This document shows positions 1 through 63,614 of a DNA stretch of 63,614 nucleotides, in pieces (the stretch's first letter is position 1; each line of letters opens with the position of its first letter). The translations under genes were made by a program, and so were the position numbers. The notes beneath the pieces are model-generated. The model saw only the letters and a list, made by a program, of their open reading frames with translations. It ran no database searches and was not told the DNA's origin. The stretch comes from Betaproteobacteria bacterium (GTDB taxonomy: Bacteria; Pseudomonadota; Gammaproteobacteria; Burkholderiales; SG8-39), in NCBI GenBank assembly GCA_032125995.1, contig JAQBBQ010000210.1:1-63614 (forward strand). The letters are read 5' to 3'.

Positions 1-722
<722 letters not shown>

Positions 723-862
723 TAACCGTGAGCAGACACGGCGCCGCATGCGGCGACCGGTCCGGCGCGGAAGCGCGTCTCGACATCCTTAACTTCATCT
801 TCTACGAATCGCGGCTCGTGGCCAGGCGGAAATGTTCGCCGAAGCGACGAGCCCAGTGTCAA

Positions 863-978
863 TCTGGCGGCCATAGCAGCCTGGACCCACGCCTTCCCAT
901 CCCGAACAGGACCGTGAAACGGGTTTGCGCCGATGATAGTGTGCAATTGCGTACGCGAAAGTAGGTTACCGCCAGGCC
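863..978 (+). rRNA. rrf: 5S rRNA
   Basis: TCTGGCGGCCATAGC...CCCATCCCGAAC...GTGAAAC...GCGCCGATGATAGTG...GTAGGTTACCGCCAGGCC. It has 5S length, terminal helix pairing (CTGGCGG/CCGCCAG) and conserved loop strings, about 140 nt after the 23S end. Confidence 0.93.
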
Positions 979-987
979 AACTAAAGA

Positions 988-1024
988 AAAAGCCCGATCC
1001 CGCGAGGGGTCGGGCTTTTTTGTT
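988..1024 (+). terminator. Rho-independent terminator of the rRNA operon
   Basis: AGCCCGATCCC-GCGA-GGGGTCGGGCT stem-loop followed by TTTTTTGTTT, directly after the 5S gene. Confidence 0.85.
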
Positions 1025-1096
1025 TCCCCCGTGGGGCCAATGTCTGGCCCCGGATACTTGATCGATGCTTAGCGTTGCGGTTACTGTCGGTGCGCG

Positions 1097-2419
1097 ATGT
1101 TGAGTCGGGAAGAAAACGAATTCCTCACGCGGACGGGCCCCGGGAGCGCGATGGGCGATCTCCTGCGCCGCTACTGGATCCCCATCCTGCGCACGGACGA
1201 ACTCTCGCCCGGCGGGCGCGTCAAGCGGGTCCAGCTCCTGGGCGAGCGGCTGGTCGCCTACCGAACGCCGGACGGAACGCCCGGCCTGATCGGCGAATTC
1301 TGCCCGCACCGCGGGGCCTCGTTCTACTTCGGCCGGGTCGAAGCCGACGGCATGCGCTGCGTCTACCACGGCTGGAAGTTCGGCCTCGACGGGCAGTGCA
1401 TGGAGACGCCGAACGAACCGCCGGAATCGAATTTCGCCGCCAAGGTGTGCAACACGGCCTACCCCTGCACCGAGGGTGGCGGCGTGATCTGGACCTATAT
1501 GGGTCCGAACGGCGCGCCGGCACTGCCAGCGTTCGAATGGATGGGCCTGCCGAGCGCCCACGTCTTCACCTCCAAGCGCGTCCAGGAGTGCAACTGGTTT
1601 CAGGGCCTCGAGGGCGGCATCGATTCGAGCCATATCTCGTTCCTGCACGCACCGCTCGAACACAGCAATACACAGATCACGAGCGATATGGACCGCGTGA
1701 GCTTCGGGGTTGGCGCGGCGGTCGAAACCGGCGACCGGGCCCCGCACTTTGACGTCATGGACACCGACTATGGTGTCCTGATCGGCGCGCGGCGCACCCA
1801 GGCCGACGGGCAGTGGCACTGGCGTGCCTCGCAGTTCATGCTGCCGTTCTACACCATGCCGCCGACCGGGATCGGCGAGAAGATCGTGCAGTCGCACATG
1901 TGGGTGCCGATGGACGACACGCACGTCGTCAACTGGATGGTCACTTGGCACACCGAGCGCCCACTCACGCAGGAGGAGGTCCGGCTCCACGTTGAAGGCA
2001 AGGGTTCGCACGTCTGCGACTACGCGCCGGCGAGCGCGGAACCCTACGGCGACATCCGCACGGCGGCCAACCGCAGCAATGATTACCACATGGACTGGGA
2101 GGTCCATCGCACGACGATGTTCTGCGGAATACCCGGCTTTGGCGTCCAGGACCAGGCCATCCAGGAGAGCCAGGGCGGCGTCGTTGACCGTTCGCAGGAG
2201 CGTCTTGGCAGCAGCGACACCGCGATCATCCAGGTCCGCAAACGCCTGATGAGCGCGGCGCGCGCCTTGCGCGAGCACGCGGCGACACCGCCGGGGCTCG
2301 ATCCCTCGCCGTTCGTGCTGCGGACCGCGTCCGCCGTGCTGCCGCCCGAAGCTGACTGGGTTGCGGCGATGAAACCGATGATCCACGTCCCGCCTAGCGA
2401 CTCGCGTCGCGTCGCCTGA
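1097..2419 (+). CDS. Rieske [2Fe-2S] non-heme iron oxygenase, alpha subunit (phthalate-family type)
   Basis: Rieske motif CPHRGASFYFGRVEADGMRCVYHGWKF (CxH-x17-CxxH). Mononuclear iron motif NWFQGLEGGIDSSHISFLH. 440 aa. No reductase gene is adjacent. Confidence 0.88.
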   Translation: MLSREENEFLTRTGPGSAMGDLLRRYWIPILRTDELSPGGRVKRVQLLGERLVAYRTPDGTPGLIGEFCPHRGASFYFGRVEADGMRCVYHGWKFGLDGQCMETPNEPPESNFAAKVCNTAYPCTEGGGVIWTYMGPNGAPALPAFEWMGLPSAHVFTSKRVQECNWFQGLEGGIDSSHISFLHAPLEHSNTQITSDMDRVSFGVGAAVETGDRAPHFDVMDTDYGVLIGARRTQADGQWHWRASQFMLPFYTMPPTGIGEKIVQSHMWVPMDDTHVVNWMVTWHTERPLTQEEVRLHVEGKGSHVCDYAPASAEPYGDIRTAANRSNDYHMDWEVHRTTMFCGIPGFGVQDQAIQESQGGVVDRSQERLGSSDTAIIQVRKRLMSAARALREHAATPPGLDPSPFVLRTASAVLPPEADWVAAMKPMIHVPPSDSRRVA

Positions 2420-2439
2420 GGACGCCCGTGCCGGGAAGA

Positions 2440-3201
2440 ATGGCCGGCCGTGTCGCCCTGATTTCCGGCGGTGGGGGTGGAATCGGCGAGGCGACCGGTC
2501 GGTTGTTTGCCGAGGAGGGCGCGGCGGTGTCGCTCGTCGACGTCGATCGCAGCGCGGTCGATACTGCGGCAGCCGGGATTGCCATGCTACCCGGCGCCGC
2601 GACCCTTGCGCTCAGCGCCGATGTCGCGCAGGAAGCGCAAGCGCGGCGTGTGGTCGATGAGACGGTGGCGAAATTTGGCGCGCTGCATTGCCTGGTCAAT
2701 GTCGCCGGGATCCGTGTCTATGCGTCGCTCGCCGATGCCGACGAGGCGGACTGGCAGCGCATTCTCGGGATCAATATTCTCGGTACGGCACATTGCTGTA
2801 AGGCGGCGATTCCATACCTGCGCGAGGCTGGAGGCGGCTCTATTATCAACCTGTCATCGGTTTACGGTGTCATGGGGCGAAGCGGCATGGGGCAGTACGA
2901 CACGACCAAGGCGGCGATCCTCGGCTACACGCGCGCACTTGCGCAGGAGGAGGCGCGGCACGGCATTCGCGTCAACGCGGTTTGCCCAGGGGGAACGATT
3001 ACGCCATACCACGTCCAGCGCGCTGCCGACCAGGGCATTTCGGAGGCAGAGCTGCGCGGTTCGCGCGCTGATGAAAATCTGCTCGGCCGATGGGCCGAGC
3101 CGCGCGAAGTAGCCTATTCGATCCTGTTTCTCTCCTGCACCGAGTCGTCGTTCATCACCGGCGCCACGCTCATGGTCGACGCAGGCCGATCGATCATGTA
3201 G
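2440..3201 (+). CDS. Short-chain dehydrogenase/reductase (SDR)
   Basis: Cofactor motif ISGGGGGIGEA, NVAG, and catalytic S...YDTTKAA. I prefer the ATG at 2440 (MAGRVALISGGG) over the tracked GTG at 2428. The 3' end overlaps the convergent dctM stop by 8 nt. Confidence 0.88.
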   Translation: MAGRVALISGGGGGIGEATGRLFAEEGAAVSLVDVDRSAVDTAAAGIAMLPGAATLALSADVAQEAQARRVVDETVAKFGALHCLVNVAGIRVYASLADADEADWQRILGINILGTAHCCKAAIPYLREAGGGSIINLSSVYGVMGRSGMGQYDTTKAAILGYTRALAQEEARHGIRVNAVCPGGTITPYHVQRAADQGISEAELRGSRADENLLGRWAEPREVAYSILFLSCTESSFITGATLMVDAGRSIM

Positions 3202-4513
3202 CCATGACCATCCGCGGCAACCAGGTAATGATCTCCGGAAATGCGATCAATAAACCGATGGTGATGACGTCGGCGATGAAGAACAGCGCGACGCCACGAA
3301 ACACGTCGCCGAGCGGTATGTCTGGACGCACCCCATTGACGACGAAGCAGTTGAGGCCGATCGGCGGCGTGATCAGACAGACCTCGGCCATTTTTACGAC
3401 GATGATGCCGAACCAGATGCCGTCGAATCCCAACGCGATGATCGCCGGATGCACCACCGGAAGGGTCAGCAACAGCATGCCGATCGCGTCCATGAACATC
3501 CCCAGAATGGTGTAGCCGAGGAGGATACCGAGCAGAATCGCGAGCGGGGGCATGTCGAGGGTGGTGATGAAGGTGGTGAACGCCTCAGGCAGACCCGAGA
3601 AGCCGAGGAAGCGGACGAATACGAGTACGCCCCAGATCAGCGAAAAAATCATGACGGTGAGCTTCGCGGTCTCCATCAGCGCGTCGCGCAGCGTTCTCCA
3701 CTTCATGCCGCGCCACAGCGCCATCACGAAGACGACGAAGGCGCCGAGTGCACCCGACTCGGTCGGCGTCGCCCAGCCAAGATAAACGGCAGAAATGACG
3801 ATCGTGACAACGGTCACGACCGGAAGAACGCCAGGCAGCGCGCGAAGCCGATCAGGCCAGGAATAGCCGCGCACCGACGGCCCGAGCCCAGGCCGCAGCT
3901 TCACCGCGATGATGATGATTGCGACGTAGATCAGCGCCGAGACGAGGCCGGGCAAAAATCCGGCAAGCAGCAATGCACCGACCGACTCCTCGACGATGAT
4001 CGCGTAGATCACGAGGATCGCGCTCGGCGGAATCAGCGTCGCGAGCGTCCCGGCAGCGGCGACGACACCGGCAGCCAATTTGCGGTCATAGCCGTACTTC
4101 AGCATTTCCGGAATCGCGACGCGCGAGAACACGGCGGCAGTGGCCGTACTGGCACCGGACACGGCGGCGAATCCGGCGGTTGCCATCACGGTCGCGACCG
4201 CGAGTCCCCCCGGCAGCCAGCCGAGCCACTTGCGCGCCGCATCGAACAACTGTTGGGTAATTCCCGCGTGATAGGCGAGGAATCCGATCAAGATGAACAT
4301 CGGCAGCACACTGAGCGGGTACGCAACCACCTTGGAGTGGGGAATGGTGCCCACCATGGCGGCGCCCGCATCCCAGCCGATGATCTCGATGAGACCAAGC
4401 ATGCCGACGACCGACGCCGCATACACCACACGCACGCCAGCGAAGATCAGTACCAGCATCAGGATCACGCCGGCGATGCCGACATTGAAGGGGTCTGTGA
4501 TGCCGAGATACAT
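3194..4513 (-). CDS. dctM: TRAP transporter large permease subunit (DctM family)
   Basis: 439-aa polytopic membrane protein of DctM length and composition. It is last in a P-Q-M gene order. Confidence 0.88.
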   Translation of the reverse strand: MYLGITDPFNVGIAGVILMLVLIFAGVRVVYAASVVGMLGLIEIIGWDAGAAMVGTIPHSKVVAYPLSVLPMFILIGFLAYHAGITQQLFDAARKWLGWLPGGLAVATVMATAGFAAVSGASTATAAVFSRVAIPEMLKYGYDRKLAAGVVAAAGTLATLIPPSAILVIYAIIVEESVGALLLAGFLPGLVSALIYVAIIIIAVKLRPGLGPSVRGYSWPDRLRALPGVLPVVTVVTIVISAVYLGWATPTESGALGAFVVFVMALWRGMKWRTLRDALMETAKLTVMIFSLIWGVLVFVRFLGFSGLPEAFTTFITTLDMPPLAILLGILLGYTILGMFMDAIGMLLLTLPVVHPAIIALGFDGIWFGIIVVKMAEVCLITPPIGLNCFVVNGVRPDIPLGDVFRGVALFFIADVITIGLLIAFPEIITWLPRMVMAT

Positions 4514-4526
4514 GCGGCGCCCGCGC

Positions 4527-5174
4527 TCAGCTCTTCGCGTCGCCGTTCAGGGCATCGTCGCCGAGCGCGTCGCGAATCTCCGCGCGCGCCTGTTCGGCAA
4601 CGTCATGGACAACCGGAACCGCGACAGGTTTCGCATCAGGGTCGAGCGTGAGGCGAACGAAACCCGCCAGTTGGACGAGCAAGCGCAACCACAGTACGGC
4701 GAATGCCATTGGTACGAGAAGCTTGGACGGCCAGACCGGGTACTCGGCGTCGATCGTGCTGTCGCCCAGTTGGTAGGCCCGAAGCGCATGCTCCCAGCCG
4801 AACCAGCCCAGGACACTGACGATCAGCAGCGCGACCAGCGTCCCGAGCACTTCGGCGATCCACAGGGTGCGTCCGCTCACATGACTGACGACGAATTCCA
4901 TGCGTATGTGGCCGCCAAGGCGCTGGCAATACGCCACCCCGAGAAAGGCGAAACTTGCCATCGACAATTCGACCAGATCGATGTAGCCGTACATCGGCGC
5001 ATTGACGAACTTGCTGCGCAGCACGATCTGGGCGACGCCGAGCAGCATGAGGCCAAAGATCGCCGCGGCGGAAACCAAGTTGAACGCGTCCTCGACCGGG
5101 GAGAGCCACCGATCCGCGCGGCGCAGGGCGGGGGCGCTCCCCGGTTCGGTCGGGTCCGAAGTCAAGTCTGCCAT
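4527..5174 (-). CDS. dctQ: TRAP transporter small permease subunit (DctQ family)
   Basis: 215-aa protein with four hydrophobic segments, located between the DctP-like and DctM-like genes. It has a charged C-terminal tail. Confidence 0.8.
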   Translation of the reverse strand: MADLTSDPTEPGSAPALRRADRWLSPVEDAFNLVSAAAIFGLMLLGVAQIVLRSKFVNAPMYGYIDLVELSMASFAFLGVAYCQRLGGHIRMEFVVSHVSGRTLWIAEVLGTLVALLIVSVLGWFGWEHALRAYQLGDSTIDAEYPVWPSKLLVPMAFAVLWLRLLVQLAGFVRLTLDPDAKPVAVPVVHDVAEQARAEIRDALGDDALNGDAKS

Positions 5175-5255
5175 CAGGCGTCCTGAGACGTCAGTCGGAT
5201 ATACAGGAAAGCCAGGCGGTCGCCGCGTCGCGACGACCGCCTGATCACTACGGAC

Positions 5256-6314
5256 TTACTGCTTCGCCTCTTTCGCGAGCGTGAACACGGCGTCGAGCAC
5301 GCCCTGCGCGTCGAACTGGTCCTTGTTCTTAGCCACCCATTCGTCCCACACCGGCTTGCCAGCAATCTTGTGAAACCGTTCGAGTTCGGCCTCGGTGTAG
5401 ACGATTTTCTGCATCTTCTTCTCGAACATCGGCAGGTTCTTCTTGTCGGCCGCGTCGTAAACCTTGAAATAGACTGCGTTGACTTCCGGCCTCAGGTCTT
5501 CCAGCAATTTCTTGTACTGCGGCGGCAACTTGTTGTACGAGGTCTTGTTGAACGTAATCGGACACTCGCTGGTGCCGGGAGCGAGGTTGCTCGTATACCA
5601 GCTCGAGATCTCGGGCGTCTTGTAGGATTGATGCGCATAGGTGAACGGCAGCGACACGGCATCCATCGCACCGCGTTGCATCGTCGTGTAGATTTCGACC
5701 GCAGTCACCGTCATTTTGGTCGCACCGAGCTTCTCCATGGCCTCACCAATGCCGCCGCCCGCACGCACGCGCATGCCCTTCCAGTCCTCGAGCTTCAGTG
5801 GCGGCTTGCCTTTGCCCAGAAATTCGTACTGCGGCAGCAGCGTCGACATGTAGGCGATCGCATTCCAGCGGTCCATGTCGGCCTTCAGTGCCGGATGCTC
5901 GAAGAGCTTGTTGCGTACGTACGCCGACACCTTGAAGTCCGCGAGCGGCAGGAAGGGCAGCGAAAACACCATGAACGCCGGGTTCTTGCCGGGGGAATAG
6001 AAGTTGCAGAACGTGCCGGCGTCGAAGGCATTGATCTTCAGTCCGTCAAGGTGCTCCTTGGACTTGGACAGCGTCTCGCCATAGAAGATCTTCATCGTGA
6101 ACTTGCCGCCGGTTTCCTCGGCGAGACGTTTGGCGATGAGCTCCGGCCCCTCGGTGAACGCCCGTCGCTTGCCCCAGGTCGAGAATCTCCAGTTCACTTC
6201 CGGGCCATCGACTTTTGCCTGTGCAATGCTCGTTGCCGCATCCCAGGCCAGCAGCGACAGTGCGGCCGTTGCCACGACTGCCAGTTGTACCGATTGCAGT
6301 GATCGTCGCGTCAT
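5256..6314 (-). CDS. dctP: TRAP transporter substrate-binding protein (DctP family), substrate unknown
   Basis: 352 aa with an N-terminal signal peptide containing RR (MTRRSLQSVQLAVVATAALSLLA...AQA). It is first in the P-Q-M operon. Confidence 0.85.
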   Translation of the reverse strand: MTRRSLQSVQLAVVATAALSLLAWDAATSIAQAKVDGPEVNWRFSTWGKRRAFTEGPELIAKRLAEETGGKFTMKIFYGETLSKSKEHLDGLKINAFDAGTFCNFYSPGKNPAFMVFSLPFLPLADFKVSAYVRNKLFEHPALKADMDRWNAIAYMSTLLPQYEFLGKGKPPLKLEDWKGMRVRAGGGIGEAMEKLGATKMTVTAVEIYTTMQRGAMDAVSLPFTYAHQSYKTPEISSWYTSNLAPGTSECPITFNKTSYNKLPPQYKKLLEDLRPEVNAVYFKVYDAADKKNLPMFEKKMQKIVYTEAELERFHKIAGKPVWDEWVAKNKDQFDAQGVLDAVFTLAKEAKQ

Positions 6315-6353
6315 AACAGTTCCTCCTCGCGGATAGTGACCATCGTCTCCTGA

Positions 6354-6372
6354 AATTCCTCGCTGAGGAATT
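6354..6372. promoter_or_regulatory. Perfect 8-3-8 inverted repeat upstream of dctP (candidate operator or 5'-UTR hairpin)
   Basis: AATTCCTC-GCT-GAGGAATT, located 40-58 nt upstream of the dctP start codon in the dctP/imuA divergent spacer. Confidence 0.4.
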
Positions 6373-6451
6373 CCCCTGACCCATGTTCTACGCTGGCCAA
6401 GACCGTGTCAATTCGGGCTGGCGCAGACGCGGGGCTTGCCAGACTTCCAGA

Positions 6452-6471
6452 TACTGTATAAAAATACAGTA
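6452..6471. promoter_or_regulatory. LexA (SOS) box controlling imuA-imuB-dnaE2
   Basis: TACTGTATAAAAATACAGTA is a perfect 20-bp palindrome fitting CTGT-N8-ACAG, 21 nt upstream of the imuA ATG. It overlaps a possible sigma70 promoter, TTGCCA (6436..6441)-N17-TAAAAA. An AGGAGA RBS lies at 6476..6481. Confidence 0.88.
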
Positions 6472-6491
6472 TTCAAGGAGAGGCAGGCACC

Positions 6492-7196
6492 ATGACCGTT
6501 CTTCCGACCGCGCTCGAGGCTGTCTTGCGGCGGCACCGGATCTGGCGCGGCGGTGCGGCTGCGCCGATGTCCGTAGCGGGACTGTCCACCGGGTTTGCCA
6601 TGCTCGACCGGCAGCTGCCGGGCGGTGGCTGGCCGAACGGGGCGTTGACGGAAATCCTCACATCGGCTGAGGGCGGTGGTGAGCTGCAGCTCCTGCTGCC
6701 GATGCTGACGAGGCTGTCTTCCACGGGACGGCGCATCGTCTGGCTTGCGCCGCCGCACCTCCCGTTTGCACCTGCACTGGTCGCTGCCGGCATCGATTTG
6801 CGCACGCTGGCGATTGTCCGCACGCCGAAGCGCCGCGACGTCCTGTGGGCGGCGGAACAGGTGCTGCGTGCGGGTGCCTGTCATGCGCTGGTCGCCTGGT
6901 GTGGCGATGTCCGCTATGCCGAGCTTCGACGGCTCGCAGTTGCGGCTGAAGCGAGCCGGGTGCTGGTCCTGTTGTTTCGTCCGCAACGCGTCGCACAGGA
7001 GTCGTCCCCGGCCTGCCTGCGCATCGCGCTCGAGCCGACGCAGGAGGGGCTTGATGTGCGCATTCTCAAGTGCCGCGGCCCGCGTGCAGGGGCACCGTTG
7101 CGTTTGCCTATCAATCGGCCTGTCCATGATTTGGATTGCTCTTCGTTTCCCGCAGCTCACGCTCGAGACCGTGTCGCGCAGCCATGCCCCGCATGA
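6492..7196 (+). CDS. imuA: Translesion-synthesis accessory protein ImuA (RecA/SulA-like)
   Basis: It is first in the LexA-boxed cassette. The string LPGGGWPNGALTEILTSAEGGGELQLLLPML is typical of ImuA. 234 aa. The tail overlaps imuB out of frame. Confidence 0.85.
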   Translation: MTVLPTALEAVLRRHRIWRGGAAAPMSVAGLSTGFAMLDRQLPGGGWPNGALTEILTSAEGGGELQLLLPMLTRLSSTGRRIVWLAPPHLPFAPALVAAGIDLRTLAIVRTPKRRDVLWAAEQVLRAGACHALVAWCGDVRYAELRRLAVAAEASRVLVLLFRPQRVAQESSPACLRIALEPTQEGLDVRILKCRGPRAGAPLRLPINRPVHDLDCSSFPAAHARDRVAQPCPA

Positions 7197-8565
7197 GCGG
7201 CGCAGCCTGCCTTGGGCGATTGTGGAAGATCGTCGGGTGCTCGCCTGCGATGCGCAGGCCGAGACGCTAGGCCTGCACGCCGGAATGGGGCTTGCTGCGG
7301 CGTGGGCACTCGCCCCGCGCCTGCAGGTACGCGAGCGGGACTCAGACGCCGAGTGCGCGGCGCTCGAAGGGATTGCCGCCTGGCTTTGCCGGTTTACGCC
7401 CGCGGTTTCGCTGGAACGCCCGCATGGCGTGCTGGCGGAAGTGCATGGCAGCCTGCGTCACTTCGGCGGTCTCCAGGCGCTCGTTTTGCAGATTCGTGAG
7501 GGTATTGCGGCGCTCGGATTCAGCGCACGTCTGGCGGTTGCGCCGAGTGCACAAGGGGCATGGCTGCTGACCTTTGGGGCGACGACGCCATTATTTGAGG
7601 ATTTCTCCGTTCTCAGGGATGCCCTCGCGCATTTGCCCGTCGAGGCCGTTTGCACGACAGACGAGGGCCGCGCGCTGCTGAACCGTATCGGGATCACGAC
7701 CGTGCGACAGCTTCTCCGACTGCCGCGCGCGGGTGTGACGCGGCGCTTCGGGCCGGCGCTTCTCGAACGCCTCGACCGCGCACTGGGGATGCAACCTGAT
7801 CCGCGCTGCTTTTTCGCCCCGCCCGAGCGCTTCGCAGCGGCGCTCGAACTGCCGGCCGAGGTCGAGCATGCCGAAGGCGTGCTGTTCGCCGCGCGCCGTC
7901 TGCTCCTACAGCTCGAGGGGCTGCTGACCGCACGCCAGTCGGGGGTACGGCAATTTCTCGTCATGCTCGAGCATCGAGGCCTGCCACCGACCCGGATCGA
8001 AGTGGGGCTGGCGTCCCCGGGACGTGAAGCCGGGCGTTTTGGTGAGCTTTTGCGCGAACGACTTGTCGGGCACAGGCTTGCCGCCCCCGTCGAGGCAATT
8101 CGCATCGAGGCGGACGCGTTTATCCCGTTCGAGGGCATGACCCTAGGGTTGTTCGGCGATGCACGCGAGGAGACGGAGGCGTGGGCACGGCTCGTCGAGC
8201 GCTTGCAGGCCCGGCTCGGCCAGGACGCCGTGTACGGCCTTGGTCTGAATGCGGACCACCGTCCTGAGCGCGCGTGGCGGCGGCTCGCGCCCGACGCAGC
8301 AAAACAGGGCCGAGAAGAAAATCTGTTCGGTCCGCGGCCGCTGTGGCTTGTCGAGCCGCCTCGATCGCTCGACGAGCGGGGCGGCGTTCCCCAGCAGAAC
8401 GGACCGCTCGCCCTGCTCGCGGGGCCCGAACGCATCGAATCCGGCTGGTGGGACGGCGCGCTGATCAGGCGCGACTATTTCATCGCCTGTGCGGCAGGTA
8501 CGACCTTGTTGTGGATCTATCGCGAACCGGGCGGCGGGTGGTATCTGCACGGGATCTTCGCTTGA
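7126..8565 (+). CDS. imuB: ImuB, catalytically inactive Y-family polymerase-like protein
   Basis: An ImuB-type N-terminus, MIWIALRFPQLTLETVS, starts at the ATG at 7126. The tracked ORF beginning at 6745 is an upstream open extension. It sits between imuA and dnaE2. Confidence 0.85.
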   Translation: MIWIALRFPQLTLETVSRSHAPHERRSLPWAIVEDRRVLACDAQAETLGLHAGMGLAAAWALAPRLQVRERDSDAECAALEGIAAWLCRFTPAVSLERPHGVLAEVHGSLRHFGGLQALVLQIREGIAALGFSARLAVAPSAQGAWLLTFGATTPLFEDFSVLRDALAHLPVEAVCTTDEGRALLNRIGITTVRQLLRLPRAGVTRRFGPALLERLDRALGMQPDPRCFFAPPERFAAALELPAEVEHAEGVLFAARRLLLQLEGLLTARQSGVRQFLVMLEHRGLPPTRIEVGLASPGREAGRFGELLRERLVGHRLAAPVEAIRIEADAFIPFEGMTLGLFGDAREETEAWARLVERLQARLGQDAVYGLGLNADHRPERAWRRLAPDAAKQGREENLFGPRPLWLVEPPRSLDERGGVPQQNGPLALLAGPERIESGWWDGALIRRDYFIACAAGTTLLWIYREPGGGWYLHGIFA

Positions 8566-8593
8566 GCGCAGCGTCGGCGCGTGGCGTAAGCGT

Positions 8594-8611
8594 TGTAAAC
8601 GCTGTAAACGC
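8594..8611. repeat. Perfect tandem 9-mer x2 (TGTAAACGC) in the imuB-dnaE2 spacer
   Basis: TGTAAACGCTGTAAACGC is read directly. Confidence 0.9.
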
Positions 8612-8630
8612 CGTTTTGTGATTTTGCGAA

Positions 8631-8648
8631 CTTGATCGACTTGATCGA
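8631..8648. repeat. Perfect tandem 9-mer x2 (CTTGATCGA) in the imuB-dnaE2 spacer
   Basis: CTTGATCGACTTGATCGA is read directly, 22 nt upstream of the dnaE2 ATG. Confidence 0.9.
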
Positions 8649-8669
8649 CCGCAGAAAGCAATCGCGACC

Positions 8670-11600
8670 ATGGCTTTCGAACTTCCCGCCTATGCAGAGC
8701 TGCATGGTCTGTCGAACTTCACTTTTTTACGCGGCGCCTCGCACCCCGAGGAGCTGGTCGAGCAGGCTGCGGCACTGGGTTATCGCGCGCTTGCCCTGAC
8801 CGACGAATGCTCGTTCGCTGGCGCCGTTCGTGCGCACCTTGCGGCGAAGCGCTGCGGGTTGCCGCTCATTCTCGGCACCGAACTACGGCTCGAGGGCGGC
8901 ATGAAACTGGTTCTGCTCGCAACCGATCGGCGTGCGTACGGCGCCATTTCCACCCTCATCACCCTGGGGCGCAGGCGGGCGAAAAAGGGCTGCTATACGC
9001 TGTTACCGACCGACGTCGAGGCCATCACGGGCAGTCGTGCGCTGGTGCTGCTCATTCCCGCAGGCGTCCCCGATCTCACGCAGGCGCGCTGGGTGGCGGA
9101 GCGTTTTGCAGGCAATGCCTGGCTGGCGGCCGAACTGCACTGCGGCCCGGGCGATCGGGCGCAGCTCGCGCGCCTGCGCGAGATCGCGGCGGCGGCGCAT
9201 CTGCCCCTGGTAGCTGCCGGCGATGTCCACATGCATCTGCGCTCGCGCCGCCGGCTGCAGGACACGCTCACCGCGATCCGGCTCGGCAGGCCGATCGCAC
9301 AGTGCGGCCATGCGCTGTATCCAAACGCAGAGCGCCATCTGCGCCAGCGCGTGCGGTTGGCACAGCTCTACCCGGCCGAGCTCCTCGCAGAAACGCAGGC
9401 GATCGCCGAGCGCTGTCGGTTCTCGCTCGAGGCGTTGCGCTACGACTATCCGGAGGAACTGGTACCCAAGGGCGAAACCCCGGCTGGCTGGCTGCGTTGG
9501 TTGACTGCGCAGGGCCTGGCCTGGCGGTTCCCGCAGGGCATACCGGACCGGGTCAAGCAGACCGTCGAACACGAGCTCAGCTTGATCGCCGAGCTTGGCT
9601 ACGAGTCGTTTTTCCTCACCGTGCACGACATCGTGCGGTTTGCGAAGCGCGAGGGAATTCTCTGTCAGGGACGCGGTTCGGCGGCGAATTCCACCGTCTG
9701 CTACGCGCTCGGCATCACCGAGGTGGATCCGGCGCGCATGAGCATGCTGTTCGAGCGCTTTGTGTCCCGGGAGCGTCACGAACCGCCCGATATCGACGTT
9801 GACTTCGAGCACCAGCGACGCGAGGAGGTCATTCAGTACATCTATGGAAAATATGGGCGCGAACGTGCCGCGCTCGCCGCGACGGTCATCTGCTATCGAG
9901 CGAAGAGTGCGGTACGCGACGTCGGCAGGGCGCTTGGGCTATCACCCGATCAGCTGACCTGTCTGTCAAAGAGTCTCGCGTGGTGGGACGATCGTGCACG
10001 ACTGCCCGAACGCGTACGTGATGCCGGCCTGGACCCGGAAAGTCCGCTGATCGAGCGCTTGCTCGAGTTGAGTGGCGCCTTGATCGGTTTCCCGCGTCAC
10101 CTGTCGCAGCATGTCGGCGGGTTCGTCATTTCGCATGGACCGATCGCCGAACTCGTGCCGGTGGAAAACGCGGCGATGCCCGAGCGCAGCGTCATCCAAT
10201 GGGACAAGGATGATCTCGAAGCGCTTGGCCTGCTGAAGGTCGATGTGCTCGCATTGGGCATGCTCTCGGCCATCCGTCGCGCGCTGGATTTTGTCAGCCA
10301 GCGTCGTGCAGCGCCTTTCAGGATGGCGGACGTGCCAGCGGAGGATCCTGCGACCTACGAGATGATCGGCCATGCGGACACGGTGGGCGTATTTCAGATC
10401 GAGTCGCGTGCGCAGATGTCGATGCTGCCGCGGCTGAAGCCCGAGAATTTCTACGATTTGGTGATCGAGGTTGCGATCGTGCGTCCCGGGCCGATTCAAG
10501 GGGGCATGGTGCATCCCTACCTGCGGCGGCGGCAGGGGCTGGAAGCGGTGACCTATCCGAGCGATGCAGTGCGGCAGGTGCTCGAGCGCACGCTCGGGAT
10601 ACCGATTTTCCAAGAACAGGTCATGCAGCTTGCCGTGGTGGCAGCCGGGTTCACGCCGGGTGAGGCGGACAATCTGCGTCGTGCGATGGCGGCATGGCGA
10701 CGCAAAGGCGGATTGGAACACTTCGAAACACGCTTGATCCACGGCATGCTGGAGCGTGGTTATGCACGCGGATTTGCCGAGAGCATCTATCGCCAGATCC
10801 TCGGTTTTGGTGAATACGGATTTCCCGAATCGCATTCCGCGAGTTTTGCTCTGCTGGTCTACGTCTCGGCGTGGCTGAAACGCCACGAACCTGCAGCGTT
10901 TCTCGCTGCATTGCTCAACAGCCAGCCGATGGGGTTTTATGCGCCGTCGCAATTGGTGCAAGACGCGCGGCGTCATGGCGTTACCGTGCTGCCGCCGGAC
11001 ATCAACGCAAGCGATTGGGACTGCACGCTGGAAGAGGGCGCGGTGAGACTGGGCCTGCGCATGGTGCATGGTCTCGGCAAGGTCGCCGGGTCACGCATTA
11101 CCGCAGCGCGCGCAAGCTGCGCGGCGCGCGCGTTCGAATCGATCGAGAATCTGACATGGCGTGCCGCGCTCAACCGGCACGATTTGAAATGTCTGGCAGC
11201 CGCGGATGCCCTGGTGGCGCTTGCCGGGCATCGGCGGCAGGCGCACTGGCGGGTCGCGGGCGTCGAGCGGGTGCAAGACCTGCTGGGTCCGGTACCGCAG
11301 CGCGACCCTGTCGTTGCGCTGCCGGCGCCGAGCCTGGGTGAAGGCATCGTCGCCGACTATGCAAGCGTGGGATTGACACTCGGCCCGCATCCACTCGCGC
11401 TGTTGCGATCCAGGCTGGCGCAACGTCGCCTGATGACCGCCGAGCAGCTGCGTGCGCTGTCACATGGCGAGACGGCCCATGCGGCCGGGCTGGTGACCTG
11501 CAGGCAGCGACCGGACACCGCAAGCGGTGTCGTGTTCGTGACCCTTGAGGATGAAACGGGCACTGTCAATGTCGTGGTCTGGCGCGCTCTTGTCGAGCGT

Positions 11601-11750
11601 CAGCGTCGCGCGCTGCTCGGTGCCAAATTGCTCGCGGTACAAGGCGTGATCGAACGTGATGGCGAAGTGGTGCATCTTGTCGCGCATCGCCTGCATGACT
11701 ACAGTGATCTGCTTGGCCGACTGGCCACGCACTCGCGCGACTTCCACTGA
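8670..11750 (+). CDS. dnaE2: Error-prone DNA polymerase DnaE2 (ImuC)
   Basis: 1026 aa. It has an N-terminal PHP domain (YAELHGLSNFTFLRGASHPEELV) and a Pol III alpha core (GRGSAANS, PDIDVDFEH, FQIESRAQM). The size and the position after imuAB distinguish it from replicative DnaE. Confidence 0.93.
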   Translation: MAFELPAYAELHGLSNFTFLRGASHPEELVEQAAALGYRALALTDECSFAGAVRAHLAAKRCGLPLILGTELRLEGGMKLVLLATDRRAYGAISTLITLGRRRAKKGCYTLLPTDVEAITGSRALVLLIPAGVPDLTQARWVAERFAGNAWLAAELHCGPGDRAQLARLREIAAAAHLPLVAAGDVHMHLRSRRRLQDTLTAIRLGRPIAQCGHALYPNAERHLRQRVRLAQLYPAELLAETQAIAERCRFSLEALRYDYPEELVPKGETPAGWLRWLTAQGLAWRFPQGIPDRVKQTVEHELSLIAELGYESFFLTVHDIVRFAKREGILCQGRGSAANSTVCYALGITEVDPARMSMLFERFVSRERHEPPDIDVDFEHQRREEVIQYIYGKYGRERAALAATVICYRAKSAVRDVGRALGLSPDQLTCLSKSLAWWDDRARLPERVRDAGLDPESPLIERLLELSGALIGFPRHLSQHVGGFVISHGPIAELVPVENAAMPERSVIQWDKDDLEALGLLKVDVLALGMLSAIRRALDFVSQRRAAPFRMADVPAEDPATYEMIGHADTVGVFQIESRAQMSMLPRLKPENFYDLVIEVAIVRPGPIQGGMVHPYLRRRQGLEAVTYPSDAVRQVLERTLGIPIFQEQVMQLAVVAAGFTPGEADNLRRAMAAWRRKGGLEHFETRLIHGMLERGYARGFAESIYRQILGFGEYGFPESHSASFALLVYVSAWLKRHEPAAFLAALLNSQPMGFYAPSQLVQDARRHGVTVLPPDINASDWDCTLEEGAVRLGLRMVHGLGKVAGSRITAARASCAARAFESIENLTWRAALNRHDLKCLAAADALVALAGHRRQAHWRVAGVERVQDLLGPVPQRDPVVALPAPSLGEGIVADYASVGLTLGPHPLALLRSRLAQRRLMTAEQLRALSHGETAHAAGLVTCRQRPDTASGVVFVTLEDETGTVNVVVWRALVERQRRALLGAKLLAVQGVIERDGEVVHLVAHRLHDYSDLLGRLATHSRDFH

Positions 11751-11771
11751 GCCTGCTACACTCGGCGCGCG

Positions 11772-12296
11772 ATGACGCTCTATGCCGATACCTTAGGCCT
11801 CATTGCCGCGCGACACCAGCGCAAGCCGGCGAGCACGATGCCTGCGCTCGATGCGCTGTTCCAGCGGCTCTCGGCTTGCCCATCGGCGTCGCATGCGTTC
11901 GCGATCGAGGATCGAATCTGGCACCTGTGGATGTACCACCCGCACCGGATCGCAAACGACGCGCTCGATCGATCGGCGGATGACATCGCGGCGCGCCGCT
12001 ACGATGTTGCCGAAACACGGCTGACACGGTTGCTGCGCTGTCTACCGAACTACGTTGAGGCCTGGCACAAGCGCGCGACCCTCTACTACCTTCTGGGTCA
12101 CGATGAGCAATGCGTGCGTGACCTGAATCGCACCCTCACGCGCGAGCCACGCCACTTCGGTGCACTGTGCAGCTTCGCGGAAATTCTCCTCGGCGAGGGA
12201 GAGGACGAAGGCGCGTGCTTTGCATTTTCCGCGGCGCTCGCGGTCCATCCCTATCTTCTGCGCGCGCGGGCGGTCGTCGAGGGCGAGGTGCCATGA
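11772..12296 (+). CDS. TPR-repeat protein, function unknown
   Basis: 174 aa with TPR-like helices (EAWHKRATLYYLLGHDEQCVRDLNRTL, ALCSFAEILLGEGEDEGACFAFSAAL). It begins 21 nt after dnaE2. Confidence 0.6.
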   Translation: MTLYADTLGLIAARHQRKPASTMPALDALFQRLSACPSASHAFAIEDRIWHLWMYHPHRIANDALDRSADDIAARRYDVAETRLTRLLRCLPNYVEAWHKRATLYYLLGHDEQCVRDLNRTLTREPRHFGALCSFAEILLGEGEDEGACFAFSAALAVHPYLLRARAVVEGEVP

Positions 12297-12453
12297 CCTG
12301 CGATCGAGCGCGATAAACCGTTGACATCCCTTGACAATGGGGCGCTGCGGGGCGAAAAAAAGTCCCTATAATTCAAACTTATCTCGGCTACCGAGGGCCG
12401 CCGGCGGCCAGCGGCCAGCGGGCAGCGGGCAGAACAGCGAGGCGCAAGCAGGC

Positions 12454-12759
12454 ATGAAGCAAGACGCGTACACCGTGACGGTGGCGAAAGACCTCGCCGA
12501 CCTGATTCCCTCTTTCATGGCCAATCGCCGCAAGGAAATCGAGACCTTGCGCACGGCGCTGTCGGCGTCGGATTTCGACGAACTGCGTCGCCTCGGACAT
12601 CGCATGAAAGGCGCCGGTAGTTCCTACGGATTCGACCTGGTTTCCATGACCGGCAAGACCATCGAAGACGCCGCGCAGTCCGCTGACACGGACACCATCG
12701 AATCGAGCATCGCGACGTACGAAGACTATCTCGCCAAGGTCGAGATCGTGTATGAGTAA
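12454..12759 (+). CDS. Stand-alone histidine phosphotransfer (Hpt) protein
   Basis: 101 aa from the ATG at 12454 (MKQDAYTV). It carries the Hpt signature LGHRMKGAGSSYGF (HxxKG). The stop overlaps the next gene's start (ATGAGTAA). The tracked 12331 start adds an implausible Gly/Ala/Arg-rich leader. Confidence 0.8.
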   Translation: MKQDAYTVTVAKDLADLIPSFMANRRKEIETLRTALSASDFDELRRLGHRMKGAGSSYGFDLVSMTGKTIEDAAQSADTDTIESSIATYEDYLAKVEIVYE

Positions 12760-13903
12760 ACCCGCTGCTCGGCAGGCGCCAGTGGGCGTTTCGCCCGCAG
12801 CGTCTGCATTCCGCGTCCTGATTGTCGACGACGACCCCGACATGTTGGGATTTCTCGCGCACATGTTGCGCGGGGAAGGGATGGACGCCGAGACCGCCGC
12901 CGACGGCAACGAAGGCATCCAGAAGGTGCAGGCCTCAGCGCCGGACCTGATTCTGCTCGACGTGATGATGCCGGGCGTGACCGGGTTCGATGTCTGCAAG
13001 CGCCTCAAATCGGATGAGGCGACGGCGATGATACCGATCGTGCTCGTGACCTCGCTCGACGACTCGGGCAGCCGGGTGCGCGGAATTGAGGCCGGGGCGG
13101 ACGATTTTCTCTCCAAACCGGTCAAGCGCGAAGAGTTGATCGCGCGGGTCAAGACGCTGCGCCGTCTGCACGAGACGCGGCGCGAACTTGAGAGCCGGCG
13201 TCTTGCCGGGGAAATCCAGAACCGGGAGGCGATCCGGAGTGCGTTTTCGCGCTATGTCTCGCCGCAACTCGCGGAACGCATCATCGCGGATGCCGGGGAG
13301 GACGGCGAACTGTTTTCGAATCGTGCACAGCGCGTCGATGTCGTGGCGCTGTTCGCGGATCTGCGTGGTTTCACACGGATTACCGAGAGCACCGAGGTTG
13401 GCGACGTGGTTGCCATGCTGAACGAGTATTTCACGATCCTCACCGATGCGGCCTATCACCACGACGCGACGATTTTCAACATGGCCGGCGACAGCCTGCT
13501 GGTGGGCTTCAACGTTCCGTTTCCGCAGGAAGATGCGACGCGACGGGCACTCTTGACCGCGCAGGAAATGGTTGCTCGATTCGCCCCCGTCGCCCGGCGC
13601 TGGAAAGATCACTATGGGATCGCGACCGGCGTCGGCATCGGGATCTGCATGGGCGAAGCCATTCTTGCAAATGTCGGCTCCCCCCACTACACCAGCTATA
13701 CGATCATTGGCAATCCGGTGAACACGGCGGCACGGCTGATGCAGACGGCCCCCGCCAACGAGGTCCTCATGTGCGGAACGGTGTACGCGGAGATCCACGA
13801 CCTGTTGCCGGCAAACGCGGTCGAACCGCGCGGCGAGGTTACGTTGCGCGGCAAGCAAGAGCCGATTGCGGTCTATGCGGTGCGAATCCCCGTTACGGAG
13901 TAA
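12752..13903 (+). CDS. Response-regulator receiver fused to a class III adenylate/guanylate cyclase
   Basis: REC domain: VLIVDDDPDM...DLILLDVMMPGVTGF...LSKP. Cyclase domain: VVALFADLRGFT (metal Asp), AGDSLLVGF (metal Asp), IGNPVNTAARL (Asn/Arg). Confidence 0.88.
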   Translation: MSKPAARQAPVGVSPAASAFRVLIVDDDPDMLGFLAHMLRGEGMDAETAADGNEGIQKVQASAPDLILLDVMMPGVTGFDVCKRLKSDEATAMIPIVLVTSLDDSGSRVRGIEAGADDFLSKPVKREELIARVKTLRRLHETRRELESRRLAGEIQNREAIRSAFSRYVSPQLAERIIADAGEDGELFSNRAQRVDVVALFADLRGFTRITESTEVGDVVAMLNEYFTILTDAAYHHDATIFNMAGDSLLVGFNVPFPQEDATRRALLTAQEMVARFAPVARRWKDHYGIATGVGIGICMGEAILANVGSPHYTSYTIIGNPVNTAARLMQTAPANEVLMCGTVYAEIHDLLPANAVEPRGEVTLRGKQEPIAVYAVRIPVTE

Positions 13904-13910
13904 CGGAGTA
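13895..13910. repeat. Perfect tandem 8-mer x2 (ACGGAGTA) at the cyclase stop / kinase RBS
   Basis: ACGGAGTAACGGAGTA. The first copy supplies the TAA stop at 13901..13903. The second supplies the GGAG Shine-Dalgarno for the ATG at 13914. Confidence 0.9.
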
Positions 13911-13913
13911 ACG

Positions 13914-15188
13914 ATGCGGATTCTCATCATCGATGACGACGCGGATCTGCGCAACCTCCTCGCGCACTACCTGAAGCAGGAATTTCCGCAAGTCGAGGTG
14001 GAGCTGTTCGATCCCCTGGTGCGCGATCTTCCCGATGAGACGTTCCCGCTGGGTCGCTACGACGTCATCATTCTCGACTACATGCTTGGTCGCGGCGATG
14101 GGCTGGATTGGCTGGCGAAGTTCAAGCGCCACGCCGACTGCCCGGCGGTGATTTTCTTGACCGGTGCGGGCAACGAATCGATCGCGGTGCGGGCGATGAA
14201 GGCCGGCGCGGACGATTACCAACGCAAGCAGGAGCTGACGCGAGAAAAACTCGTCGCCTCGGTGCGTGAGCTTACGCACGACGCAAAGGAGATGACGGCG
14301 TCGCCCGAGGTGGCCGCGCGCATGGAAGGCCAGATGCTCGGCACGCGGCTCCAGATTCCGGGCGTCCGCGTGCTGCGCCTGATTGGCGAAGGCGGGATGT
14401 CACGCGTTTATCTTGCGTCGCGCGAGGGCGACGATAACCCCCTGGTCGTCAAGCTGCTGCGCAGCGAGGTCATGCAGGACCGCAATGCGCGCGAGCGCTT
14501 CCTCGAAGAGTACGAACTGATCGAGCGTATTCAGAGCCGCCACGTGGCACGCATCGAAGGGCACGGCGTATCAGAGGACTATGCCTACCTGGTAATGGAG
14601 TTCTTCGATGGCGGCGATCTCAGCAAGCGTCTGGGCGGTAAACCGATGCAGGCGGAAGAGGCCCTGCGCATCTTTCGGGAACTCATGTTTGCGCTCGGCG
14701 ACATCCACGAGCAAGGCATTCTGCACCGCGACCTGAAACCGCAGAACTTGATGTTTCGCGCCGATGGCAGCTTGGCGATCGTCGATTTTGGGATCGCCAA
14801 ACACATCGACGCAGTCGACCGGACGAGCGACGGTGAGGTGCTCGGAACGCCGCGCTATATGAGCCCCGAGCAGGTGTCAGGACGTGCACTCGATATGCGA
14901 ACCGATATTTACAGCGCGGGTGTGCTGCTGTTTCAGATGCTCACGGGACGCCATCTGTTCGACGGCGAGACCGCGGTGGAGGTGGCACTGCACCATCTCA
15001 ATACGCCGCCGCCGTCGCTGCCGGACAGCCTGGTGACCTATCAGCGGCTGATGGACAAGTTGCTCGAAAAGGATCGCGACGCGCGATTCCGCAACACCGA
15101 TGAGGTGATCGGCTTCCTGTCGCGCAAGTTCTACCAGGGCACCGGGGCGCTCGGCGCCGAGATCACCCGCAAACTGCTGGAAGGCTAA
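13914..15188 (+). CDS. Response-regulator receiver fused to a Hanks-type Ser/Thr protein kinase
   Basis: REC domain: MRILIIDDDADL...DVIILDYMLGRGDG...AGADDY. Kinase domain: IGEGGMSRVYLA, VVKLL (Lys), HRDLKPQNLMF, DFGIAK, GTPRYMSPEQ. The ATG at 13914 is preceded by GGAG. Confidence 0.88.
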   Translation: MRILIIDDDADLRNLLAHYLKQEFPQVEVELFDPLVRDLPDETFPLGRYDVIILDYMLGRGDGLDWLAKFKRHADCPAVIFLTGAGNESIAVRAMKAGADDYQRKQELTREKLVASVRELTHDAKEMTASPEVAARMEGQMLGTRLQIPGVRVLRLIGEGGMSRVYLASREGDDNPLVVKLLRSEVMQDRNARERFLEEYELIERIQSRHVARIEGHGVSEDYAYLVMEFFDGGDLSKRLGGKPMQAEEALRIFRELMFALGDIHEQGILHRDLKPQNLMFRADGSLAIVDFGIAKHIDAVDRTSDGEVLGTPRYMSPEQVSGRALDMRTDIYSAGVLLFQMLTGRHLFDGETAVEVALHHLNTPPPSLPDSLVTYQRLMDKLLEKDRDARFRNTDEVIGFLSRKFYQGTGALGAEITRKLLEG

Positions 15189-15224
15189 CAAGGGTCGCGC
15201 AGCGGGCGCTGGGCGACTGGCGTG

Positions 15225-15617
15225 TCAGTCCGGCAGGTTGCTCCACAGGGTGCGCAGCTGCTCCGGTAGATCTTTGGGCGAAAACGGCTTTGAAATGGTG
15301 CCCTTTGCGCCCATCGCAATCAGGCTATCGAGTTCGCGCGACGACGCCTTAGCGGTGATGAAAACGACCGGCAAGTGCGCGACCTCCGGATCCTCCATCA
15401 TCTTGCGGAACAGGGTAGGGCCGTCCATCTCCGGCATCATCCAATCGAGCATGACGAGATCCGGCTGATAGGTCTTCATCGCCGCGATCGCAAGCGTCGA
15501 ATTGCCGACGACCTCGATCGACAGCTTGCCGACGCGCTCCAGCGACAGCCGCACGATACGCTGGATGTCCTCGTCGTCTTCCACATAGAGCACCTTCTGC
15601 AACGGTCGCGTCGGCAT
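15225..15617 (-). CDS. Stand-alone response-regulator receiver (CheY-like)
   Basis: 130 aa, REC only: VLYVEDDEDI...DLVMLDWMMPEMDG...ISKPF. The start overlaps the upstream kinase stop by 1 nt (TGATG). Confidence 0.9.
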   Translation of the reverse strand: MPTRPLQKVLYVEDDEDIQRIVRLSLERVGKLSIEVVGNSTLAIAAMKTYQPDLVMLDWMMPEMDGPTLFRKMMEDPEVAHLPVVFITAKASSRELDSLIAMGAKGTISKPFSPKDLPEQLRTLWSNLPD

Positions 15618-17464
15618 CAGGGTTCCTTCGCAGTATTGGACGGCAGGAACTTGGGCATTTCAAACCAGAATGTCGTGCCGCCGCCATCACGGCCTTGGAA
15701 ATCGATGCGTCCGTGCATGACCTCGACCAGGTGTTTGCAGATTGCCAGGCCCAACCCGGTGCCGCCGTGCTGACGCGCGGTCGTGGAATCGGCCTGGGCG
15801 AAGCGGGTAAACATCTTCTCACGAAAACTCTCCGGAACACCGGGCCCGCGATCGTGGACACTGACGCGAACGGCGGGGCCCCGGTCCTCCAGCGCCACAT
15901 CGATTGCCTCGCCCTCGGGAGAAAACTTCGCCGCGTTCGAGAGCAGATTGGTCAGCACCTGGATCAGGCGCTTGCGATCGGCGTAAATCTGCGTTGCCGG
16001 CAGGTTCCCGATCGCGTTCATGCGCACCTGGTAGCGCGCGGCGAAGGCCCGATTGAGTACCAGAGCCTCCTCCAATACATCGTCGATCTCCAATACTTCA
16101 GGCGCCACGGTGAATTGGCCGGCGCGAATCTTCTCGACATCGAGCAGATCGTTGATCAGGTCGAGCAAGCGCTGGCCATTGCGTTCGGCGATCACCGTGA
16201 GATCCAATACATCCTTCGTCAGTTCGCCGAGGACGCCGGAATTCACCAGTTCGAGCGAGCCGATAATCGAGGTCAGCGGCGTTCGCAGCTCGTGGCTAAG
16301 CGTCGACGTGAACTCCTTTTTCATGCGCTCGGCCTCGAGCTGGCGTGACATGTCGCGCCCCTGCGCCACGATGGAAAGGATTCGACCGTCGGGACTGACC
16401 AGGGGGGTCACGGTCCACTCGCAGACGATGTCAAGCCCGTCGTGACGAACGTTGCGGATGAGTTGCGCCATCATGGGAATTCGGGTGTCGAGAATCGCAC
16501 GCCATTTGGCGGAGAACTCGGCGCGTTCGTCGGATGCGACGAGTACCTCGATGGGTTGTCCGATGAGTTCCGTCGCCGCGTAGCCGAAGAGGACTTCGGC
16601 CGCCGGATTGATCTGCTGGATTTCACCTTGGCCATCGATTTCGAGGACCGCGATGGGTGCGCGGTCGGCGAACAAGGCGAGCTTGCGCCCCGAGGCCTCG
16701 ACTTGACGGCCCGCTTCCTCGAGTTCGAGCAGCTGCTTGCCGAGCCGCCTGTTGAGCTCCCGGTAGTCATCGGTGAGTTCGCTGTAGGCGTAGCGCAGGC
16801 GGTAGCCCGTCGCAAACACGTTGGATAGTCGGTAGGCAATAGCGACATTGACCGCGTAGAAGACGGGCACGAGGATGGCTAGTTCGGTGAACAGCCGGTT
16901 GCCGAAGGTGGCGAGCACGTAGGCAAACGGCGTCAGTACGCTCGCCGCATAGACCGCGTAGACTGGCCACGAGCCTGCGAAGACCGGAATGCCGCTGGTA
17001 ACGACCCCTGCGATGAGGAAGGCGAGGAACACCTGCTGTTCGCCGGTATGCGAGGGGAAAAAAACCGCCCCGGCGAATCCCCAGACGGATCCGATGGCGA
17101 GCGCCGACAGGCCCAGCCATCGCATCCATTGATCCGCTTCGGCGAGCTTGTTGCGGCTGCGCCGATAACTGAGCAGGAGGCCCGCGCTCGCGAACGTCAT
17201 CAGCATGACGAGTCCCCACCAGAACACCATGAGACCCTGGAAGCGCGGCTCCCAGAGCTCAAAGGTGGCGATGCCGCCGATGGCAAACGCGCCAACGATT
17301 GCTATCCAGAGTTGGTCGTAGAGCTGCTCGACACGATCCGCAAGTATCCTGCGCGGGTCGGCATGCTCGCCGGCGCCCTCAAGTAGCGCCAGGTTCGGAG
17401 CTTCGCGTAGCGATTGCGCGGGCGCGTTGAGTAAATCCATGGGCAGGGGCGAGAGCCTGCCCAA
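15617..17464 (-). CDS. Membrane-bound PAS sensor histidine kinase (no receiver or Hpt domain)
   Basis: About six N-terminal transmembrane segments. PAS domain ([31 protein letters not shown]). H-box [17 protein letters not shown]-box [14 protein letters not shown]-boxes DRGPGVP and [11 protein letters not shown]. Confidence 0.9.
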
Positions 17465-17520
17465 TTGTAATGGGAGAGCGGGATAATTCGGTACGCCCCG
17501 ACTGCCGGCGCGCGCCCGGC

Positions 17521-18147
17521 TTACAGACTTTTGCCGTTTCGCACGATACCGACCGCGATTCCCTCGATCGCGAACGGATCGCGGCGCAAATCGACCTCGA
17601 TCGCTTCGAAATCCGGATTCTCTGGATGGAGCTGCACGACGTGGCCGCGGCGCCGAAAGCGTTTGACGGTCACCTCATCACCCAGTCGAGCGACGACCAT
17701 CTGGCCGCTGCGCGCTTCGTGCGTGCGATGGACCGCCAGCAGATCGCCCTCGAGTATCCCGGCGTCGCGCATCGACAGGCCGCGCACCCGGAGCAGATAG
17801 TCGGCGCGTGGCGTGAACAGGTTGGGATCGACCTGTAGCCGGGCCTGGACGTTTTCTTCGGCCAGGATCGGACTGCCGGCGGCGACCCTGCCGATCACCG
17901 GTAACTCCAGGGCGCGACCGAGGCGGACCGCGCTGCGCGAACGTACGCGGATGCCGCGCGAGGCGCCAGCGGCAATCTCGAGCGCGCCCTTGCGCTCGAG
18001 CGCGCGCAGGTGCTGTTCGGCCGCGTTGACCGAGCGAAAGCCCATTGAACGCGCGATCTCGGCGCGCGTCGGCGGGTAGCCGGTACTCTCGGTGAGCTCG
18101 CGAATCAGCTGCAAGATCTCAGACTGGCGTTCAGTCAGTGCGTCCAT
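17521..18147 (-). CDS. lexA: LexA repressor
   Basis: [15 protein letters not shown]...[15 protein letters not shown] (HTH), cleavage site VAAG, catalytic Ser in GLSMRDAGI, Lys in VTVKRF. Start is taken at the ATG at 18147. An in-frame ATG at 18162 is possible. The tracked 18225 start runs through the operator. Confidence 0.93.
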
Positions 18148-18172
18148 GGTGGCGGTGAGCATGCTTACAGTG

Positions 18173-18188
18173 CTGGGATTATATCCAG
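18173..18188. promoter_or_regulatory. Probable LexA autoregulatory box overlapping the lexA -10
   Basis: On the minus strand it reads CTGGATATAATCCCAG, which fits CTG-N10-CAG with G/C at the fourth positions instead of T/A. It contains a perfect TATAAT (plus-strand 18178..18183) and sits 26 nt upstream of the lexA ATG, in the spacer shared with the divergent acyl-CoA synthetase. Confidence 0.55.
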
Positions 18189-18293
18189 TATTTGCGCGAT
18201 GGCAAGGCCAGCCGGCGCCACACACTTGTGCCGCGGGCGCCCCTGCGGCATCGTTTGCCGTCCGCGAGTAACGACAACAGACCGGAGCGTTGG

Positions 18294-19874
18294 ATGCATA
18301 CGGAGCTTCCTGCGGCCCTCCACGAGGGCTGCACCATGGGCGATCTCATTCTGCGTGCGATACGCCGGGGCGGTGACCGCATTGCCTTCGTGCGGGACGC
18401 GCAAGCGATCAGCTATCGAGCGTTCGGCGAAGCGCTGAGTTGCATGGTGCAGGCACTCGAGGCGCGTGGGCTGCGGCACGGTGATTCGATCGCGGTGCTG
18501 TCGTCGAATCGGCCCGAGGCTTTTCTGGTCAGCGCGGCGGGTTATTTGATGGGCTTACGCGCGACGTGGATGCATCCGCTGGCATCGGAAGATGATCACG
18601 CCTACCTGCTGGAGGACTCGGGCGTGAAGACCCTGGTTGTCGACCCGGAATGGTTTGCCGAACGCGCCAAGGCGCTGCAGGCCCGGTTGCCGGGGTTGCA
18701 ACGCGTGGTCGGCCTGGGGGCGAACGACTTCGGCGAAGACATCCTCGCCGCGCTGACCGCGTTCACCGCCGGTGCGCTGGAATCCAAGGCGCACGCGGAC
18801 GATATCTGCGTGCTGATCTATACCGGCGGGACGACCGGCAAGCCCAAGGGCGTGATCCACAGCCATCGCGTGCAGGTGACGATGGTCACGACCGAGCTCG
18901 CCGATTGGGATTGGCCGCAGGCGGTGCGGTTTCTTGCGATGACGCCAATCACGCACGCGGCGGGCGCGATGATCGTGGCGGTGATGATGCGTGGCGGCAC
19001 TTTCGTGATGTCGCAGGGCTTCGATCCACAACGCTTTTTCGAACTCGTCGAGCGCCATCGCATCACGGCAACCTTCCTCGTGCCGACGATGGTGTACGTC
19101 CTGCTCGATCATCCGGGCATCACGGCGGCCGATCTTTCGAGCCTCGAACTGGTGATCTATGGGGCGTCGCCGATGTCGCCGGCCAGAATGATCGATGCAC
19201 TCAAGCGCTTCGGACCCGTGTTCATGCAGCTCTATGGGCAATCCGAGGCGCCCAATTGCGTGACCGCGCTGCACAAGCATGAGCACGATCCGCAAAACCA
19301 CCCCGAACGCCTTGCCTCCTGCGGCACGCCAAGCGGCGCCAGCCAGGTCAAGCTCCTGGATGACGACGGCAACGAGGTGCCGGTCGGTGAGGTCGGCGAG
19401 ATTTGCGTGCGCGGCCCGCTGGTGATGCTCGGCTACTGGAACAAGCCCGAAGAGACCGCGCTGGCGTTGCGCCACGGATGGCTCCATAGCGGGGATCTGG
19501 CGCGGCGCGACGCCGACGGGTTTATTTACATCGTCGATCGGTCGAAGGACCTAATCATCACGGGCGGTTTCAATGTCTTTCCGCGCGAGGTGGAGGATGT
19601 GCTTACGCGTCACCCGGCAGTTGCGGCGGCGGCCGTTATCGGCGTGCCGGACGCCAAGTGGGGCGAAGCGGTGAAAGCGGTGGTGGTTCTCAAACCCGGC
19701 GCAACCGTGCTCCCCGAGGCCCTTATCGCACTGGTTCGAGAGCACAAGGGGCCGGTTCAGGCGCCCAAGTCGGTCGAATTTGTCGAATCGCTGCCGGTGA
19801 CCGGTCTCGGCAAGCCGGACAAGAAAGCGCTGCGGGCGCGCTACTGGACCGGCGAACAACGCGCGGTGCACTAG
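18294..19874 (+). CDS. AMP-dependent acyl-CoA synthetase/ligase
   Basis: AMP-binding motifs [22 protein letters not shown] and [35 protein letters not shown]. Start is uncertain (ATG at 18294, or the MGDL codon 14 codons later). Confidence 0.88.
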
Positions 19875-19913
19875 GAGCGGACCGCGCGAGGCGGCTGCCA
19901 GGCGTTACCAGGC

Positions 19914-21095
19914 TTACCAGGCGGCGTCGAGCAGGGCGACGATGTCCTGCGCGCCCTCGATTCGGCGCGGGTTGCTGCGAACCCACATGTTCTCCAGGGC
20001 GCCGGCGGCGATGCGTTCGAACTGACTGCGATCCACCTTGAGGTCGCGCAGCCGGGTTGGCATCCCAAGCGCCGCGATGAGCGCTGCAACCGCCGCCGGC
20101 GCAGCGTCGTCCGGGCGTCCCAGCGCCGCGGCGATTTCCGTTTGCCGGGCGCCGGCGACCGGCGCGTTCCAGCGCATCACATGCGGCAGCATGACGCAGG
20201 AGGTATAGCCATGACTCATTCCGGTCACCGCCCCCAGGCTATGACCGATGCCGTGGCTCGCGCCGTAGGGCACGCGCAGGATGCCCAAGGCGGCGAGCCA
20301 GGCCGCCTGCAGGCAGGCGAGGCGCGCCTCAAGGTCGCTGGGATCCGCCTTGCTGCGCGGCAGCGCCTGCGCGAACAGGCGCAAGGCGTGCAGCGACGTC
20401 GCTTCGATGAACGGGGACGCCTGCACCGAGCAGATGCCTTCGACCGCGTGATCGATGCCGCGTACTGCAGTCGAGAGCCAGAGCCACGCGGGCGTATGGC
20501 GGGTGATTTCGGGGTCGAGAATGACTGCGGCGGCGCCGATTTCGCGACCCATGTATGCATCTTTGACCTTGCGTACGGGGTCGGTGCACCCCCCCAGATC
20601 CGAGAACTCGGCACCGCCCAGTGTGGTCGAGACGACGACTTGGCGGAACGGCGGCGTCTTGATGACCGGGACATGGCGTGCGCCGTCCGGATTCAAGCGC
20701 AGGTGGAAGTCGCTGAGTTGCGCGGGCGCGGTGAGATCGTGGGCGAGCGCAATCAGCATCACCTTCACGGTGTCGATCGCCGTGCCGCCGCCGACGGTCA
20801 CAATCAGATCGGGCCGCGCCGACCGCGCGGCCTGCGCCGCTGCGATGACGCTGTCGCGCGGCGTGTGCTCGACACATTCGTCGAACACGCCGACGGCACG
20901 CGTGCCGAGCGCGTTGCGGATGCGTTCGATCGCATCGGTGTTTCGATTCAGGGTGCGGCTGGTGACGATGAACACGCGCTGCGCCGCCCGCCGATCGGCT
21001 TCTGCGACGACTGCCTGGGCCGCGGGTGTACCCCACACCACGCGATCCTGGGCAAGGAACTCATGCACGCCCGATGCGATGCCCATGACGTTCAA
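19914..21095 (-). CDS. Iron-containing alcohol dehydrogenase family protein (maleylacetate reductase-like)
   Basis: 393 aa with VTVGGGTAIDTVK (GGGxxxD) and His-rich metal-site strings (GASHGIGHSLG). Confidence 0.8.
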   Translation of the reverse strand: MNVMGIASGVHEFLAQDRVVWGTPAAQAVVAEADRRAAQRVFIVTSRTLNRNTDAIERIRNALGTRAVGVFDECVEHTPRDSVIAAAQAARSARPDLIVTVGGGTAIDTVKVMLIALAHDLTAPAQLSDFHLRLNPDGARHVPVIKTPPFRQVVVSTTLGGAEFSDLGGCTDPVRKVKDAYMGREIGAAAVILDPEITRHTPAWLWLSTAVRGIDHAVEGICSVQASPFIEATSLHALRLFAQALPRSKADPSDLEARLACLQAAWLAALGILRVPYGASHGIGHSLGAVTGMSHGYTSCVMLPHVMRWNAPVAGARQTEIAAALGRPDDAAPAAVAALIAALGMPTRLRDLKVDRSQFERIAAGALENMWVRSNPRRIEGAQDIVALLDAAW

Positions 21096-21979
21096 GTCCT
21101 CCGTTCGACGGATCGCGTTTCACGCCGTGCAAGCCAGAGCGTGCTCGCAAAGATGACCATCGCCCCGATCACGGTCCAGCTTCCGGGTATGGTACCGAAG
21201 ACGATGAAGCCGGCAATCGATGCCCAGATCAGCTCGAGAAACTTGACTGACTGGACGGCGGAAATGTCCGCGATCCGGAACGCGCGCGTCATGCAGTAGT
21301 GCCCCGCGGCGCCGAGCACACCGCAGATTACGAGCAGTACCCATTGTGCGGGGGAGGGGTTCGCCCAGTAAATGATCGCGATCGGAAACAGCAGCAGCGA
21401 AACCCATAGGTGCTGCCAGAGGACGACGACGTCCGGGCGATCAAATCGGATGAGTGCCTTTGCGGTGAGAAACGAGCCGGCGAATATGGGTGCCGAAGCA
21501 AGCATCAGCAGCACGCCGAACGAGATGCTGCCGAAGCCGCCGTTGCTCCAGGGACTGACGACCAGGAGCACGCCGGTAAATCCGACCAGTACGGCGCCCC
21601 AACGTGCACCGGTCATGCGCTCCTTCAGGAACAGCGCCGCGCCGATGCAAATGAATAAGGGGCCGGTGAAGCCGATCGCAGTCAGCTCGGCCATGCTCAC
21701 CAATGGCAGGGCCGCGAACCACAGCGTCATGCCGCCGGCGTGGAACAGGCCGCGCACGAACTGCATCTTCGGCGCGCGCGGCCACAGCGCGCGCAGGCCA
21801 AGACGCATCGCCGCCGGGAGGATGACGAGAACGCCGATCAGGTAGCGCAGAAAGCCCACGAGCCATGGATCCAGCTCGTGGGCGAGGCTTTTCATCGTCG
21901 TGTTGAGCACCGTAAACAGCATGCCGGTCGCGACCATCCACAGCATGCCGCGGAGGGTGGGATGCAAGGGAGGCGACAT
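21092..21979 (-). CDS. DMT-superfamily (EamA-type) transporter
   Basis: 295 aa with about ten transmembrane segments in two similar halves. It has a 4-nt overlap with the downstream ADH gene. Confidence 0.8.
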   Translation of the reverse strand: MSPPLHPTLRGMLWMVATGMLFTVLNTTMKSLAHELDPWLVGFLRYLIGVLVILPAAMRLGLRALWPRAPKMQFVRGLFHAGGMTLWFAALPLVSMAELTAIGFTGPLFICIGAALFLKERMTGARWGAVLVGFTGVLLVVSPWSNGGFGSISFGVLLMLASAPIFAGSFLTAKALIRFDRPDVVVLWQHLWVSLLLFPIAIIYWANPSPAQWVLLVICGVLGAAGHYCMTRAFRIADISAVQSVKFLELIWASIAGFIVFGTIPGSWTVIGAMVIFASTLWLARRETRSVERRT

Positions 21980-21982
21980 GCG

Positions 21983-22651
21983 CTAGGCGTTCACGAGCGG
22001 CGCGATCAGCTCGGGCGACTCATTGCTCGCCCGATTCACCGTCGTGCTCACCGCATGCGCGTGGATCGACTCGGGCGGGCAGGCCACGAGCAGATCGGCG
22101 ACGTCGCGCCCCGGTGCGCACTCGAGCCAGCGTGCGTGGTCCGGCGGCGGAACGATGACCGGCATCCGATCGTGAATCGGCCGCATGCGGGTGTTGGCGC
22201 CCGTGGTGACGATGGTGCAGGTTTCGAGCGGCCCGCCCGGGCCTTCCCATCGCTCCCACAGACCGGCAAACGCGAACAGCGCACCGTGCGCCGGCGAGAT
22301 GTAGTAGGGCTGCTTGCGTGCTTCGCTGCGCTGCCATTCGTAGAAACCGTTCGCCGGCACCAGGCAGCGGCGCTTGCGGTAGGCATCGCGGAACGACGGT
22401 TTTTGCGCCACCGTCTCGCCGCGAGCGTTGTTCAGCCGAGTCGCAAGTTTCGGATTTTTCGCCCAGCGCGGAACGAGACCCCATCGCACGAGCGCCGGCT
22501 CGCGGTTGCCGTCCGCGTCGGCACGAACGACAAGCACTTCGGTCGTCGGAGCGATGTTGAAGCGCGGCACGATCGATGCGGGAATCTCGCTCAAGCCGAA
22601 GGCAAGGGCGATCACATCGGGGCGGCTGTGGAGGGCATATCGGCCACACAT
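21983..22651 (-). CDS. SOS-response-associated peptidase (SRAP/YedK family, abasic-site sensor)
   Basis: It starts with the obligatory MCGRYAL (catalytic Cys2) at the ATG at 22651. 222 aa. The tracked 353-aa ORF is an upstream open extension. Confidence 0.85.
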   Translation of the reverse strand: MCGRYALHSRPDVIALAFGLSEIPASIVPRFNIAPTTEVLVVRADADGNREPALVRWGLVPRWAKNPKLATRLNNARGETVAQKPSFRDAYRKRRCLVPANGFYEWQRSEARKQPYYISPAHGALFAFAGLWERWEGPGGPLETCTIVTTGANTRMRPIHDRMPVIVPPPDHARWLECAPGRDVADLLVACPPESIHAHAVSTTVNRASNESPELIAPLVNA

Positions 22652-22656
22652 GGACG

Positions 22657-22674
22657 CAATGTACACAATGTACA
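22657..22674. repeat. Tandem CAATGTACA x2 (two self-complementary TGTACA hexamers) in the SRAP/pncB divergent spacer
   Basis: CAATGTACACAATGTACA is read directly, in a spacer of only 51 bp between divergent start codons. Confidence 0.85.
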
Positions 22675-22702
22675 ATGCGCGCGCCTTGCGGCGTGACGCG
22701 CG

Positions 22703-23884
22703 ATGATCATCCAATCGCTTCTCGATACCGACCTCTACAAGTTCACGATGATGCAGGTCGTGCTGCATCACTTTCCGGGGGCGCAGGTCGAGTATCGATT
22801 TACCTGTCGTTCCGACGGGGTCGATTTGCGTCCGGATATAGACGCGATCCGTGACGAAATCCAGAACCTCTGCACCTTGCGGTTTCGCGACGAGGAACTC
22901 GCCTACCTGCGTGGCCTGCGCTTCATGAAATCGGATTTCGTCGATTTCCTGGGTTTGTTCAAGTTCAACGCGAAGAACATCCGCGTCGCGGACGGCGGGA
23001 CCGAAGGCGGCATCGAGATCACCATCCGCGGCCCCTGGCTGCATACGATCCTGTACGAAATTCCGGTGCTGTCGATCGTATCGGAGGCCTACTTTCGCCG
23101 TACCCAGCCGGCGCCGGATGTCGCCGAGGGTGAGCGTCGCTTGCTGGGGAAAATCGAGCTGTTGCGCAATGTCGAGCCTGCCCTGGAGTTCAAAATCTCG
23201 GATTTCGGTACGCGACGGCGATTTTCATGCGACTGGCAGGAACGCGTGCTGCAGACGCTTAAGCGCGAGGTGCCAGCGGATTTCGCCGGCACGTCGAACG
23301 TCTGGTTCGCCATGAGAAACGACTTGACGCCGCTCGGCACCCTCGGGCACGAGTACATGCAGGCCTGCCAGGCGCTCGGCCCGCGCTTGCGCGATTCGCA
23401 AATTTTCGCGATGGACACCTGGGCCAAGGAATACCGTGGCGACCTCGGCATTGCGCTGTCAGATACCTACGGACTCGACGCGTTCCTGCGCGATTTCGAC
23501 ATGTACTTTTGCAAGCTGTTTGACGGCGCGCGGCACGATTCGGGCGATCCGTTCGCATGGGGCGAACGCATGATTGCCCACTACCTGAAGAATCGAATCG
23601 ACCCGCATACCAAGACGCTGATCTTTTCCGACCAGCTTTCGTTCCCCTTGGCGATCGAAATCGCCCGGCGTTTTCACGGCCGTGCGCGTACCGCCTTCGG
23701 TATTGGCACCAATCTCACCAACGACCTTGGCTATGAACCGCTCAACATCGTGATCAAGATGACCGAGTGCAACGGCCAGCCGGTCGCCAAGGTGTCCGAT
23801 TCGCCAGGCAAAACCGTGAGCACGGACGCGCGCTACCTGGCGTATCTTCGGCAAGTATTCGGCCTCGAACCGCCGCAATCTTGA
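22703..23884 (+). CDS. pncB: Nicotinate phosphoribosyltransferase
   Basis: [25 protein letters not shown] is the characteristic PncB N-terminus. 393 aa. Confidence 0.93.
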
Positions 23885-23894
23885 CCGCGACGCG

Positions 23895-25133
23895 TTGACC
23901 CGCGAAGCTTCCGACGCCACGCAGCTTCAACGCACCGCGCTGGCGGTGCTTGCGACCTGCTTCCTGCTCAACATGCTCGGGCGCGGGATCGGGGATACCT
24001 ACTCGGTCTTCCTCAAACCGCTCGAAGCAGAATTCGGCTGGAGTCGTTCCAGCCTGACGAGCGTCTATTCGCTCTACCTGCTGGTCAACGGTTTCGCGGC
24101 ACCCTTCGTCGGCATGGCATTCGATCGGGTCGGGCCACGCTGGGCCTATACCACCGGGCTGGTGGTGCTGGGCGGCGCATTCCTACTTGCGGGCAGCCTC
24201 GATCGTCTGTGGCAGTTCCATCTGCTGGTCGGTGTTTCGGTGGGCATCGGCGTGAGTTTTACCGGCATGGTGCCGAGTTCAGGGCTGCTCTCACGCTGGT
24301 TTCGGGCGCGGTTGTCGACCGCCCTTGGCGTGGCGTATGCGGGCTTCGGCGTGGGCTCCGTCGTATTCGTGCCGCTCGCGCAGGTGCTCATCAACCGGAT
24401 CGAATGGGAAAGCGCCTATCGCGTGCTCGGCGGCATCCTGCTGCTGGCCGCAGTCGTGGTTGCGCTCGGCGTGCCGTGGCAGAGGTTTCGCGCCGGCCAT
24501 CCGGCGTACCGCGTCGATGCGCGGCGTGGGGAGGGTGGCTCGGGATGGACCCTGCGCGGCGCACTGAAAACCCGCATCTACTGGGCGCTCGCGCAGGCCT
24601 TCTTCTGCACTTCGGTGGCGATGTTCATTATCCTCGTGCAACTCGTCGTGTTCCTGATCGATGCCGGTTTTCCACCGCTGACCGCGGCGACCGCGGTCGG
24701 GTTTATCGGCATGCTCTCGGCGATGAGCGTCATGGGCAGCGGGTTCCTTTCCGACCGGTTCGGGGTGCGCCAAACCGTGAGCACGAGCTTCGTCGGAACG
24801 GCGACCGGCATGCTGCTGCTTATCGTGCTGGCCGGCGCACCGTCCGGGGCGCTTCTGGTGGCGTTCGTGCTCGTGTTCGGCCTCTGCATGGGGATGCGCG
24901 GACCGATTATTTCTTCGGTTTGCGCGAAGTACTTCGCCGGTCCGACAGTGGCAACGATCTACGGCACCATCTACGCAACCAACGCGTTGGGCGCTGCGTT
25001 CGGGTCGCTGCTCGGCGGGGTGCTGCACGATCTCACCGGCGGCTACCGCATCGGTTTCCTGTGCTCGCTGGGCTTCATCCTGCTTGCCGCCGCGCCGTTC
25101 TGGACCGTTAAGACGCTACGCGATTTTCGCTGA
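23895..25133 (+). CDS. MFS transporter
   Basis: 412 aa with 12 predicted transmembrane segments. The tracked start is a TTG. TM1 begins near residue 15, so the start is plausible but unverified. Confidence 0.8.
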   Translation: MTREASDATQLQRTALAVLATCFLLNMLGRGIGDTYSVFLKPLEAEFGWSRSSLTSVYSLYLLVNGFAAPFVGMAFDRVGPRWAYTTGLVVLGGAFLLAGSLDRLWQFHLLVGVSVGIGVSFTGMVPSSGLLSRWFRARLSTALGVAYAGFGVGSVVFVPLAQVLINRIEWESAYRVLGGILLLAAVVVALGVPWQRFRAGHPAYRVDARRGEGGSGWTLRGALKTRIYWALAQAFFCTSVAMFIILVQLVVFLIDAGFPPLTAATAVGFIGMLSAMSVMGSGFLSDRFGVRQTVSTSFVGTATGMLLLIVLAGAPSGALLVAFVLVFGLCMGMRGPIISSVCAKYFAGPTVATIYGTIYATNALGAAFGSLLGGVLHDLTGGYRIGFLCSLGFILLAAAPFWTVKTLRDFR

Positions 25134-25193
25134 CGGATGACGGCTCGAGATCAAGCCAGTATTCGGTCGCCGGCGTGAGTTGGGTTTTTACAA

Positions 25194-25250
25194 TCTCGTG
25201 ATTTAGACGGATTCGCACGCTTCATCAGCGAACCCGTCTAAAACACGAGA
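25194..25250. terminator. Long hairpin in a convergent intergenic region (17-bp arms, 16/17 paired, 23-nt loop)
   Basis: TCTCGTGATTTAGACGG (25194..25210) pairs with CCGTCTAAAACACGAGA (25234..25250). A third partial copy, TCTCGTTTG, lies at 25278..25286. The region is locally low in GC. There is no T-tract, so the terminator function is inferred from position only. Confidence 0.4.
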
Positions 25251-25303
25251 CAAAAGCAGCTTCGGCCGCGCGGCGAGTCTCGTTTGTTACGCGCCGGCCC
25301 CCC

Positions 25304-26551
25304 TCACCCCCGCAACAATCCCAGCACCTGCGCCTCGCGCTCAAGCGATTCCCGAAACGCGGGATCCGCAATTGCAATCATTCTCGCCACCCGCGCGCGA
25401 AGCGGCAGGCCTCGCAGGTCTGCCGCGCCGTGCTCGGTGACGAACACGCCGGCCTCACCGCGCGGCGTCGCCACCGGACCCGCCAGACGCGAAACGATGC
25501 GAGAGGCCTTCGATCCGACCGTTGAGCGCAGGCAAACGAGCGATACGCCGCCGACCGACGCGTTTGCTGCACGAATGAAGTCCAGCGCGCCACCCACCGC
25601 GCCAACATAGGCGCGGCTGGCCACTTCCGCGTTGACCTGCCCAGTGAGATCCACTTCGACGGCGGAATTGATGGCGACGAAGGTCGGCAGCTTGCCGAGC
25701 ACGGCTGCGGCGTGGGTGTAATCGGAGCTGCGCAGTTCGATCTGCGGATTGCGATGGGCAAAATCGAACAGCGTGCGGGTGCCGAGCAACAGGCCGCCGA
25801 TGGTCTTGCCCGTATCGATCGGCTTGCGTGCATTGGTAATCACGCCGCGCGCCATCAAGTCGACCACCGCGTCGCCGAGCGAACCCGAATGCACGCCGAG
25901 GTCGCGGCGGTCGCCGAGGGTCGCCAGGATCGCGTCCGGCAATGCGCCGAGGCCGAATTCGAGCGTGGCACCGTCCGGGATGTAAGCCGCCGCGTGCGCC
26001 GCAATACGCCGTTCGAGTTCCCTTGGCGCGCCACGCGGCAGTGCGGCGGGCGTCCTTGAGGACTGCAGGCTCAGTGCGAAGTCCTGCGCCTGAAGTCTGC
26101 GTTCGGTGTGGGTCCAGGGAACCTGATCGTTGATTTCCGCGACCACCGCGCGCGCCCGGGCGAGCGCGGGAATTAGATACTCGGCCGACAGTCCCAGGCT
26201 GTGCTCGCCATGCTCGTTTGGCGGACTGACTTGTACGAGTACGACGTCGGCCCGAATCTGTCCGTTGCGGATCAGATCGCCGAAGCGCGAATACGGATAC
26301 GGATGGACATCGGCGACGCCCGCGTCGATCAGTGTGCGATTGTGACCCGCGCCGCAGTACGCGCCGAATGTAAGATGATCTGCATGCTCTGCACGGACCG
26401 CGCCCGAGTAATTGATGCCGAGGAAGACAGAGGCACCGGGATAGGCGGCGCGCTGCGCGAGAAATGTCTCGACCAGCGTCTGCGGTTCGGCCGTGGCCTG
26501 GCCCCAGAGTACGCCGTCGCCGGGGCGTATCACCTTGGCGAGATCAAGCAT
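25304..26551 (-). CDS. Acetyl-CoA hydrolase/CoA-transferase family protein
   Basis: 415 aa with the family string [15 protein letters not shown] (GGxxDF) and N/C-domain organisation like 4-hydroxybutyrate CoA-transferases. Confidence 0.8.
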
Positions 26552-26613
26552 GCGCGGGCGATGCTACCATCGGACCGGTTTCGAACGCCTCGAATTGGGG
26601 AGTCATCAATCTC

Positions 26614-27204
26614 ATGTTGAACGATCAAGCACTCGACATTCTGTTCCGCAGCGCACGTACGCAGAACGGCTTCGTCGACAAACCCGTGAGCGACGCGCAA
26701 CTTCATGCGCTGTATGAATTGATGAAATGGGGCCCGACGACGATGAATATCCAGCCCGCGCGGCTGGTGTTCGTGCGATCAAAAGCGGCGAAGGAGCGGC
26801 TTGCCCCGGCGCTCAGTCCGGGCAATCTGGAAAAAACCATGAAGTCCCCGGTCGCCGTGATCGTGGCCTTCGATCTGCGTTTCTACGAGAACCTTCCGCG
26901 CACCTTTCCGAACAACCCGAATGCGAAGTCCTTGTTCGAGGGCGAGGAGAAGAAGGCGCATGTCCAGACCACGGCCATGCGCAATGGCTCGCTGCAGGGT
27001 GCCTACCTGATCCTCGCCGCACGCGCGCTCGGGCTGGATTGCGGCCCCATGTCGGGGTTCGACAACGCCAAAGTTGACGCCGCGTTCTTTCCGGACGGCC
27101 GCTGCAAGTCGAACTTTTTGTGCAATCTGGGCTACGGCGATCCTTCGAAGATCTTCCCGCGCAACCCGCGACTCGAGTTCGACGAGGTTTGTACGATTAG
27201 CTGA
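26614..27204 (+). CDS. Nitroreductase-family protein (RutE / malonic semialdehyde reductase-like)
   Basis: [54 protein letters not shown]. 196 aa from the ATG at 26614. Confidence 0.8.
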
Positions 27205-27214
27205 GGAGGTGCGG

Positions 27215-27721
27215 ATGGTGCGCGGGTTTCGCATTCGCCATGCCACCGCGGACGATGTGCCGCTGCTCTTCGGCCTGATTCGGGGTCTCGCCGAATACGA
27301 GCGCCTGCTCGAGCAGGTGACGGCAACCGAAGAAAGCTTGCGCGCCCACCTGTTCAGCGCGCGACCGGCAGCGGAAGCGGTGCTCGCCGAAGAAGGCCGC
27401 GAGACGATCGGCTTCGCCTTATTTTTTAACAACTTTTCGACGTTCGCCGGCAAACCCGGCCTGTTCCTCGAGGACCTGTTCGTACGACCCGAGTTTCGCG
27501 GCCGCGGCTACGGTAAGGCGCTGATGGTGTTCGTGGCACGTCTTGCGCTCGCACGCGGTTGCGGGCGTTTCGAATGGAGCGTGCTGGACTGGAACACGCC
27601 GGCGCGGGATTTCTACCGTACGCTGGGCGCGCGGCCCCTCGATGACTGGATCGGCCAGCGGATGACCGGCGAGGCGATCGCCCGGCTTGCGGCGCATCCG
27701 CTCCCGGGCGAACGCGAATGA
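27215..27721 (+). CDS. GNAT-family N-acetyltransferase
   Basis: Acetyl-CoA binding motif RPEFRGRGYGKALM (R/QxxGxG/A). The ATG at 27215 is preceded by GAGGAGG. Confidence 0.85.
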   Translation: MVRGFRIRHATADDVPLLFGLIRGLAEYERLLEQVTATEESLRAHLFSARPAAEAVLAEEGRETIGFALFFNNFSTFAGKPGLFLEDLFVRPEFRGRGYGKALMVFVARLALARGCGRFEWSVLDWNTPARDFYRTLGARPLDDWIGQRMTGEAIARLAAHPLPGERE

Positions 27722-28218
27722 GCGCGGCGCTCATTTTTTGGCGCCAGCCGTTGCGCATTGCAGGTGCCTGTTCGGCCGAGACCGCAGCGCTGCGCCTGGG
27801 GGCCTTGCTTTCCACGTCCGCGCGCTTTTCAGCCGGGGAGCGCATCGTTGGACGCATCGACGGCATGCGTTTGCGGATCTGGAAGAAGACCTTGTTCGGC
27901 GCCTCCGCCGACGTGGTGCAGTTCGAGGGCTTGATCGAGGCAGCGTCGGACGGCGTGGTCGTCGACGGCGCGTTCTCTTACAAAGCCGCAACCAAGATCC
28001 AGTTCATCGGATTTCTGGCGCTGGGAATCTTGATCGCGGCAAGTGGCGTTTTCCAAAAGCTCGCCGGCGGAGCCACCGCGAACGATGTCATCGCCTTTGG
28101 CAGCGGCATCGCGCTGGTGACTGCGACCTGGATCGTCGCGGCTGACTGGATGAAGGGCCGGCAAATCGACTTTCTGGAGTCCAGCGTGCGGGCGATACTG
28201 GCGGCCGAGCCCGCGTGA
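27718..28218 (+). CDS. Hypothetical membrane protein
   Basis: 166 aa with two C-terminal hydrophobic helices (IQFIGFLALGILIAASGVF, VIAFGSGIALVTATWIVAA). It has a 4-nt start overlap with the GNAT gene. No recognisable motif. Confidence 0.5.
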   Translation: MSAALIFWRQPLRIAGACSAETAALRLGALLSTSARFSAGERIVGRIDGMRLRIWKKTLFGASADVVQFEGLIEAASDGVVVDGAFSYKAATKIQFIGFLALGILIAASGVFQKLAGGATANDVIAFGSGIALVTATWIVAADWMKGRQIDFLESSVRAILAAEPA

Positions 28219-28260
28219 GCGGGCGGTGCTTCAAACACGTTGACCGGTTTACGCGGATTC
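28145..28260 (+). repeat. Direct repeat copy A (116 bp): 3' end of ORF 27718..28218 plus a relic of the phzF-like 5' end
   Basis: It aligns without gaps to 29294..29409, about 97/116 identical by hand alignment. After the TGA it reads GTGAGCGGGCGGTGCTTCAAACACGTTGAC = VSGRCFKHVD, a degenerate copy of the PhzF N-terminus VSGRRFKQVD. Confidence 0.85.
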
Positions 28261-28279
28261 GGCCCCGCCGCGCGCCGCC

Positions 28280-29161
28280 CTAGTTCGCGGCGCGTTTCAC
28301 GAAGCCCTCGAGCGAGACCGTATACCTGCCCACCCGCGCCAGATGTCGGATGCAATACTTGGTCGGATAAAAGCCGGCGGCTTTCCATGCCTGCGGCTGC
28401 TTGATGCGCACACACGTGCCGGGATTGCTGGCGAGATAGGCGTGGGTGATCATCGGTTCGTAGAAGATGACGTTCCCGTCATAGGCCCCGAAGATGAACG
28501 TATGCGTGAACTTGGGGCCGTTTTTCGCGAGTTCCGGCGATTTTGAATTGATCAGGTGATTGCCCATATCCGGCACCGCGGCATCGACACTGATGTGGTC
28601 GCGATGAACGTATTGGGCCGGAACCGGCTTGGTTGCCTTCTTGAAATCCTCGCAATCGATCAGTTCGCCGCAGCGGCCCGGCCGGATCCCCTTCACCACG
28701 GTTCTCTCGGCGATATAGAAGTGAAAATCGAAGTGCGGCGCGGCCCAGGGCGGCGGAGCCGGCGGAAAGTGGCCATGCGGATTCCAGTTGAGTCCCACCC
28801 ATTTGAACGGCAAGAGCGTCTTTGCTGCCTCGCCCTGCGGCAGCGCGAAGACGAGTTCGTGGTCGCCGATGCACTCGTGCGCATCGAGTTTCCCATTGCC
28901 GTCTTTATCGAAGCATCGGCTCGTGGCGTTCGGCGCCTTGGGCAAGCCTTCGAGCGCAGCGTTGTCCATGCTGACCCCCAGCGCGAGCGGATTGCCGTTC
29001 GCGTCGACGGCAACATAGACCCGCGCCCGCCCGTTGCCGAGCTTCTGGGAATTGGTCGCAATCACGTTTGGCTGCGCAGCCACTGCCACCGAGATTTCGC
29101 TGCCCAACATAGCCGTAGCCGCCACAGCGCAAATCAAACGCCATCCAAGCTTCCTCATCAT
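28280..29161 (-). CDS. Secreted protein of unknown function
   Basis: Signal peptide MMRKLGWRLICAVAATAMLGSEISVAVAAQ from the ATG at 29161. The mature part is Cys-containing and His-rich (NWNPHGHFPP...PHFDFHFY). I recognise no family. Confidence 0.6.
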   Translation of the reverse strand: MMRKLGWRLICAVAATAMLGSEISVAVAAQPNVIATNSQKLGNGRARVYVAVDANGNPLALGVSMDNAALEGLPKAPNATSRCFDKDGNGKLDAHECIGDHELVFALPQGEAAKTLLPFKWVGLNWNPHGHFPPAPPPWAAPHFDFHFYIAERTVVKGIRPGRCGELIDCEDFKKATKPVPAQYVHRDHISVDAAVPDMGNHLINSKSPELAKNGPKFTHTFIFGAYDGNVIFYEPMITHAYLASNPGTCVRIKQPQAWKAAGFYPTKYCIRHLARVGRYTVSLEGFVKRAAN

Positions 29162-29293
29162 GCCTCCTTTGAAGCGCCTCGCGTGTCCATCCTGAGGCGC
29201 GCCCGGTTTACGTTCGAGACCATCGCTTTTGCGCGATCCGGTGCCTTTGCCCCGTAACGCGAACACAAAGATTATGATCCAGTTCATCGGATT

Positions 29294-29409
29294 ACTGGTT
29301 GAAGGACCGGCAAATCGACTGCGTGGAGTTTAGTGTGTGGGCGATACTGGCGGCGGAGCCGACGTGAGCGGGCGGCGTTTCAAACAAGTCGACGTATTTA
29401 CGCGGATTC
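29294..29409 (+). repeat. Direct repeat copy B (116 bp): relic of the ORF 27718..28218 tail plus the functional phzF-like start
   Basis: It reads WLKDRQIDCVEFSVWAILAAEPT*, against DWMKGRQIDFLESSVRAILAAEPA* in copy A. The GTG start of the PhzF-like gene follows. Confidence 0.85.
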
Positions 29410-30239
29410 CGTTTCTCGGTAATCCGGTTGCCGTCGTCCTCGACGCGGACGGATTGAGCGGCGAGCAGATGCAGCGCATTGCCGGCTGGACCAATCTTTC
29501 CGAAACGACGTTCGTGCTGGCGCCGACGAGAGCCGACGCGGACTACCGCTTGCGGATCTTCACCCCGCGTGCCGAGCTGCCATTCGCCGGGCACCCGACG
29601 CTGGGCAGCGCGCATGCGGTCCTGGAAGCGGGGATCGCTGCCCCGCGCGACGGCGGTCTGCGACAGGAATGCGGCGCCGGCGTGGTTCAACTCGCGATCG
29701 AAGATCATTCCGCGGCGCGCCTCTGGCTGGAATCGCCGCCGCGGACCCTGTCAGCGCTCGACGCGGCGCAACGCGGACCCCTCGAGCGCGCCCTCGGCGC
29801 AGGGATCGAGCGCGATACCCCGCCGACCATCGTCGATGTCGGCCCCAGGTGGCTCGTGGCGCGGTTGGCGGATGCGCGTTGCGTCGGCGACTTGGCGCCC
29901 GACCTTGCCGCCGTCGCTGCGCTGAGCACGGCGCTTGGACTTACCGGCGTGGTCGTGTTCGGCGCATCTGACGACGGGGTCTCCGCGATCCACGTGCGTG
30001 CATTCGCCCCGGCGCACGGCGTGCCGGAGGATCCGGTCTGCGGCAGCGGGAACATCAGTGTCGCCGCGTTCGTGGCGCGGACCGGCTGGATCGAGCAGAT
30101 CGGCGCGCGCTACAGGGCGCGCCAGGGGATGCAACTCGGCCGTGACGGACGGATCGCAATCCGAGTTGCCGATGCGGGCGAGACGATCTGGCTCGGCGGC
30201 GATGCCGTGACCTGCGTGGACGGAACGGTGCGGGCCTAA
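29364..30239 (+). CDS. PhzF-family isomerase (phenazine biosynthesis-like)
   Basis: VSGRRFKQVDVFTRIPFLGNPVAVVLD...ETTFV...FAGHPTLGSAH...EDPVCGSGN. GTG start at 29364, chosen from family N-termini and the repeat structure. Confidence 0.82.
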   Translation: MSGRRFKQVDVFTRIPFLGNPVAVVLDADGLSGEQMQRIAGWTNLSETTFVLAPTRADADYRLRIFTPRAELPFAGHPTLGSAHAVLEAGIAAPRDGGLRQECGAGVVQLAIEDHSAARLWLESPPRTLSALDAAQRGPLERALGAGIERDTPPTIVDVGPRWLVARLADARCVGDLAPDLAAVAALSTALGLTGVVVFGASDDGVSAIHVRAFAPAHGVPEDPVCGSGNISVAAFVARTGWIEQIGARYRARQGMQLGRDGRIAIRVADAGETIWLGGDAVTCVDGTVRA

Positions 30240-30380
30240 GGCATGGGCTTGTGCCCGGCCGCGTGGCGTTTCACGCCCCGGGGTTTGTAACCTACCGCCG
30301 GCGGCGTCAGGCACGTCGCGCGAGGCGTTCCGTCGAAGCTGCCGTACCACGCCGTTGCATTCGCCGACACGGTCTAGGCG

Positions 30381-31289
30381 TCAGCGGTCGAGCGCAATAT
30401 CGTCGTAGGAACTCGGGTGCGAGACCGGCTCGATGTGAACGAATGTCGACGCGTTCGGCACCAGCGAGCGTATGCGCGATTCGATTTCCTCCGAAAGCTG
30501 GTGCGCGTGTTCGACCGTCCAGGCGTCGGGGACCAGCAGGTGAAACGAGATGAACCGCCGCGCGCCGGCATGTCGCGTGCGTAGGGCGTGGAACGACACG
30601 CCATAGCGGCGGCTATATTCGGTAAAGATGCGAGTGATTTCCGCGCGTTCTTCCTCCGGGATCGCGGGGTCCAGCAATCCGGCGACCGACCGGCGCATGA
30701 GTTTTACGCCCGTCCAGAGAATGTTTCCGGCGACCACGAGCGCGATCAGAGGATCGAGCCGCAGCCAGCCGGTCCAGGCGACGAGAACAACCCCGAGGAT
30801 TACGCCGACGGACGTCCAGACGTCGGTCAGCAGGTGGCGCGCGTCCGCTTCGAGCGCAATGCTGTGATACTGGCGCCCGGCTCGGAGTAGCAGGCGCGCT
30901 ACGCCAAAGTTCACCCCGGAGGCCGCGGCGGAGAGCACAATGGCAATCACGGGCAGGCTGATCGCTTGCGGCGCAACCAGTCGTGGGAAGGCGGCCCAGA
31001 CAATGCTTGCGGCGGCAACGACGATGAGCGCGCCTTCGGCCCCGCTGGAGAGATACTCGGCCTTCGACCGCCCAAAGGGGTGGGCCTCGTCCGGCGGCAT
31101 CGCGGAGAGCCGCAGCATCCACAGGGCAAGCAGGGCGGCGGCGAGATTGACAACCGACTCGAACGCGTCGGAGAGTAGGCCGACCGATCCGGTCAACCAC
31201 CATGCGAGCATTTTGAGCGTGATCGTCAGGACGGCCGCGGCGACCGAAAGCAGCGCGTAGCGCTCGAGCGTCCGGTCTGGTCCAGGCAT
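30381..31289 (-). CDS. Cation diffusion facilitator (CDF) divalent-metal efflux transporter
   Basis: 302 aa from the ATG at 31289. Six transmembrane segments with SDAFESVVN and LLTDVWTSVG metal-site strings, plus a C-terminal cytoplasmic domain. The tracked 469-aa ORF is an Arg-rich upstream extension. Confidence 0.85.
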   Translation of the reverse strand: MPGPDRTLERYALLSVAAAVLTITLKMLAWWLTGSVGLLSDAFESVVNLAAALLALWMLRLSAMPPDEAHPFGRSKAEYLSSGAEGALIVVAAASIVWAAFPRLVAPQAISLPVIAIVLSAAASGVNFGVARLLLRAGRQYHSIALEADARHLLTDVWTSVGVILGVVLVAWTGWLRLDPLIALVVAGNILWTGVKLMRRSVAGLLDPAIPEEERAEITRIFTEYSRRYGVSFHALRTRHAGARRFISFHLLVPDAWTVEHAHQLSEEIESRIRSLVPNASTFVHIEPVSHPSSYDDIALDR

Positions 31290-31333
31290 ATCGCGTGCTC
31301 TTCGGTTCCGTACGCGCCCACCCAGCGGCCGAG

Positions 31334-31364
31334 GCGTGCGTAAAACACGATGCACGACGCACGC
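31334..31364. promoter_or_regulatory. 8-15-8 inverted repeat upstream of the CDF gene (candidate operator)
   Basis: GCGTGCGT-N15-ACGCACGC, located 45-75 nt upstream of the CDF start codon. On the gene strand it is preceded by TTGCCA. Confidence 0.3.
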
Positions 31365-31462
31365 TGTGGCAACGTCGCGCGTCCGGGCGAACGCGTGCAG
31401 CGCAGTATATCGGCGCTCTCGCGCCTGCGTAGCGGCGTGGTCAGCGGCGGACGCTGTCGCTG

Positions 31463-32989
31463 CTAGCGGTCGAGCTCGACCTCGACGATCTCGGTTACCG
31501 GCAGCGCAGCGATCTCCTTGAGCTTTTCGCCACGTGCTCCGGTGGGGTCGAGTAACGTACCGACGCTGACATAGGTCGATGCGACAAAGAGCGACCGCCC
31601 GCCCTCGGCTTCGCGTCGAACGCCGAACTTGATGCGTTTGCGCGCGTCGACATCGAGCTTGCCAAGGAGATTCTTGGTTGCCCAGATTGCCCCGTAACGG
31701 GCGAAATCGGACAGCCGCGCGCCATGGTTGATGGTGTCGCCAAGCACGGTAAATTCGACGTGAGTCGCGGTCTGGAACGTGCCGAGCCATTCCTGGCCTT
31801 CATTGAGCCCGGTGTTCAGGTAGAGCTCGTTCGACCAGCCTTTGCGCAGCTGCCATGCCTTGCTGATGCGCCGCATGGCGTCGCGCATCTCGTGCGCGGC
31901 TGACAGCGCGTTCATCACGTAGTTGCAGTCCGGCTGGGGGAAAAAGTAGTACACCATGCCGTCGCCTGCGTGCTTGCCGTAGGTCCCGTAATAGCGCCGG
32001 AAAATCGGCTCCATGGCCGACCAGATCTGGTTGATAAGCTCAAAATACTCCTCCGGCGGCAATTCGGCGCAGATCTTTACCGAGTCCTGGAGATCCGCCA
32101 CGAGAACGGCGACATGGGTGAGCACCGGTAGGCGCTTACGGATCAGATCGCGGATGACCTCGTCACGCCGCGCGAGGAGCTCGAGCAGCCCGTCGCCGGC
32201 GGGCTCGCCCGGTACATAGGCGAACAGGATGCCCTCGCGAAACTGGGTGGCGTACACGGTGTGCACCCGGCAGTTGCCCTGTGCATCCGGCGCCATCACC
32301 GTCACCTGCGAGATGGCCTGATGGGGCAGGGGTTCGGCCTCTTGGTAGAGCCGTTCGAGAACCCCGCGCGTGTCTGCGGGGGCGTCCTTAGACAACGCGA
32401 TACACCCGCCTTTGGTCGAACGGCGCTTGGCAACCGAGAAGTGGAAGCGCAGCAACTCGTCACAGGGCCCGCATTGAACGCAGGCGCCGCCCCGATGCAG
32501 AAAACCGAAGATGTTGCGTGACTCGCTACTCGAGGGCAGGACGTCGAACCCACCGAGCACGCTGTGTCGCGCCGACTCGTTGTGCCAAATGATCTCAAAG
32601 TTGTAATTGACCATGTAGCAGGGGGTGGGCAGGTCGGCGAGCGTGACACGCAGCGCCGCTGTGCCTGGCGTGCTGGCGGGTGAGGGCGGCGCCTGGGTCG
32701 CCAATGGCGCCACGGCCTTGGCGTGGCCGCCCGAATCGGCGTCGCTGAGCCCCTGGACGGCGTAGCGGGCAACGATTTCCGCCATGCTCATTCCCTGGTC
32801 CTTCAGACGCTGGATTTCGTCGATTCGATTCAAAGCCTCCTCAGGGAAGTAGCCAAGGCGGCGTGCATCTCCATCATCTGGCGCTGGAAATCGAACGTCA
32901 GGCTTTGGGATCAATCCAAGGTTAATGTAATTGTTTAATGTTGCCCTGGAGATTCTTGTTTTTTCTATAATTTCTTTGCTACTTATCAT
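31463..32989 (-). CDS. MerR-type HTH / sensor domain / class III adenylate-guanylate cyclase fusion protein
   Basis: N-terminus: MISSKEIIEKTRISRATLNNYINLGLIPKP...EIQRLKDQGMSMAEI (MerR HTH). Middle: PAS-like segment with CVQCGPC. C-terminus: cyclase motifs VAVLVADLQDS, HAGDGMVYYF, LGDTINHGARL. I prefer the ATG at 32989 (GGAG 11 nt upstream). The tracked GTG at 33013 is also possible. Confidence 0.8.
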   Translation of the reverse strand: MISSKEIIEKTRISRATLNNYINLGLIPKPDVRFPAPDDGDARRLGYFPEEALNRIDEIQRLKDQGMSMAEIVARYAVQGLSDADSGGHAKAVAPLATQAPPSPASTPGTAALRVTLADLPTPCYMVNYNFEIIWHNESARHSVLGGFDVLPSSSESRNIFGFLHRGGACVQCGPCDELLRFHFSVAKRRSTKGGCIALSKDAPADTRGVLERLYQEAEPLPHQAISQVTVMAPDAQGNCRVHTVYATQFREGILFAYVPGEPAGDGLLELLARRDEVIRDLIRKRLPVLTHVAVLVADLQDSVKICAELPPEEYFELINQIWSAMEPIFRRYYGTYGKHAGDGMVYYFFPQPDCNYVMNALSAAHEMRDAMRRISKAWQLRKGWSNELYLNTGLNEGQEWLGTFQTATHVEFTVLGDTINHGARLSDFARYGAIWATKNLLGKLDVDARKRIKFGVRREAEGGRSLFVASTYVSVGTLLDPTGARGEKLKEIAALPVTEIVEVELDR

Positions 32990-33019
32990 TCGATATCCGC
33001 TCCGATCTTGCACCCAAGG

Positions 33020-33037
33020 TACTGTATATGGACAGTA
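33020..33037. promoter_or_regulatory. Perfect palindrome TACTGT-N6-ACAGTA just downstream of the putative -10 of the MerR-cyclase gene (candidate operator)
   Basis: TACTGTATATGGACAGTA is read directly. It resembles an SOS box but is 2 bp shorter than the canonical 20-mer. Confidence 0.45.
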
Positions 33038-33048
33038 TAATAACGCTC

Positions 33049-33078
33049 TATATACGGTCTAAATATCAATAAAGTCAA
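33049..33078 (-). promoter_or_regulatory. Putative sigma70 promoter of the MerR-cyclase gene
   Basis: The minus strand reads TTGACT (33078..33073)-N18-TATATA (33054..33049), inside a roughly 38% GC tract. The long spacer is reminiscent of MerR-type promoters but is unproven. Confidence 0.35.
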
Positions 33079-33089
33079 GGGTTTTTAAA

Positions 33090-33118
33090 CAGTACAAATA
33101 CTGACAGTTTGGACTGTC
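33090..33118. promoter_or_regulatory. Two abutting palindromes upstream of the putative -35: CAGTA-N4-TACTG and GACAGT-N4-ACTGTC
   Basis: CAGTACAAATACTG (33090..33103) and GACAGTTTGGACTGTC (33103..33118). With 33020..33037 this gives five ACAGT/ACTGT pentamers within 100 bp. Confidence 0.45.
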
Positions 33119-33151
33119 CAGAACTCGGCGGGAGCGAGATCGGATGATCGT

Positions 33152-36100
33152 TTAGACGAAGCGACGCTGGCGCTTCAATTCCGGCAGGCATTGCCGGATC
33201 CACTGGGCGGTCAGTTTTTCGGCCAGTGAATTTTGCTTTAAGCGCTCATTCAGCGCTCCAAAATCGACCCGATCGAGCGCTTGGTCCTGGTTGAAACAGG
33301 AAAACACGTAACTCGTCTCGCCGGTTACGGGGTCGTGGTGGGGTTGCAGGCACTGGGCGCAGATCTCCTTCATCATGCATTGCATCGGCGAGTTGATCGA
33401 GCCGATCGCGACATGCGCCGGTGACAGGTGGCTTTTGAGCACGTCGTGCCGTGCGCGGGCCACCGCGGCCATCATGCGATCCGAGCCAATCACGATGATT
33501 CGCTCGACCGCTTCGAGGGGAATCTCGGGCGTGCCGAGGCGCGCACTCGCATAGGCTTCCATCCCCTGGACCAGATTGCCGAGAAACGCGCGGTCCTGCG
33601 GACGACGGGGCGTAAAGCCGGGTTCCTCATCGCAGCACCAGACGACGACGTCCGCCGCGCGCTCGATGTCCTCGACCTTGTAGCGGTCGATCACCTTCTT
33701 GTAGCCCGCAAAATAGAGTACCCGCGTGCCGGCCGCGCGCAGCGCCTGCCCGATCGAAAACAGCACCGCGTTGCCGAGCCCACCGCCGACGAGAAGGGCA
33801 GTCGTGCCCGCTGGAATCTCGGTCGGGGCGCCGGTCGGCCCCATGAGAATCACGGGCTCGCCGGGCTGCAGCATTGCACACAGATCGCTCGACCCTCCCA
33901 TCTCGAGCACGATCGTCGAAATCAGACCTTGCGACGCGTCAACCCATGCGCCGGTGAGGGCGAGCCCTTCCATCTGCATCCGGGTACCGCGGGCGATCGG
34001 CGCCAGCGATTCGAAATTCTGCAAGCGGTAGAACTGGCCGGGCTGGAAGCGGCGCGCAGCCAGTGGCGCACGAACGACGATCTCGACGATGGTCGGCGTG
34101 AGGCGCCGCACCGCGTGTACCACCGCGCGCAAGTCCCGGTTCAACTGGGCCAGGAACGCCGCATCGTCGAGTGACGACTCGGGCGCGCGCTTCGCGAGCA
34201 CACGGCTGACGACCGGGTAGCCCTGTTTTGCCGAGCCCATGGCCTTGACGACGTTGCCGAAGTAGGAGGGATGGACGTCGCCGAAATAGCTCACAAAGCG
34301 GCCGTCCGGGTGCCGCGACAGCAACACCCGCACGTCCTCGGGTTTCGCGGTCGCGTACTCGGGCGTGACCGGTTGCCCCTGCTCATCACAGGCCGCGAAA
34401 TACTTGCCCTCGAGCGCGAAGTGCGCAGCATCCTCCCGCGCAAGGACCGTATTGGGTTGCGTTCCCGCCGCGACAAATACGGTGTGCGCCGCCAACCGAA
34501 CCTCGGCGCCAGGCTGCCAGCGGCCTTGGCTGTCGAGCGTCTGGTGGCGGAACTGCACGCCGCGCGTTGCGCCGTAGTTGTCGACCTCGACCGAAAGCGG
34601 CGCGAGGCCTTCGGCGAATACGACGCCTTCCTCGAGCGCCTTTTCCACTTCCTCGTGATTCAAGGTATAGGACGGGCTGTCGATCAGCCGCCGGCGATAG
34701 GCGAGCGTGACACCGCCCCAGCTGTGGAGCAGCTCGCTGATGCGAGGCCCGCGCCCCGCCGCCTGCGCGGTTGCGCGTTCGGCGCCCAGGGCGCGCGCAT
34801 GGGCGAGGAATTCCTCGGCAATTTCACGCTCCTGATCGTCCCAGGTCTCGCGGATTGCGTCCTCCCCGATGTCGTGCGTCAGGCGTTCGTAGCGCGACAA
34901 GAATTTCTCGACCTGAACCACGTAGTAGGCGAGCGATTCTGTGGCCGTGTCGATCGCGGTCAGGCCGCCGCCGACGACCACCACCGGCAACCGCAGCTGC
35001 ATGTTTGCGATCGAGTCCGCCTTGGCGGCGCCGGTCAGCTGCAAGGCCATGAGGAAATCGGACGCCGCGCGCACGCCGCGTGCGAGGCCGTGTGGAATGT
35101 CGAGCACGGTGGGCTTGCCGGCGCCGACGCAGAGCGCGACATGATCGAAGCCCATCGACCAGGCATCGTCGAGCGTGAGCGTGCCGCCGAAGCGCACGCC
35201 GCCGAACATCGCGAACCCATCCCGGCGCTCGAGTAACAGACGGATGATCTTGAGGAAATTCTTGTCCCAGCGCACGGTAATACCGTACTCGGCGACGCCG
35301 CCGAAACCGGCCATTACCCGGCTCTCCAATGGCTCGAACAGCGTGCCAACGTCGCGTATCGCTTCGAAGGGCACGCGGCGACCGTCCAGCGCCACGCCCG
35401 ACACCGGCGCAGGGAGTGGCTCGATCTTCAGGCCGTCGACGCCAACCACGCTGTGTCCATCGTTCATGAGATGGTGGGCGAGCGTGAAGCCGGCCGGACC
35501 CAAGCCGACCACCAGAACGCGCTTGCCACTTGCACTGCGCGGTAGCGGCCGACGCAGGTCGAGCGGGTTCCAGCGCGTCAGCAGAGCGTAAATTTCGAAT
35601 CCCCACGGCAGTTCGAGCACGTCCCTCAGGGTTCGCGTCTCTGCCTGAGGAATATTCACCGGCTCCTGCTTCTGGTAGATGCAGGATTTCATGCAGTCGT
35701 TGCAGATTCGATGCCCGGTCGCCGCGGCCATCGGGTTGTCGACGCAAATCACGGCGAGCGCAGACAGCGCGAGGCCCTGCGACTTGGCCATCTGAAATTC
35801 GGAAATGCGTTCCTCGAGCGGACAGCCGGCGAGCGGCACGCCGAACACCGTCTTGCGGTAACCCGTCGCGGGTGCCTTCTCCTTCAATCCCTTGGAGCAG
35901 GAGTCCTTGCCCTGCTGGTGACACCAGATGCAATAGTTCACCTCGTCGAGCGCGCCGACCAGATCGGTGCCGGCGTCGGTGAGCGCAAAGCCATTGCGCT
36001 GACGCCGGTGGTCATGCGCCAGGCTGTGGCGCGCAGTGCCGTCTGCCGAATCCGTGTGTAGCGGCACGAGCCACATGACGTCGATCTTGCGCGGCACCTT

Positions 36101-36655
36101 GAACAACACGCCGGCAGCGTTGCGTGCCCGGCCCGCGGGGGTCGTCGCTGCCCAGGCAGCGTAGCGCGCGGCGGCGTCGAGGCGTTCGGCGTTCGACGAT
36201 TCGTCCGCTTGCCATGCGGTCACCTGCTGCGCGAACGTCAATTCCGTGAACGGGGCGCCAAACCAATCCGCCAGTTGGCGCTCGAGCGCCGGCCCGTCGA
36301 CGGCGGCGGCTTCGGCCGGTTTGATCTTGTGCAGCGCGCGGCGCTGGACGAACAGCCGCTTGACCGAATGCAGCGGCGCCAGCGCGTGATGGCGTGCCGC
36401 AAGCGCCTGGACCTCGGACTCGATGCCGAACAGGCGTGCGAGAAAATCGTCCAGATGGGGTGCCATCGCGAGCAGCAGCGCGGCTTCGTCTTTGGCGCTC
36501 AGCGACGCCGGCGCCGCGCGCGCGGCGGCCAGCCGTGCTTCCAGATCAGCGTCGGCTTCGCCGAGAAACTCGATGAACCGCGCATCGAGCCGCGTCAAAC
36601 CGTCACGCGCGTAAAGATCGGGGAAGGCAAGCCCAAAGGCGAGGTGCGGCATCAT
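33152..36655 (-). CDS. Large multidomain flavoprotein: unknown N-terminal domain + GltD-like Fe-S/FAD/NAD(P)H oxidoreductase + PyrK/ferredoxin-reductase-like C-terminal module
   Basis: 1167 aa. Cys clusters CIWCHQQGKDSC and CNDCMKSC. Dinucleotide folds VLVVGLGPAGFTLAHHL and VVVVGGGLTAIDTATE. C-terminal FR-type module (RFQPGQFYRLQ, LLVGGGLGNAVLFS) ending with a CMMKEICAQC 2Fe-2S-like motif. Confidence 0.75.
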   Translation of the reverse strand: MMPHLAFGLAFPDLYARDGLTRLDARFIEFLGEADADLEARLAAARAAPASLSAKDEAALLLAMAPHLDDFLARLFGIESEVQALAARHHALAPLHSVKRLFVQRRALHKIKPAEAAAVDGPALERQLADWFGAPFTELTFAQQVTAWQADESSNAERLDAAARYAAWAATTPAGRARNAAGVLFKVPRKIDVMWLVPLHTDSADGTARHSLAHDHRRQRNGFALTDAGTDLVGALDEVNYCIWCHQQGKDSCSKGLKEKAPATGYRKTVFGVPLAGCPLEERISEFQMAKSQGLALSALAVICVDNPMAAATGHRICNDCMKSCIYQKQEPVNIPQAETRTLRDVLELPWGFEIYALLTRWNPLDLRRPLPRSASGKRVLVVGLGPAGFTLAHHLMNDGHSVVGVDGLKIEPLPAPVSGVALDGRRVPFEAIRDVGTLFEPLESRVMAGFGGVAEYGITVRWDKNFLKIIRLLLERRDGFAMFGGVRFGGTLTLDDAWSMGFDHVALCVGAGKPTVLDIPHGLARGVRAASDFLMALQLTGAAKADSIANMQLRLPVVVVGGGLTAIDTATESLAYYVVQVEKFLSRYERLTHDIGEDAIRETWDDQEREIAEEFLAHARALGAERATAQAAGRGPRISELLHSWGGVTLAYRRRLIDSPSYTLNHEEVEKALEEGVVFAEGLAPLSVEVDNYGATRGVQFRHQTLDSQGRWQPGAEVRLAAHTVFVAAGTQPNTVLAREDAAHFALEGKYFAACDEQGQPVTPEYATAKPEDVRVLLSRHPDGRFVSYFGDVHPSYFGNVVKAMGSAKQGYPVVSRVLAKRAPESSLDDAAFLAQLNRDLRAVVHAVRRLTPTIVEIVVRAPLAARRFQPGQFYRLQNFESLAPIARGTRMQMEGLALTGAWVDASQGLISTIVLEMGGSSDLCAMLQPGEPVILMGPTGAPTEIPAGTTALLVGGGLGNAVLFSIGQALRAAGTRVLYFAGYKKVIDRYKVEDIERAADVVVWCCDEEPGFTPRRPQDRAFLGNLVQGMEAYASARLGTPEIPLEAVERIIVIGSDRMMAAVARARHDVLKSHLSPAHVAIGSINSPMQCMMKEICAQCLQPHHDPVTGETSYVFSCFNQDQALDRVDFGALNERLKQNSLAEKLTAQWIRQCLPELKRQRRFV

Positions 36656-36777
36656 CCAAATCGTTTGGGGACCAAACTATTCGATCGATTATAGCCAATG
36701 GGCCTGTCGCACAGGCCGTCGGCTTGCCGGCGCGGGCCAAAGCCCATACCATCCGCTGCCTTTAGCGGGAGGCCATC

Positions 36778-37545
36778 ATGCAACTCAAAGACAGCGTATT
36801 TCTGGTGACTGGCGGCGCGTCGGGGCTCGGTGCCGCGACGGTCCGGATGGCCGTCGAGAACGGCGGCCGGGCGGTGATTGCCGACATGCAGACCGAGGCC
36901 GGCGAGAAGCTCGCCAAGGAACTCGGCGCCAGCGCGCGCTTCGTCAAGTGCGACGTGACTGCCGAGGACGACGGCAAGGCGGCGGTCGAGACCGCAGTCA
37001 AGGCCTTTGGCGGCCTTCAGGTGCTGATCAACTGCGCCGGGATCGCGATCGCCGAGCGCACGCTCGGCAGGGAGGCGCCGCACAAGCTGGCCTCGTTTTC
37101 CCGCGTCATTACCGTCAATCTGATCGGGACGTTCAACATGATCCGTCTCGCGTCATTCGAGATGGCGAAGGCCGGACCGAACGCCGCGGGCGAGCGCGGG
37201 GTCATCGTCAATACGGCATCGGTCGCCGCATTCGACGGTCAGATCGGGCAGGCCGCCTATGCGGCATCGAAAGGCGGCGTGGTCGGTATGACGTTGCCGA
37301 TCGCGCGCGACCTGTCGCGCATCGGGATCCGTGTGTGCACCATCGCACCGGGCATTTTCGAGACGCCGATGCTGATGGGACTGCCGAAGGAGGCCCAGGA
37401 TTCGCTCGGCAAGCAGGTGCCGTTTCCGTCGCGGCTCGGGCGGCCGACGGAGTACGCGCAACTCGTGCGCAGCATTGTCGAGAACGAGATGCTGAATGCC
37501 GAAACGATTCGCCTCGACGGTGCGATTCGGATGGCACCGAAGTAA
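36778..37545 (+). CDS. SDR, 3-hydroxyacyl-CoA dehydrogenase type-2-like
   Basis: [16 protein letters not shown], and catalytic YAASKGGV. 255 aa, with overall similarity to the HSD10/FadB2 type. Confidence 0.85.
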
Positions 37546-37583
37546 TTCGGCGCCGTCACTTTGCACTGTTTTGGCGTGCCGCG

Positions 37584-38138
37584 TCAGGGCGCGGCTGCGC
37601 CTTCGTCAGGCTGCGGTTGCGCCTTCAGTAGCGTCTTGTAGCGCCGCGCCCGCGCAACGTAGCCCTCGGCGATGCGTAGAAGGTTCGCGCGCTCGTCGGC
37701 TGTCAGGTCACGCACGATCTTGCCGGGCGATCCGACGACCAGAACTCCGTCGGGAATCTCCTTGCCCTCCGCGATGAGGCTGTTCGCGCCGATGAGACTG
37801 CCACGCCCGATGCGCGCACCGTTCAGAATCACGCTGCTGATGCCGATCAGCGTGCCGTCGCCGACGGTGCAACCGTGCAGCATCGCCTGGTGGCCGACGC
37901 TCACGCCTGCGCCGAGGGTCAGTGGATAGCCGGGATCGACGTGCAGCACCGATCCGTCCTGGACGTTGCTGCCCGCGCCGACGTGAATTCGGTCATTGTC
38001 CGCGCGGATGACGACGTTGAACCAGACATTGGCATCGTTCTCGAGAATAACGGATCCGACCAGCGTCGCGTCCGGTGCAATGTAGTGATGGTTGCCGCGC
38101 AACTCGACACGACGGTCGTCTAACGAATACAGCGGCAT
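37584..38138 (-). CDS. Gamma-carbonic-anhydrase-like / hexapeptide-repeat protein (YrdA/PaaY type)
   Basis: [48 protein letters not shown]...[10 protein letters not shown]. 184 aa from the ATG at 38138. The tracked 284-aa ORF is an extension. Confidence 0.85.
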
Positions 38139-38183
38139 TGTCTGCGGCCCAGGGGTACGCAAAGGGGCCGCTATGATAACGGC

Positions 38184-39434
38184 ATGCACGTACTTGTCCT
38201 TGGCGCGGGGGTGATCGGCGTCACCAGTGCCTGGTACCTCGCCGAGGCGGGGCACGCCGTGACGGTGCTCGACCGCCAGTCGGAACCCGCGATGGAAACG
38301 TCGTTCGCGAACGGTGGGCAGATTTCCGCCGCGCACGCGGAACCGTGGGCGAAACCATCGGTTCTGCCGAAGCTTCTGCGCTGGCTGGGGCGCGAGGACG
38401 CACCGATGCTGTTTCGCTGGCGCATGGATCCGGCCCAATGGCGCTGGGGGTTGGGTTTCCTCATGGAATGTGCGCCGGGGCGTTTCGAGCGCAACATCAT
38501 GCGACTGGCGGCGCTCGCAGCTTACAGCCAGGCGCAGCTCAGCGCGCTACGCGACCGTACGGGCCTTGCGTACGATGGACTGCAACGGGGGATTTTGCAC
38601 TTCTGCACTGACGCGCAGGCGTTCGACGCTTCGGCACGGCATGCCGAGGCGATGCAGCGACTTGGGTTTGCGCGCGAGGTGGTGAGCGCGGCCGATTGCA
38701 TCGTGCTCGAGCCGGCGCTCGCAGGTTCGCGGGTCCCAATTACGGGTGGCGTCTATACCCCGACAGACGAATCCGGTGATGCGCGCCTGTTTACGCAGCG
38801 GCTGGCCGCGCACGCCGCCGCCCTCGGCGTCAACTTTCGCTTCGGCGCGCAGATCCAGAGCATCGAGCTGCGTGGCGCGAAGGTCGATGGCGTTCGGCTT
38901 GCGAGCGGCGAACGCATCGCGGCGGACGCGACGGTGGTTGCACTCGGCAGCTACAGTACCCGCCTGTTGGCTGCGCTCGGCGTGCGACTGCCGGTGTATC
39001 CCCTGAAGGGGTATTCGATCACGGTACCGTTGAAGGCGGACGAGGCCGCCGCGCCGCATGTGAGCCTGACCGACGAGGCGCACAAGATCGTCATTACGCG
39101 ACTCGGAGACCGGTTGCGCGCGGCCGGCACCGCCGAGCTCGCCGGATACGACACCACGGTTAACGCCGTGCGCTGCGACGCCATCGCCGCGCGCATTCGC
39201 ACGCTGTTTCCCGCGCTCGAGGTCGGGGACGATCTCAGTGTCTGGGCCGGGCTGCGCCCGGCGACGCCGAACAACGTGCCGCTCGTCGGCGCGACGCGGT
39301 TCGAAAATCTGTTCCTCAACACCGGGCACGGCACGCTCGGCTGGACGTTGGCCTGTGGGTCCGGCCGCGCGCTGGCCGATCTCATTTCGGGTCGCCCGCC
39401 GGAAGTCGCACTGGATACGGGGACGGCGGCCTGA
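38184..39434 (+). CDS. dadA: D-amino acid dehydrogenase
   Basis: [32 protein letters not shown] (FAD fold). It has DadA length (416 aa) and the C-terminal [10 protein letters not shown] string. Confidence 0.9.
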
Positions 39435-39507
39435 ACGACGGGCCGCAGACGCGGACGAGACGGTCGTCCGGGCTTGGTAACATCGCGCCCTTTGACGATC
39501 GACCTGA

Positions 39508-40380
39508 ATGCGGCCTAGCGAATCCCTGTTTTTTGACATCCGGCGCTTGCGCTATCACGTCCGACGCTGGCCGGGTGATCCCGCGCGTCGCCTCGTTTTG
39601 TTGCACGGCTGGATGGACGTTTCGGCTTCGTTTCAGTTCTTGGTCGATGCGCTGTCCCCGCAATGGGATGTCTACGCCCCCGACTGGCGCGGGTACGGAC
39701 TGACCGACTGGGGACAGTCGGACTGTTACTGGTTTCCGGACTACATCGCCGACCTGGAGACGCTGCTCGAGGCGTTCCATGCCGACGGAACGGTCAATCT
39801 GGTCGGCCATAGCCTCGGCGGAAATGTTGCGGCGCTGTATGCGGGACTTCGCCCGGCGCGCATCGCGCGCCTCGTGAATCTCGAAGGGTTCGGGCTCGCG
39901 CCAACGACGCCCGACCAGGCGCCCGCGCGCTACCTGCGGTGGCTCGATGAGTTGCGTGAACCGGCTGGGCTGAAATCCTACGCAAACTTCGCCGCGCTTG
40001 CGGATCGGCTGCAGAAGGGCAATCCGCGATTAACGCGCGCGCGCGCCGACTTTCTCGCGCCGCATTGGGGACGCCAGACCGATGATGGTCGCGTCGTATT
40101 GCGGGGAGATCCGGCGCACAAGATTGCCAACCCGATGCTCTATCAATATGCGGAAGTGCGCGCCTGCTGGAATCAGGTGACGGCGCCCGTGCTGTGGGTC
40201 GACACCACGGATACGAAGCTGCTCAAGCGCGCGAAGATTTCGGTAGCAGACCATGCTGAGCGGCGTGCGGCTTTTGCCAATCTGCGCTACGTCACTGTGC
40301 AGGACGCGGGGCATATGCTGCACCACGACCAGCCCGAAGCGGTCGCGCGCCTGATCGAAGAATTCGTGAGCGGCGCGTGA
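39508..40380 (+). CDS. Alpha/beta-fold hydrolase
   Basis: HG oxyanion string LLHGWMD, nucleophile elbow GHSLGG, and a C-terminal His in DAGHMLHHDQP. Confidence 0.85.
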   Translation: MRPSESLFFDIRRLRYHVRRWPGDPARRLVLLHGWMDVSASFQFLVDALSPQWDVYAPDWRGYGLTDWGQSDCYWFPDYIADLETLLEAFHADGTVNLVGHSLGGNVAALYAGLRPARIARLVNLEGFGLAPTTPDQAPARYLRWLDELREPAGLKSYANFAALADRLQKGNPRLTRARADFLAPHWGRQTDDGRVVLRGDPAHKIANPMLYQYAEVRACWNQVTAPVLWVDTTDTKLLKRAKISVADHAERRAAFANLRYVTVQDAGHMLHHDQPEAVARLIEEFVSGA

Positions 40381-41210
40381 AGAACGTCGATTTGCATTGT
40401 CATTCGAACCGGTCGGATGGCGTGCTTTCCCCATCCGCGCTGGTCCGGCGCGCTGCCGCGCATGGCGTCGACCTGTTGGCGCTCACCGACCATGACCAGC
40501 TCGCTGGGCTTGCCGAGGCGTCGCAGGCCGCGCATGAAACGGGCATCGGCTTCGTCCCCGGTGTCGAAGTGTCGGTCACCTGGCGCGGCACGACGGTGCA
40601 TATCATCGGTCTCGATATTGATCCCGACGATGCGCGTCTCGCGGCAGGCCTGGCGCGCGTGCGATCGGGCCGAACGCGTCGCGCGCGTGCGATCGCGCGG
40701 TCGCTCGAAGACGCCGGTATTCGCGGCGCGTTCGAAGGGGCGCTGCGCCATGTCGGCGACGCTGCGATGATCAGTCGTACGCATTTCGCACGCTATCTGG
40801 TCGAAATTCGTGCGGTTACCGACGTGCGCGACGCCTTTCGTCACTTCCTCGTACCCGGCAAGCCCGGTTACGTGCCGCAGCAATGGGCGACGCTGCGAGA
40901 CGCGATCCGCTGGATTTGTGGCGCGGGCGGGCAGGCGGTGATTGCCCATCCCGGCCGCTATCGGCTCAGCGCGGGGGCCCAGCGTGCGTTGCTGGGCGAG
41001 TTCCGAGATGCCGGTGGCGCCGGGCTCGAAGTGGTCACCTCAAGCCACTCGCCGGACCAGTATCGGGTGTTTGGGGCACTGGCACAGGCGTTCGGGTTGG
41101 TTGCATCGCGTGGCTCGGACTTTCATGCGCCGGGCGAAGGCGTCGAGTTCGGCGCCTTGCCGGCGTTCGAGTTGCCGGTGCCGGCGCTGTGGGACCGCTG
41201 GAGCGCCTGA
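40377..41210 (+). CDS. PHP-domain phosphoesterase (YciV/TrpH-type)
   Basis: VDLHCHSNRSDGVLSP...LALTDHD...AHPGRY. It has a 4-nt overlap with the upstream gene. Confidence 0.85.
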   Translation: MKNVDLHCHSNRSDGVLSPSALVRRAAAHGVDLLALTDHDQLAGLAEASQAAHETGIGFVPGVEVSVTWRGTTVHIIGLDIDPDDARLAAGLARVRSGRTRRARAIARSLEDAGIRGAFEGALRHVGDAAMISRTHFARYLVEIRAVTDVRDAFRHFLVPGKPGYVPQQWATLRDAIRWICGAGGQAVIAHPGRYRLSAGAQRALLGEFRDAGGAGLEVVTSSHSPDQYRVFGALAQAFGLVASRGSDFHAPGEGVEFGALPAFELPVPALWDRWSA

Positions 41211-41214
41211 AGGC

Positions 41215-41844
41215 GTGGCACAGTTTTTCGAGATCCACCCAACCCACCCGCAGACGCGGCTGGTGCGGCGCGCGGCCGAGATCGTGGCGCAGGGCGGGCT
41301 GATCGCCTATCCGACGGATTCCTGCTACGCGCTGGGGTGCCACCTCGGCGATGCGCGTGCATTGACGCGGCTGCGCCGCGTGCGCGGGCTCGACGAAGGT
41401 CATCACCTCACGCTGATGTGCAGCAACCTGGCGCAAATCGCGGCGTTCTCGATCGTCGATAACCTGCAGTTCCGGTTGCTCAAGGCCGCCACGCCGGGCA
41501 GCTTCACGTTCATTCTGCGCGCGCGGCGCGGACTCCCGCGTCGGCTGCTGCATGCGCGCCGCAAGACCATCGGCGTGCGGGTGCCCGCGCATCCAGTCGC
41601 GCATGCGCTGCTCGCCGAGCTCGGCGAGCCAATGCTATCGGCCACGTTGCATTTGCCGCAGGATGCGCTGCCCTTGTCCGATGCGCATGAGATTCGCGAG
41701 CATCTCGAGCACGAACTAGATCTCGTCATCGACGCCGGACCCTGCGGTGTCGAGCCAACCACAGTCATCGATCTGACGACCGATACGCCCACCATACTGC
41801 GGCAGGGCAAGGGCGCCCCGGAACAGATCGGTCTCGCAGCGTGA
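41215..41844 (+). CDS. YciO/TsaC/Sua5-family (threonylcarbamoyl-AMP synthase-like) protein
   Basis: GGLIAYPTDSCYALGC...SFTFIL...IGVRVPAHPV...TVIDLT. GTG start at 41215, inferred because there is no in-frame ATG near the conserved N-terminus. Confidence 0.8.
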   Translation: MAQFFEIHPTHPQTRLVRRAAEIVAQGGLIAYPTDSCYALGCHLGDARALTRLRRVRGLDEGHHLTLMCSNLAQIAAFSIVDNLQFRLLKAATPGSFTFILRARRGLPRRLLHARRKTIGVRVPAHPVAHALLAELGEPMLSATLHLPQDALPLSDAHEIREHLEHELDLVIDAGPCGVEPTTVIDLTTDTPTILRQGKGAPEQIGLAA

Positions 41845-41897
41845 GGCGTGGCGCGCGCCTGCTCTGTTAGAATCCGAGCGGATCAATCCCTGAGTCA

Positions 41898-42521
41898 ATG
41901 GACGTCGGCCACCTCGTACAGACGATCGCGATTTTCGCTTTACCGGTCTTGTTCGCGATCACGCTGCACGAAGCGGCGCACGGTTATGTCGCGCGGCATT
42001 TCGGCGATCTAACCGCGTACGCGCAGGGCCGCATCAGCCTGAATCCGCTGCGGCATGTCGACACGGTAGGCACCATCGTGATGCCGCTCGCGATCCTGCT
42101 GCTGTCGGGCGGGAAATTTCTCTTCGGCTGGGCGAAACCGGTACCGGTCAACTATTCAGCGCTGCGCCGGCCGCGGCAGCACATGGCCTGGGTGGCGGCG
42201 GCGGGCCCTGCCGCGAACCTCGCCATGGCGCTGGGTTGGGCACTGTTATTCCAACTGGAGCCATGGCTGCCAGAGTTCTTAATGCGTGTGGCGGCCGCGG
42301 GAATTCGCGTCAACCTCATTTTGATGTTCCTCAATTTGCTGCCCATTCTCCCGCTCGACGGCGGCCGGGTCGTGGCGAGCCTGCTGCCGGCGCGTGCGGC
42401 CTGGCAATACGCCAAGCTTGAGCCTTGGGGTCTGCCGCTGCTGGTCTTGTTGCTGGTCACCGACACCCTCGGCAAGGTGCTGTGGCCACTCGTATCCGTC
42501 TCCGAATCTCTCCTTCGATAG
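41898..42521 (+). CDS. Site-2 (M50) family membrane metalloprotease
   Basis: HEAAHGYVA (HExxH) in TM1, NLLPILPLDGG second motif. 207 aa. Confidence 0.85.
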   Translation: MDVGHLVQTIAIFALPVLFAITLHEAAHGYVARHFGDLTAYAQGRISLNPLRHVDTVGTIVMPLAILLLSGGKFLFGWAKPVPVNYSALRRPRQHMAWVAAAGPAANLAMALGWALLFQLEPWLPEFLMRVAAAGIRVNLILMFLNLLPILPLDGGRVVASLLPARAAWQYAKLEPWGLPLLVLLLVTDTLGKVLWPLVSVSESLLR

Positions 42522-42526
42522 GCGTC

Positions 42527-43729
42527 ATGTACGAGCCACGCGTCCTTTCCGGCATGCGACCGACCGGGAGTCTCCATCTCGGGCACTACCACGGTGTCCT
42601 CAAAAATTGGATCCGTCTGCAAGCCGAGTACCCCTGCTTGTATTTCGTCGCCGACTGGCACGCGTTGACCACCGACTACGAGAATCCAGGACAGATTCAG
42701 AGCAACGCATGGGACATGGTCATCGACTGGATTGCGGCGGGCGTTGATCCATCGCAGGCCACCCTGTTCGTGCAATCGCACATTCCTGAACACGCGGAAC
42801 TGCACCTGCTGTTGTCGATGATGACGCCGCTCGGCTGGCTTGAACGGGTGCCGACCTACAAGGATCAGCAGGAGAAATTGACCGACCGCGACCTGTCGAC
42901 CTACGGCTTCCTCGGCTACCCGCTGCTGCAGTCGGCGGACATCCTGATTTACCGGGCGAAGTACGTTCCAGTCGGCGAGGATCAGGTGCCGCACGTCGAG
43001 TTCACGCGCGAGATCGCGCGCCGCTTCAACCATCTCTACGGGCGGGAGGCGGGATTTGAGGACAAAGCGAAGGCGGCGGTGAAGAAAATGGGTTCTAAAA
43101 AGTCGCGCCTGCTCCTCGAGTTACGTTCGAAATACCTGGAGCAGGGCGATGCAGAGGCGCTGCGCAAGGCGCAGGCACTGCTGGATGAGCAGCAAACCCT
43201 GCCGCGCGGCGACCGGGAGCGACTCTACGGCTGGCTCGAAGGCAGCGGCAAGAAGATACTGGTCGAGCCCGATGTGCTGCTCACACAGACCTCCCGGCTC
43301 GAGGGACTTGACGGCCAAAAGATGTCCAAGTCGTACGGCAATGCAATCACCCTGCGTGAAGCACCCGCATCGGTCGAGAAGAAAATCCGCACCATGCCGA
43401 CTGACCCGGCACGCGTGAAGCGCAGCGATCCGGGCATCCCGGAGCGCTGCCCGGTGTGGTCGCTTCACCTTGTCTACTCCGACGCGGCGCGCCAGGACTG
43501 GGTGCGCCAGGGCTGCACCACGGCGGGCATCGGTTGTCTGGACTGCAAACAGCCGATCGTCGATGCGATTCAGGCCGAGCTCACGCCGATGCGCGAGCGG
43601 GCGCAAACCTACCTGGACGATCCGACGCTGGTGCGCAACATCCTCGCTGACGGCTGCGATCGCGCCCGGCGCCTGGCCGCGGAAACGATGCGCGATGTGC
43701 GTGAAGCACTGGGTCTGACCTACGACTGA
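42527..43729 (+). CDS. trpS: Tryptophan--tRNA ligase (long form)
   Basis: HIGH-type GSLHLGHYHG, KMSKS (QKMSKSYGN). ATG at 42527 (MYEPRVLSGMRPTG). Confidence 0.92.
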   Translation: MYEPRVLSGMRPTGSLHLGHYHGVLKNWIRLQAEYPCLYFVADWHALTTDYENPGQIQSNAWDMVIDWIAAGVDPSQATLFVQSHIPEHAELHLLLSMMTPLGWLERVPTYKDQQEKLTDRDLSTYGFLGYPLLQSADILIYRAKYVPVGEDQVPHVEFTREIARRFNHLYGREAGFEDKAKAAVKKMGSKKSRLLLELRSKYLEQGDAEALRKAQALLDEQQTLPRGDRERLYGWLEGSGKKILVEPDVLLTQTSRLEGLDGQKMSKSYGNAITLREAPASVEKKIRTMPTDPARVKRSDPGIPERCPVWSLHLVYSDAARQDWVRQGCTTAGIGCLDCKQPIVDAIQAELTPMRERAQTYLDDPTLVRNILADGCDRARRLAAETMRDVREALGLTYD

Positions 43730-43734
43730 ACGCA

Positions 43735-44541
43735 ATGCAGCCGCTCGTGCAAATTGAGATCCCGACGCCGCAGGCGCGGCTGTACGGGGAGCCGTTGATC
43801 GATCTGCCGCGCGATCTGTACATTCCGCCGGATGCGCTGGAGGTGATACTCGAGGCTTTCCAGGGGCCACTCGATCTGCTGCTTTATCTGATCCGCAAAG
43901 AGAATCTCAATATTCTGGATATTGCGATGGCGCCACTGACACGGCAGTATCTCGCGTACGTGGAAGCGATGCGGACCCGCAACCTCGAACTCGCTGCCGA
44001 TTATCTGGTCATGGCAGCGGTGCTGATGGCGATCAAGTCGCGCATGCTGCTGCCGCGGCCACCGGCGCAGGAAGCGGAGGAGGTCGACCCCCGCGCGGAA
44101 CTGGTGCGCCGACTGCTCGAGTATGAGCGCGTCAAAAAGGCGGCCTATGCGCTCGACCAGCTGCCACAGGTCGGGCGCGAGATTGCGAGCGTTTCAGTCT
44201 GGATCGAAAGGACCGTCGTCGAGCGCCTGCCGTCGGTCGATGCGCAGGATCTCGCCGAAGCCTGGCGCAGGCTGCTTTTCCGCGCACGTCTTTCCGCGCA
44301 TCATCACGTTTCGCGCGAGCAGCTTTCGGTGCGCGAGCATATGAGCACGATTCTGCGGCGCCTGCGCGCGCATCGCGTGCTCGAGTTTTCCGAGCTGTTC
44401 GAGCCGGCACAGGGGGTCGCCGTGCTCATCGTGAATTTTCTCGCCGTACTCGAACTCGCGCGCGAACTCTTGATCGAGATTACGCAGACCGCGTGTTTCG
44501 CGCCGATTTACGTAAAACTGACCGATGCTGAATCCCACTGA
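43735..44541 (+). CDS. scpA: Segregation and condensation protein A
   Basis: [22 protein letters not shown] kleisin N-terminus. 268 aa. scpB follows. Confidence 0.9.
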
Positions 44542-45142
44542 GGCGAAACGCGTGCTGGAGGGCGCGCTCCTCGCGACCCCGGAACCGTTGTCGCTCGGAG
44601 AATTGCGGCGCCTGTTCGACGAGGACATCGGTGTGGACACGATCCGTCGATTGCTGCAGGAGTTGCGCGAAGCGTGGTCGGGACGCGCGATCGAACTCGT
44701 GCATCTGGCCAGCGGGTGGCGATTCCAGACGCGCCTCGATTTTCAGCGCTATGTTGAGCGCTTGCAGCCGGAAAAGCCGCCGCGCTACTCGCGCGCGGTC
44801 CTCGAGACCCTCGCAATCGTCGCCTACCGGCAACCGGTTACGCGTGGCGACATCGAGGATATCCGCGGCGTCGCGGTGTCGCCCCAGGTCGTCAAGACGC
44901 TGGAGGCGCGCGGCTGGATCGACGCGGTTGGCCAGCGCGAGACCCCGGGTCGGCCCGCGTTGTACGGAACGACCAAGACTTTCCTTGATGACCTTGGGTT
45001 GCGTTCGCTCGAAGAGCTGCCGCCACTCGAGGAAATCGCGCAAACGCTGCAGTACGATGCGACAGCCCCTGAAGACAACGTCCCAGAGCCCACGGCCGAA
45101 GCTGCGCCGGGCAGCACGATCGAGCCCGAGTCCCGCGCCTGA
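44525..45142 (+). CDS. scpB: Segregation and condensation protein B
   Basis: 205 aa winged-helix protein ([29 protein letters not shown]). It overlaps the scpA stop by 17 nt. Confidence 0.9.
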
Positions 45143-45158
45143 ACCGGGCCCGGAGCGG

Positions 45159-45926
45159 GTGCAAAAGCTGCTCGCCGCAGCCGGGCTCGCATCGCGCCGT
45201 ACGATCGAGGCGTGGATCACGGCGGGACGCGTCACCGTGGAAGGTCGAACCGCGGTGTTGGGCGATCGGGCAGGTCCGCACGACCGGATCGAAGTCGACG
45301 GCCACCCCGTCCGGCTGCGCGCCAGCGACGCGCCGGCGCGGGTGCTGGCGTACCACAAACCGGTCGGTGAGATCGTGACGCGCCGTGATCCTGGCGGTCG
45401 GGCGACGGTTTTCGAGCGCCTGCCGAAGCTCCACCACGGCCAGTGGATCTCGATCGGGCGGCTTGATCTGAACACCTCCGGGTTGCTCCTATTCACGGAC
45501 TCCGGCGCGCTCGCCAACCGCTTGATGCACCCGCGCTACGAGATCGAACGTGAATATGTGGTCCGCGTGCTGGGGCCATTGAGCGATGCATCGCGCCGGC
45601 GCTTGTTGGAGGGCGTCACGCTGGACGACGGCAAGGCGGCGTTTGCGCTGCTCGAGCCGGTGCGCGCGTCGAAGGCGGACGCCGCCAATCGCTGGTATCG
45701 GGTGATGCTGCGCGAGGGCCGCACGCGCGAGGTGCGCCGCCTGTTCGAGGCCGTCGGCGCCAAGGTCAGCCGGCTCGCCCGGGTGCGCTTCGCGGGCGTT
45801 CGTTTGCCCAACGATCTGCACGCGGGGCGGTGGATTGAACTCGACGCGCACAGCTGCGCGACGCAGCTTGGCGAAGGCTCCGGCACAACGGGTACGACGA
45901 TTGTTCGCCAGCCAAAATCCTGTTAA
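45159..45926 (+). CDS. rluB: 23S rRNA pseudouridine synthase (RluB type)
   Basis: S4 domain ERVQKLLAAAGLASRRTIEAWITAGRVTV. Catalytic GRLDLNTSGLLLFTD. The start is uncertain: GTG at 45159 is chosen, and the tracked ORF from 44631 runs out of frame through scpB. Confidence 0.82.
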   Translation: MQKLLAAAGLASRRTIEAWITAGRVTVEGRTAVLGDRAGPHDRIEVDGHPVRLRASDAPARVLAYHKPVGEIVTRRDPGGRATVFERLPKLHHGQWISIGRLDLNTSGLLLFTDSGALANRLMHPRYEIEREYVVRVLGPLSDASRRRLLEGVTLDDGKAAFALLEPVRASKADAANRWYRVMLREGRTREVRRLFEAVGAKVSRLARVRFAGVRLPNDLHAGRWIELDAHSCATQLGEGSGTTGTTIVRQPKSC

Positions 45927-45971
45927 GCTTCAAAGTCTTTGAAGGGGCCCAGCAGGTCGGGCGCCAGGGTG

Positions 45972-45993
45972 ATGGGCTTCGGCCCATTTTTTG
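45972..45993 (+). terminator. Rho-independent terminator after rluB
   Basis: ATGGGC-TTCG-GCCCAT followed by TTTTTTG. Confidence 0.75.
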
Positions 45994-46014
45994 TTTGCGC
46001 GTTAGGAAACTGGC

Positions 46015-46449
46015 TTGGCGGGTTTGAGCGAAATCGTCGAGCGTGCGGTGGGCGGAATGGGGTTTGAGTGCGTCGACTTCCAGCAGTCGAACCGCGGGCG
46101 GTCGCTACGGGTCTTGATCGACAAGCCGGGTGGCGTGACGGTGGACGACTGCGCGGCCGTGAGTCGCCAGCTGAGCCGCGTCTTCGCGGTCGAGGGCGCG
46201 GAATACGACCGCTTGGAAGTGTCGTCGCCGGGGCTCGATCGGCCGCTGCGCCGAGCGGCCGATTTTCAGCGCTTTGCAGGTCAGCGGATCGAAGTACGCA
46301 TGCGTGAACGTGATGCGGGCGGGCGACGGCGGTTCGCCGGGGTGCTTTTGAAGTGCGATGAATCTGCTGCTACGGTGGAGGTCGATGGTGAATCCGTCGC
46401 CTTGCCGCTGGCGGGAATGGACCGGGCGAAGCTGGTGCCGGATCTGTGA
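46015..46449 (+). CDS. rimP: Ribosome maturation factor RimP
   Basis: 144 aa, first gene of the conserved rimP-nusA-infB order. FECVDF...LEVSSPGLDRPL. TTG start as tracked, not verified. Confidence 0.88.
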   Translation: MAGLSEIVERAVGGMGFECVDFQQSNRGRSLRVLIDKPGGVTVDDCAAVSRQLSRVFAVEGAEYDRLEVSSPGLDRPLRRAADFQRFAGQRIEVRMRERDAGGRRRFAGVLLKCDESAATVEVDGESVALPLAGMDRAKLVPDL

Positions 46450-46470
46450 ACTGTTTGGAGTGATGATGCG

Positions 46471-47973
46471 ATGAGCCGAGACCTTCTGATGCAAGCCGAT
46501 GCGTTGGCGCGTGAGAAAAATGTCGACAAGGACGTTGTCTTTGCGGCGCTCGAGTTCGCCCTCGCGTCAGCGACGAAGAAAAAGTTCTCGGACGATATCG
46601 ATGTGCGTGTCGCGATCGATCGCGCGACTGGCGAATTCGAGCCATTTCGCCGCTGGCAGGTGGTGGAAGACGAAACGCTGGAGTTTCCGGAGCGCCAACT
46701 CGCGTTGTCGGAGGCCCAAAAGCGCGACCCGAACCTAAAACTCGAAGATTTCATCGAGGAGCGGCTCGAACCCGTCGAATTTGGCCGCATCGGCGCGCAG
46801 GCGGCCAAGCAGGTGATTCTGCAGCGGATTCGCGATGCTGAGCGCGAGCAAATTCTGAACGACTTTCTGTCGCGCGGCGATGAGCTGATGACCGGGACCA
46901 TTAAGCGGATGGAGCGCGGCAATGCGATCGTCGAGTCCGGACGGCTCGAGGCGCTTCTGTCACGCGACCAGATGATCCCGAAAGAGAATCTGCGTATTGG
47001 CGATCGCGTGCGCGGCTGGGTCATGAAGATCGATCGTACGGCCCGGGGGCCGCAGCTTCTTCTGTCCCGCACCGCACCCCAGTTCATCATGAAGCAGTTC
47101 GAGCTCGAGGTGCCGGAGATCGAGGAAGGTCTCCTGGAAATAAAGTCCGCGGCACGCGATCCCGGCGTGCGGGCGAAGATTGCGGTGCACTCGAACGATC
47201 GCCGGATCGATCCGATCGGCACCTGTGTCGGCATGCGCGGTTCGAGGGTTCAGGCCGTCACGCAGGAGCTCGCCGGAGAGCGCGTCGACATCGTGCTGTG
47301 GTCGGCGGATCCCGCGCAATTCGTCATTGGTGCGCTTGCACCGGCGGAGGTTTCTTCGATCGTCGTCGACGAAGAGAAGCACGCGATGGACGTGGTGGTC
47401 GACGAGGAGAATCTGGCGATTGCGATCGGTCGCAGCGGGCAGAACGTACGTCTCGCGTCCGAGCTCACCGGGTGGCAGATCAATCTAATGACCGAGGAAG
47501 AGTCGAACCGCAAGCAGGAAGAGGAGGGCACGCGCGTCAAGACGCTGTTTGTGGAGCGGCTCGATGTCGACGAGGAGGTTGCGGGGATTTTGATCCAGGA
47601 AGGCTTTTCGACGCTTGAAGAGGTCGCCTACGTGCCGATCAACGAATTGCTTGAGGTCGAGGCGTTCGACGAAGACACCGTGAATGAATTGCGAAATCGC
47701 GCGCGTAACGCACTGCTCGTGGCGGCGATCGCGAACGAGGAAAAGGTCGAGGGCGTCGATCCCGAGCTCCTCGGGCTAGCGGACATGGATACGCAACTCG
47801 CTGCGAAGCTGGTCGAGGCTGGCGTGCGAACGCGCGACGATCTGGCCGATTTGGCGGTCGATGAACTTTCTGAGCTCACCGGTCTGGAGGAAGAACGGGC
47901 CAAGAACCTGATCATGGCCGCGCGGGCGCACTGGTTCGCGGAGGAGGCGGCTGGACAGGGGGAGGCTCACTAA
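46471..47973 (+). CDS. nusA: Transcription termination/antitermination factor NusA
   Basis: 500 aa with S1 and KH strings ([46 protein letters not shown]) and C-terminal acidic repeats. Confidence 0.95.
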
Positions 47974-47974
47974 C

Positions 47975-50546
47975 GTGGCGCAAACTAGTGTGGCCCAATT
48001 CGCGAGCGAGTTGAAGGTACCGCCTTCGGTTCTCATTGAGCAGTTGCGCGCAGCCGGCGTGGACAAGCGCGTACCGGAAGACGCATTGAGCGAGCAGGAT
48101 AAATCCAGGCTGCTGGCCTACCTGAGACGTTCGCACGGTGCCGAGGAGCCGAAGACCAAGATCACGCTAACCCGCAAACATACGAGCGAAATCCGCAAGG
48201 CCGATGCGACCGGTAAAACGCGGACCGTGCAGGTCGAGGTCCGCAAGAAGCGCGTGTTTGTGAAACGCGATCCATTGGAAATTGCAGCCGCTGCGGTTGC
48301 GGCGGAAACGCCGGCAGCGCCCCAACCCGTCGCGACGCCTGCCCCGAGCTCCGGTGGCGTCGACGATAACCAACGCGAACTGCGACAAGCAGAGTCGGAT
48401 CGACACAAGCAGTTGGCCGATATTCAGGCTACCGAGCTGCATGAAAAGCAGCTGCGTGAGCGACGCGAGGCCGATCAACGGTCGCACGAACGCCAAGGGC
48501 AAACCGCACCGGCGCAGCCGCAGCCGCAGCCGCAGGCTGCAGTGCCCCCGACTGAAGGCACGTTGCATGCGCCGAAGATTAAGAGCGAAGAGTCGAAGGG
48601 CGAACGCAAAGCCAAGAAATCGAGGCCGGCCACCGTGATGCGCGACGACTCTGCGCGTCGACGCACGATGAAGACTCGGGGTGACATGGGGGGCGGTGTT
48701 GGGGGCTGGCATACGCGCGGCCTGGGTCGGCATCGTTCGACGCCCGCCAACGGCGACTCCACGACGTTCACCGCGCCGACCGAGCCCGTGGTGCGGGAGG
48801 TGGCCGTGCCCGAGACCATCACCGTGGGCGAGCTGGCACACAAAATGGCCGTCAAAGCGGCCGAGGTCATCAAGGCGATGATGAAGCTCGGCACGATGGC
48901 GACGATCAATCAGGTCCTCGACCAAGAGACGGCGATGATCGTGGTCGAAGACATGGGGCACAAGGCGAAACCCGCCAAGCTTGAGGATCCCGAGGCCTAC
49001 CTGAGCGCAGTCGAGCCGCTGGTGGAGGTCGCGTTGCTGCCTCGCCCGCCCGTGGTCACGGTGATGGGGCACGTCGATCACGGTAAGACGTCGCTACTCG
49101 ATCACATTCGGCGCACCAAGGTTGCCGCCGGCGAGGCGGGTGGCATTACACAGCATATTGGGGCGTATCACGTCGAGACGCCGCGCGGGGTGGTGACGTT
49201 TCTTGATACGCCGGGCCACGAAGCGTTCACGGCGATGCGTGCGCGCGGGGCGCAGGTAACGGACCTGGTTATCCTGGTTGTCGCCGCCGACGACGGCGTG
49301 ATGCCACAGACGGTTGAAGCGATCAACCATGCGCGCGCCGCCGGCGTGCCGCTGGTGGTGGCGATCAACAAGATCGACAAGCCCGATGCAAATCCAGAGA
49401 AAGTAAAGCAGGCGTTGCTCAGCCACGGCGTGGTGCCCGAGGACCTCGGCGGCGATACCCCCTTCGTGCCTGTTTCGGCGAAAACGGGAGACGGCATCGA
49501 CTCACTGCTCGAGCACGTCATCCTGCAGGCCGAGGTGCTCGAGCTGAAGGCAGCGGTGGATGCGCCGGCGAAAGGCGTCATCATCGAGGCGCGTCTAGAC
49601 AGGGGACGCGGCGCGGTTGCAACAATGCTGGTTCAGTCAGGCACCTTGCGCCGTGGTGACGTCGTGCTGAGCGGGGCCGTGTTCGGACGCCTGCGCGCCA
49701 TGGTCGACGAAAGCGGCCAAACGGTGCAGTCGGTGGGACCTTCGATTCCGGTGGAGATTCAAGGACTCTCCGGCGTTCCCGCCGCGGGCGACGTCGCGAC
49801 GGTGATCTCTGATGAACGCAAGGCGCGCGAAATCGCATTGTTTCGCCAAGGCAAATTCCGCGAGGTCAAACTGTCCAAACGCCACGCGACGAGTCTGGAG
49901 AATATTTTCGAGCACATGGGCGAGACCGGTGCGCGGGTACTCGCGATCGTGCTCAAGGCCGATGTCCAGGGCTCCCCAGGAGGCGCTCGCGCATGCGCTC
50001 TCGCGGCTCTCGACAGACGAAGTGAAGGTGAACATCGTGCATGCCGCCGTTGGCGGAATTACCGAGTCGGACATCAACCTCGCGTTGGCTTCGGGCGCCG
50101 TTGTCATCGGCTTCAATACGCGCGCCGACGCGGCGGCACGCAAGCTTGCCCAAAGTTCGGGCGTCCAGCTGCGCTACTACAACATCATTTATGAGGCCGT
50201 CGACGAGATCAAGGCGGCGTTATCCGGCATGTTGGCGCCCGAGCGCAAGGAGGAGATCCTCGGCTTGGTCGATGTGCGACAAGTGTTCAAGATCACCAAG
50301 GTCGGGGCGGTGGCCGGCTGCTATGTGCTCGAAGGGCAGGTGCGCCGTAGCGCCCAGCTGCGGGTGCTGCGCGACAACGTCGTCATCCATACCGGTGAGA
50401 TCGAGACGCTCAAACGATTCAAGGAGGATGTGCGCGAGGTCAAATCCGGTTTCGAGTGCGGCATCTCGATCGTCAACTTTTCTGACATCAAGGAAGGCGA
50501 TCAATTTGAGGTGTTCGATGTCACGGAGGTTGCGCGCAGCCTCTGA
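47975..50546 (+). pseudogene. infB: Translation initiation factor IF-2, interrupted as sequenced by a 1-nt insertion in a C4 run (49974..49977)
   Basis: Frame A (47975..50194) carries the N-terminal region and G domain ([25 protein letters not shown]) up to ...KADVQGS. Frame B (from about 49975 to 50546) continues [32 protein letters not shown]...RYYNIIY... to the normal C-terminus. Removing one C restores an 856-aa IF-2. Confidence 0.9.
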
Positions 50547-50591
50547 GGCTCGTGGGGAGGTTCTTCCCTGAGCCAAGGCTGCGCAAATTGA

Positions 50592-50966
50592 ATGGCACGG
50601 CGGCGGGTATCGCCTCGGCGCACGGACCGCCTGTCGAGGGTCAGCGAGCAGATACGGCGGGAACTGTCGGACATCCTCAGGCGCGAATTGCGCGATCCAC
50701 GCGTTGGCCGAGTGTCATTGACCGAGGTCGAGGTTTCGAAGGATTACGCACACGCCGTGGTGCTTTTCAGCTGTCTGGAGTCATCCCAGGTGCCCGAGGT
50801 GACCGCCGGGCTGCAACGCGCGTCAGGGTTTTTGCGCTCACAGCTTGCGCGGCGCGTGAAGCTTCACGCGACCCCGGTTCTACATTTCGTCTACGACGAG
50901 TCCATCGAGCGCGGCGACCGCCTGAGCCGATTGATCGACGGGCTGCACGGACCCACCGGTGGCTGA
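50592..50966 (+). CDS. rbfA: Ribosome-binding factor A
   Basis: 124 aa. RVSEQIRRELSDILRRELRDPRVG...VEVSKDYAHAVV. It is in the conserved position after infB. Confidence 0.92.
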   Translation: MARRRVSPRRTDRLSRVSEQIRRELSDILRRELRDPRVGRVSLTEVEVSKDYAHAVVLFSCLESSQVPEVTAGLQRASGFLRSQLARRVKLHATPVLHFVYDESIERGDRLSRLIDGLHGPTGG

Positions 50967-51915
50967 TGCCGATCGAGCGCAGGTCCGACGCTCGGTGGAC
51001 GGCGTTTTGCTTCTCGATAAGCCGCATGGACTGACCTCGAACGCAGCGCTGCAGGCGGTCAAGCGGCTTTTTCGCGCGCGCAAGGCAGGCCACGCGGGCA
51101 CGCTGGATCCGTTGGCCACGGGCCTGCTTCCGATCCTGTTTGGCGAGGCCACCAAGTTTGCGTTTCTGCTGCTTGATGCAGAAAAAGCGTACCTCGCGCG
51201 CATCGTGCTCGGATCAACGACCACGACCGGGGATGCCGAGGGTGCCATTGTCGAGCGGCGACCGGTTCGGGTTGCGGCGCAGGATGTGGAGCAGGTGCTC
51301 GCGCGTTTTCGCGGCGAGATCGAACAAGTGCCGCCCATGTATTCGGCGCTCAAGCACGAGGGCCGCCCGCTCTACGAATTCGCCCGCGCGGGTCAAACTC
51401 TTGAACGCAAGCCCAGACGCGTGCGGATCGAGGCCCTCGAGCGCGTCGACATGGACGGCGATTGGGTGGACATCCGGGTGCGCTGTAGCAAGGGCACGTA
51501 CATCCGCACGTTGGCGGAGGATATTGGCGCCGCCTTGGGGACCGGGGCACATCTGGGCGCGCTGCGACGCGTGGCGACGGCAGCGTGGCGCATCGAGCAG
51601 GCGTTTCCGCTCGAGCGTCTGCAGGCGATGGGCGATGCCGAGCGCGCGGCCTGTCTCCACCTCCCCGCGGTGCTGCTCGCCGATCTGCCTCGAATGATGC
51701 TCGCTGCGGCCGACGAGAATGGGTTTCGGCAGGGACGGGCCTGCGCGGGTCAGGGTCAGGGACCAGGCCGGTACGGGGTCTTTGATCGCGACGGCGGGTT
51801 GGTCGGGATCGGCGAAGTGGCCAGCGACGGGCGGTTACATCCGCGCCGTCTGCTGCGTGCCGCGGAATTCGTACAGTCTGCGCAACCGGCTGAAAAACAT
51901 CGAGAAACCTTGTGA
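50959..51915 (+). CDS. truB: tRNA pseudouridine(55) synthase
   Basis: [17 protein letters not shown]...[24 protein letters not shown] (catalytic Asp)...[19 protein letters not shown] start, with an 8-nt overlap with rbfA. Confidence 0.92.
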
Positions 51916-51939
51916 TCGGCAAGCGGCCTGGGGTAGAAT
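51910..51939 (+). promoter_or_regulatory. Putative rpsO promoter inside the truB 3' end
   Basis: TTGTGA-N18-TAGAAT, about 24 nt upstream of the rpsO ATG (RBS GGAGAA). Confidence 0.35.
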
Positions 51940-51962
51940 TCCGCTTTCCAGAAGGAGAACCC

Positions 51963-52232
51963 ATGGCATTGCAGGTTGCGCAAAAAGCGCAGATTGTCCA
52001 GCAGTACCAGCGGGCGGTGGCCGACACCGGTTCGCCCGAAGTCCAGGTTGCACTGCTCAGCGGAAATATTTCTGCGCTTAGCGAACACTTCAAGGCGCAC
52101 GTCAAGGATTTCCATTCGCGGCGCGGATTGCTTCGCATGGTGAGCCGGCGTCGCAAGCTGCTCGACTATTTGAAGCGTACCGACCCAGGAAAATACCGGA
52201 CGCTGATCGAGCAGTTGGGACTGCGCAAGTAG
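51963..52232 (+). CDS. rpsO: 30S ribosomal protein S15
   Basis: [33 protein letters not shown]...[20 protein letters not shown]. 89 aa from the ATG at 51963. Confidence 0.95.
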
Positions 52233-52269
52233 TCGCGCAAGTACGCCGAACGCAATGTCAGGTCGCAGG

Positions 52270-52301
52270 GCGCTCATCTTGTGGATGAGCGCTTATTTTT
52301 T
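52270..52301 (+). terminator. Stem-loop/terminator between rpsO and pnp
   Basis: GCGCTCATC-TTGTG-GATGAGCGC followed by TTATTTTTT. This is the classic position of the rpsO attenuating terminator and pnp leader processing hairpin. Confidence 0.8.
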
Positions 52302-52368
52302 GTCCCGCAGGCCTTGAGGGCCGCGCGCGCTCGATCGCAGCGAGCGAATCGTTAGAGGAAACCAGGCT

Positions 52369-54486
52369 TTGGAACCGATCAAGAAAACGTTTACCTACGG
52401 CGCACACCAGGTCACCCTCGAGACGGGTGAGATCGCGCGCCAGGCGCATGGCGCAGTTGTCTGCGCAATGGACGATACGGTCGTGCTGGCAACAGTGGTC
52501 GCGAGAAAAGAAGCGCGCCCGGGGCAGGAATTCTTCCCGCTGACGGTCGACTATCAGGAAAAGACCTACGCCGCTGGCAAGATTCCCGGCGGTTTCTTCA
52601 AGCGCGAGGGCAGACCCACTGAAAAGGAGACGCTGACCTGCCGGCTCATCGACCGGCCGATTCGGCCGCTCTTTCCGGACGGCTTCTACAACGAAGTCCA
52701 GGTCATTGTCACCGTACTCTCGCTCGATCCAGAGATCGACTCCGACATTCCTGCGCTGATCGCGGCGTCGGCTGCGCTGACGCTTTCCGGGCTGCCATTC
52801 AATGGACCGATTGGCGCGTGCCGCGTCGGTTACCTGAACGGGGCGTACGTGCTGAACCCGACGGCCACCCAACTCAAGGAGTCTGCCCTCAACCTGGTGG
52901 TTGCCGGAACCGAACAGGGCGTTCTGATGGTGGAATCGGAGGCCCTCGAGCTTTCGGAAGACACCATGCTGGGTGCCGTTGTTTACGGTCATACCGAGAT
53001 GCAAAAAGCGATCCAGGCGATTCATGAGCTCGCCGAGGTCGCGGCCAAGCCCGCATGGGACTGGAAGCCGGCGCCAACGAACGAAGCGTTCAGCGCTCGC
53101 GTGTCGGCGCTTGCCGAAGCCGACCTGCGCGCGGCGTTCGAACTCAAGCAGAAGCAAGCACGCAATGCGCGCCTTTCTGAGATCCGCAAAGGGGTGTTGG
53201 CGATACTGCAGGAGGAAGCCCAGGCTGCGGGCTCTGTCGTCGACGCGCAGGGAGTCAAAGATCAGTTCTACGAACTCGAGGCAAAAATCGTCCGCGGCAA
53301 GATCTTGGACGGCGCGCCGAGGATTGATGGACGCGATACCCGCACGGTGCGACCGATCTCCGTTCGGGTGGGCGTTCTGCCGCGGACGCACGGCTCGGCA
53401 CTGTTCACGCGCGGCGAAACGCAGGCGCTGGTCACCGTAACGCTGGGGACGGGGCGCGACGAACAGATCATCGACGCGCTCGCAGGAGAGTACCGCGAGC
53501 GGTTCATGATGCACTACAACATGCCGCCTTACGCGACGGGTGAAACAGGTCGCGTAGGCTCGCCCAAACGGCGTGAGATTGGCCACGGCCGTCTGGCAAA
53601 GCGCGCTCTACTTGGAATGCTTCCGCCGGCGACCGAGTTCGGTTACTCCATGCGCGTGGTGTCCGAGGTGACCGAGTCGAACGGATCGTCGTCAATGGCA
53701 TCGGTCTGCGGCGCCAGCCTGGCATTGATGGATGCGGGTGTTCCCATCCGTGCCCATGTTGCCGGGATCGCCATGGGTTTGATCAAGGAAGGCAATCGGT
53801 TTGCGGTCCTGACTGACATCCTTGGCGACGAGGATCATCTGGGCGACATGGACTTCAAAGTGGCTGGCACCGGAAAAGGCGTGACCGCACTTCAGATGGA
53901 CCTCAAGATCGAGTCCATCACCAAAGAAATCATGCGGGTTGCTCTCGATCAGGCACGCGAAGGCCGGTTGCATATCCTCGACTCAATGGTGGGCTCCATC
54001 GAAGGCTCGCGTACCGAGCTTTCGACCTATGCGCCCCGCATCATCAAGGTCAAGATCAATCCGGACAAGATTCGCGACGTGATCGGCAAGGGCGGGGTTG
54101 TCATTCGCGGATTGCAGGAGGAGACCGGCACGACCATCGAGATCGAGGACGACGGCACGATAAGCATCGCCTGTGTTTCTGCCGAAGGCGGCGAGGCTGC
54201 GCGCAAGAAGATTCTGGAACTCACCGCCGATGTCGAAGTCGGTAACGTCTACGACGGCACGGTGCTGCGGCTGCTGGACTTTGGCGCGATCGTGCAAGTA
54301 TTGCCAGGGCGGGACGGCCTGCTGCATATTTCCCAGATCAGCAATGAGCGCGTAAACGCAGTCGCAGACCATCTGAAGGAAGGACAGGCCGTCAAGGTGA
54401 AGGTGCTGGAGGCGGACGACAAAGGGCGGGTTCGACTCTCTATGAAGGCGGTCAACCAGCCCGAAGCCACCGCCAAGCAAAGCTAA
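52369..54486 (+). CDS. pnp: Polyribonucleotide nucleotidyltransferase (PNPase)
   Basis: 705 aa with two RNase PH domains, then KH ([16 protein letters not shown]) and S1 ([18 protein letters not shown]). TTG start as tracked. Confidence 0.95.
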
Positions 54487-54509
54487 GCGCGACGCGAGGG
54501 CACGAATAG

Positions 54510-54540
54510 AAAGGGGCGCCTGCGGCGCCCCTTTTTTTTA
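54510..54540. terminator. Bidirectional rho-independent terminator between convergent pnp and dksA
   Basis: AAA-GGGGCGCC-TGC-GGCGCCCC-TTTTTTTT. It has an A-tract on one side and a T-tract on the other. Confidence 0.85.
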
Positions 54541-54556
54541 TCCCGCCCGCGCCTGC

Positions 54557-54985
54557 CTACTTGGCGACCTGGCGCTCCCGCATCTCGTCAAGCGTCTTGC
54601 AATCGATGCACAACGTTGCGGTGGGGCGCGCTTCCAAGCGCTTCAAACCGATTTCCACGCCGCAGCTTTCGCAATACCCGTACTCGTTGGCATCGATGCG
54701 AGCAATCGTTTCGTCGATTTTCTTGATCAGCTTGCGCTCGCGATCGCGGTTGCGCAATTCGAGCGCCATGTCGGACTCCTGGCTGGCCCGGTCGTTCGGA
54801 TCGGCAAACACCGTTGCCTCGTCCTGCATGGTATGGACGGTGCGGTCGATCTCCTCGGAAAGCTCCCCTTTGAGCTGTTCGAGGATCTTACGGAAGTGCG
54901 TGCGCTGCTTGGCGTTCATGTACTCCTCGCCCTTTTTCGCGACGTAGGTGGGTCCGCCACTCTTTTTGCTTAGCTGTGCCGCCAT
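54557..54985 (-). CDS. dksA: RNA polymerase-binding transcription factor DksA
   Basis: Coiled-coil with the DxxDxA acidic tip (DPNDRASQESD) and a C4 zinc finger CESCGVEIGLKRLEARPTATLCIDC. 142 aa. Confidence 0.93.
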   Translation of the reverse strand: MAAQLSKKSGGPTYVAKKGEEYMNAKQRTHFRKILEQLKGELSEEIDRTVHTMQDEATVFADPNDRASQESDMALELRNRDRERKLIKKIDETIARIDANEYGYCESCGVEIGLKRLEARPTATLCIDCKTLDEMRERQVAK

Positions 54986-55089
54986 GCTGATGTTGGCCTT
55001 GATTAGGAAAGGCGCTTTGTAGCAGAAACCCCCCTGCGCAGCAAGCGACGTTGGGGCGCAACGAAAGCTCTATTTTTCACGGACTTGCG

Positions 55090-55118
55090 TTGCCCTCGCT
55101 GGCAGGCGGGGGTATCAT
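55090..55118 (+). promoter_or_regulatory. Putative promoter of the tRNA cluster
   Basis: TTGCCC-N17-TATCAT followed by a GC-rich discriminator (TGGCGCCC), 14 nt before tRNA-Pro. Confidence 0.35.
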
Positions 55119-55131
55119 TGGCGCCCTTTCT

Positions 55132-55208
55132 CGGGGTGTGGCGCAGTCTGGTAGCGCGCTTGCTTTGGGAGCAAGATGTCGGGAGTTCGAATCTCTCCAC
55201 CCCGACCA
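55132..55208 (+). tRNA. tRNA-Pro (anticodon TGG)
   Basis: Acceptor CGGGGTG/CACCCCG, D arm GCGCAGTCTGGTAGCGC, anticodon loop TTTGGGA, T arm GGGAGTTCGAATCTCTC, encoded CCA. Confidence 0.92.
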
Positions 55209-55232
55209 GGTTTGGATCACGCTGCATCCGGG

Positions 55233-55309
55233 CTGCCCGTAGCTCAACCGGATAGAGCACCAGCCTTCTAAGCTGGGGGTTGTGGGTTCGAGTCCCGCCG
55301 GGCAGGCCA
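55233..55309 (+). tRNA. tRNA-Arg (anticodon TCT)
   Basis: Acceptor CTGCCCG/CGGGCAG (C1:G72), D arm GCTCAACCGGATAGAGC, anticodon loop CTTCTAA, T arm GTGGGTTCGAGTCCCGC, encoded CCA. Confidence 0.9.
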
Positions 55310-55402
55310 AGCCTGGTGTAACTGGCGTCGCTGGTGTAGCTGGTGTACTTGGCAGGGATTGGGCGGTCGCGCGGCACGCACGGTGTGCAGCGTTGCGTCA
55401 GT

Positions 55403-55478
55403 GGTGGCGGTAGCTCAAAGGTAGAGTCCCGGATTGTGATTCCGGTTGTTGCGGGTTCGAGTCCCGTCCGCCACCCCA
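55403..55478 (+). tRNA. tRNA-His (anticodon GTG)
   Basis: Extra G at position -1 followed by GTGGCGG/CCGCCAC, anticodon loop TTGTGAT, T arm GCGGGTTCGAGTCCCGT, discriminator C, encoded CCA. Confidence 0.92.
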
Positions 55479-55496
55479 TAGACGCCATTCCACTGC

Positions 55497-57008
55497 ATGC
55501 CGAGCGAGCGCGAAGTCAGACTGCGGATGCCTGCGCAACGATCGGCTGCGGCGCTGTGGCGCCTGCTGGACAGCAAGCCGCAACGGCACCGCGTCATTAC
55601 GACCTATCTCGACACCGAGAAAAGTCTGCTCGAACGCTCGCGTGCTGCGCTTCGTCTGCGACGGTTCGGGCGCCGCTGGCTGCAGTGCTTCAAGGCCGAA
55701 GCATCGGATGGCATGGCGTTCCTTGGCCGCCTTGAATGGGAGCGCCCGGCGCGCGGCGGACGCTTACGACCAGCGGCGTTCGCACTCGATGAGATTCGAT
55801 CGACCACGGGGTTCGATCTGGCGTCGATCCACGACCGCCTGCGACCCGTCTTCACGACACGATTTGTTCGACAGCAAATAGAACACCGAACCCCAAGCGG
55901 TCAGCGCATCGAAGTCGCGTTGGATCAAGGCAGTATTGAGGCAGGCAATCGCGTCGTTCCGCTGCGCGAGATCAAGTTCGAGCTTATCGAAGGCGATCTG
56001 GTGCCCATGCTGGAGCACGTTCGTGCGTTGATTCCTGAATTGCTGCTCGAGTTGGAGGTCCGCAGCAAGGCCGAGCGCGGCTACCAGCTTGCGGCTGGAG
56101 AACGTGCTGAACCGATCAAGGCACGCCGTCCGAGGCTAAACGCAGAGGACGACACGGGCACCGCGCTTGGGTCGGTCATTGGCGGCTGCGTATCGCAGAT
56201 CGCGGTCAATGTTCACGGTGTCGCAAATTCGCGCGACCCCGAGTACCTGCATCAGCTTCGCGTCGGATTGCGTCGTTTGAGATCCGGCATCCGAGTGTTC
56301 CGTGCCTGTGCCTCGGTGGAGGGCACGCAGACCTTGGTCGATGGCCTGCGTGCGCAACTGCCGGCACTTGGTGCTGCGCGGGACTGGGATGTCGTCACGG
56401 CAATGCTCGAGCGGTGCATCACGGGCGCCGCAGACGAGGGCGTCGAAGTGTCGCCGATTGTGCGCTGGGCACGCCGCCGGCGCGCAATCGCACGGCGCAA
56501 GGCGCGGTCCGTCGCGCGGTCGAGCGGATTCCAACAGCTGCTGCTCGATGTACTGATTTGGGTCGAGCGCGCGCGTGCGGAACCGACGCGCCCGAGCGCG
56601 GAAACGGAAGGTCCGCGACGGATCGGCGATCTCGCAAAGCAAAAAATTTCGAAGCTCGCCCGCAAGGCGGAACAGCTTGGCGATGCCAGCGCCTGGTCGG
56701 ACGCAACGGCGCGACACACGCTGCGCATACGCCTCAAGCGGCTGCGGTACCTGTGCGAGTTCTTCGCGGGCTGCTTCAAGCGCAAACGGTTGCGCCGCTA
56801 CCTCGAGCGCCTTGAGGCGCTGCAAGACACGCTCGGGGAACTGAACGACATCACGACCGCCCGACGCCTGCTGCAGACCTTGAACGCGCCGGATCGGGGA
56901 CTTCAGCTCGCATTTATCCGCGGCTGGCTCAGCGCCCGCGAGGACGCCTTGATTACCGAGCTGGACGCCGCCTGGGGTGCGTTCCGTCAACAGACGCTGC
57001 TGGGTTGA
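55497..57008 (+). CDS. CYTH + CHAD domain protein (triphosphate tunnel metalloenzyme with polyphosphate-associated CHAD domain)
   Basis: N-terminal ExExK-type start (SEREVRLRM) and a beta-tunnel region ending EIKFELIEGD. The C-terminal helical domain has HQLRVGLRRLRS and LRIRLKRLRYLCEFF, typical of CHAD. Confidence 0.82.
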   Translation: MPSEREVRLRMPAQRSAAALWRLLDSKPQRHRVITTYLDTEKSLLERSRAALRLRRFGRRWLQCFKAEASDGMAFLGRLEWERPARGGRLRPAAFALDEIRSTTGFDLASIHDRLRPVFTTRFVRQQIEHRTPSGQRIEVALDQGSIEAGNRVVPLREIKFELIEGDLVPMLEHVRALIPELLLELEVRSKAERGYQLAAGERAEPIKARRPRLNAEDDTGTALGSVIGGCVSQIAVNVHGVANSRDPEYLHQLRVGLRRLRSGIRVFRACASVEGTQTLVDGLRAQLPALGAARDWDVVTAMLERCITGAADEGVEVSPIVRWARRRRAIARRKARSVARSSGFQQLLLDVLIWVERARAEPTRPSAETEGPRRIGDLAKQKISKLARKAEQLGDASAWSDATARHTLRIRLKRLRYLCEFFAGCFKRKRLRRYLERLEALQDTLGELNDITTARRLLQTLNAPDRGLQLAFIRGWLSAREDALITELDAAWGAFRQQTLLG

Positions 57009-57906
57009 GCGGGATGGCCGCGCGCTCGAGGAGAAACACATGATCGGGTCCGGCGGAGGTTTCTGGCCAGACGAATGGACACCGCGGATAGGCGTGTTCT
57101 AGTGCGCGCCGGTTATGGCCGATCTCGCATAGCAGAATCCCCTGCCGCGTCAGGAAGCGTGGCGCCTGTTGGAGAATGCGATGAACCAGATCAAGCCCGC
57201 TTTCGCCCCCGGCAAGGGCGCGGCGCGGTTCGTAGCGGTATTCGGCCGGAAGCCGGGCCATGCTTGCGTTCGTAACGTAGGGCGGGTTGCACACAATCAG
57301 GTCATAGCGGTGGCGACCGAGCGCCTCGAACAGATCCGACCGGATCAGCTGGACCCGATGCTGCAGGCCGTACTGCGCAATATTGCGGCGTGCAACGGCT
57401 AATGCCCCGGACGACAGATCACTCGCATCGATTTTGGCGTGCGGATAGGCATGCGCAGTGAGGACGGCGAGACAGCCCGATCCGGTGCACAGATCGAGCG
57501 CACGTCGCACCCGCCGATGGACCCAGGGCGCGAGCTGCTCGCGTAGCAGCTCGGCGATGAACGAGCGCGGCACGATAACGCGACGATCGACCGTGAAGCG
57601 GTGTTCGCCAAGCCACGCCTCGCGCGTGAGGTAGGCGGCGGGCAGTCGCTCGTGAATCCGGCGCCGAACGAGGCTTTCGAGCCGGCGGGTCTGAGCGGGC
57701 GTCAAGCGTCGATCGGCGTGCTGGGCGAGCGGCTGGGGTGCAAGCCTGAGTACATGCAGGATCAGTACCGCAGCCTCGTCAGGTGCGTTGTGGGTGCCGT
57801 GCCCGTAGTGCAGGCGGGCCCGCCCGAGGTGCGTCACGGTGCTCCGAAAGACCTCCGCCACGGTGCGTCCCGGGTTCGCGCGCCGTTTGTTCACGCGATC
57901 ACCCAA
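56953..57906 (-). CDS. prmB: Ribosomal protein L3 glutamine N5-methyltransferase
   Basis: YGHGTHNAPDEA, FTVDRRVIVPRS, LDLCTGSGC (SAM), CNPPYV (NPPY). TTG start as tracked (a GTG at 57894 is possible). The 3' end overlaps the convergent CYTH-CHAD gene by 56 nt. Confidence 0.88.
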   Translation of the reverse strand: MGDRVNKRRANPGRTVAEVFRSTVTHLGRARLHYGHGTHNAPDEAAVLILHVLRLAPQPLAQHADRRLTPAQTRRLESLVRRRIHERLPAAYLTREAWLGEHRFTVDRRVIVPRSFIAELLREQLAPWVHRRVRRALDLCTGSGCLAVLTAHAYPHAKIDASDLSSGALAVARRNIAQYGLQHRVQLIRSDLFEALGRHRYDLIVCNPPYVTNASMARLPAEYRYEPRRALAGGESGLDLVHRILQQAPRFLTRQGILLCEIGHNRRALEHAYPRCPFVWPETSAGPDHVFLLERAAIPLNPAASVDGTHPRRRPAR

Positions 57907-57930
57907 TCACCCGATCACCCGATCACGCCA
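57891..57930. repeat. Tandem 8-mer x5 (consensus TCACCCGA; minus strand TCGGGTGA) spanning the dapE stop and prmB start
   Basis: TCACGCGA TCACCCAA TCACCCGA TCACCCGA TCACGCCA is read directly. It contains the dapE stop (57923..57925) and the prmB TTG (57904..57906). Confidence 0.9.
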
Positions 57931-59050
57931 CCAGCCGGCGCAAGACCTCGAGATAGATCTTAGGTAGTTGGTCGAGCGCCTCGAGATCGATGTGTTCATC
58001 GATCTTGTGGATGCTCGCGTTGACTGGGCCTAACTCAACGATCTGCGGGCAGATTGCGGCGATGAAACGGCCGTCCGAGGTGCCGCCGTCAGTCGACAGT
58101 GCGGGGATTCGCTGGGTGCAGTGCTGAATCGCCGCTTCGACCGCCGCCACGAGCTCAGCGCGTGGCGTTATGAACGGCGGGCTCGCGGCGGTCCAGGCGA
58201 TCGCATGCTCAAGCTGGTGGCGCTGGAGTATCGATTCGAAGCGTGTGCGCAGGGACGCTTCAGTACTCGCGGTGGAAAAACGAAAGTTGAAATCGAGCTC
58301 GACGGATCCTGGAATGATGTTCGTCACGCCGATACCGGCATGCAGATTGGATACCTGCCACGTCGTCGGCGGGAAATGCTCGGTTCCGCGATCCCACTCG
58401 ATTGTGGTGAGCTCCGCAAGTGCCGGGGCGAGCTGATGGATCGGATTGCGTGCCAGATGTGGATACGCGATGTGACCCTGCAGGCCGCGCACCGTCAGGC
58501 GGCCCGACAGCGATCCGCGGCGCCCGTTCTTGATCATGTCGCCGAGCGTATTGACCGAGGTCGGCTCCCCGACGAGACAGTAATCGATCGCCTCGCCGCG
58601 TGTCCGGAGCTGCTCGACGACGCGCGCAGTGCCATCGACCGAAGGACCTTCCTCGTCCGAGGTGATGAGGAATCCGATCGAACCGCGATGGGTTGGGCAG
58701 CTGCGGATAAACGCCTCGACCGCAACGACGAACGATGCGATGGAAGACTTCATGTCGGCCGCACCGCGTCCGAACAACTTGCCGTCGCGTAGGGTTGGCA
58801 CGAAAGGATCGGACCGCCACTGGTCGAGCGGGCCGGGCGGCACGACGTCCGTATGCCCCGCGAAGCAAAGCAGCGGCGCGCCCGTACCGCGCCTCGCCCA
58901 GAGGTTCGTTACGCCCCCGTACGGCAACGCCTCGCAGGCAAATCCTGCGGCCGAAAGTCGTTGCGCCAAAATTGCTTGGCAGCCGGCGTCATTCGGCGTT
59001 ACCGAGCGCCGGGCGATGAGTTCCTTGACGAGGTCGAGCGGGCTTTGCAT
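57923..59050 (-). CDS. dapE: Succinyl-diaminopimelate desuccinylase
   Basis: [25 protein letters not shown]...FAGHTDVVP...GRGAADMKS...SDEEG. M20 family, 375 aa from the ATG at 59050. Confidence 0.92.
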
Positions 59051-59151
59051 TGGGGGTGAGCGGTGTGGCGCCGGGCCAGGCGACCCCGCGTCGGCCGCGT
59101 GGCTGGCGCGGCGTGGCAGGCGGTGCCGCGGGCGCTCCCGCGCGTGCCGGA

Positions 59152-60342
59152 TCAAACCGTCAGGTCGATCTTGATTCCAGTGAAGTCGGAACCGGGCGTT
59201 GTACGGGCGAAAATATTCTGCGTGCTCGTAACATCCGGCCTTACTTCTGGTGCCGGACCGCCCGCTTGCGTCGTCGCCCCGGCCGTCGCTTGGTTAATCA
59301 ACCAAAGCATATTGGTGGCCGAGTCTGCATTGGCCATCGCTTCGTCCTGCGAGATGTGGCCGTCCATGAACAGCTGGAACAGTGCCTGCTCGAAGGTTTG
59401 CGACCCAGGCGCCATGCTCTTTTCCATGGCTTCCTTGATCTCGTTGACTTCACCCTTTTCTACCAGGTCGGAAATGTGGCGGGTATTGAGCATCACTTCG
59501 ACCGCCGCCTTGCGCGACCCGGTCTTGGTCCGGACCAGGCGCTGCGAAATGACGGCATGCAGGCTGGCGGACAGGTCGAGCAGCAGCGTCGGACGGTTTT
59601 CGAGTGGGTAGAACGTGATGATGCGGTTCAGCGCGTGATAGCTATTGTTGGCGTGCAGTGTTGCAAGACATAAATGTCCCGATTGGGCGTATTGCAGTGC
59701 CATGGACATCGTGTCCTTGTCGCGGATTTCGCCGATCATGATGCAATCCGGCGCCTGCCGTAGGGCGTTTCTCAGCGCCAGCGGAAACGCCTTGGTGTCG
59801 GTGCCAACCTCGCGCTGGTTGACGATGGATTTCCGGTTCTGGAAGATGAACTCGACGGGGTCTTCCAGGGTCAGGATGTGACCCGACTTTTCGCCGTTGC
59901 GATAATCGAGCATCGCGGCAAGCGACGTCGTTTTGCCTGAACCCGTTGCGCCGACCATCAGGACCAGTCCGCGCTTTTGCATGACGATGTCCTTCAGGGA
60001 CTCGGGCAAACCGAGCGAGTCGATCGGCGGCACCGACCCCGGGATATAGCGTACGACCACCGCAGGGGTGCCTTTTTGCCGGAAGGCACTGATGCGGAAG
60101 GTGCCAACCCCCTCGAAGTTATAGGCCGTATTCAATTCCAATTCGTCCTCGAATTCCCGCACCTGACGTTCGGTAAGGACTTCATTTAGCAGTTGCCGAA
60201 TCGCGTCGGAATTGAGCACGGTCTGATTGACGGGCATCGCGATGCCGTTAATCTTGATATTGATCGGCGCGCCGACCGACAAGAAGATGTCCGACGCATT
60301 CTTGTCGGCCATGAGCTGGAACAGGCGTTGCATCGCTGACAT
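59152..60342 (-). CDS. pilU: PilT/PilU-family type IV pilus retraction ATPase (PilU-like)
   Basis: Walker [10 protein letters not shown], Asp box, Walker [10 protein letters not shown] / IMIGEIRD, His box ATLHANN. PilU-like N-terminus [17 protein letters not shown] and a long C-terminal tail. Confidence 0.85.
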
Positions 60343-60379
60343 GTCGGTTTCTCCCGATTCAAAGACAGGCGGTCGGTAC

Positions 60380-61201
60380 TCAGTCGCTTCGCAGCAAATC
60401 GTTTAGACTGGTCTTCGCGCGCGTTTTAGCATCGACACGCTTGACGATTACCGCACAATACAGCGCATAACGTCCGTCGGGCGAGGGCAGTGTTCCCGGG
60501 ACCACCACCGATCCGGCCGGGACGCGTCCAAACAGTACTTCGCCACTCGCACGGTCGAAAATGCGCGTGCTCTGGGTCAGAAATACGCCCATCGAAAGCA
60601 CACTGTTTTCTTCGACGATGACCCCTTCGACGACCTCGGAGCGCGCCCCGATGAAGCAGTTGTCCTCGATGATCACGGGGTTCGCCTGAACCGGCTCGAG
60701 CACGCCGCCGATGCCAACGCCGCCGGACAGGTGGACATTCTTGCCGATTTGCGCGCACGACCCGACCGTAGCCCAAGTATCCACCATCGACCCCTCGTCG
60801 ACATAGGCGCCGATATTGACGTAAGACGGCATCAGTACCACATTGCGCGCCACGAAGGCGCCTCGCCGGACCATTGCCGGCGGTACGACACGGGTGCCAG
60901 ACGCCGCAAAGGTCGCAGCGTCGTAGGCTCCATATTTCGCGGCAACCTTGTCGTAGTAGCGGGTTTCCCCGCCTTCGATCACGCGGTTGTCCTCGAGGCG
61001 AAACGACAGCAGCACCGCCTTCTTGAGCCACTGATGCGTGACCCAGGCCCCGTCGCGCTTTTCCGCGACGCGCAATCGACCGGCATCGAGCCCCTCGATC
61101 GCCTGATCGACCGCACGCTTGAGTTCTGGGCTCGCCGTGCCAGGGCTGAGGCCGGCTCTGTCGTCCCAGGCCTGGTCGATGATCTGTTGCGCAGCTTGCA
61201 T
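60380..61201 (-). CDS. dapD: 2,3,4,5-tetrahydropyridine-2,6-dicarboxylate N-succinyltransferase
   Basis: [21 protein letters not shown]-terminus, hexapeptide repeats, 273 aa from the ATG at 61201. Confidence 0.92.
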
Positions 61202-61208
61202 TGGGTCC

Positions 61209-62399
61209 TTATAGGCGCTTGGCAAAGCGATTCATTCGATCGACCGCCTCGACGCAGTCGGCGAGCGGGGCAACCAGCGCAACGCGAACATGGTTCTGCC
61301 CTGGATTCTCGCCGTGCGCCTCGCGCGCCAGTACGCTTCCAGGTAGAACGAGGACATTATATTCACGGTAGAGCGCGCGCGTGAACTCGGCGTCGTCAAT
61401 CGGCGTCGGCATCCAAAGATAGAACCCGCCCTCGGGCATCCTGGCCTGCAGCGGTACGTCGAGGATGGGAAGCACGGCGCGGTACTTTTCCATGTACTGG
61501 CGGCGATTTTCCCGGACGTGCGTTTCGTCACGCCACGCCGCGATCGATGCGTGCTGCACCGGCGGGCTCATGGCTGATCCATGATACGTCCGGTAGAGCA
61601 GGAATTTACGCAGAAGTTCGGCATCGCCTGCAACGAATCCGGAGCGCATACCTGGCACGTTCGAGCGCTTCGAGAGGCTTGAAAACACCATCAGGCGCTC
61701 CAGTTTCGCTCGCCCCAGTTGCTGTGCGGCCTGCGCTGCGCCGATCGGTGGTGCGGATTCGTCGTAGTAGAGCTCCGAATAGCATTCGTCCGATGCGATG
61801 ACGAAATCATGGCGATCGGCGAGGTCGAACAGACGCACCCAGTCCTCCATGCGCATCACGCTTCCGCTCGGATTCGAGGGTGTGCAGAGGTAGAGCAACT
61901 GGACGTCGCGCCAGGTATCGGCACCAAGCGCATCGAGCGGCATGCGGAATCCGTTTGCCGCCGTTGTGTTCAGGAACACCGCCTCGGCCCCGGCAAGCAA
62001 CGCTGCGCCTTCATAGATCTGATAGAACGGGTTCGGCATCACGACCTTCGCACCCGGCCGTGAACCATCGACAACCGTCTGCGCAAACGCGAACAGCGCC
62101 TCGCGTGAACCGTTGACGGGAAGCACCTGGGTGTGTGGATCGAGCCGCACCGCGTAGCGCGATAGGATCCACTGCGCAATCGTCTCGCGTAGTGTGGGCA
62201 TGCCGGCGGTCGGCGGGTAGGTAGCGAGACCGTCGAGCGCCTGCGTCAGCGCGTCTCGAATCACCACGGGTGTCGGATGCTTCGGCTCACCAATCGAGAG
62301 ATTGATCGGGGAAAGTTTCGGGTTCGGATGCACCCCCTCGAGCAGTGCCCGCAGGCGTTCGAACGGGTAGGGCTGCAGCCGCGCGAGGCGGGGATTCAC
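61209..62399 (-). CDS. dapC: Succinyldiaminopimelate transaminase
   Basis: [20 protein letters not shown], and a class I aminotransferase PLP-Lys context [15 protein letters not shown]. 396 aa, directly upstream of dapD. Confidence 0.9.
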
Positions 62400-62444
62400 A
62401 GGCGGGCCAGGCAGCCGAATCGCATCAGACGCGCGCCGGAGGGT

Positions 62445-62867
62445 TCAAGACGCCTGACGCGGATCGGCTGCCGGCAAGGCGTCCAGCGCGACCGGGGGCT
62501 GAGGGCGCCAGCCACGCTTGCGGTGCTCCGCGGCAATCGTCGTAAAGATGCCGCCGCGGACATTGAAGCGTGCGATCAGGCGGGCATAGCGGGGTCGCAG
62601 GGTCCGCACGAGGTCGTCCAGGATCCGGTGGGTCACGGCTTCGTGGAATGCCCCCTCGTTTCGGTACGCCCAGATGTATTGCTTGAGCGACTTAAGCTCC
62701 ACGCACTTGCGATCCGGAACGTAATCGAGCTCCAGCGTCGCAAAATCTGGCTGTCCCGTCAGCGGACAAAGACAGGTGAACTCGGGAATCTGCATGTGGA
62801 TCCGGTAGTCGCGCCCGGGCGCGGGGTTTGGAAAGACTTTCAGCTGCTGAGTGGGGCGCAGGGCCAT
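62445..62867 (-). CDS. queF: NADPH-dependent 7-cyano-7-deazaguanine (preQ0) reductase, unimodular type
   Basis: Catalytic Cys context [15 protein letters not shown] and QueF motif [10 protein letters not shown]. 140 aa. Confidence 0.92.
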
Positions 62868-62980
62868 TGGCGCGGACGCGCAAGGCGCGAAAAAACGTCA
62901 TCACGATGTTATCATAGCGTTCGTTTTTCCCGCGGTTTTCCCCGTGCCGCGCGGTCAATCCGAGAAATCGACGACGCACC

Positions 62981-63614
62981 GTGCGCCTTACGCAAATCAA
63001 GCTTGCTGGCTTCAAGTCCTTCGTCGACCCGACGACCATTTATTTGCCTGGCCAGTTGGTGGGAATCGTTGGCCCGAACGGCTGCGGCAAGTCGAACGTC
63101 ATCGACGCGGTACGCTGGGTGCTCGGCGAGTCGCGCGCCTCGGCCCTGCGTGGCGATTCGATGCAAGACGTCATCTTCAACGGATCGAGCAACCGCCAGG
63201 CACTCGCGCGCGCGAGCGTCGAGCTGATTTTCGACAATGCGCTGGGGCGTGCCGCCGGGCAGTGGTCTCAGTACGCCGAGATTTCGGTCAGACGCATTCT
63301 GCAGCGCGATGGCGAGTCGAGTTACTACATCAACGGTCAGCATGTGCGGCGGCGCGACATCACGGACATTTTCCTTGGGACTGGCCTTGGCCCTCGGGCC
63401 TACGCGATCATCGAGCAGGGCATGATCTCGCGGCTCATCGAGGCGCGTGCCGAGGACATGCGTGCCTTCGTCGAGGAGGCGGCCGGCATTTCGCGATACA
63501 AGGATCGCCGACGCGAGACCGAGATTCGCATCTCCCATACGCGGGAAAACCTTGAGCGTCTGAATGACCTGCGCGAGGAGGTCGACAAGCAGATCCGTCA
63601 CCTGCAGCGCCAGG
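62981..63614 (+). CDS. smc: Chromosome partition protein Smc, N-terminal part (runs off the window end)
   Basis: It is not in the ORF track because no stop is reached. My translation from the GTG at 62981 gives [50 protein letters not shown]...[19 protein letters not shown], with Walker [10 protein letters not shown]. Confidence 0.9.

Follow-up and report, generated by a model that had tools for sequence, protein, structure and literature searches.

In the yeast Sln1-Ypd1-Ssk1/Skn7 pathway phosphate is passed in the order His-Asp-His-Asp, and a single phosphotransfer protein feeds two terminal receivers. In Pseudomonas aeruginosa, the phosphotransfer protein HptB is fed by hybrid kinases with their own receiver (REC) domains, which are not linked to hptB, and the outputs of HsbR are a PP2C phosphatase and an anti-sigma-type kinase, with no class III cyclase. 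The receiver Spo0F of Bacillus subtilis has His101 as its beta5 switch residue, of the same non-aromatic class as in the stand-alone receiver described below. The His-Asp-His-Asp order and the single phosphotransfer protein serving two terminal receivers are found also in the Caulobacter CckA-ChpT-CtrA/CpdR system (PMC9981736), and are what we propose for the locus analysed here. The KinA-Spo0F-Spo0B-Spo0A relay of B. subtilis would share with this locus a non-hybrid kinase acting on a stand-alone, relay-only receiver (for features of relay receivers, see PMC9981736).

The locus belongs to an uncultured soil Burkholderiales bacterium and occupies positions 12454-17464 of a 63.6 kb (63,614 nucleotides) stretch of DNA, which was analysed as a whole and is hereafter called the window. 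Its three plus-strand genes encode a free Hpt protein and two receiver fusions, one to a class III cyclase and the other to a eukaryote-like Hanks kinase; they are convergent with the genes of a stand-alone REC and a membrane PAS histidine kinase (HK) on the minus strand. On balance, the sequences favour the view that the five genes form one branched four-step His-Asp-His-Asp phosphorelay, HK -> REC -> Hpt -> REC-cyclase + REC-kinase. Relays of this type are already known, and the pairing of cyclase and kinase as outputs recurs in many genomes.

Organization of the locus and its flanks

All five genes reported by the first-pass annotation are present at their places, and a Pfam scan of the five proteins, with every domain match above the gathering score, confirmed their composition. 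The plus-strand operon comprises Hpt (12454..12759, 101 aa; PF01627, E 2.4e-10), the REC-cyclase (12752..13903, 383 aa; PF00072, 1.4e-30, and PF00211, 6.5e-16) and the REC-Hanks Ser/Thr kinase (13914..15188, 424 aa; PF00072, 4.9e-17, and PF00069, 1.2e-46). The minus strand carries the stand-alone REC (15225..15617, 130 aa; PF00072, 6.1e-24) and the membrane HK (15617..17464, 615 aa; PAS, 7e-15, HisKA, 2.4e-17, and HATPase_c, 1.7e-29). The HK had been said to lack a receiver and an Hpt domain of its own, and Pfam detects neither in it; the free protein had been said to be the only Hpt, and tblastn searches of the window found no further HK, REC or Hpt. Coordinates and sequence also agree with the gene junctions as annotated: the Hpt stop and the cyclase start overlap by 8 nt (ATGAGTAA), the kinase ATG follows the cyclase stop after 10 nt and is preceded by a direct duplication, ACGGAGTAAC-GGAGTAAC, i.e. 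the duplicated GGAG, and the HK stop and the lone REC start have 1 base in common.

On the Hpt side the locus is flanked by a TPR gene (11772-12296) and dnaE2 (8670-11750), the latter within an imuA-like/imuB-like/dnaE2 cassette, and on the HK side by lexA (17521-18162). Read-through from lexA into the HK gene, or from dnaE2-TPR into Hpt, may occur. The Hpt operon is likely to have its own promoter (12322..12372, plus strand), composed of the direct repeat TGACATCCCTTGACA at 12322-12336 and a TATAAT hexamer at 12367-12372, 87 nt 5' of the Hpt ATG. A hexamer of the form TA[TA]AAT precedes Hpt in 70 of 73 related loci, and 20 of these 70 also have a repeat of the TGACA-N5-TGACA type, which begins about 45 nt (45-48) ahead of the hexamer. 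A simple sigma-70 scan made no call at this putative promoter, because the repeat is too distant from the -10 element. Membership of the operon in the SOS (LexA) regulon was considered and rejected, as the putative promoter has no LexA box: the only perfect box (CTGT-N8-ACAG) in the window is located at 6454-6469, ahead of imuA, and in the 73 loci where the 220 nt preceding Hpt could be read, this interval contained none. Two matches to the box were seen much further upstream, in loci whose contig ends inside the Hpt gene.

Conserved residues of the signalling proteins and the output enzymes

Residues required for phosphotransfer and catalysis are invariant or nearly so among about 70-80 homologues. 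In Hpt, the phospho-accepting His49 lies in the motif H-R-M-K-G; His49 and Gly53 are invariant in 74 homologues and Lys52 is retained in 71 of them. The HK contains about 5-6 hydrophobic, presumably transmembrane helices within residues 48-214 (by hydropathy and conservation), followed by a coiled coil, PAS, HisKA and HATPase_c, and all 73 homologues examined keep its H-box His (SHELRTP). Its start may be placed at TTG 17464, which gives 615 aa, or at ATG 17440, which gives 607 aa and is the one used by gene callers in metagenome-assembled genomes.

The acceptor motifs listed earlier for the three receivers (LLDVMMPG, ILDYMLGRGDG and MLDWMMPEMDG) are all present in the translations. All 78 homologues of the lone REC keep the acceptor Asp58 as well as Thr88 and Lys110. 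Its beta5 switch position, Thr107 here, accepts several residues, none of them aromatic (T 35, A 23, I 11, V 8, S 1), whereas the same position is an invariant Phe in the receiver of the cyclase and an invariant Tyr in that of the kinase. This difference fits the reported pattern of non-aromatic residues in intermediary receivers and aromatic ones in terminal receivers (PMC9981736). The FATGUY motif (F-A-T-G-x-Y) is absent from beta4 of the lone REC, which reads F-I-T-A-K-A-S and is conserved as such; this motif has been seen in several relay receivers of the CckA-Rec, MrrA and SdrG type, but not in all intermediary receivers (PMC9981736). In helix alpha1, which forms the docking face, the two enzyme-linked receivers are alike at 6.3 of 16 positions, while either of them resembles the lone REC at 4.1-4.5 of 16, which lends weak backing to the proposed relay. 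Similarity to the REC of a hybrid kinase did not discriminate among the three.

In the REC-kinase, the receiver (residues 1 to about 125; acceptor Asp55, Thr83, Tyr102, Lys105) is followed by a kinase domain at about 150-408 that possesses all features of the Hanks type, i.e. the Gly-rich loop, the VAIK Lys, the alphaC Glu, HRD..N, DFG and the activation-loop Thr. Asp55, Thr83, Lys105, Lys180, HRD Asp273, Lys275, Asn278, DFG Asp291 and Thr312 are invariant in 81 sequences, the alphaC Glu198 is found in 80 of them, and the GEGGMS Gly-rich loop is invariant in a 12-sequence alignment; this is the best-conserved gene of the locus, with 72-91% identity. The nearest solved relatives, StkP (E 6.7e-44), PknA and PknB, match in their kinase domains only, and no structure among the matches covers both REC and kinase. 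Receiver-gated Hanks kinases had been called rarely characterised, which holds insofar as the literature searched contained no characterised REC-Hanks fusion; in sequence space they are not rare, since the top 150 matches fall into at least about 35 distinct clusters at 50% identity.

In the REC-cyclase, the receiver (22-134; acceptor Asp70, switch residues Thr100, Phe119 and Lys122) is joined to the cyclase domain (196-372) by a linker that is helical and includes the conserved segment SRYVSP; the PF00211 match above cut-off supports membership of this domain in the class III fold family. The closest solved structures are Cya2 (2W01), CyaB (3R5G) and CyaC (1WC0), to which the metal-binding Asp203/Asp247 and the transition-state Asn324/Arg328 align; all four residues are retained in >90% of 71 homologues. 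The annotation had held that both enzyme domains keep their catalytic residues and had suggested inspecting those that specify ATP or GTP. The residues of catalysis are indeed kept in both, and so is Thr317, the invariant partner at the second specificity site, but four residues ahead of the second metal Asp the cyclase has neither the Lys that specifies ATP nor the Glu that specifies GTP. This position is Asn243, with N 39, S 30 and G 2 and never K or E in the 71 homologues, and the Asn is invariant also in homologues of only 40-46% identity. Fold-family membership does not imply an adenylyl or guanylyl cyclase, and the product is uncertain because Asn or Ser replaces the Lys or Glu of those enzymes. 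Rv1900c of Mycobacterium tuberculosis has Asn at this site and a relaxed specificity. An HD-GYP phosphodiesterase gene is present in the module operon in about a third of the species. It is conceivable, though in our opinion improbable, that the Asn/Ser-Thr receiver-cyclases are a distinct subfamily, recurring with a REC-Hanks kinase, that makes a messenger other than cAMP or cGMP, or a relaxed mixture, that this messenger is broken down by the HD-GYP protein as its cognate enzyme, and that the module is a dedicated phosphorelay-controlled messenger and kinase unit of soil Burkholderiales.

Co-occurrence of the genes and the proposed phosphorelay

Two computational checks that could have overturned the idea came out in its favour: the HMM scans gave the domains listed above, and the five genes are syntenic in 80 GTDB species-level loci, where counts were restricted to loci with enough sequence on the relevant side. 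Hpt is present in all 70 loci with upstream room, REC and HK in all 61 with downstream room, and all five genes in 48 of the 53 with room on both sides, the remaining 5 lacking the cyclase only. The position between dnaE2 and lexA, correctly described for this window, is lineage-specific. The dnaE2 gene lies upstream in 45 of 54 loci and the module persists without it, as it does despite insertions of 1.2-6 kb between the two operons. The lexA gene adjoins the module in 50 of 51 loci; since most of the synteny stems from one clade with equally syntenic housekeeping neighbours, shared descent explains part of it. The association is also seen in independent lineages. One such locus (L094) has the components in another order, HK / REC-RECcyc-RECkin-Hpt-REC, with identities of 44% (kinase), 46% (cyclase) and 38% (Hpt), and neither lexA nor dnaE2 is present near it. 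Elsewhere the RECcyc-RECkin pair adjoins a REC (L095) or a kinase of the composition PAS-HisKA-HATPase-REC that ends in a weak Hpt (L087), and in L091 the REC-kinase lies beside a single polypeptide carrying HK-REC and a weak Hpt; the polypeptides of L087 and L091 are fusions of the three upstream relay parts, which argues for one pathway.

All the parts of a phosphorelay are thus found together and co-inherited: an H-box HK, an intermediate REC, an Hpt with a phospho-accepting His and output-linked terminal receivers. What is observed here are the domains, conserved residues, gene coupling and co-occurrence; each phosphotransfer step of the following scheme is inferred, and so are the way in which the enzymes are regulated, the nucleotide formed and the proteins on which the kinase acts. 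On perceiving a signal, through its membrane part or its PAS domain, the HK would autophosphorylate on its H-box His and phosphorylate Asp58 of the translationally coupled single-domain REC, from which the phosphate would pass to His49 of the free Hpt and on to the two enzyme fusions, at Asp70 in the REC-cyclase and at Asp55 in the REC-Hanks kinase. Phosphorylation of the receivers would switch both enzymes. In the dimeric class III cyclase the switch would run via the helical linker with its conserved SRYVSP segment, and in the kinase probably via receiver-driven dimerisation and activation-loop phosphorylation. Since both enzymes would be switched by receivers, one stimulus would yield a cyclic nucleotide and Ser/Thr phosphorylation, in a module without a transcription factor. 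Further inputs are possible, because one related locus (L021) carries an extra CHASE2 hybrid kinase with its own REC and a C-terminal Hpt, the latter 39% identical to the free Hpt.

Several points speak against a single relay: the lone REC has no FATGUY motif, the comparison with a hybrid kinase's REC did not set the three receivers apart, and the operons converge and have separate transcripts, a conserved promoter-like element lying 5' of the Hpt operon. This last arrangement would suit two circuits, an explanation that we consider unlikely but not negligible. The HK and the lone REC would then be self-contained, with a protein-binding output of the CheY/DivK kind, the Hpt operon would be fed by hybrid kinases encoded elsewhere, and adjacency would reflect ancestry or loose co-regulation. 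Free HptB of P. aeruginosa is described as working with hybrid sensors (PMC5085249, PMC6482189), and the insertion of the CHASE2 kinase at L021, the linkage of the REC-kinases of L092 and L087 to Che clusters, where CheA would be the phosphate donor, and a lexA as syntenic as the module within the main clade all point in the same direction. It is difficult, however, to reconcile two circuits with a pairing that is exceptionless on either side and persists where DNA is inserted or dnaE2 is missing from the flank, with the rebuilding of the five components in a single mixed arrangement in the genome of L094, or with the fused HK-REC-(Hpt) kinases located by the same outputs; besides, an allosteric output receiver would be expected to have an aromatic switch residue, which is missing from the lone REC.

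A branched one-step pathway, in which the HK would phosphorylate both REC-enzymes directly and the lone REC and Hpt would act as a sink or reverse route setting the response time, would be compatible with the intact acceptor sites of all three receivers; single-domain receivers encoded next to kinases are often sinks, and transfer by Hpt proteins can also go backwards. Nevertheless we regard it as rather improbable: Hpt is translationally coupled to the enzyme-linked receivers and not to the HK, the alpha1 helices of these receivers are unlike that of the HK-coupled REC, and the fused relatives have the classical architecture of a forward relay. The cyclase domain is matched by the PADLOC model for PycC (E 1.9e-17) and the kinase domain by that for PD-T4-6 (E 2.3e-70), which might indicate an anti-phage defence module akin to Pycsar (cyclase) or PD-T4-6 (Ser/Thr kinase). 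Membership in either system was rejected and a defence role appears extremely improbable, as these matches cover generic catalytic domains only and are no better than those to the Pfam families, the Pycsar effector gene is absent from the locus, the locus has stable chromosomal surroundings across 80 species and does not lie in a variable island, and the proteins are driven by receiver domains.

Comparison with known systems

The single phosphorelay that we favour has its counterparts among characterised pathways. As in the HptB-HsbR-HsbA pathway of P. aeruginosa, a free monomeric Hpt is encoded directly 5' of a receiver-enzyme fusion, and the output would be control of protein Ser phosphorylation with ties to nucleotide second messengers, not a DNA-binding regulator (PMC5085249, PMC6482189). 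In contrast to that pathway, the input here is a non-hybrid HK with a separate REC encoded alongside, and the outputs are a Hanks kinase and a class III cyclase. The yeast and Caulobacter relays have their first receiver within the kinase polypeptide, whereas here it is a separate protein, and their outputs are transcription, control of proteolysis or a MAPK cascade, whereas here both are enzymes. ChpT is a DHp-like dimer and Spo0B is likewise not a PF01627 Hpt, unlike the protein described here, and the B. subtilis relay has a single DNA-binding output in place of two enzymes.

The cyclase shares the fusion of REC to a class III catalytic domain with CyaC of Spirulina and Anabaena and with Dictyostelium ACR (ACR: PMC3009899), and the metal Asp pair, the Asn-Arg pair and a class IIIb-type Thr at the second specificity site with the class IIIb enzymes Cya2, CyaB and CyaC, but throughout its family Asn or Ser takes the place of the base-reading Lys (ATP) or Glu (GTP). 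The REC-kinase has a complete kinase domain with all catalytic motifs, as do kinases of the PknB/StkP type; unlike them, it has no transmembrane or PASTA sensor domains, and its regulatory input is the N-terminal receiver.

A five-gene locus and its conservation

The ORF list and a Pfam scan place all five genes where the first-pass annotation had put them, and every domain it had named (Hpt, three receivers, cyclase, Pkinase, PAS, HisKA, HATPase_c) was matched. The plus strand carries a free Hpt (12454-12759; PF01627, 2.4e-10), a receiver-class III cyclase fusion (REC-cyclase, 12752-13903; PF00072 1.4e-30, PF00211 6.5e-16) and a receiver-Hanks kinase fusion (REC-kinase, 13914-15188; PF00072 4.9e-17, PF00069 1.2e-46). 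Encoded on the minus strand are a stand-alone receiver (15225-15617; PF00072, 6.1e-24) and a histidine kinase (HK, 15617-17464) with PAS, HisKA and HATPase_c domains in Pfam and about five or six hydrophobic helices, which indeed has no receiver or Hpt of its own; the MAG gene calls place its start at ATG 17440 and make it 607 aa long. The junctions are likewise as described: Hpt and cyclase genes overlap in ATGAGTAA, HK and lone receiver genes overlap by 1 nt, and a 10-nt gap behind a duplicated ACGGAGTAAC separates the cyclase gene from the kinase gene. The cyclase stop lies within a roughly 9-nt tandem duplication, ACGGAGTAA-CGGAGTAAC (13895-13913, +), whose second copy supplies the kinase gene with its ribosome-binding site. 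A tblastn search of the 63.6 kb window revealed no further HK, receiver or Hpt, none of the five proteins reaches a curated NCBIfam cut-off and hence none bears a curated name, and a scan for intrinsic terminators between the genes gave nothing meaningful, with counts equal to those of shuffled sequence. The AlphaFold2 model of the REC-kinase (12-sequence alignment) has a mean pLDDT of 57.7 and a pTM of 0.51, at which the domain arrangement is not readable; no solved structure matching both its receiver and its kinase domain was found.

Contigs from several MAG assemblies (GCA_0321...) encode identical proteins, as does a single JGI metagenome contig, and close metagenomic relatives of the REC-kinase number in the thousands, the named ones being entered as 'Burkholderiales bacterium' or just 'protein kinase'. 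A scan of GTDB species representatives identified a relative in at least 165 genomes, the best 80 of which, all metagenome-assembled or uncultured, supplied the loci analysed here. The genomes of these best 80 are mostly labelled Burkholderiales or Betaproteobacteria, the few with other labels being probably mis-binned, and their REC-kinases are 72-91% identical to that of the window. No other gene of the neighbourhood is conserved more tightly than the REC-kinase: dnaE2 is looser at 65-91%, and lexA is about as conserved as the REC-kinase.

Co-occurrence across these genomes is nearly complete. The Hpt gene lies upstream of the kinase gene in all 70 loci with room for it, accompanied by the REC-cyclase in 65 of the 70, and the lone receiver and HK genes follow downstream in 61/61; where the contig leaves room on both sides, all five genes are present in 48 of 53 loci and four, without the cyclase, in the other 5/53. 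However, lexA is as syntenic as the module itself (adjacent in 50/51 loci; dnaE2 is upstream in 45/54), so that shared descent accounts for part of this conservation. The module is also kept where dnaE2 is not upstream, and despite inserts of 1.2-6 kb between the two operons.

Several variants of the locus deserve mention. The relatives that lack the REC-cyclase are L026, L028, L035, L044 and L073, and a 430-nt gap between the Hpt and kinase genes of L044 (7568-8001) may represent what remains of the lost gene. In 28 of the 80 loci (e.g. L045:9299-10513, +), though not in the window, a gene for a DUF3391 protein with an HD-GYP-type HD domain (HHERHDGSGYP) stands between the REC-kinase and lone receiver genes, and in the distant lineage L087 and the rearranged relative L092 a REC-HD-GYP gene adjoins the REC-kinase; the module is thus recurrently associated with an HD-GYP phosphodiesterase. 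In L021 a 966-aa CHASE2-HisKA-HATPase-REC-Hpt hybrid kinase (7430-10330, -) is inserted between the two operons, and its Hpt domain shares 39% identity with the free Hpt, which relates the latter to the Hpt domains of unorthodox kinases. Finally, directly after dnaE2 the window encodes a 174-aa TPR protein (11772-12296, +), whose gene turned up in under half of the 80 loci; since L092, in which dnaE2 is absent, carries a 60%-identical copy between its REC-kinase and Hpt genes, it may belong to the signalling module rather than to the mutagenesis cassette.

The lexA/dnaE2 setting and candidate promoters

The cluster does lie between the dnaE2 cassette and lexA, being flanked by imuA-like, imuB-like, dnaE2 and the small TPR genes on one side and by lexA on the other. 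The only perfect LexA box of the window (CTGTATAAAAATACAG, 6454-6469) precedes the imuA-like gene, and the lexA promoter (TTGCCA-16-TATAAT) contains an imperfect CTGG-N8-CCAG palindrome (CTGGGATTATATCCAG, 18173-18188) overlapping its -10 element. SOS control of the Hpt operon was considered and rejected, as no LexA box was found in the 220 nt upstream of Hpt in any of the 73 related loci where that interval is readable. A TATAAT-like hexamer is conserved there instead in 70 of the 73, and in 20 loci it is preceded, at about 45 nt (45-48), by a TGACA direct repeat, whose spacing looks like that of a putative binding site for a winged-helix regulator; in the window the two elements occupy 12322-12372 (+), with the repeat TGACATCCCTTGACA 45 nt ahead of a TATAAT hexamer. 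In many loci only 9-16 nt separate the hexamer from the Hpt ATG, pointing to an almost leaderless mRNA in those cases. On the opposite side, the HK gene starts 57-80 nt past the lexA stop with no T-rich terminator between them, so read-through from lexA is possible. This closeness to lexA and dnaE2 is peculiar to the lineage, as the distant L094 and L087 lack it, and we attribute it to the history of that lineage rather than to the mechanism.

Conserved residues of the proposed relay proteins and the two enzymes

In alignments of 71-81 homologues drawn from the 80 loci, all the following are invariant: the H-box His of the HK, Asp58/Thr88/Lys110 of the lone receiver, His49 of the Hpt, Asp70/Thr100 of the REC-cyclase and Asp55/Thr83/Lys105 of the REC-kinase receiver. 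The latter receiver also has an invariant Lys-Gln at the usual Lys-Pro cis-peptide site. The claim that both enzymes keep their catalytic residues holds for the Hanks kinase, where Lys180, Asp273, Lys275, Asn278, Asp291 and Thr312 are invariant and Glu198 is kept in 80/81 sequences, and for the metal-binding Asp pair and the Asn-Arg pair of the cyclase (kept in >90% of sequences), but not for the cyclase's base-specifying position.

The cyclase aligns best to the class IIIb domains of Cya2 (2W01), CyaB (3R5G) and CyaC (1WC0), and the general roles of these class III residues are described in PMC4215837. Inspection of its specificity residues, proposed in the first-pass annotation, revealed Asn243 at the position of the Lys of adenylyl cyclases and the Glu of Cya2, and an invariant Thr as the second residue. 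Across the family the former position is occupied by Asn (39), Ser (30) or Gly (2), and never by Lys or Glu, while the FNMAGD motif is invariant even in homologues of only 40-46% identity. Asn at the base-specifying site has a precedent in Rv1900c. With catalytic residues kept and the base-reading Lys/Glu absent, the enzyme looks catalytically competent, with a substrate that is not readable from sequence. A more novel, though unlikely, reading would have it produce a messenger other than cAMP or cGMP, or a mixture, with the recurrent HD-GYP protein as the phosphodiesterase that degrades it. Its receiver is joined to the cyclase domain by a helical linker of roughly 60 residues ending in a conserved SRYVSP segment, which we take to be akin to the signalling helix with transducer element seen elsewhere among class III cyclases.

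Two other genes of the window may be noted. One (31463-33013, -) encodes an unusual 516-aa fusion of an N-terminal MerR-type HTH to a weakly matched class III cyclase domain (PF00211, E 1e-6), unrelated to the module; the other (55497-57008, +) encodes a CYTH-CHAD protein, i.e. a triphosphate tunnel domain with a polyphosphate-granule-associated domain.

Relatives outside the clade and the proposed order of the relay

In an exhaustive representative search the whole clade collapsed into one 50%-identity cluster, beside many other clusters of full-length REC-Pkinase proteins (~400-440 aa, 37-46% identity), one of which served as a new query, with inspection of the gene neighbourhoods found. L094 (kinase 44%, cyclase 46% and Hpt 38% identical to the window's) has the same set of components in a different order and genomic context: genes for REC, REC-cyclase, REC-kinase, Hpt and REC share one strand, a GAF-PAS-HK is encoded on the opposite one, and neither lexA nor dnaE2 is close by. 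In L095 the REC-cyclase and REC-kinase genes adjoin a REC. In L087 the pair (40% and 38% identical) is convergent with a PAS-HisKA-HATPase-REC kinase bearing a weak C-terminal Hpt match (E 1.1e-4, below cut-off) and preceded by a Che cluster, another REC-kinase and the REC-HD-GYP gene; a 93-aa ORF upstream of the L087 cyclase was considered as an Hpt and rejected. L091 has two REC-kinases on either side of an HK-REC-(faint Hpt) protein, in L088 a REC-kinase ends a CheA/CheW/CheB/CheR cluster, after which come a second kinase and a PP2C phosphatase, and the REC-kinase of L090 is an orphan. The REC-cyclase/REC-kinase pair is itself conserved, and REC-Hanks kinases recurrently adjoin Hpt-bearing donors, be it a free Hpt, an unorthodox kinase or CheA. 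In L087, L088, L091 and L092 they are the terminal genes of chemosensory clusters (CheA, CheW, CheR, CheD, two CheB); these kinases are 41-43% identical to the window's, except that of L092, which belongs to the window's own lineage as a 70%-identical variant. It seems that a Che-like pathway can have a Ser/Thr kinase as its output.

We consider it probable that phosphate passes from the HK through the lone receiver and the Hpt to both enzymes: the HK would phosphorylate the lone receiver, which would hand the group to the Hpt, and this in turn to the REC-cyclase and the REC-kinase. Receiver-driven dimerisation would be the most economical route to activation of the PknB-like kinase domain. 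According to Bruderlin et al. (PMC9981736), intermediary receivers tend to lose the β5 aromatic residue that drives allosteric output, and terminal ones keep it; this position is T, A, I, V or S in the lone receiver, an invariant Phe in the REC-cyclase and an invariant Tyr in the REC-kinase. The FATGUY motif is absent from the lone receiver, and is not universal among intermediary receivers (PMC9981736). Helix α1 of the two enzyme-linked receivers agrees at 6.3 of 16 positions, and that of either with the lone receiver at 4.1-4.5 of 16, which weakly fits a shared docking partner; comparison with the receiver of the L021 hybrid kinase gives 29-33% identity for all three and does not discriminate among them.

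It is rather unlikely that the two operons form independent circuits, in which the Hpt would receive phosphate from unlinked hybrid kinases, as HptB does: by the classical comparative argument, the occurrence of HK, receiver and Hpt fused in one protein beside the same outputs suggests that the split versions work together. Still less probable is direct phosphorylation of both receiver-enzymes by the HK, with the lone receiver and Hpt serving as a phosphate shunt, and we give hardly any credence to a defence system, as PADLOC matched generic domains only.

The output of a two-component relay is almost always a transcription factor or a c-di-GMP enzyme, and class III cyclases and Hanks kinases are usually treated as separate signalling systems. 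Here, a complete relay appears to terminate in both of these enzymes within one compact locus, which makes it a test case for how a receiver gates a Hanks kinase, for which nucleotide is made by a class III cyclase devoid of the base-reading Lys/Glu, and for the coupling of His-Asp and Ser/Thr signalling. Our full-text literature searches found no characterised REC-Hanks kinase, in keeping with the earlier remark that receiver-gated Hanks kinases are rarely characterised, and no description of a conserved Hpt/REC-cyclase/REC-kinase operon. Each part comes from a known family, and no principle is overturned. The branched logic matches that of Sln1-Ypd1-Ssk1/Skn7 and CckA-ChpT-CtrA/CpdR, Spo0F offers a parallel to the split first receiver, and receiver-linked class III cyclases are known from CyaC and ACR. 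Among bacterial systems, HptB-HsbR-HsbA comes closest in placing a free Hpt ahead of a receiver-enzyme that acts on protein phosphorylation.

Follow-up and report, generated by a model that had tools for sequence, protein, structure and literature searches.

What does a protein do when one end of it looks like a DNA-binding regulator and the other like a second-messenger enzyme, and does the gene next to it reveal its role? The question is raised by a locus on the minus strand of the window, which is the whole 63.6-kb stretch of DNA that was analysed. The preliminary description saw a MerR-type DNA-binding domain, a sensor domain with a cysteine motif and a class III cyclase in one reading frame, upstream of a metal efflux gene. 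It suggested a protein that binds DNA and makes cAMP or cGMP in response to a metal or redox cue. The span it gave, 30381..32989, takes in two genes, a cyclase gene and a CDF gene, as follows from their coordinates:

31463..32989, minus strand: MerR-HTH / PAS-like / class III cyclase gene, 508 aa plus stop, from ATG.
30381..31289, minus strand: CDF (MntE/FieF-like) efflux gene, 302 aa, ATG at 31289, assigned with Pfam and NCBIfam.

The longest uninterrupted reading frame of the cyclase gene is 31463..33013 on the minus strand (516 aa, GTG start). The homologue N-termini and an exact 508-aa database entry agree on the ATG at 32989 as the start.

A fusion like this could be an assembly artefact, or two genes run together. 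This was rejected, because a homologue search gave 2,597 proteins at E<=0.001, and because at least 588 stretches in contigs of reference genomes (one genome per species) encode a relative, with Betaproteobacteria predominant. For the best 120 of the 2,597 homologues the alignment mostly covers 97-100% of the length, and numerous homologues share the architecture. The three-domain protein is a real and widespread bacterial family. The preliminary description was correct that the three parts share one uninterrupted frame, and the HTH string it quoted is present in the protein. Both MerR_1 and Guanylate_cyc score above the Pfam gathering thresholds in the one polypeptide. The architecture is already annotated in databases, where some members carry the JGI title ‘class 3 adenylate cyclase/DNA-binding transcriptional MerR regulator’. 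Full-text literature searches found no experimental study of the MerR-cyclase fusion, in line with the earlier remark that it was not recognised as characterised.

From the N-terminus onwards, the parts of the protein are:

32756..32989, minus strand: MerR-type winged HTH (aa 9-86, 516-aa numbering), from Pfam MerR_1.
32639..32755, minus strand: Ala/Pro-rich linker, predicted disordered (aa 87-125), pLDDT 27-49.
32204..32638, minus strand: divergent PAS-like domain with an enlarged helical insert (aa 126-270), from AF2 and Foldseek.
32126..32203, minus strand: linker helix from sensor to cyclase (aa 271-296, LLELLARRDEVIRDLIRKRLP), from conserved alignment columns.
31634..32125, minus strand: class III (IIIb-type) adenylate cyclase catalytic domain (aa 297-460), from Pfam, Foldseek and alignment.
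31466..31633, minus strand: conserved C-terminal beta-rich extension (aa 461-516), from alignment and AF2.

Is the cyclase part an enzyme? Pfam places Guanylate_cyc (PF00211) at aa 300-458 with 28.9 bits, the cut-off being 21.9. Foldseek with the full-length model returns CyaB (3r5g), CyaC (1wc0) and Cya2 (2w01) with target TM-scores of 0.76-0.80, and phmmer against CyaB gives an E value of 7e-12. In alignment with Pseudomonas aeruginosa CyaB and Spirulina CyaC, the metal-binding D307 and D351 and the transition-state pair N429 and R433 all find their counterparts, which bears out the earlier description of the cyclase as apparently competent. The class IIIb adenine pair, Lys and Thr in both CyaC and CyaB, corresponds to K347 and T422 here; adenylate cyclases are marked by Lys plus Asp or Thr, guanylate cyclases by Glu plus Cys or Ser. 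Because of K347 and T422, cAMP is the predicted product. Position 422 is Ala in most of the family.

It could also be that the protein is mainly a transcription factor, in which the cyclase domain serves as a dimerisation or nucleotide-binding module and not as an enzyme. The distant members lend this some weight. Below 45% identity, the Asp/Asp/Asn/Arg plus Lys catalytic set is complete in only 13 of 43 members, and in several the HTH is still there although Pfam no longer matches a cyclase. The closer members speak against it however: the catalytic residues are intact in this protein and in 120 of the 121 members that are at least 45% identical, and in that range the cyclase is the most conserved domain, at 75-87% identity. 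Intact residues together with the highest domain conservation form the pattern expected of an active enzyme, and we hold the purely regulatory role to be very unlikely.

At the other end of the protein, Pfam MerR_1 (PF13411) matches aa 11-80 with 26.8 bits (cut-off 21.6), and the topology in the AF2 model, beta-a1-a2-hairpin-a3-a4, fits the MerR type. The closest PDB sequence match of the HTH is MerR 4ua1, over aa 14-82 at E 0.077, with a wing 8 residues longer. The segment from aa 20 to 33 keeps 76% identity even in members that are less than 45% identical overall. The recognition helix ISRATLNNYI is almost invariant family-wide and wholly so among close members; S22, R23 and T25-I30 are invariant. 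A homologue search with the HTH alone gave 14 candidates, all of them fragments, and is silent on other architectures with the same HTH.

The long antiparallel coiled-coil (alpha5) that follows the HTH in MerR is absent; aa 88-125 have a pLDDT below 50. The preliminary description had proposed to see in an AlphaFold model whether the MerR dimerisation helix is compatible with cyclase dimerisation, but there is no coiled-coil helix and its position is filled by the flexible linker of aa 87-125, which varies between members in length and sequence (15-27% identity). The linker helix further on is 63-79% identical. It is predicted at 274-292 in both AF2 models, with low confidence.

If the HTH binds DNA, where would it do so? 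Directly upstream of the gene, a 13-bp palindrome, TTRGAC-W-GTCYAA, occurs in 2-4 copies across the gene’s own -35/-10 region. In the window, four sites are packed in 94 bp, 33028-33121:

33109..33121: predicted operator copy 1, TTGGACTGTCCAG, 1 mismatch to TTRGACWGTCYAA.
33085..33097: predicted operator copy 2, TTAAACAGTACAA, centre 13 bp upstream of the -35 (the family’s ‘-14’ position).
33073..33078, minus strand: -35 hexamer TTGACT, a consensus-level call.
33050..33062: predicted operator copy 3, TTAGACCGTATAT on the minus strand, 3 mismatches, overlapping the spacer and the -10.
33049-33054: -10 hexamer TATATA.
33028..33040: predicted operator copy 4, TTATACTGTCCAT on the minus strand, 2 mismatches, directly downstream of the -10.

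The -35/-10 assignments are consensus-level, and a promoter scan preferred another, weaker hexamer pair. The spacers between -35 and -10, counted by hand in the Gallionella group, in group 2 and in the window promoter, are about 16-18 bp.

The palindrome belongs to the family, and not just to this one promoter. In 75 upstream regions of 170 bp there are 147-148 matches with at most 2 mismatches, or 11.6 per kb. In the flanks, the density is 0.04 per kb over 1.11 Mb, which makes the promoters about 290 times denser. Composition-matched resampling led to an expectation of 0.9 matches where 147 were observed, with a maximum of 4 over 200 resamples, and AT-rich control windows gave 1 match in 134. 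At least one site is present in 68 of the 75 promoters and at least two in 51. The preferred site centres relative to TTGAC are -14, +11, +18/19, +34 and +40, with spacings of 21-24 bp. An unbiased count of the top 7-mers in the family promoters yields fragments of the motif throughout, plus CTTGACA, which is conserved in 46 of 75.

The operator scan covered the 63.6-kb window and ±10 kb around the family loci. Within the window, the only further match with at most 2 mismatches lies inside the IF-2 gene. Operator-like matches overall number 16 against 11.2 expected, and no regulon emerges within the window: what remains is at chance level (3 mismatches) or intragenic.

MerR regulators are associated with a single dyad in an over-long -35/-10 spacer of 19-20 bp and activate by distorting the DNA. 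Here there are instead 2-4 palindromes, placed before, inside and after the core promoter. Without that single dyad and without the coiled-coil, this is no MerR regulator of the canonical kind.

The palindromes might be bound by another regulator, LexA or a global factor, leaving the HTH with other targets or none at all. The ACTGT/ACAGT cores do look like LexA half-sites, LexA is encoded in the window, and two perfect CTGT-N8-ACAG arrangements occur at L081, a distant locus. That arrangement is found in only 5 of the 75 family promoters though, and the prevailing unit, a 6-1-6 palindrome, takes either base at its centre. The organism’s own lexA box (TACTGGATATAATCCCAGCA) and the single perfect SOS box of the window (6454-6469) sit elsewhere. 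The window promoter has CTGT-N6-ACAG only, and LexA/SOS membership was rejected on this box spacing. Nor would a foreign regulator account easily for the distribution of the motif: besides its rarity in the flanks, all six two-site clusters found outside lie immediately upstream of the same cyclase gene, and the motif accompanies this gene through very distant lineages, along with the invariant recognition helix. On balance, binding by another regulator is unlikely.

Variation in the helix gives a further, less tidy indication. Three very distant members (28-31% identity) with the canonical helix have TTATAC-W-GTATAA sites beside TTGACA. In P0199, whose helix is changed to ISLPTLKEYI, the 263 bp upstream contain no ACWGT. 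The covariation between helix and operator is not sharp, because three members with a milder change, TLH for TLN (P0219, P0270 and P0223), still have ACWGT-centred sites. Co-occurrence and this one negative case of covariation suggest that the palindromes are the sites of this HTH. DNA binding by the protein is supported indirectly, and its own promoter would be the target.

The preliminary description linked the protein to the CDF gene. On that account the protein is a metal- or redox-sensing MerR-type regulator of its neighbour, with cAMP or cGMP synthesis as a second activity. A CDF transporter is indeed encoded by the next gene on that strand, 173 bp downstream, with Cation_efflux and ZT_dimer domains and its best matches among MntE-like models. 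The adjacency is retained in a few other loci (L001, L002 and L093/L094), and the same proteins that adjoin a CDF gene carry the Cys-rich motif. A CDF homologue within 10 kb is however present in just 2 of 80 family loci (L001 and L002) and absent from the other 78. Both of these are syntenic with the window across the whole block of oxidoreductase, PhzF, GNAT and nitroreductase genes. A third close relative, P0011 at 80% identity, likewise has complete synteny. The adjacency is confined to such syntenic close relatives, at 80% identity or more, and because they are syntenic over the entire block it adds no information. Two proteins with the Cys motif at 66-69% identity (P0014 and P0018) have other neighbours and no CDF gene. 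Between the cyclase and CDF genes there are no operator copies, and there is a weak terminator-like hairpin at 31352-31364. The protein itself lacks both the coiled-coil and the C-terminal metal loop of MerR.

The metal-sensing MerR subgroup (MerR, ZntR, CueR) has its cysteine ligands in the C-terminal loop or where the coiled-coil ends, and keeps a resistance or efflux gene as neighbour. These traits are not found either: the cysteines lie in the PAS-like domain, in one subclade, and CDF adjacency is not conserved. We therefore judge the CDF gene to be a lineage-specific neighbour, outside the system and not its target, and regulation of metal efflux by this protein to be highly improbable. 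The analysis removes what was a misleading tie to metal efflux through guilt by association.

The survey of 80 family loci, ±10 kb around the gene, used tblastn of the window neighbours and de novo ORF clustering, and found no universal partner gene. Subgroups do have neighbours of their own, including PAS-GGDEF-EAL, an ABC-F ATPase and an ADP-forming acyl-CoA synthetase.

What the middle of the protein senses is approached through its fold. Within this segment Pfam finds no PAS match at E<=1, and a sequence search of the sensor domain against the PDB gives zero matches. The full-length AF2 model has a pTM of only 0.50. A separate model of the sensor (aa 118-299, pLDDT 80) was made because the fold search with the full-length protein was dominated by the cyclase and silent on the sensor. 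With it, all 50 PDB matches listed by Foldseek are of the PAS, LOV, PYP or phytochrome type; they are weak, with E values of 5e-3 to 3e-2 and TM-scores of 0.3-0.5 (best E 5e-3, probability 0.98). One distant member has a weak match to the PAS-like MmyB LBD (PF17765). A profile search of the sensor in 1.84 billion representatives returned 229 clusters only. In all full-length matches the domain sits at about aa 100-340; the remainder are shorter entries.

The CxxCxxC motif is present in this domain as had been described, and a fourth cysteine goes with it:

32462..32482, minus strand: CVQCGPC (C178, C181, C184), in a loop within the helical insert of the PAS-like domain.
32270..32272, minus strand: C248, fourth Cys, found along with the triad; the four together are a candidate site for a metal or an Fe-S cluster.

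The motif and C248 occur together in 20 of 20 sequences at least 65% identical. Neither the sister clade nor any other part of the family has CxxCxxC, and in the sister clade (P0022-27) C248 is replaced by R or P. Because of this restriction to one subclade, CxxCxxC is not supported as the sensor feature of the family, the role first given to it. Fe-S clusters in PAS domains are documented for NreB and OrpR (PMC13478379, PMC8359166). In the subclade, where the PAS-like domain would have acquired a four-Cys site (C178, C181, C184, C248), the signal is therefore most likely redox, O2 or a metal, by way of an Fe-S cluster or bound metal.

The reading that best joins these observations is that of an autoregulated one-component sensor adenylate cyclase, in the style of a trigger enzyme, that controls its own promoter. 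We put its probability at roughly 0.6. The cytoplasmic protein would repress, or at least control, that promoter. The HTH would bind the palindromes there, with dimerisation presumably through the PAS-like domain and the cyclase. A protein sitting across the -35/-10 spacer and the start site would keep transcription down, and the level of the enzyme would as a consequence be under feedback control. From the positions of the sites alone, repression is the sign of regulation that we infer. The PAS-like domain may take up a signal, which would reach the cyclase dimer by way of the linker helix and might also affect DNA binding.

A more far-reaching version makes DNA docking part of the signalling. 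The long flexible linkers would tether both HTH heads, and the pair of HTHs on phased operators (21-24 bp) would set the geometry of the cyclase dimer, such that cAMP synthesis is switched by DNA occupancy. Or a PAS signal and ATP would switch occupancy, and the protein could be a global regulator with a wider regulon. All of this is distinctly unlikely. If DNA docking did have this role, the many distant members that retain the HTH without the catalytic residues would mark the end of a continuum at which only the transcription factor is left.

Class III cyclases are the chief source of cAMP in most non-enteric bacteria. For environmental Betaproteobacteria, among them iron oxidisers (Gallionella), methylotrophs and Rhodocyclales, little is known of how the level and input of these enzymes are controlled. 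Cultured carriers of the family include Azospira restricta (WP_203386232.1) and Novimethylophilus kurashikiensis La2-4. In the autoregulated cyclase proposed here, the operator offers a cis element suited to binding and reporter assays. The members of the family range from active cyclases to apparent pseudo-cyclases, and their sensors from Cys-free to four-Cys, a natural series in which the coupling of sensor, enzyme and DNA binding can be studied.

Among known systems, P. aeruginosa CyaB (3r5g) and Spirulina CyaC (1wc0) share the catalytic fold, the metal Asp residues and the Lys/Thr and Asn/Arg pairs, and they too have a cytoplasmic sensor domain N-terminal to the catalytic domain. Identity to them is 17-19% only, the Pfam score is barely over threshold, and a C-terminal extension of about 55 aa is present here. 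No class IIIb cyclase of this kind is known to bind DNA through a domain of its own or to have an autoregulatory operator.

A class III cyclase and an HTH do meet in one protein in mycobacterial Rv0386, Rv1358 and Rv2488c. The order there is cyclase, NB-ARC ATPase plus TPR and a C-terminal LuxR-type HTH. These proteins are far larger, and have neither a MerR HTH nor a PAS-like domain.

The light-responsive regulators CarH and LitR likewise place a MerR-type winged HTH on a sensor module without the canonical coiled-coil. They oligomerise through their C-terminal part and use repressor-type operators that overlap the promoter. Their sensor binds B12, whereas the Pfam scan shows no B12-binding domain in this protein; they have no enzymatic output domain, and their operators are unlike the one described here.

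For the sensor, the nearest parallel is found in the Cys-cluster PAS-type domains of NreB and OrpR, which are cytoplasmic and sense O2, redox or sulfide (PMC13478379, PMC8359166). The subclade here likewise has four co-varying cysteines in a PAS-like domain, as a putative cofactor site. There is no detectable sequence similarity however, and the spacing here, CxxCxxC plus a distant Cys, and the location in a helical insert are different.

Trigger enzymes, in which an enzyme and a DNA-binding regulator form one polypeptide, are an established concept, and typically control few promoters, own-pathway genes included (PMC6978683, PMC5397151). PutA, BirA, NadR and archaeal RbkR combine an enzyme and a DNA-binding domain in one chain, as is the case here. 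Those four work in metabolism and respond to their own substrate or product, whereas this protein has a second-messenger enzyme and a separate PAS-like sensor. The DNA-binding folds differ as well, with RHH and BirA-type wHTH there and the MerR type here. With both enzyme and DNA-binding domains present, and a dedicated, conserved predicted operator in its own promoter, the family is a candidate for a new class of trigger enzyme: a second-messenger synthase with its own DNA-binding head and a defined predicted operator.

The cyclase gene sits on the reverse strand, in a reading frame that is uninterrupted over 31463..33013 at its longest (516 aa from a GTG at 33013, the numbering used for residues here). 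The version that starts at the ATG matches an entry in the protein collection exactly.

Cyclase gene and its two Pfam domains
31463..32989, reverse strand: cyclase gene, 508 aa from ATG at 32989, start as in homologues (MISSKE...)
aa 11-80, reverse strand: MerR_1 domain, Pfam 26.8 bits against a cut-off of 21.6
aa 300-458, reverse strand: Guanylate_cyc domain, Pfam 28.9 bits against a cut-off of 21.9

The uninterrupted frame and the domains at both ends bear out the preliminary description, which had a single ORF combining a helix-turn-helix (HTH), a middle sensor and a cyclase. Both Pfam scores barely exceed their threshold, and therefore each domain was verified independently. The proposed MerR-type HTH has that topology in an AlphaFold2 model (a strand, two helices, a long beta-hairpin wing and two more helices), and among PDB sequences it comes closest to the mercury regulator MerR (4ua1), with an alignment spanning aa 14-82. 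The cyclase fold resembles solved class III cyclases, with a target TM-score of about 0.8 in a fold search. When its residues are aligned with those of P. aeruginosa CyaB and Spirulina CyaC, D307 and D351 occupy the metal positions and N429 and R433 those of the transition-state pair, so the catalytic residues claimed earlier are indeed there. K347 and T422 form the adenine-recognition pair of class IIIb.

The middle segment had been called PAS-like, which holds at the level of the fold only. A separate model of aa 118-299 (pLDDT 80) weakly resembles PAS-type domains and nothing else (PAS, LOV, PYP and phytochrome modules); no Pfam PAS model matches the segment, and a search of PDB sequences with its profile comes back empty. 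Against 1.84 billion cluster representatives, a profile of this domain retrieves only 229 clusters. In the full-length matches (about 500-567 aa) the domain keeps a constant position, about aa 100-340. The other matches are shorter, and most of them look like fragments or like versions with a shorter N-terminus. Taken together, the small number of clusters and the constant position indicate that the sensor domain is specific to this architecture.

The fusion is also not a misassembly, given that there are 2,597 protein matches at E<=0.001, the top 120 of which mostly align across 97-100% of the query. At least 588 stretches encoding a relative turned up when one genome per species was scanned. 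The best 80 of these loci are nearly all from Betaproteobacteria, and include Gallionella, Methylophilaceae, Novimethylophilus, Polaromonas, Rhodocyclaceae, Sterolibacteriaceae and many Burkholderiales MAGs.

The CVQCGPC motif was found in the middle segment as described, at aa 178-184. Of 165 aligned sequences, the 20 that are at least 65% identical to the window protein all have C178, C181 and C184, which the sister clade (64-65% identity) and almost all other sequences lack. A fourth cysteine, C248, follows an identical pattern. That the four are gained or lost together suggests one ligand site, in this subclade only. Cys-held Fe-S clusters in PAS domains are known sensors, as in NreB (PMC13478379) and OrpR (PMC8359166).

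The next gene on the same strand is, as stated earlier, a CDF transporter, with its true start at ATG 31289.

Downstream neighbour
start ATG 31289, reverse strand: CDF transporter gene, 302 aa, 173 bp downstream of the cyclase gene

The proposed functional tie to CDF efflux did not survive comparison. The window's neighbouring genes were searched for in 80 family loci, with 10 kb on either side where available. The CDF homologue, the 1167-aa oxidoreductase and a PhzF-like gene each turned up only in L001 and L002, the loci of the two closest relatives (88% and 81% identity). A third close relative, P0011 (80%), shares synteny over at least 11 genes, CDF included, so that the adjacency is ordinary gene-order conservation. 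Because the Cys motif is confined to this part of the family, its most divergent bearers were inspected. P0014 (69%) is preceded by a VWA-like gene and followed by a convergent kinase-like fragment; upstream of P0018 (66%) lies a PIN toxin, and the 200 bp after it are non-coding. There is no CDF gene beside either. No operator copy precedes the window's CDF gene, and de novo clustering of neighbouring ORFs across the family loci found no universal partner gene.

A weak terminator-like hairpin (31352-31364, a stem followed by GTGTTTT) lies between the cyclase and CDF genes. It is overlapped by the inverted repeat GCGTGCGT...ACGCACGC (31334-31364), earlier proposed as a binding site, which lies downstream of the cyclase gene and has no similarity to the family operator.

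Directly upstream, at 33152-36655 on the reverse strand, the 1167-aa protein is a glutamate-synthase-small-subunit-like flavoprotein fusion (RP005_N, Pyr_redox_2, a weak Fer4_20 match), syntenic in L001, L002, L090 and L093. Its gene ends 138 bp before the GTG at 33013 and 162 bp before the ATG. At 28280-29287 (reverse strand) a 335-aa protein carries two TTHB210-like repeats and an EF-hand-like loop; at E<=1e-5 it is absent from 80/80 family loci, even the otherwise syntenic L001 and L002.

Some relatives have signalling neighbours. In L038 (11587-13347), L047 (11568-13328) and some 10 further loci of the Gallionella type, the stop codon of the cyclase homologue is followed after 3-33 bp by a PAS-GGDEF-EAL gene in the same orientation, which is therefore probably co-transcribed. 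This suggests a wired cAMP/c-di-GMP link in that lineage. Among other loci, a cyclase+FHA gene is found in L016, and L088 has both a hybrid kinase and a response-regulator HD-GYP gene.

The promoter and first ~15 codons (32960-33150) are markedly AT-rich in a genome of 63-66% GC, and upstream regions across the family average 41% GC. The 138 bp upstream of the window gene are full of ACTGT/ACAGT repeats. Aligned by eye, the family's upstream regions share a 13-bp palindrome, TTRGAC-W-GTCYAA. With at most 2 mismatches, the 170-bp upstream regions of 75 family genes contain 148 copies (11.6 per kb), against 44 in the other 1.11 Mb of those loci (0.04 per kb), where all six two-site clusters sit just further upstream of the family gene itself. 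At least one site is present in 68/75 promoters, and at least two in 51/75. Against 147 observed copies, sequences resampled from the first-order composition of each promoter yield an expected 0.9 (maximum 4 in 200 trials), and 134 equally AT-rich control windows held one match in total. An unbiased 7-mer count returns pieces of the palindrome and CTTGACA, the -35.

Promoter of the cyclase gene
33109-33121, no strand: operator copy 1, palindrome match
33085-33097, no strand: operator copy 2, palindrome match
33073-33078, reverse strand: TTGACT hexamer, -35
33050-33062, no strand: operator copy 3, palindrome match
33049-33054, reverse strand: TATATA hexamer, -10
33028-33040, no strand: operator copy 4, palindrome match

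The four copies flank and overlap the two hexamers. Elsewhere in the 63.6-kb window there is one match with at most 2 mismatches, inside the IF-2 gene. Across the family, site centres prefer positions -14, +11, +18/19, +34 and +40 relative to TTGAC, and the distance between neighbouring sites is mostly 21-24 bp, close to two helical turns. The promoters of L006, L008-L011, L013 and L018-L022 carry a variant, TTATAC-AATT-GTCTAA, with half-sites 4 bp apart instead of 1, within the spacer between TTGACA and the -10.

LexA was considered as the binder, since the ACTGT/ACAGT cores look like SOS half-sites and there is a lexA gene in the window. It fails: the cyclase promoter has an N6 spacing rather than the N8 of CTGT-N8-ACAG, the N8 arrangement occurs in only 5/75 family promoters, and the window's own lexA box and single perfect CTGT-N8-ACAG are located elsewhere. 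The former, TACTGGATATAATCCCAGCA, is just upstream of lexA (17521-18225, reverse strand), at about 18170-18190. The latter, CTGTATAAAAATACAG, is at 6454-6469, between ORFs 5256-6314 (reverse) and 6745-8565 (forward). Upstream of a 29%-identity member (L081:2790-2970), the packing of the sites is such that two of them form perfect CTGT-N8-ACAG arrangements (TACTGTATAAATATACAGTA), which cannot be told apart from gamma/beta-proteobacterial LexA boxes.

The most economical explanation is that the cyclase protein binds the promoter of its own gene. Its recognition helix, ISRATLNNYI, is invariant in a 30-sequence alignment and nearly unchanged even in members of 28-35% overall identity. Below 45% identity, aa 20-33 are 76% identical, whereas identity is 46% across the cyclase domain and 26% across the PAS-like domain. 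Three distant members with unrelated gene neighbourhoods have TTATAC-W-GTATAA sites beside TTGACA. A member with a rewritten helix, ISLPTLKEYI, has zero ACWGT in 263 bp upstream, and three with a milder TLH-for-TLN change keep the ACWGT cores, with altered flanks, so that the covariation of helix and site is not sharp. Repression is the likelier sign of this regulation, because the sites overlap the spacer and start region.

In the 43 distant members below 45% identity (P0125-P0270; loci L085, L088 and L089), the catalytic Asp/Asp/Asn/Arg plus Lys set is kept in 13, a count that depends on the alignment. Several have no Pfam cyclase match. The HTH is kept in all, and the operator in those examined. 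These may be a pseudo-cyclase branch that acts only as transcription factors.

In the proposed mechanism, the protein would dimerise via its cyclase domain and probably via its PAS-like domain too. The sensor would control synthesis of cAMP, the expected product, via the conserved helix aa 271-296. In the Cys-motif clade its input is probably redox state, O2 or a metal, detected at the four-Cys site with whatever cofactor that may hold. Two flexibly tethered heads would bind the palindromes and so feed back on transcription. With the metal-efflux story gone, what is left is specific and statistically solid: the analysis shows the domains, the catalytic residues, the enrichment of the palindrome and the missing CDF linkage, while the operator's binder, the sign of regulation, the cofactor and the product are what we infer.

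HTH-bearing cyclases (Rv0386 type) and enzyme-repressors are known kinds. The combination had not been recognised earlier as a characterised one; a full-text literature search found no study of the MerR-HTH/PAS-like/cyclase architecture, although it is already visible in database annotation. What is new is a MerR head with a PAS-like domain and a class III cyclase that has a dedicated, family-wide candidate operator.

MerR proteins share the DNA-binding fold. They have a coiled-coil after the HTH, where the cyclase protein has a variable, disordered linker, and its sensor is, unlike theirs, a separate PAS-like domain. MerR promoters hold one dyad in a 19-20 bp spacer, whereas here several short palindromes accompany a spacer that measures about 16-18 bp. 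The protein works more like CarH/LitR, which place a MerR-type head on an oligomerising sensor, and like the trigger enzymes PutA, BirA and NadR (PMC6978683), enzymes that also bind DNA as transcription regulators, yet it is a member of neither group.
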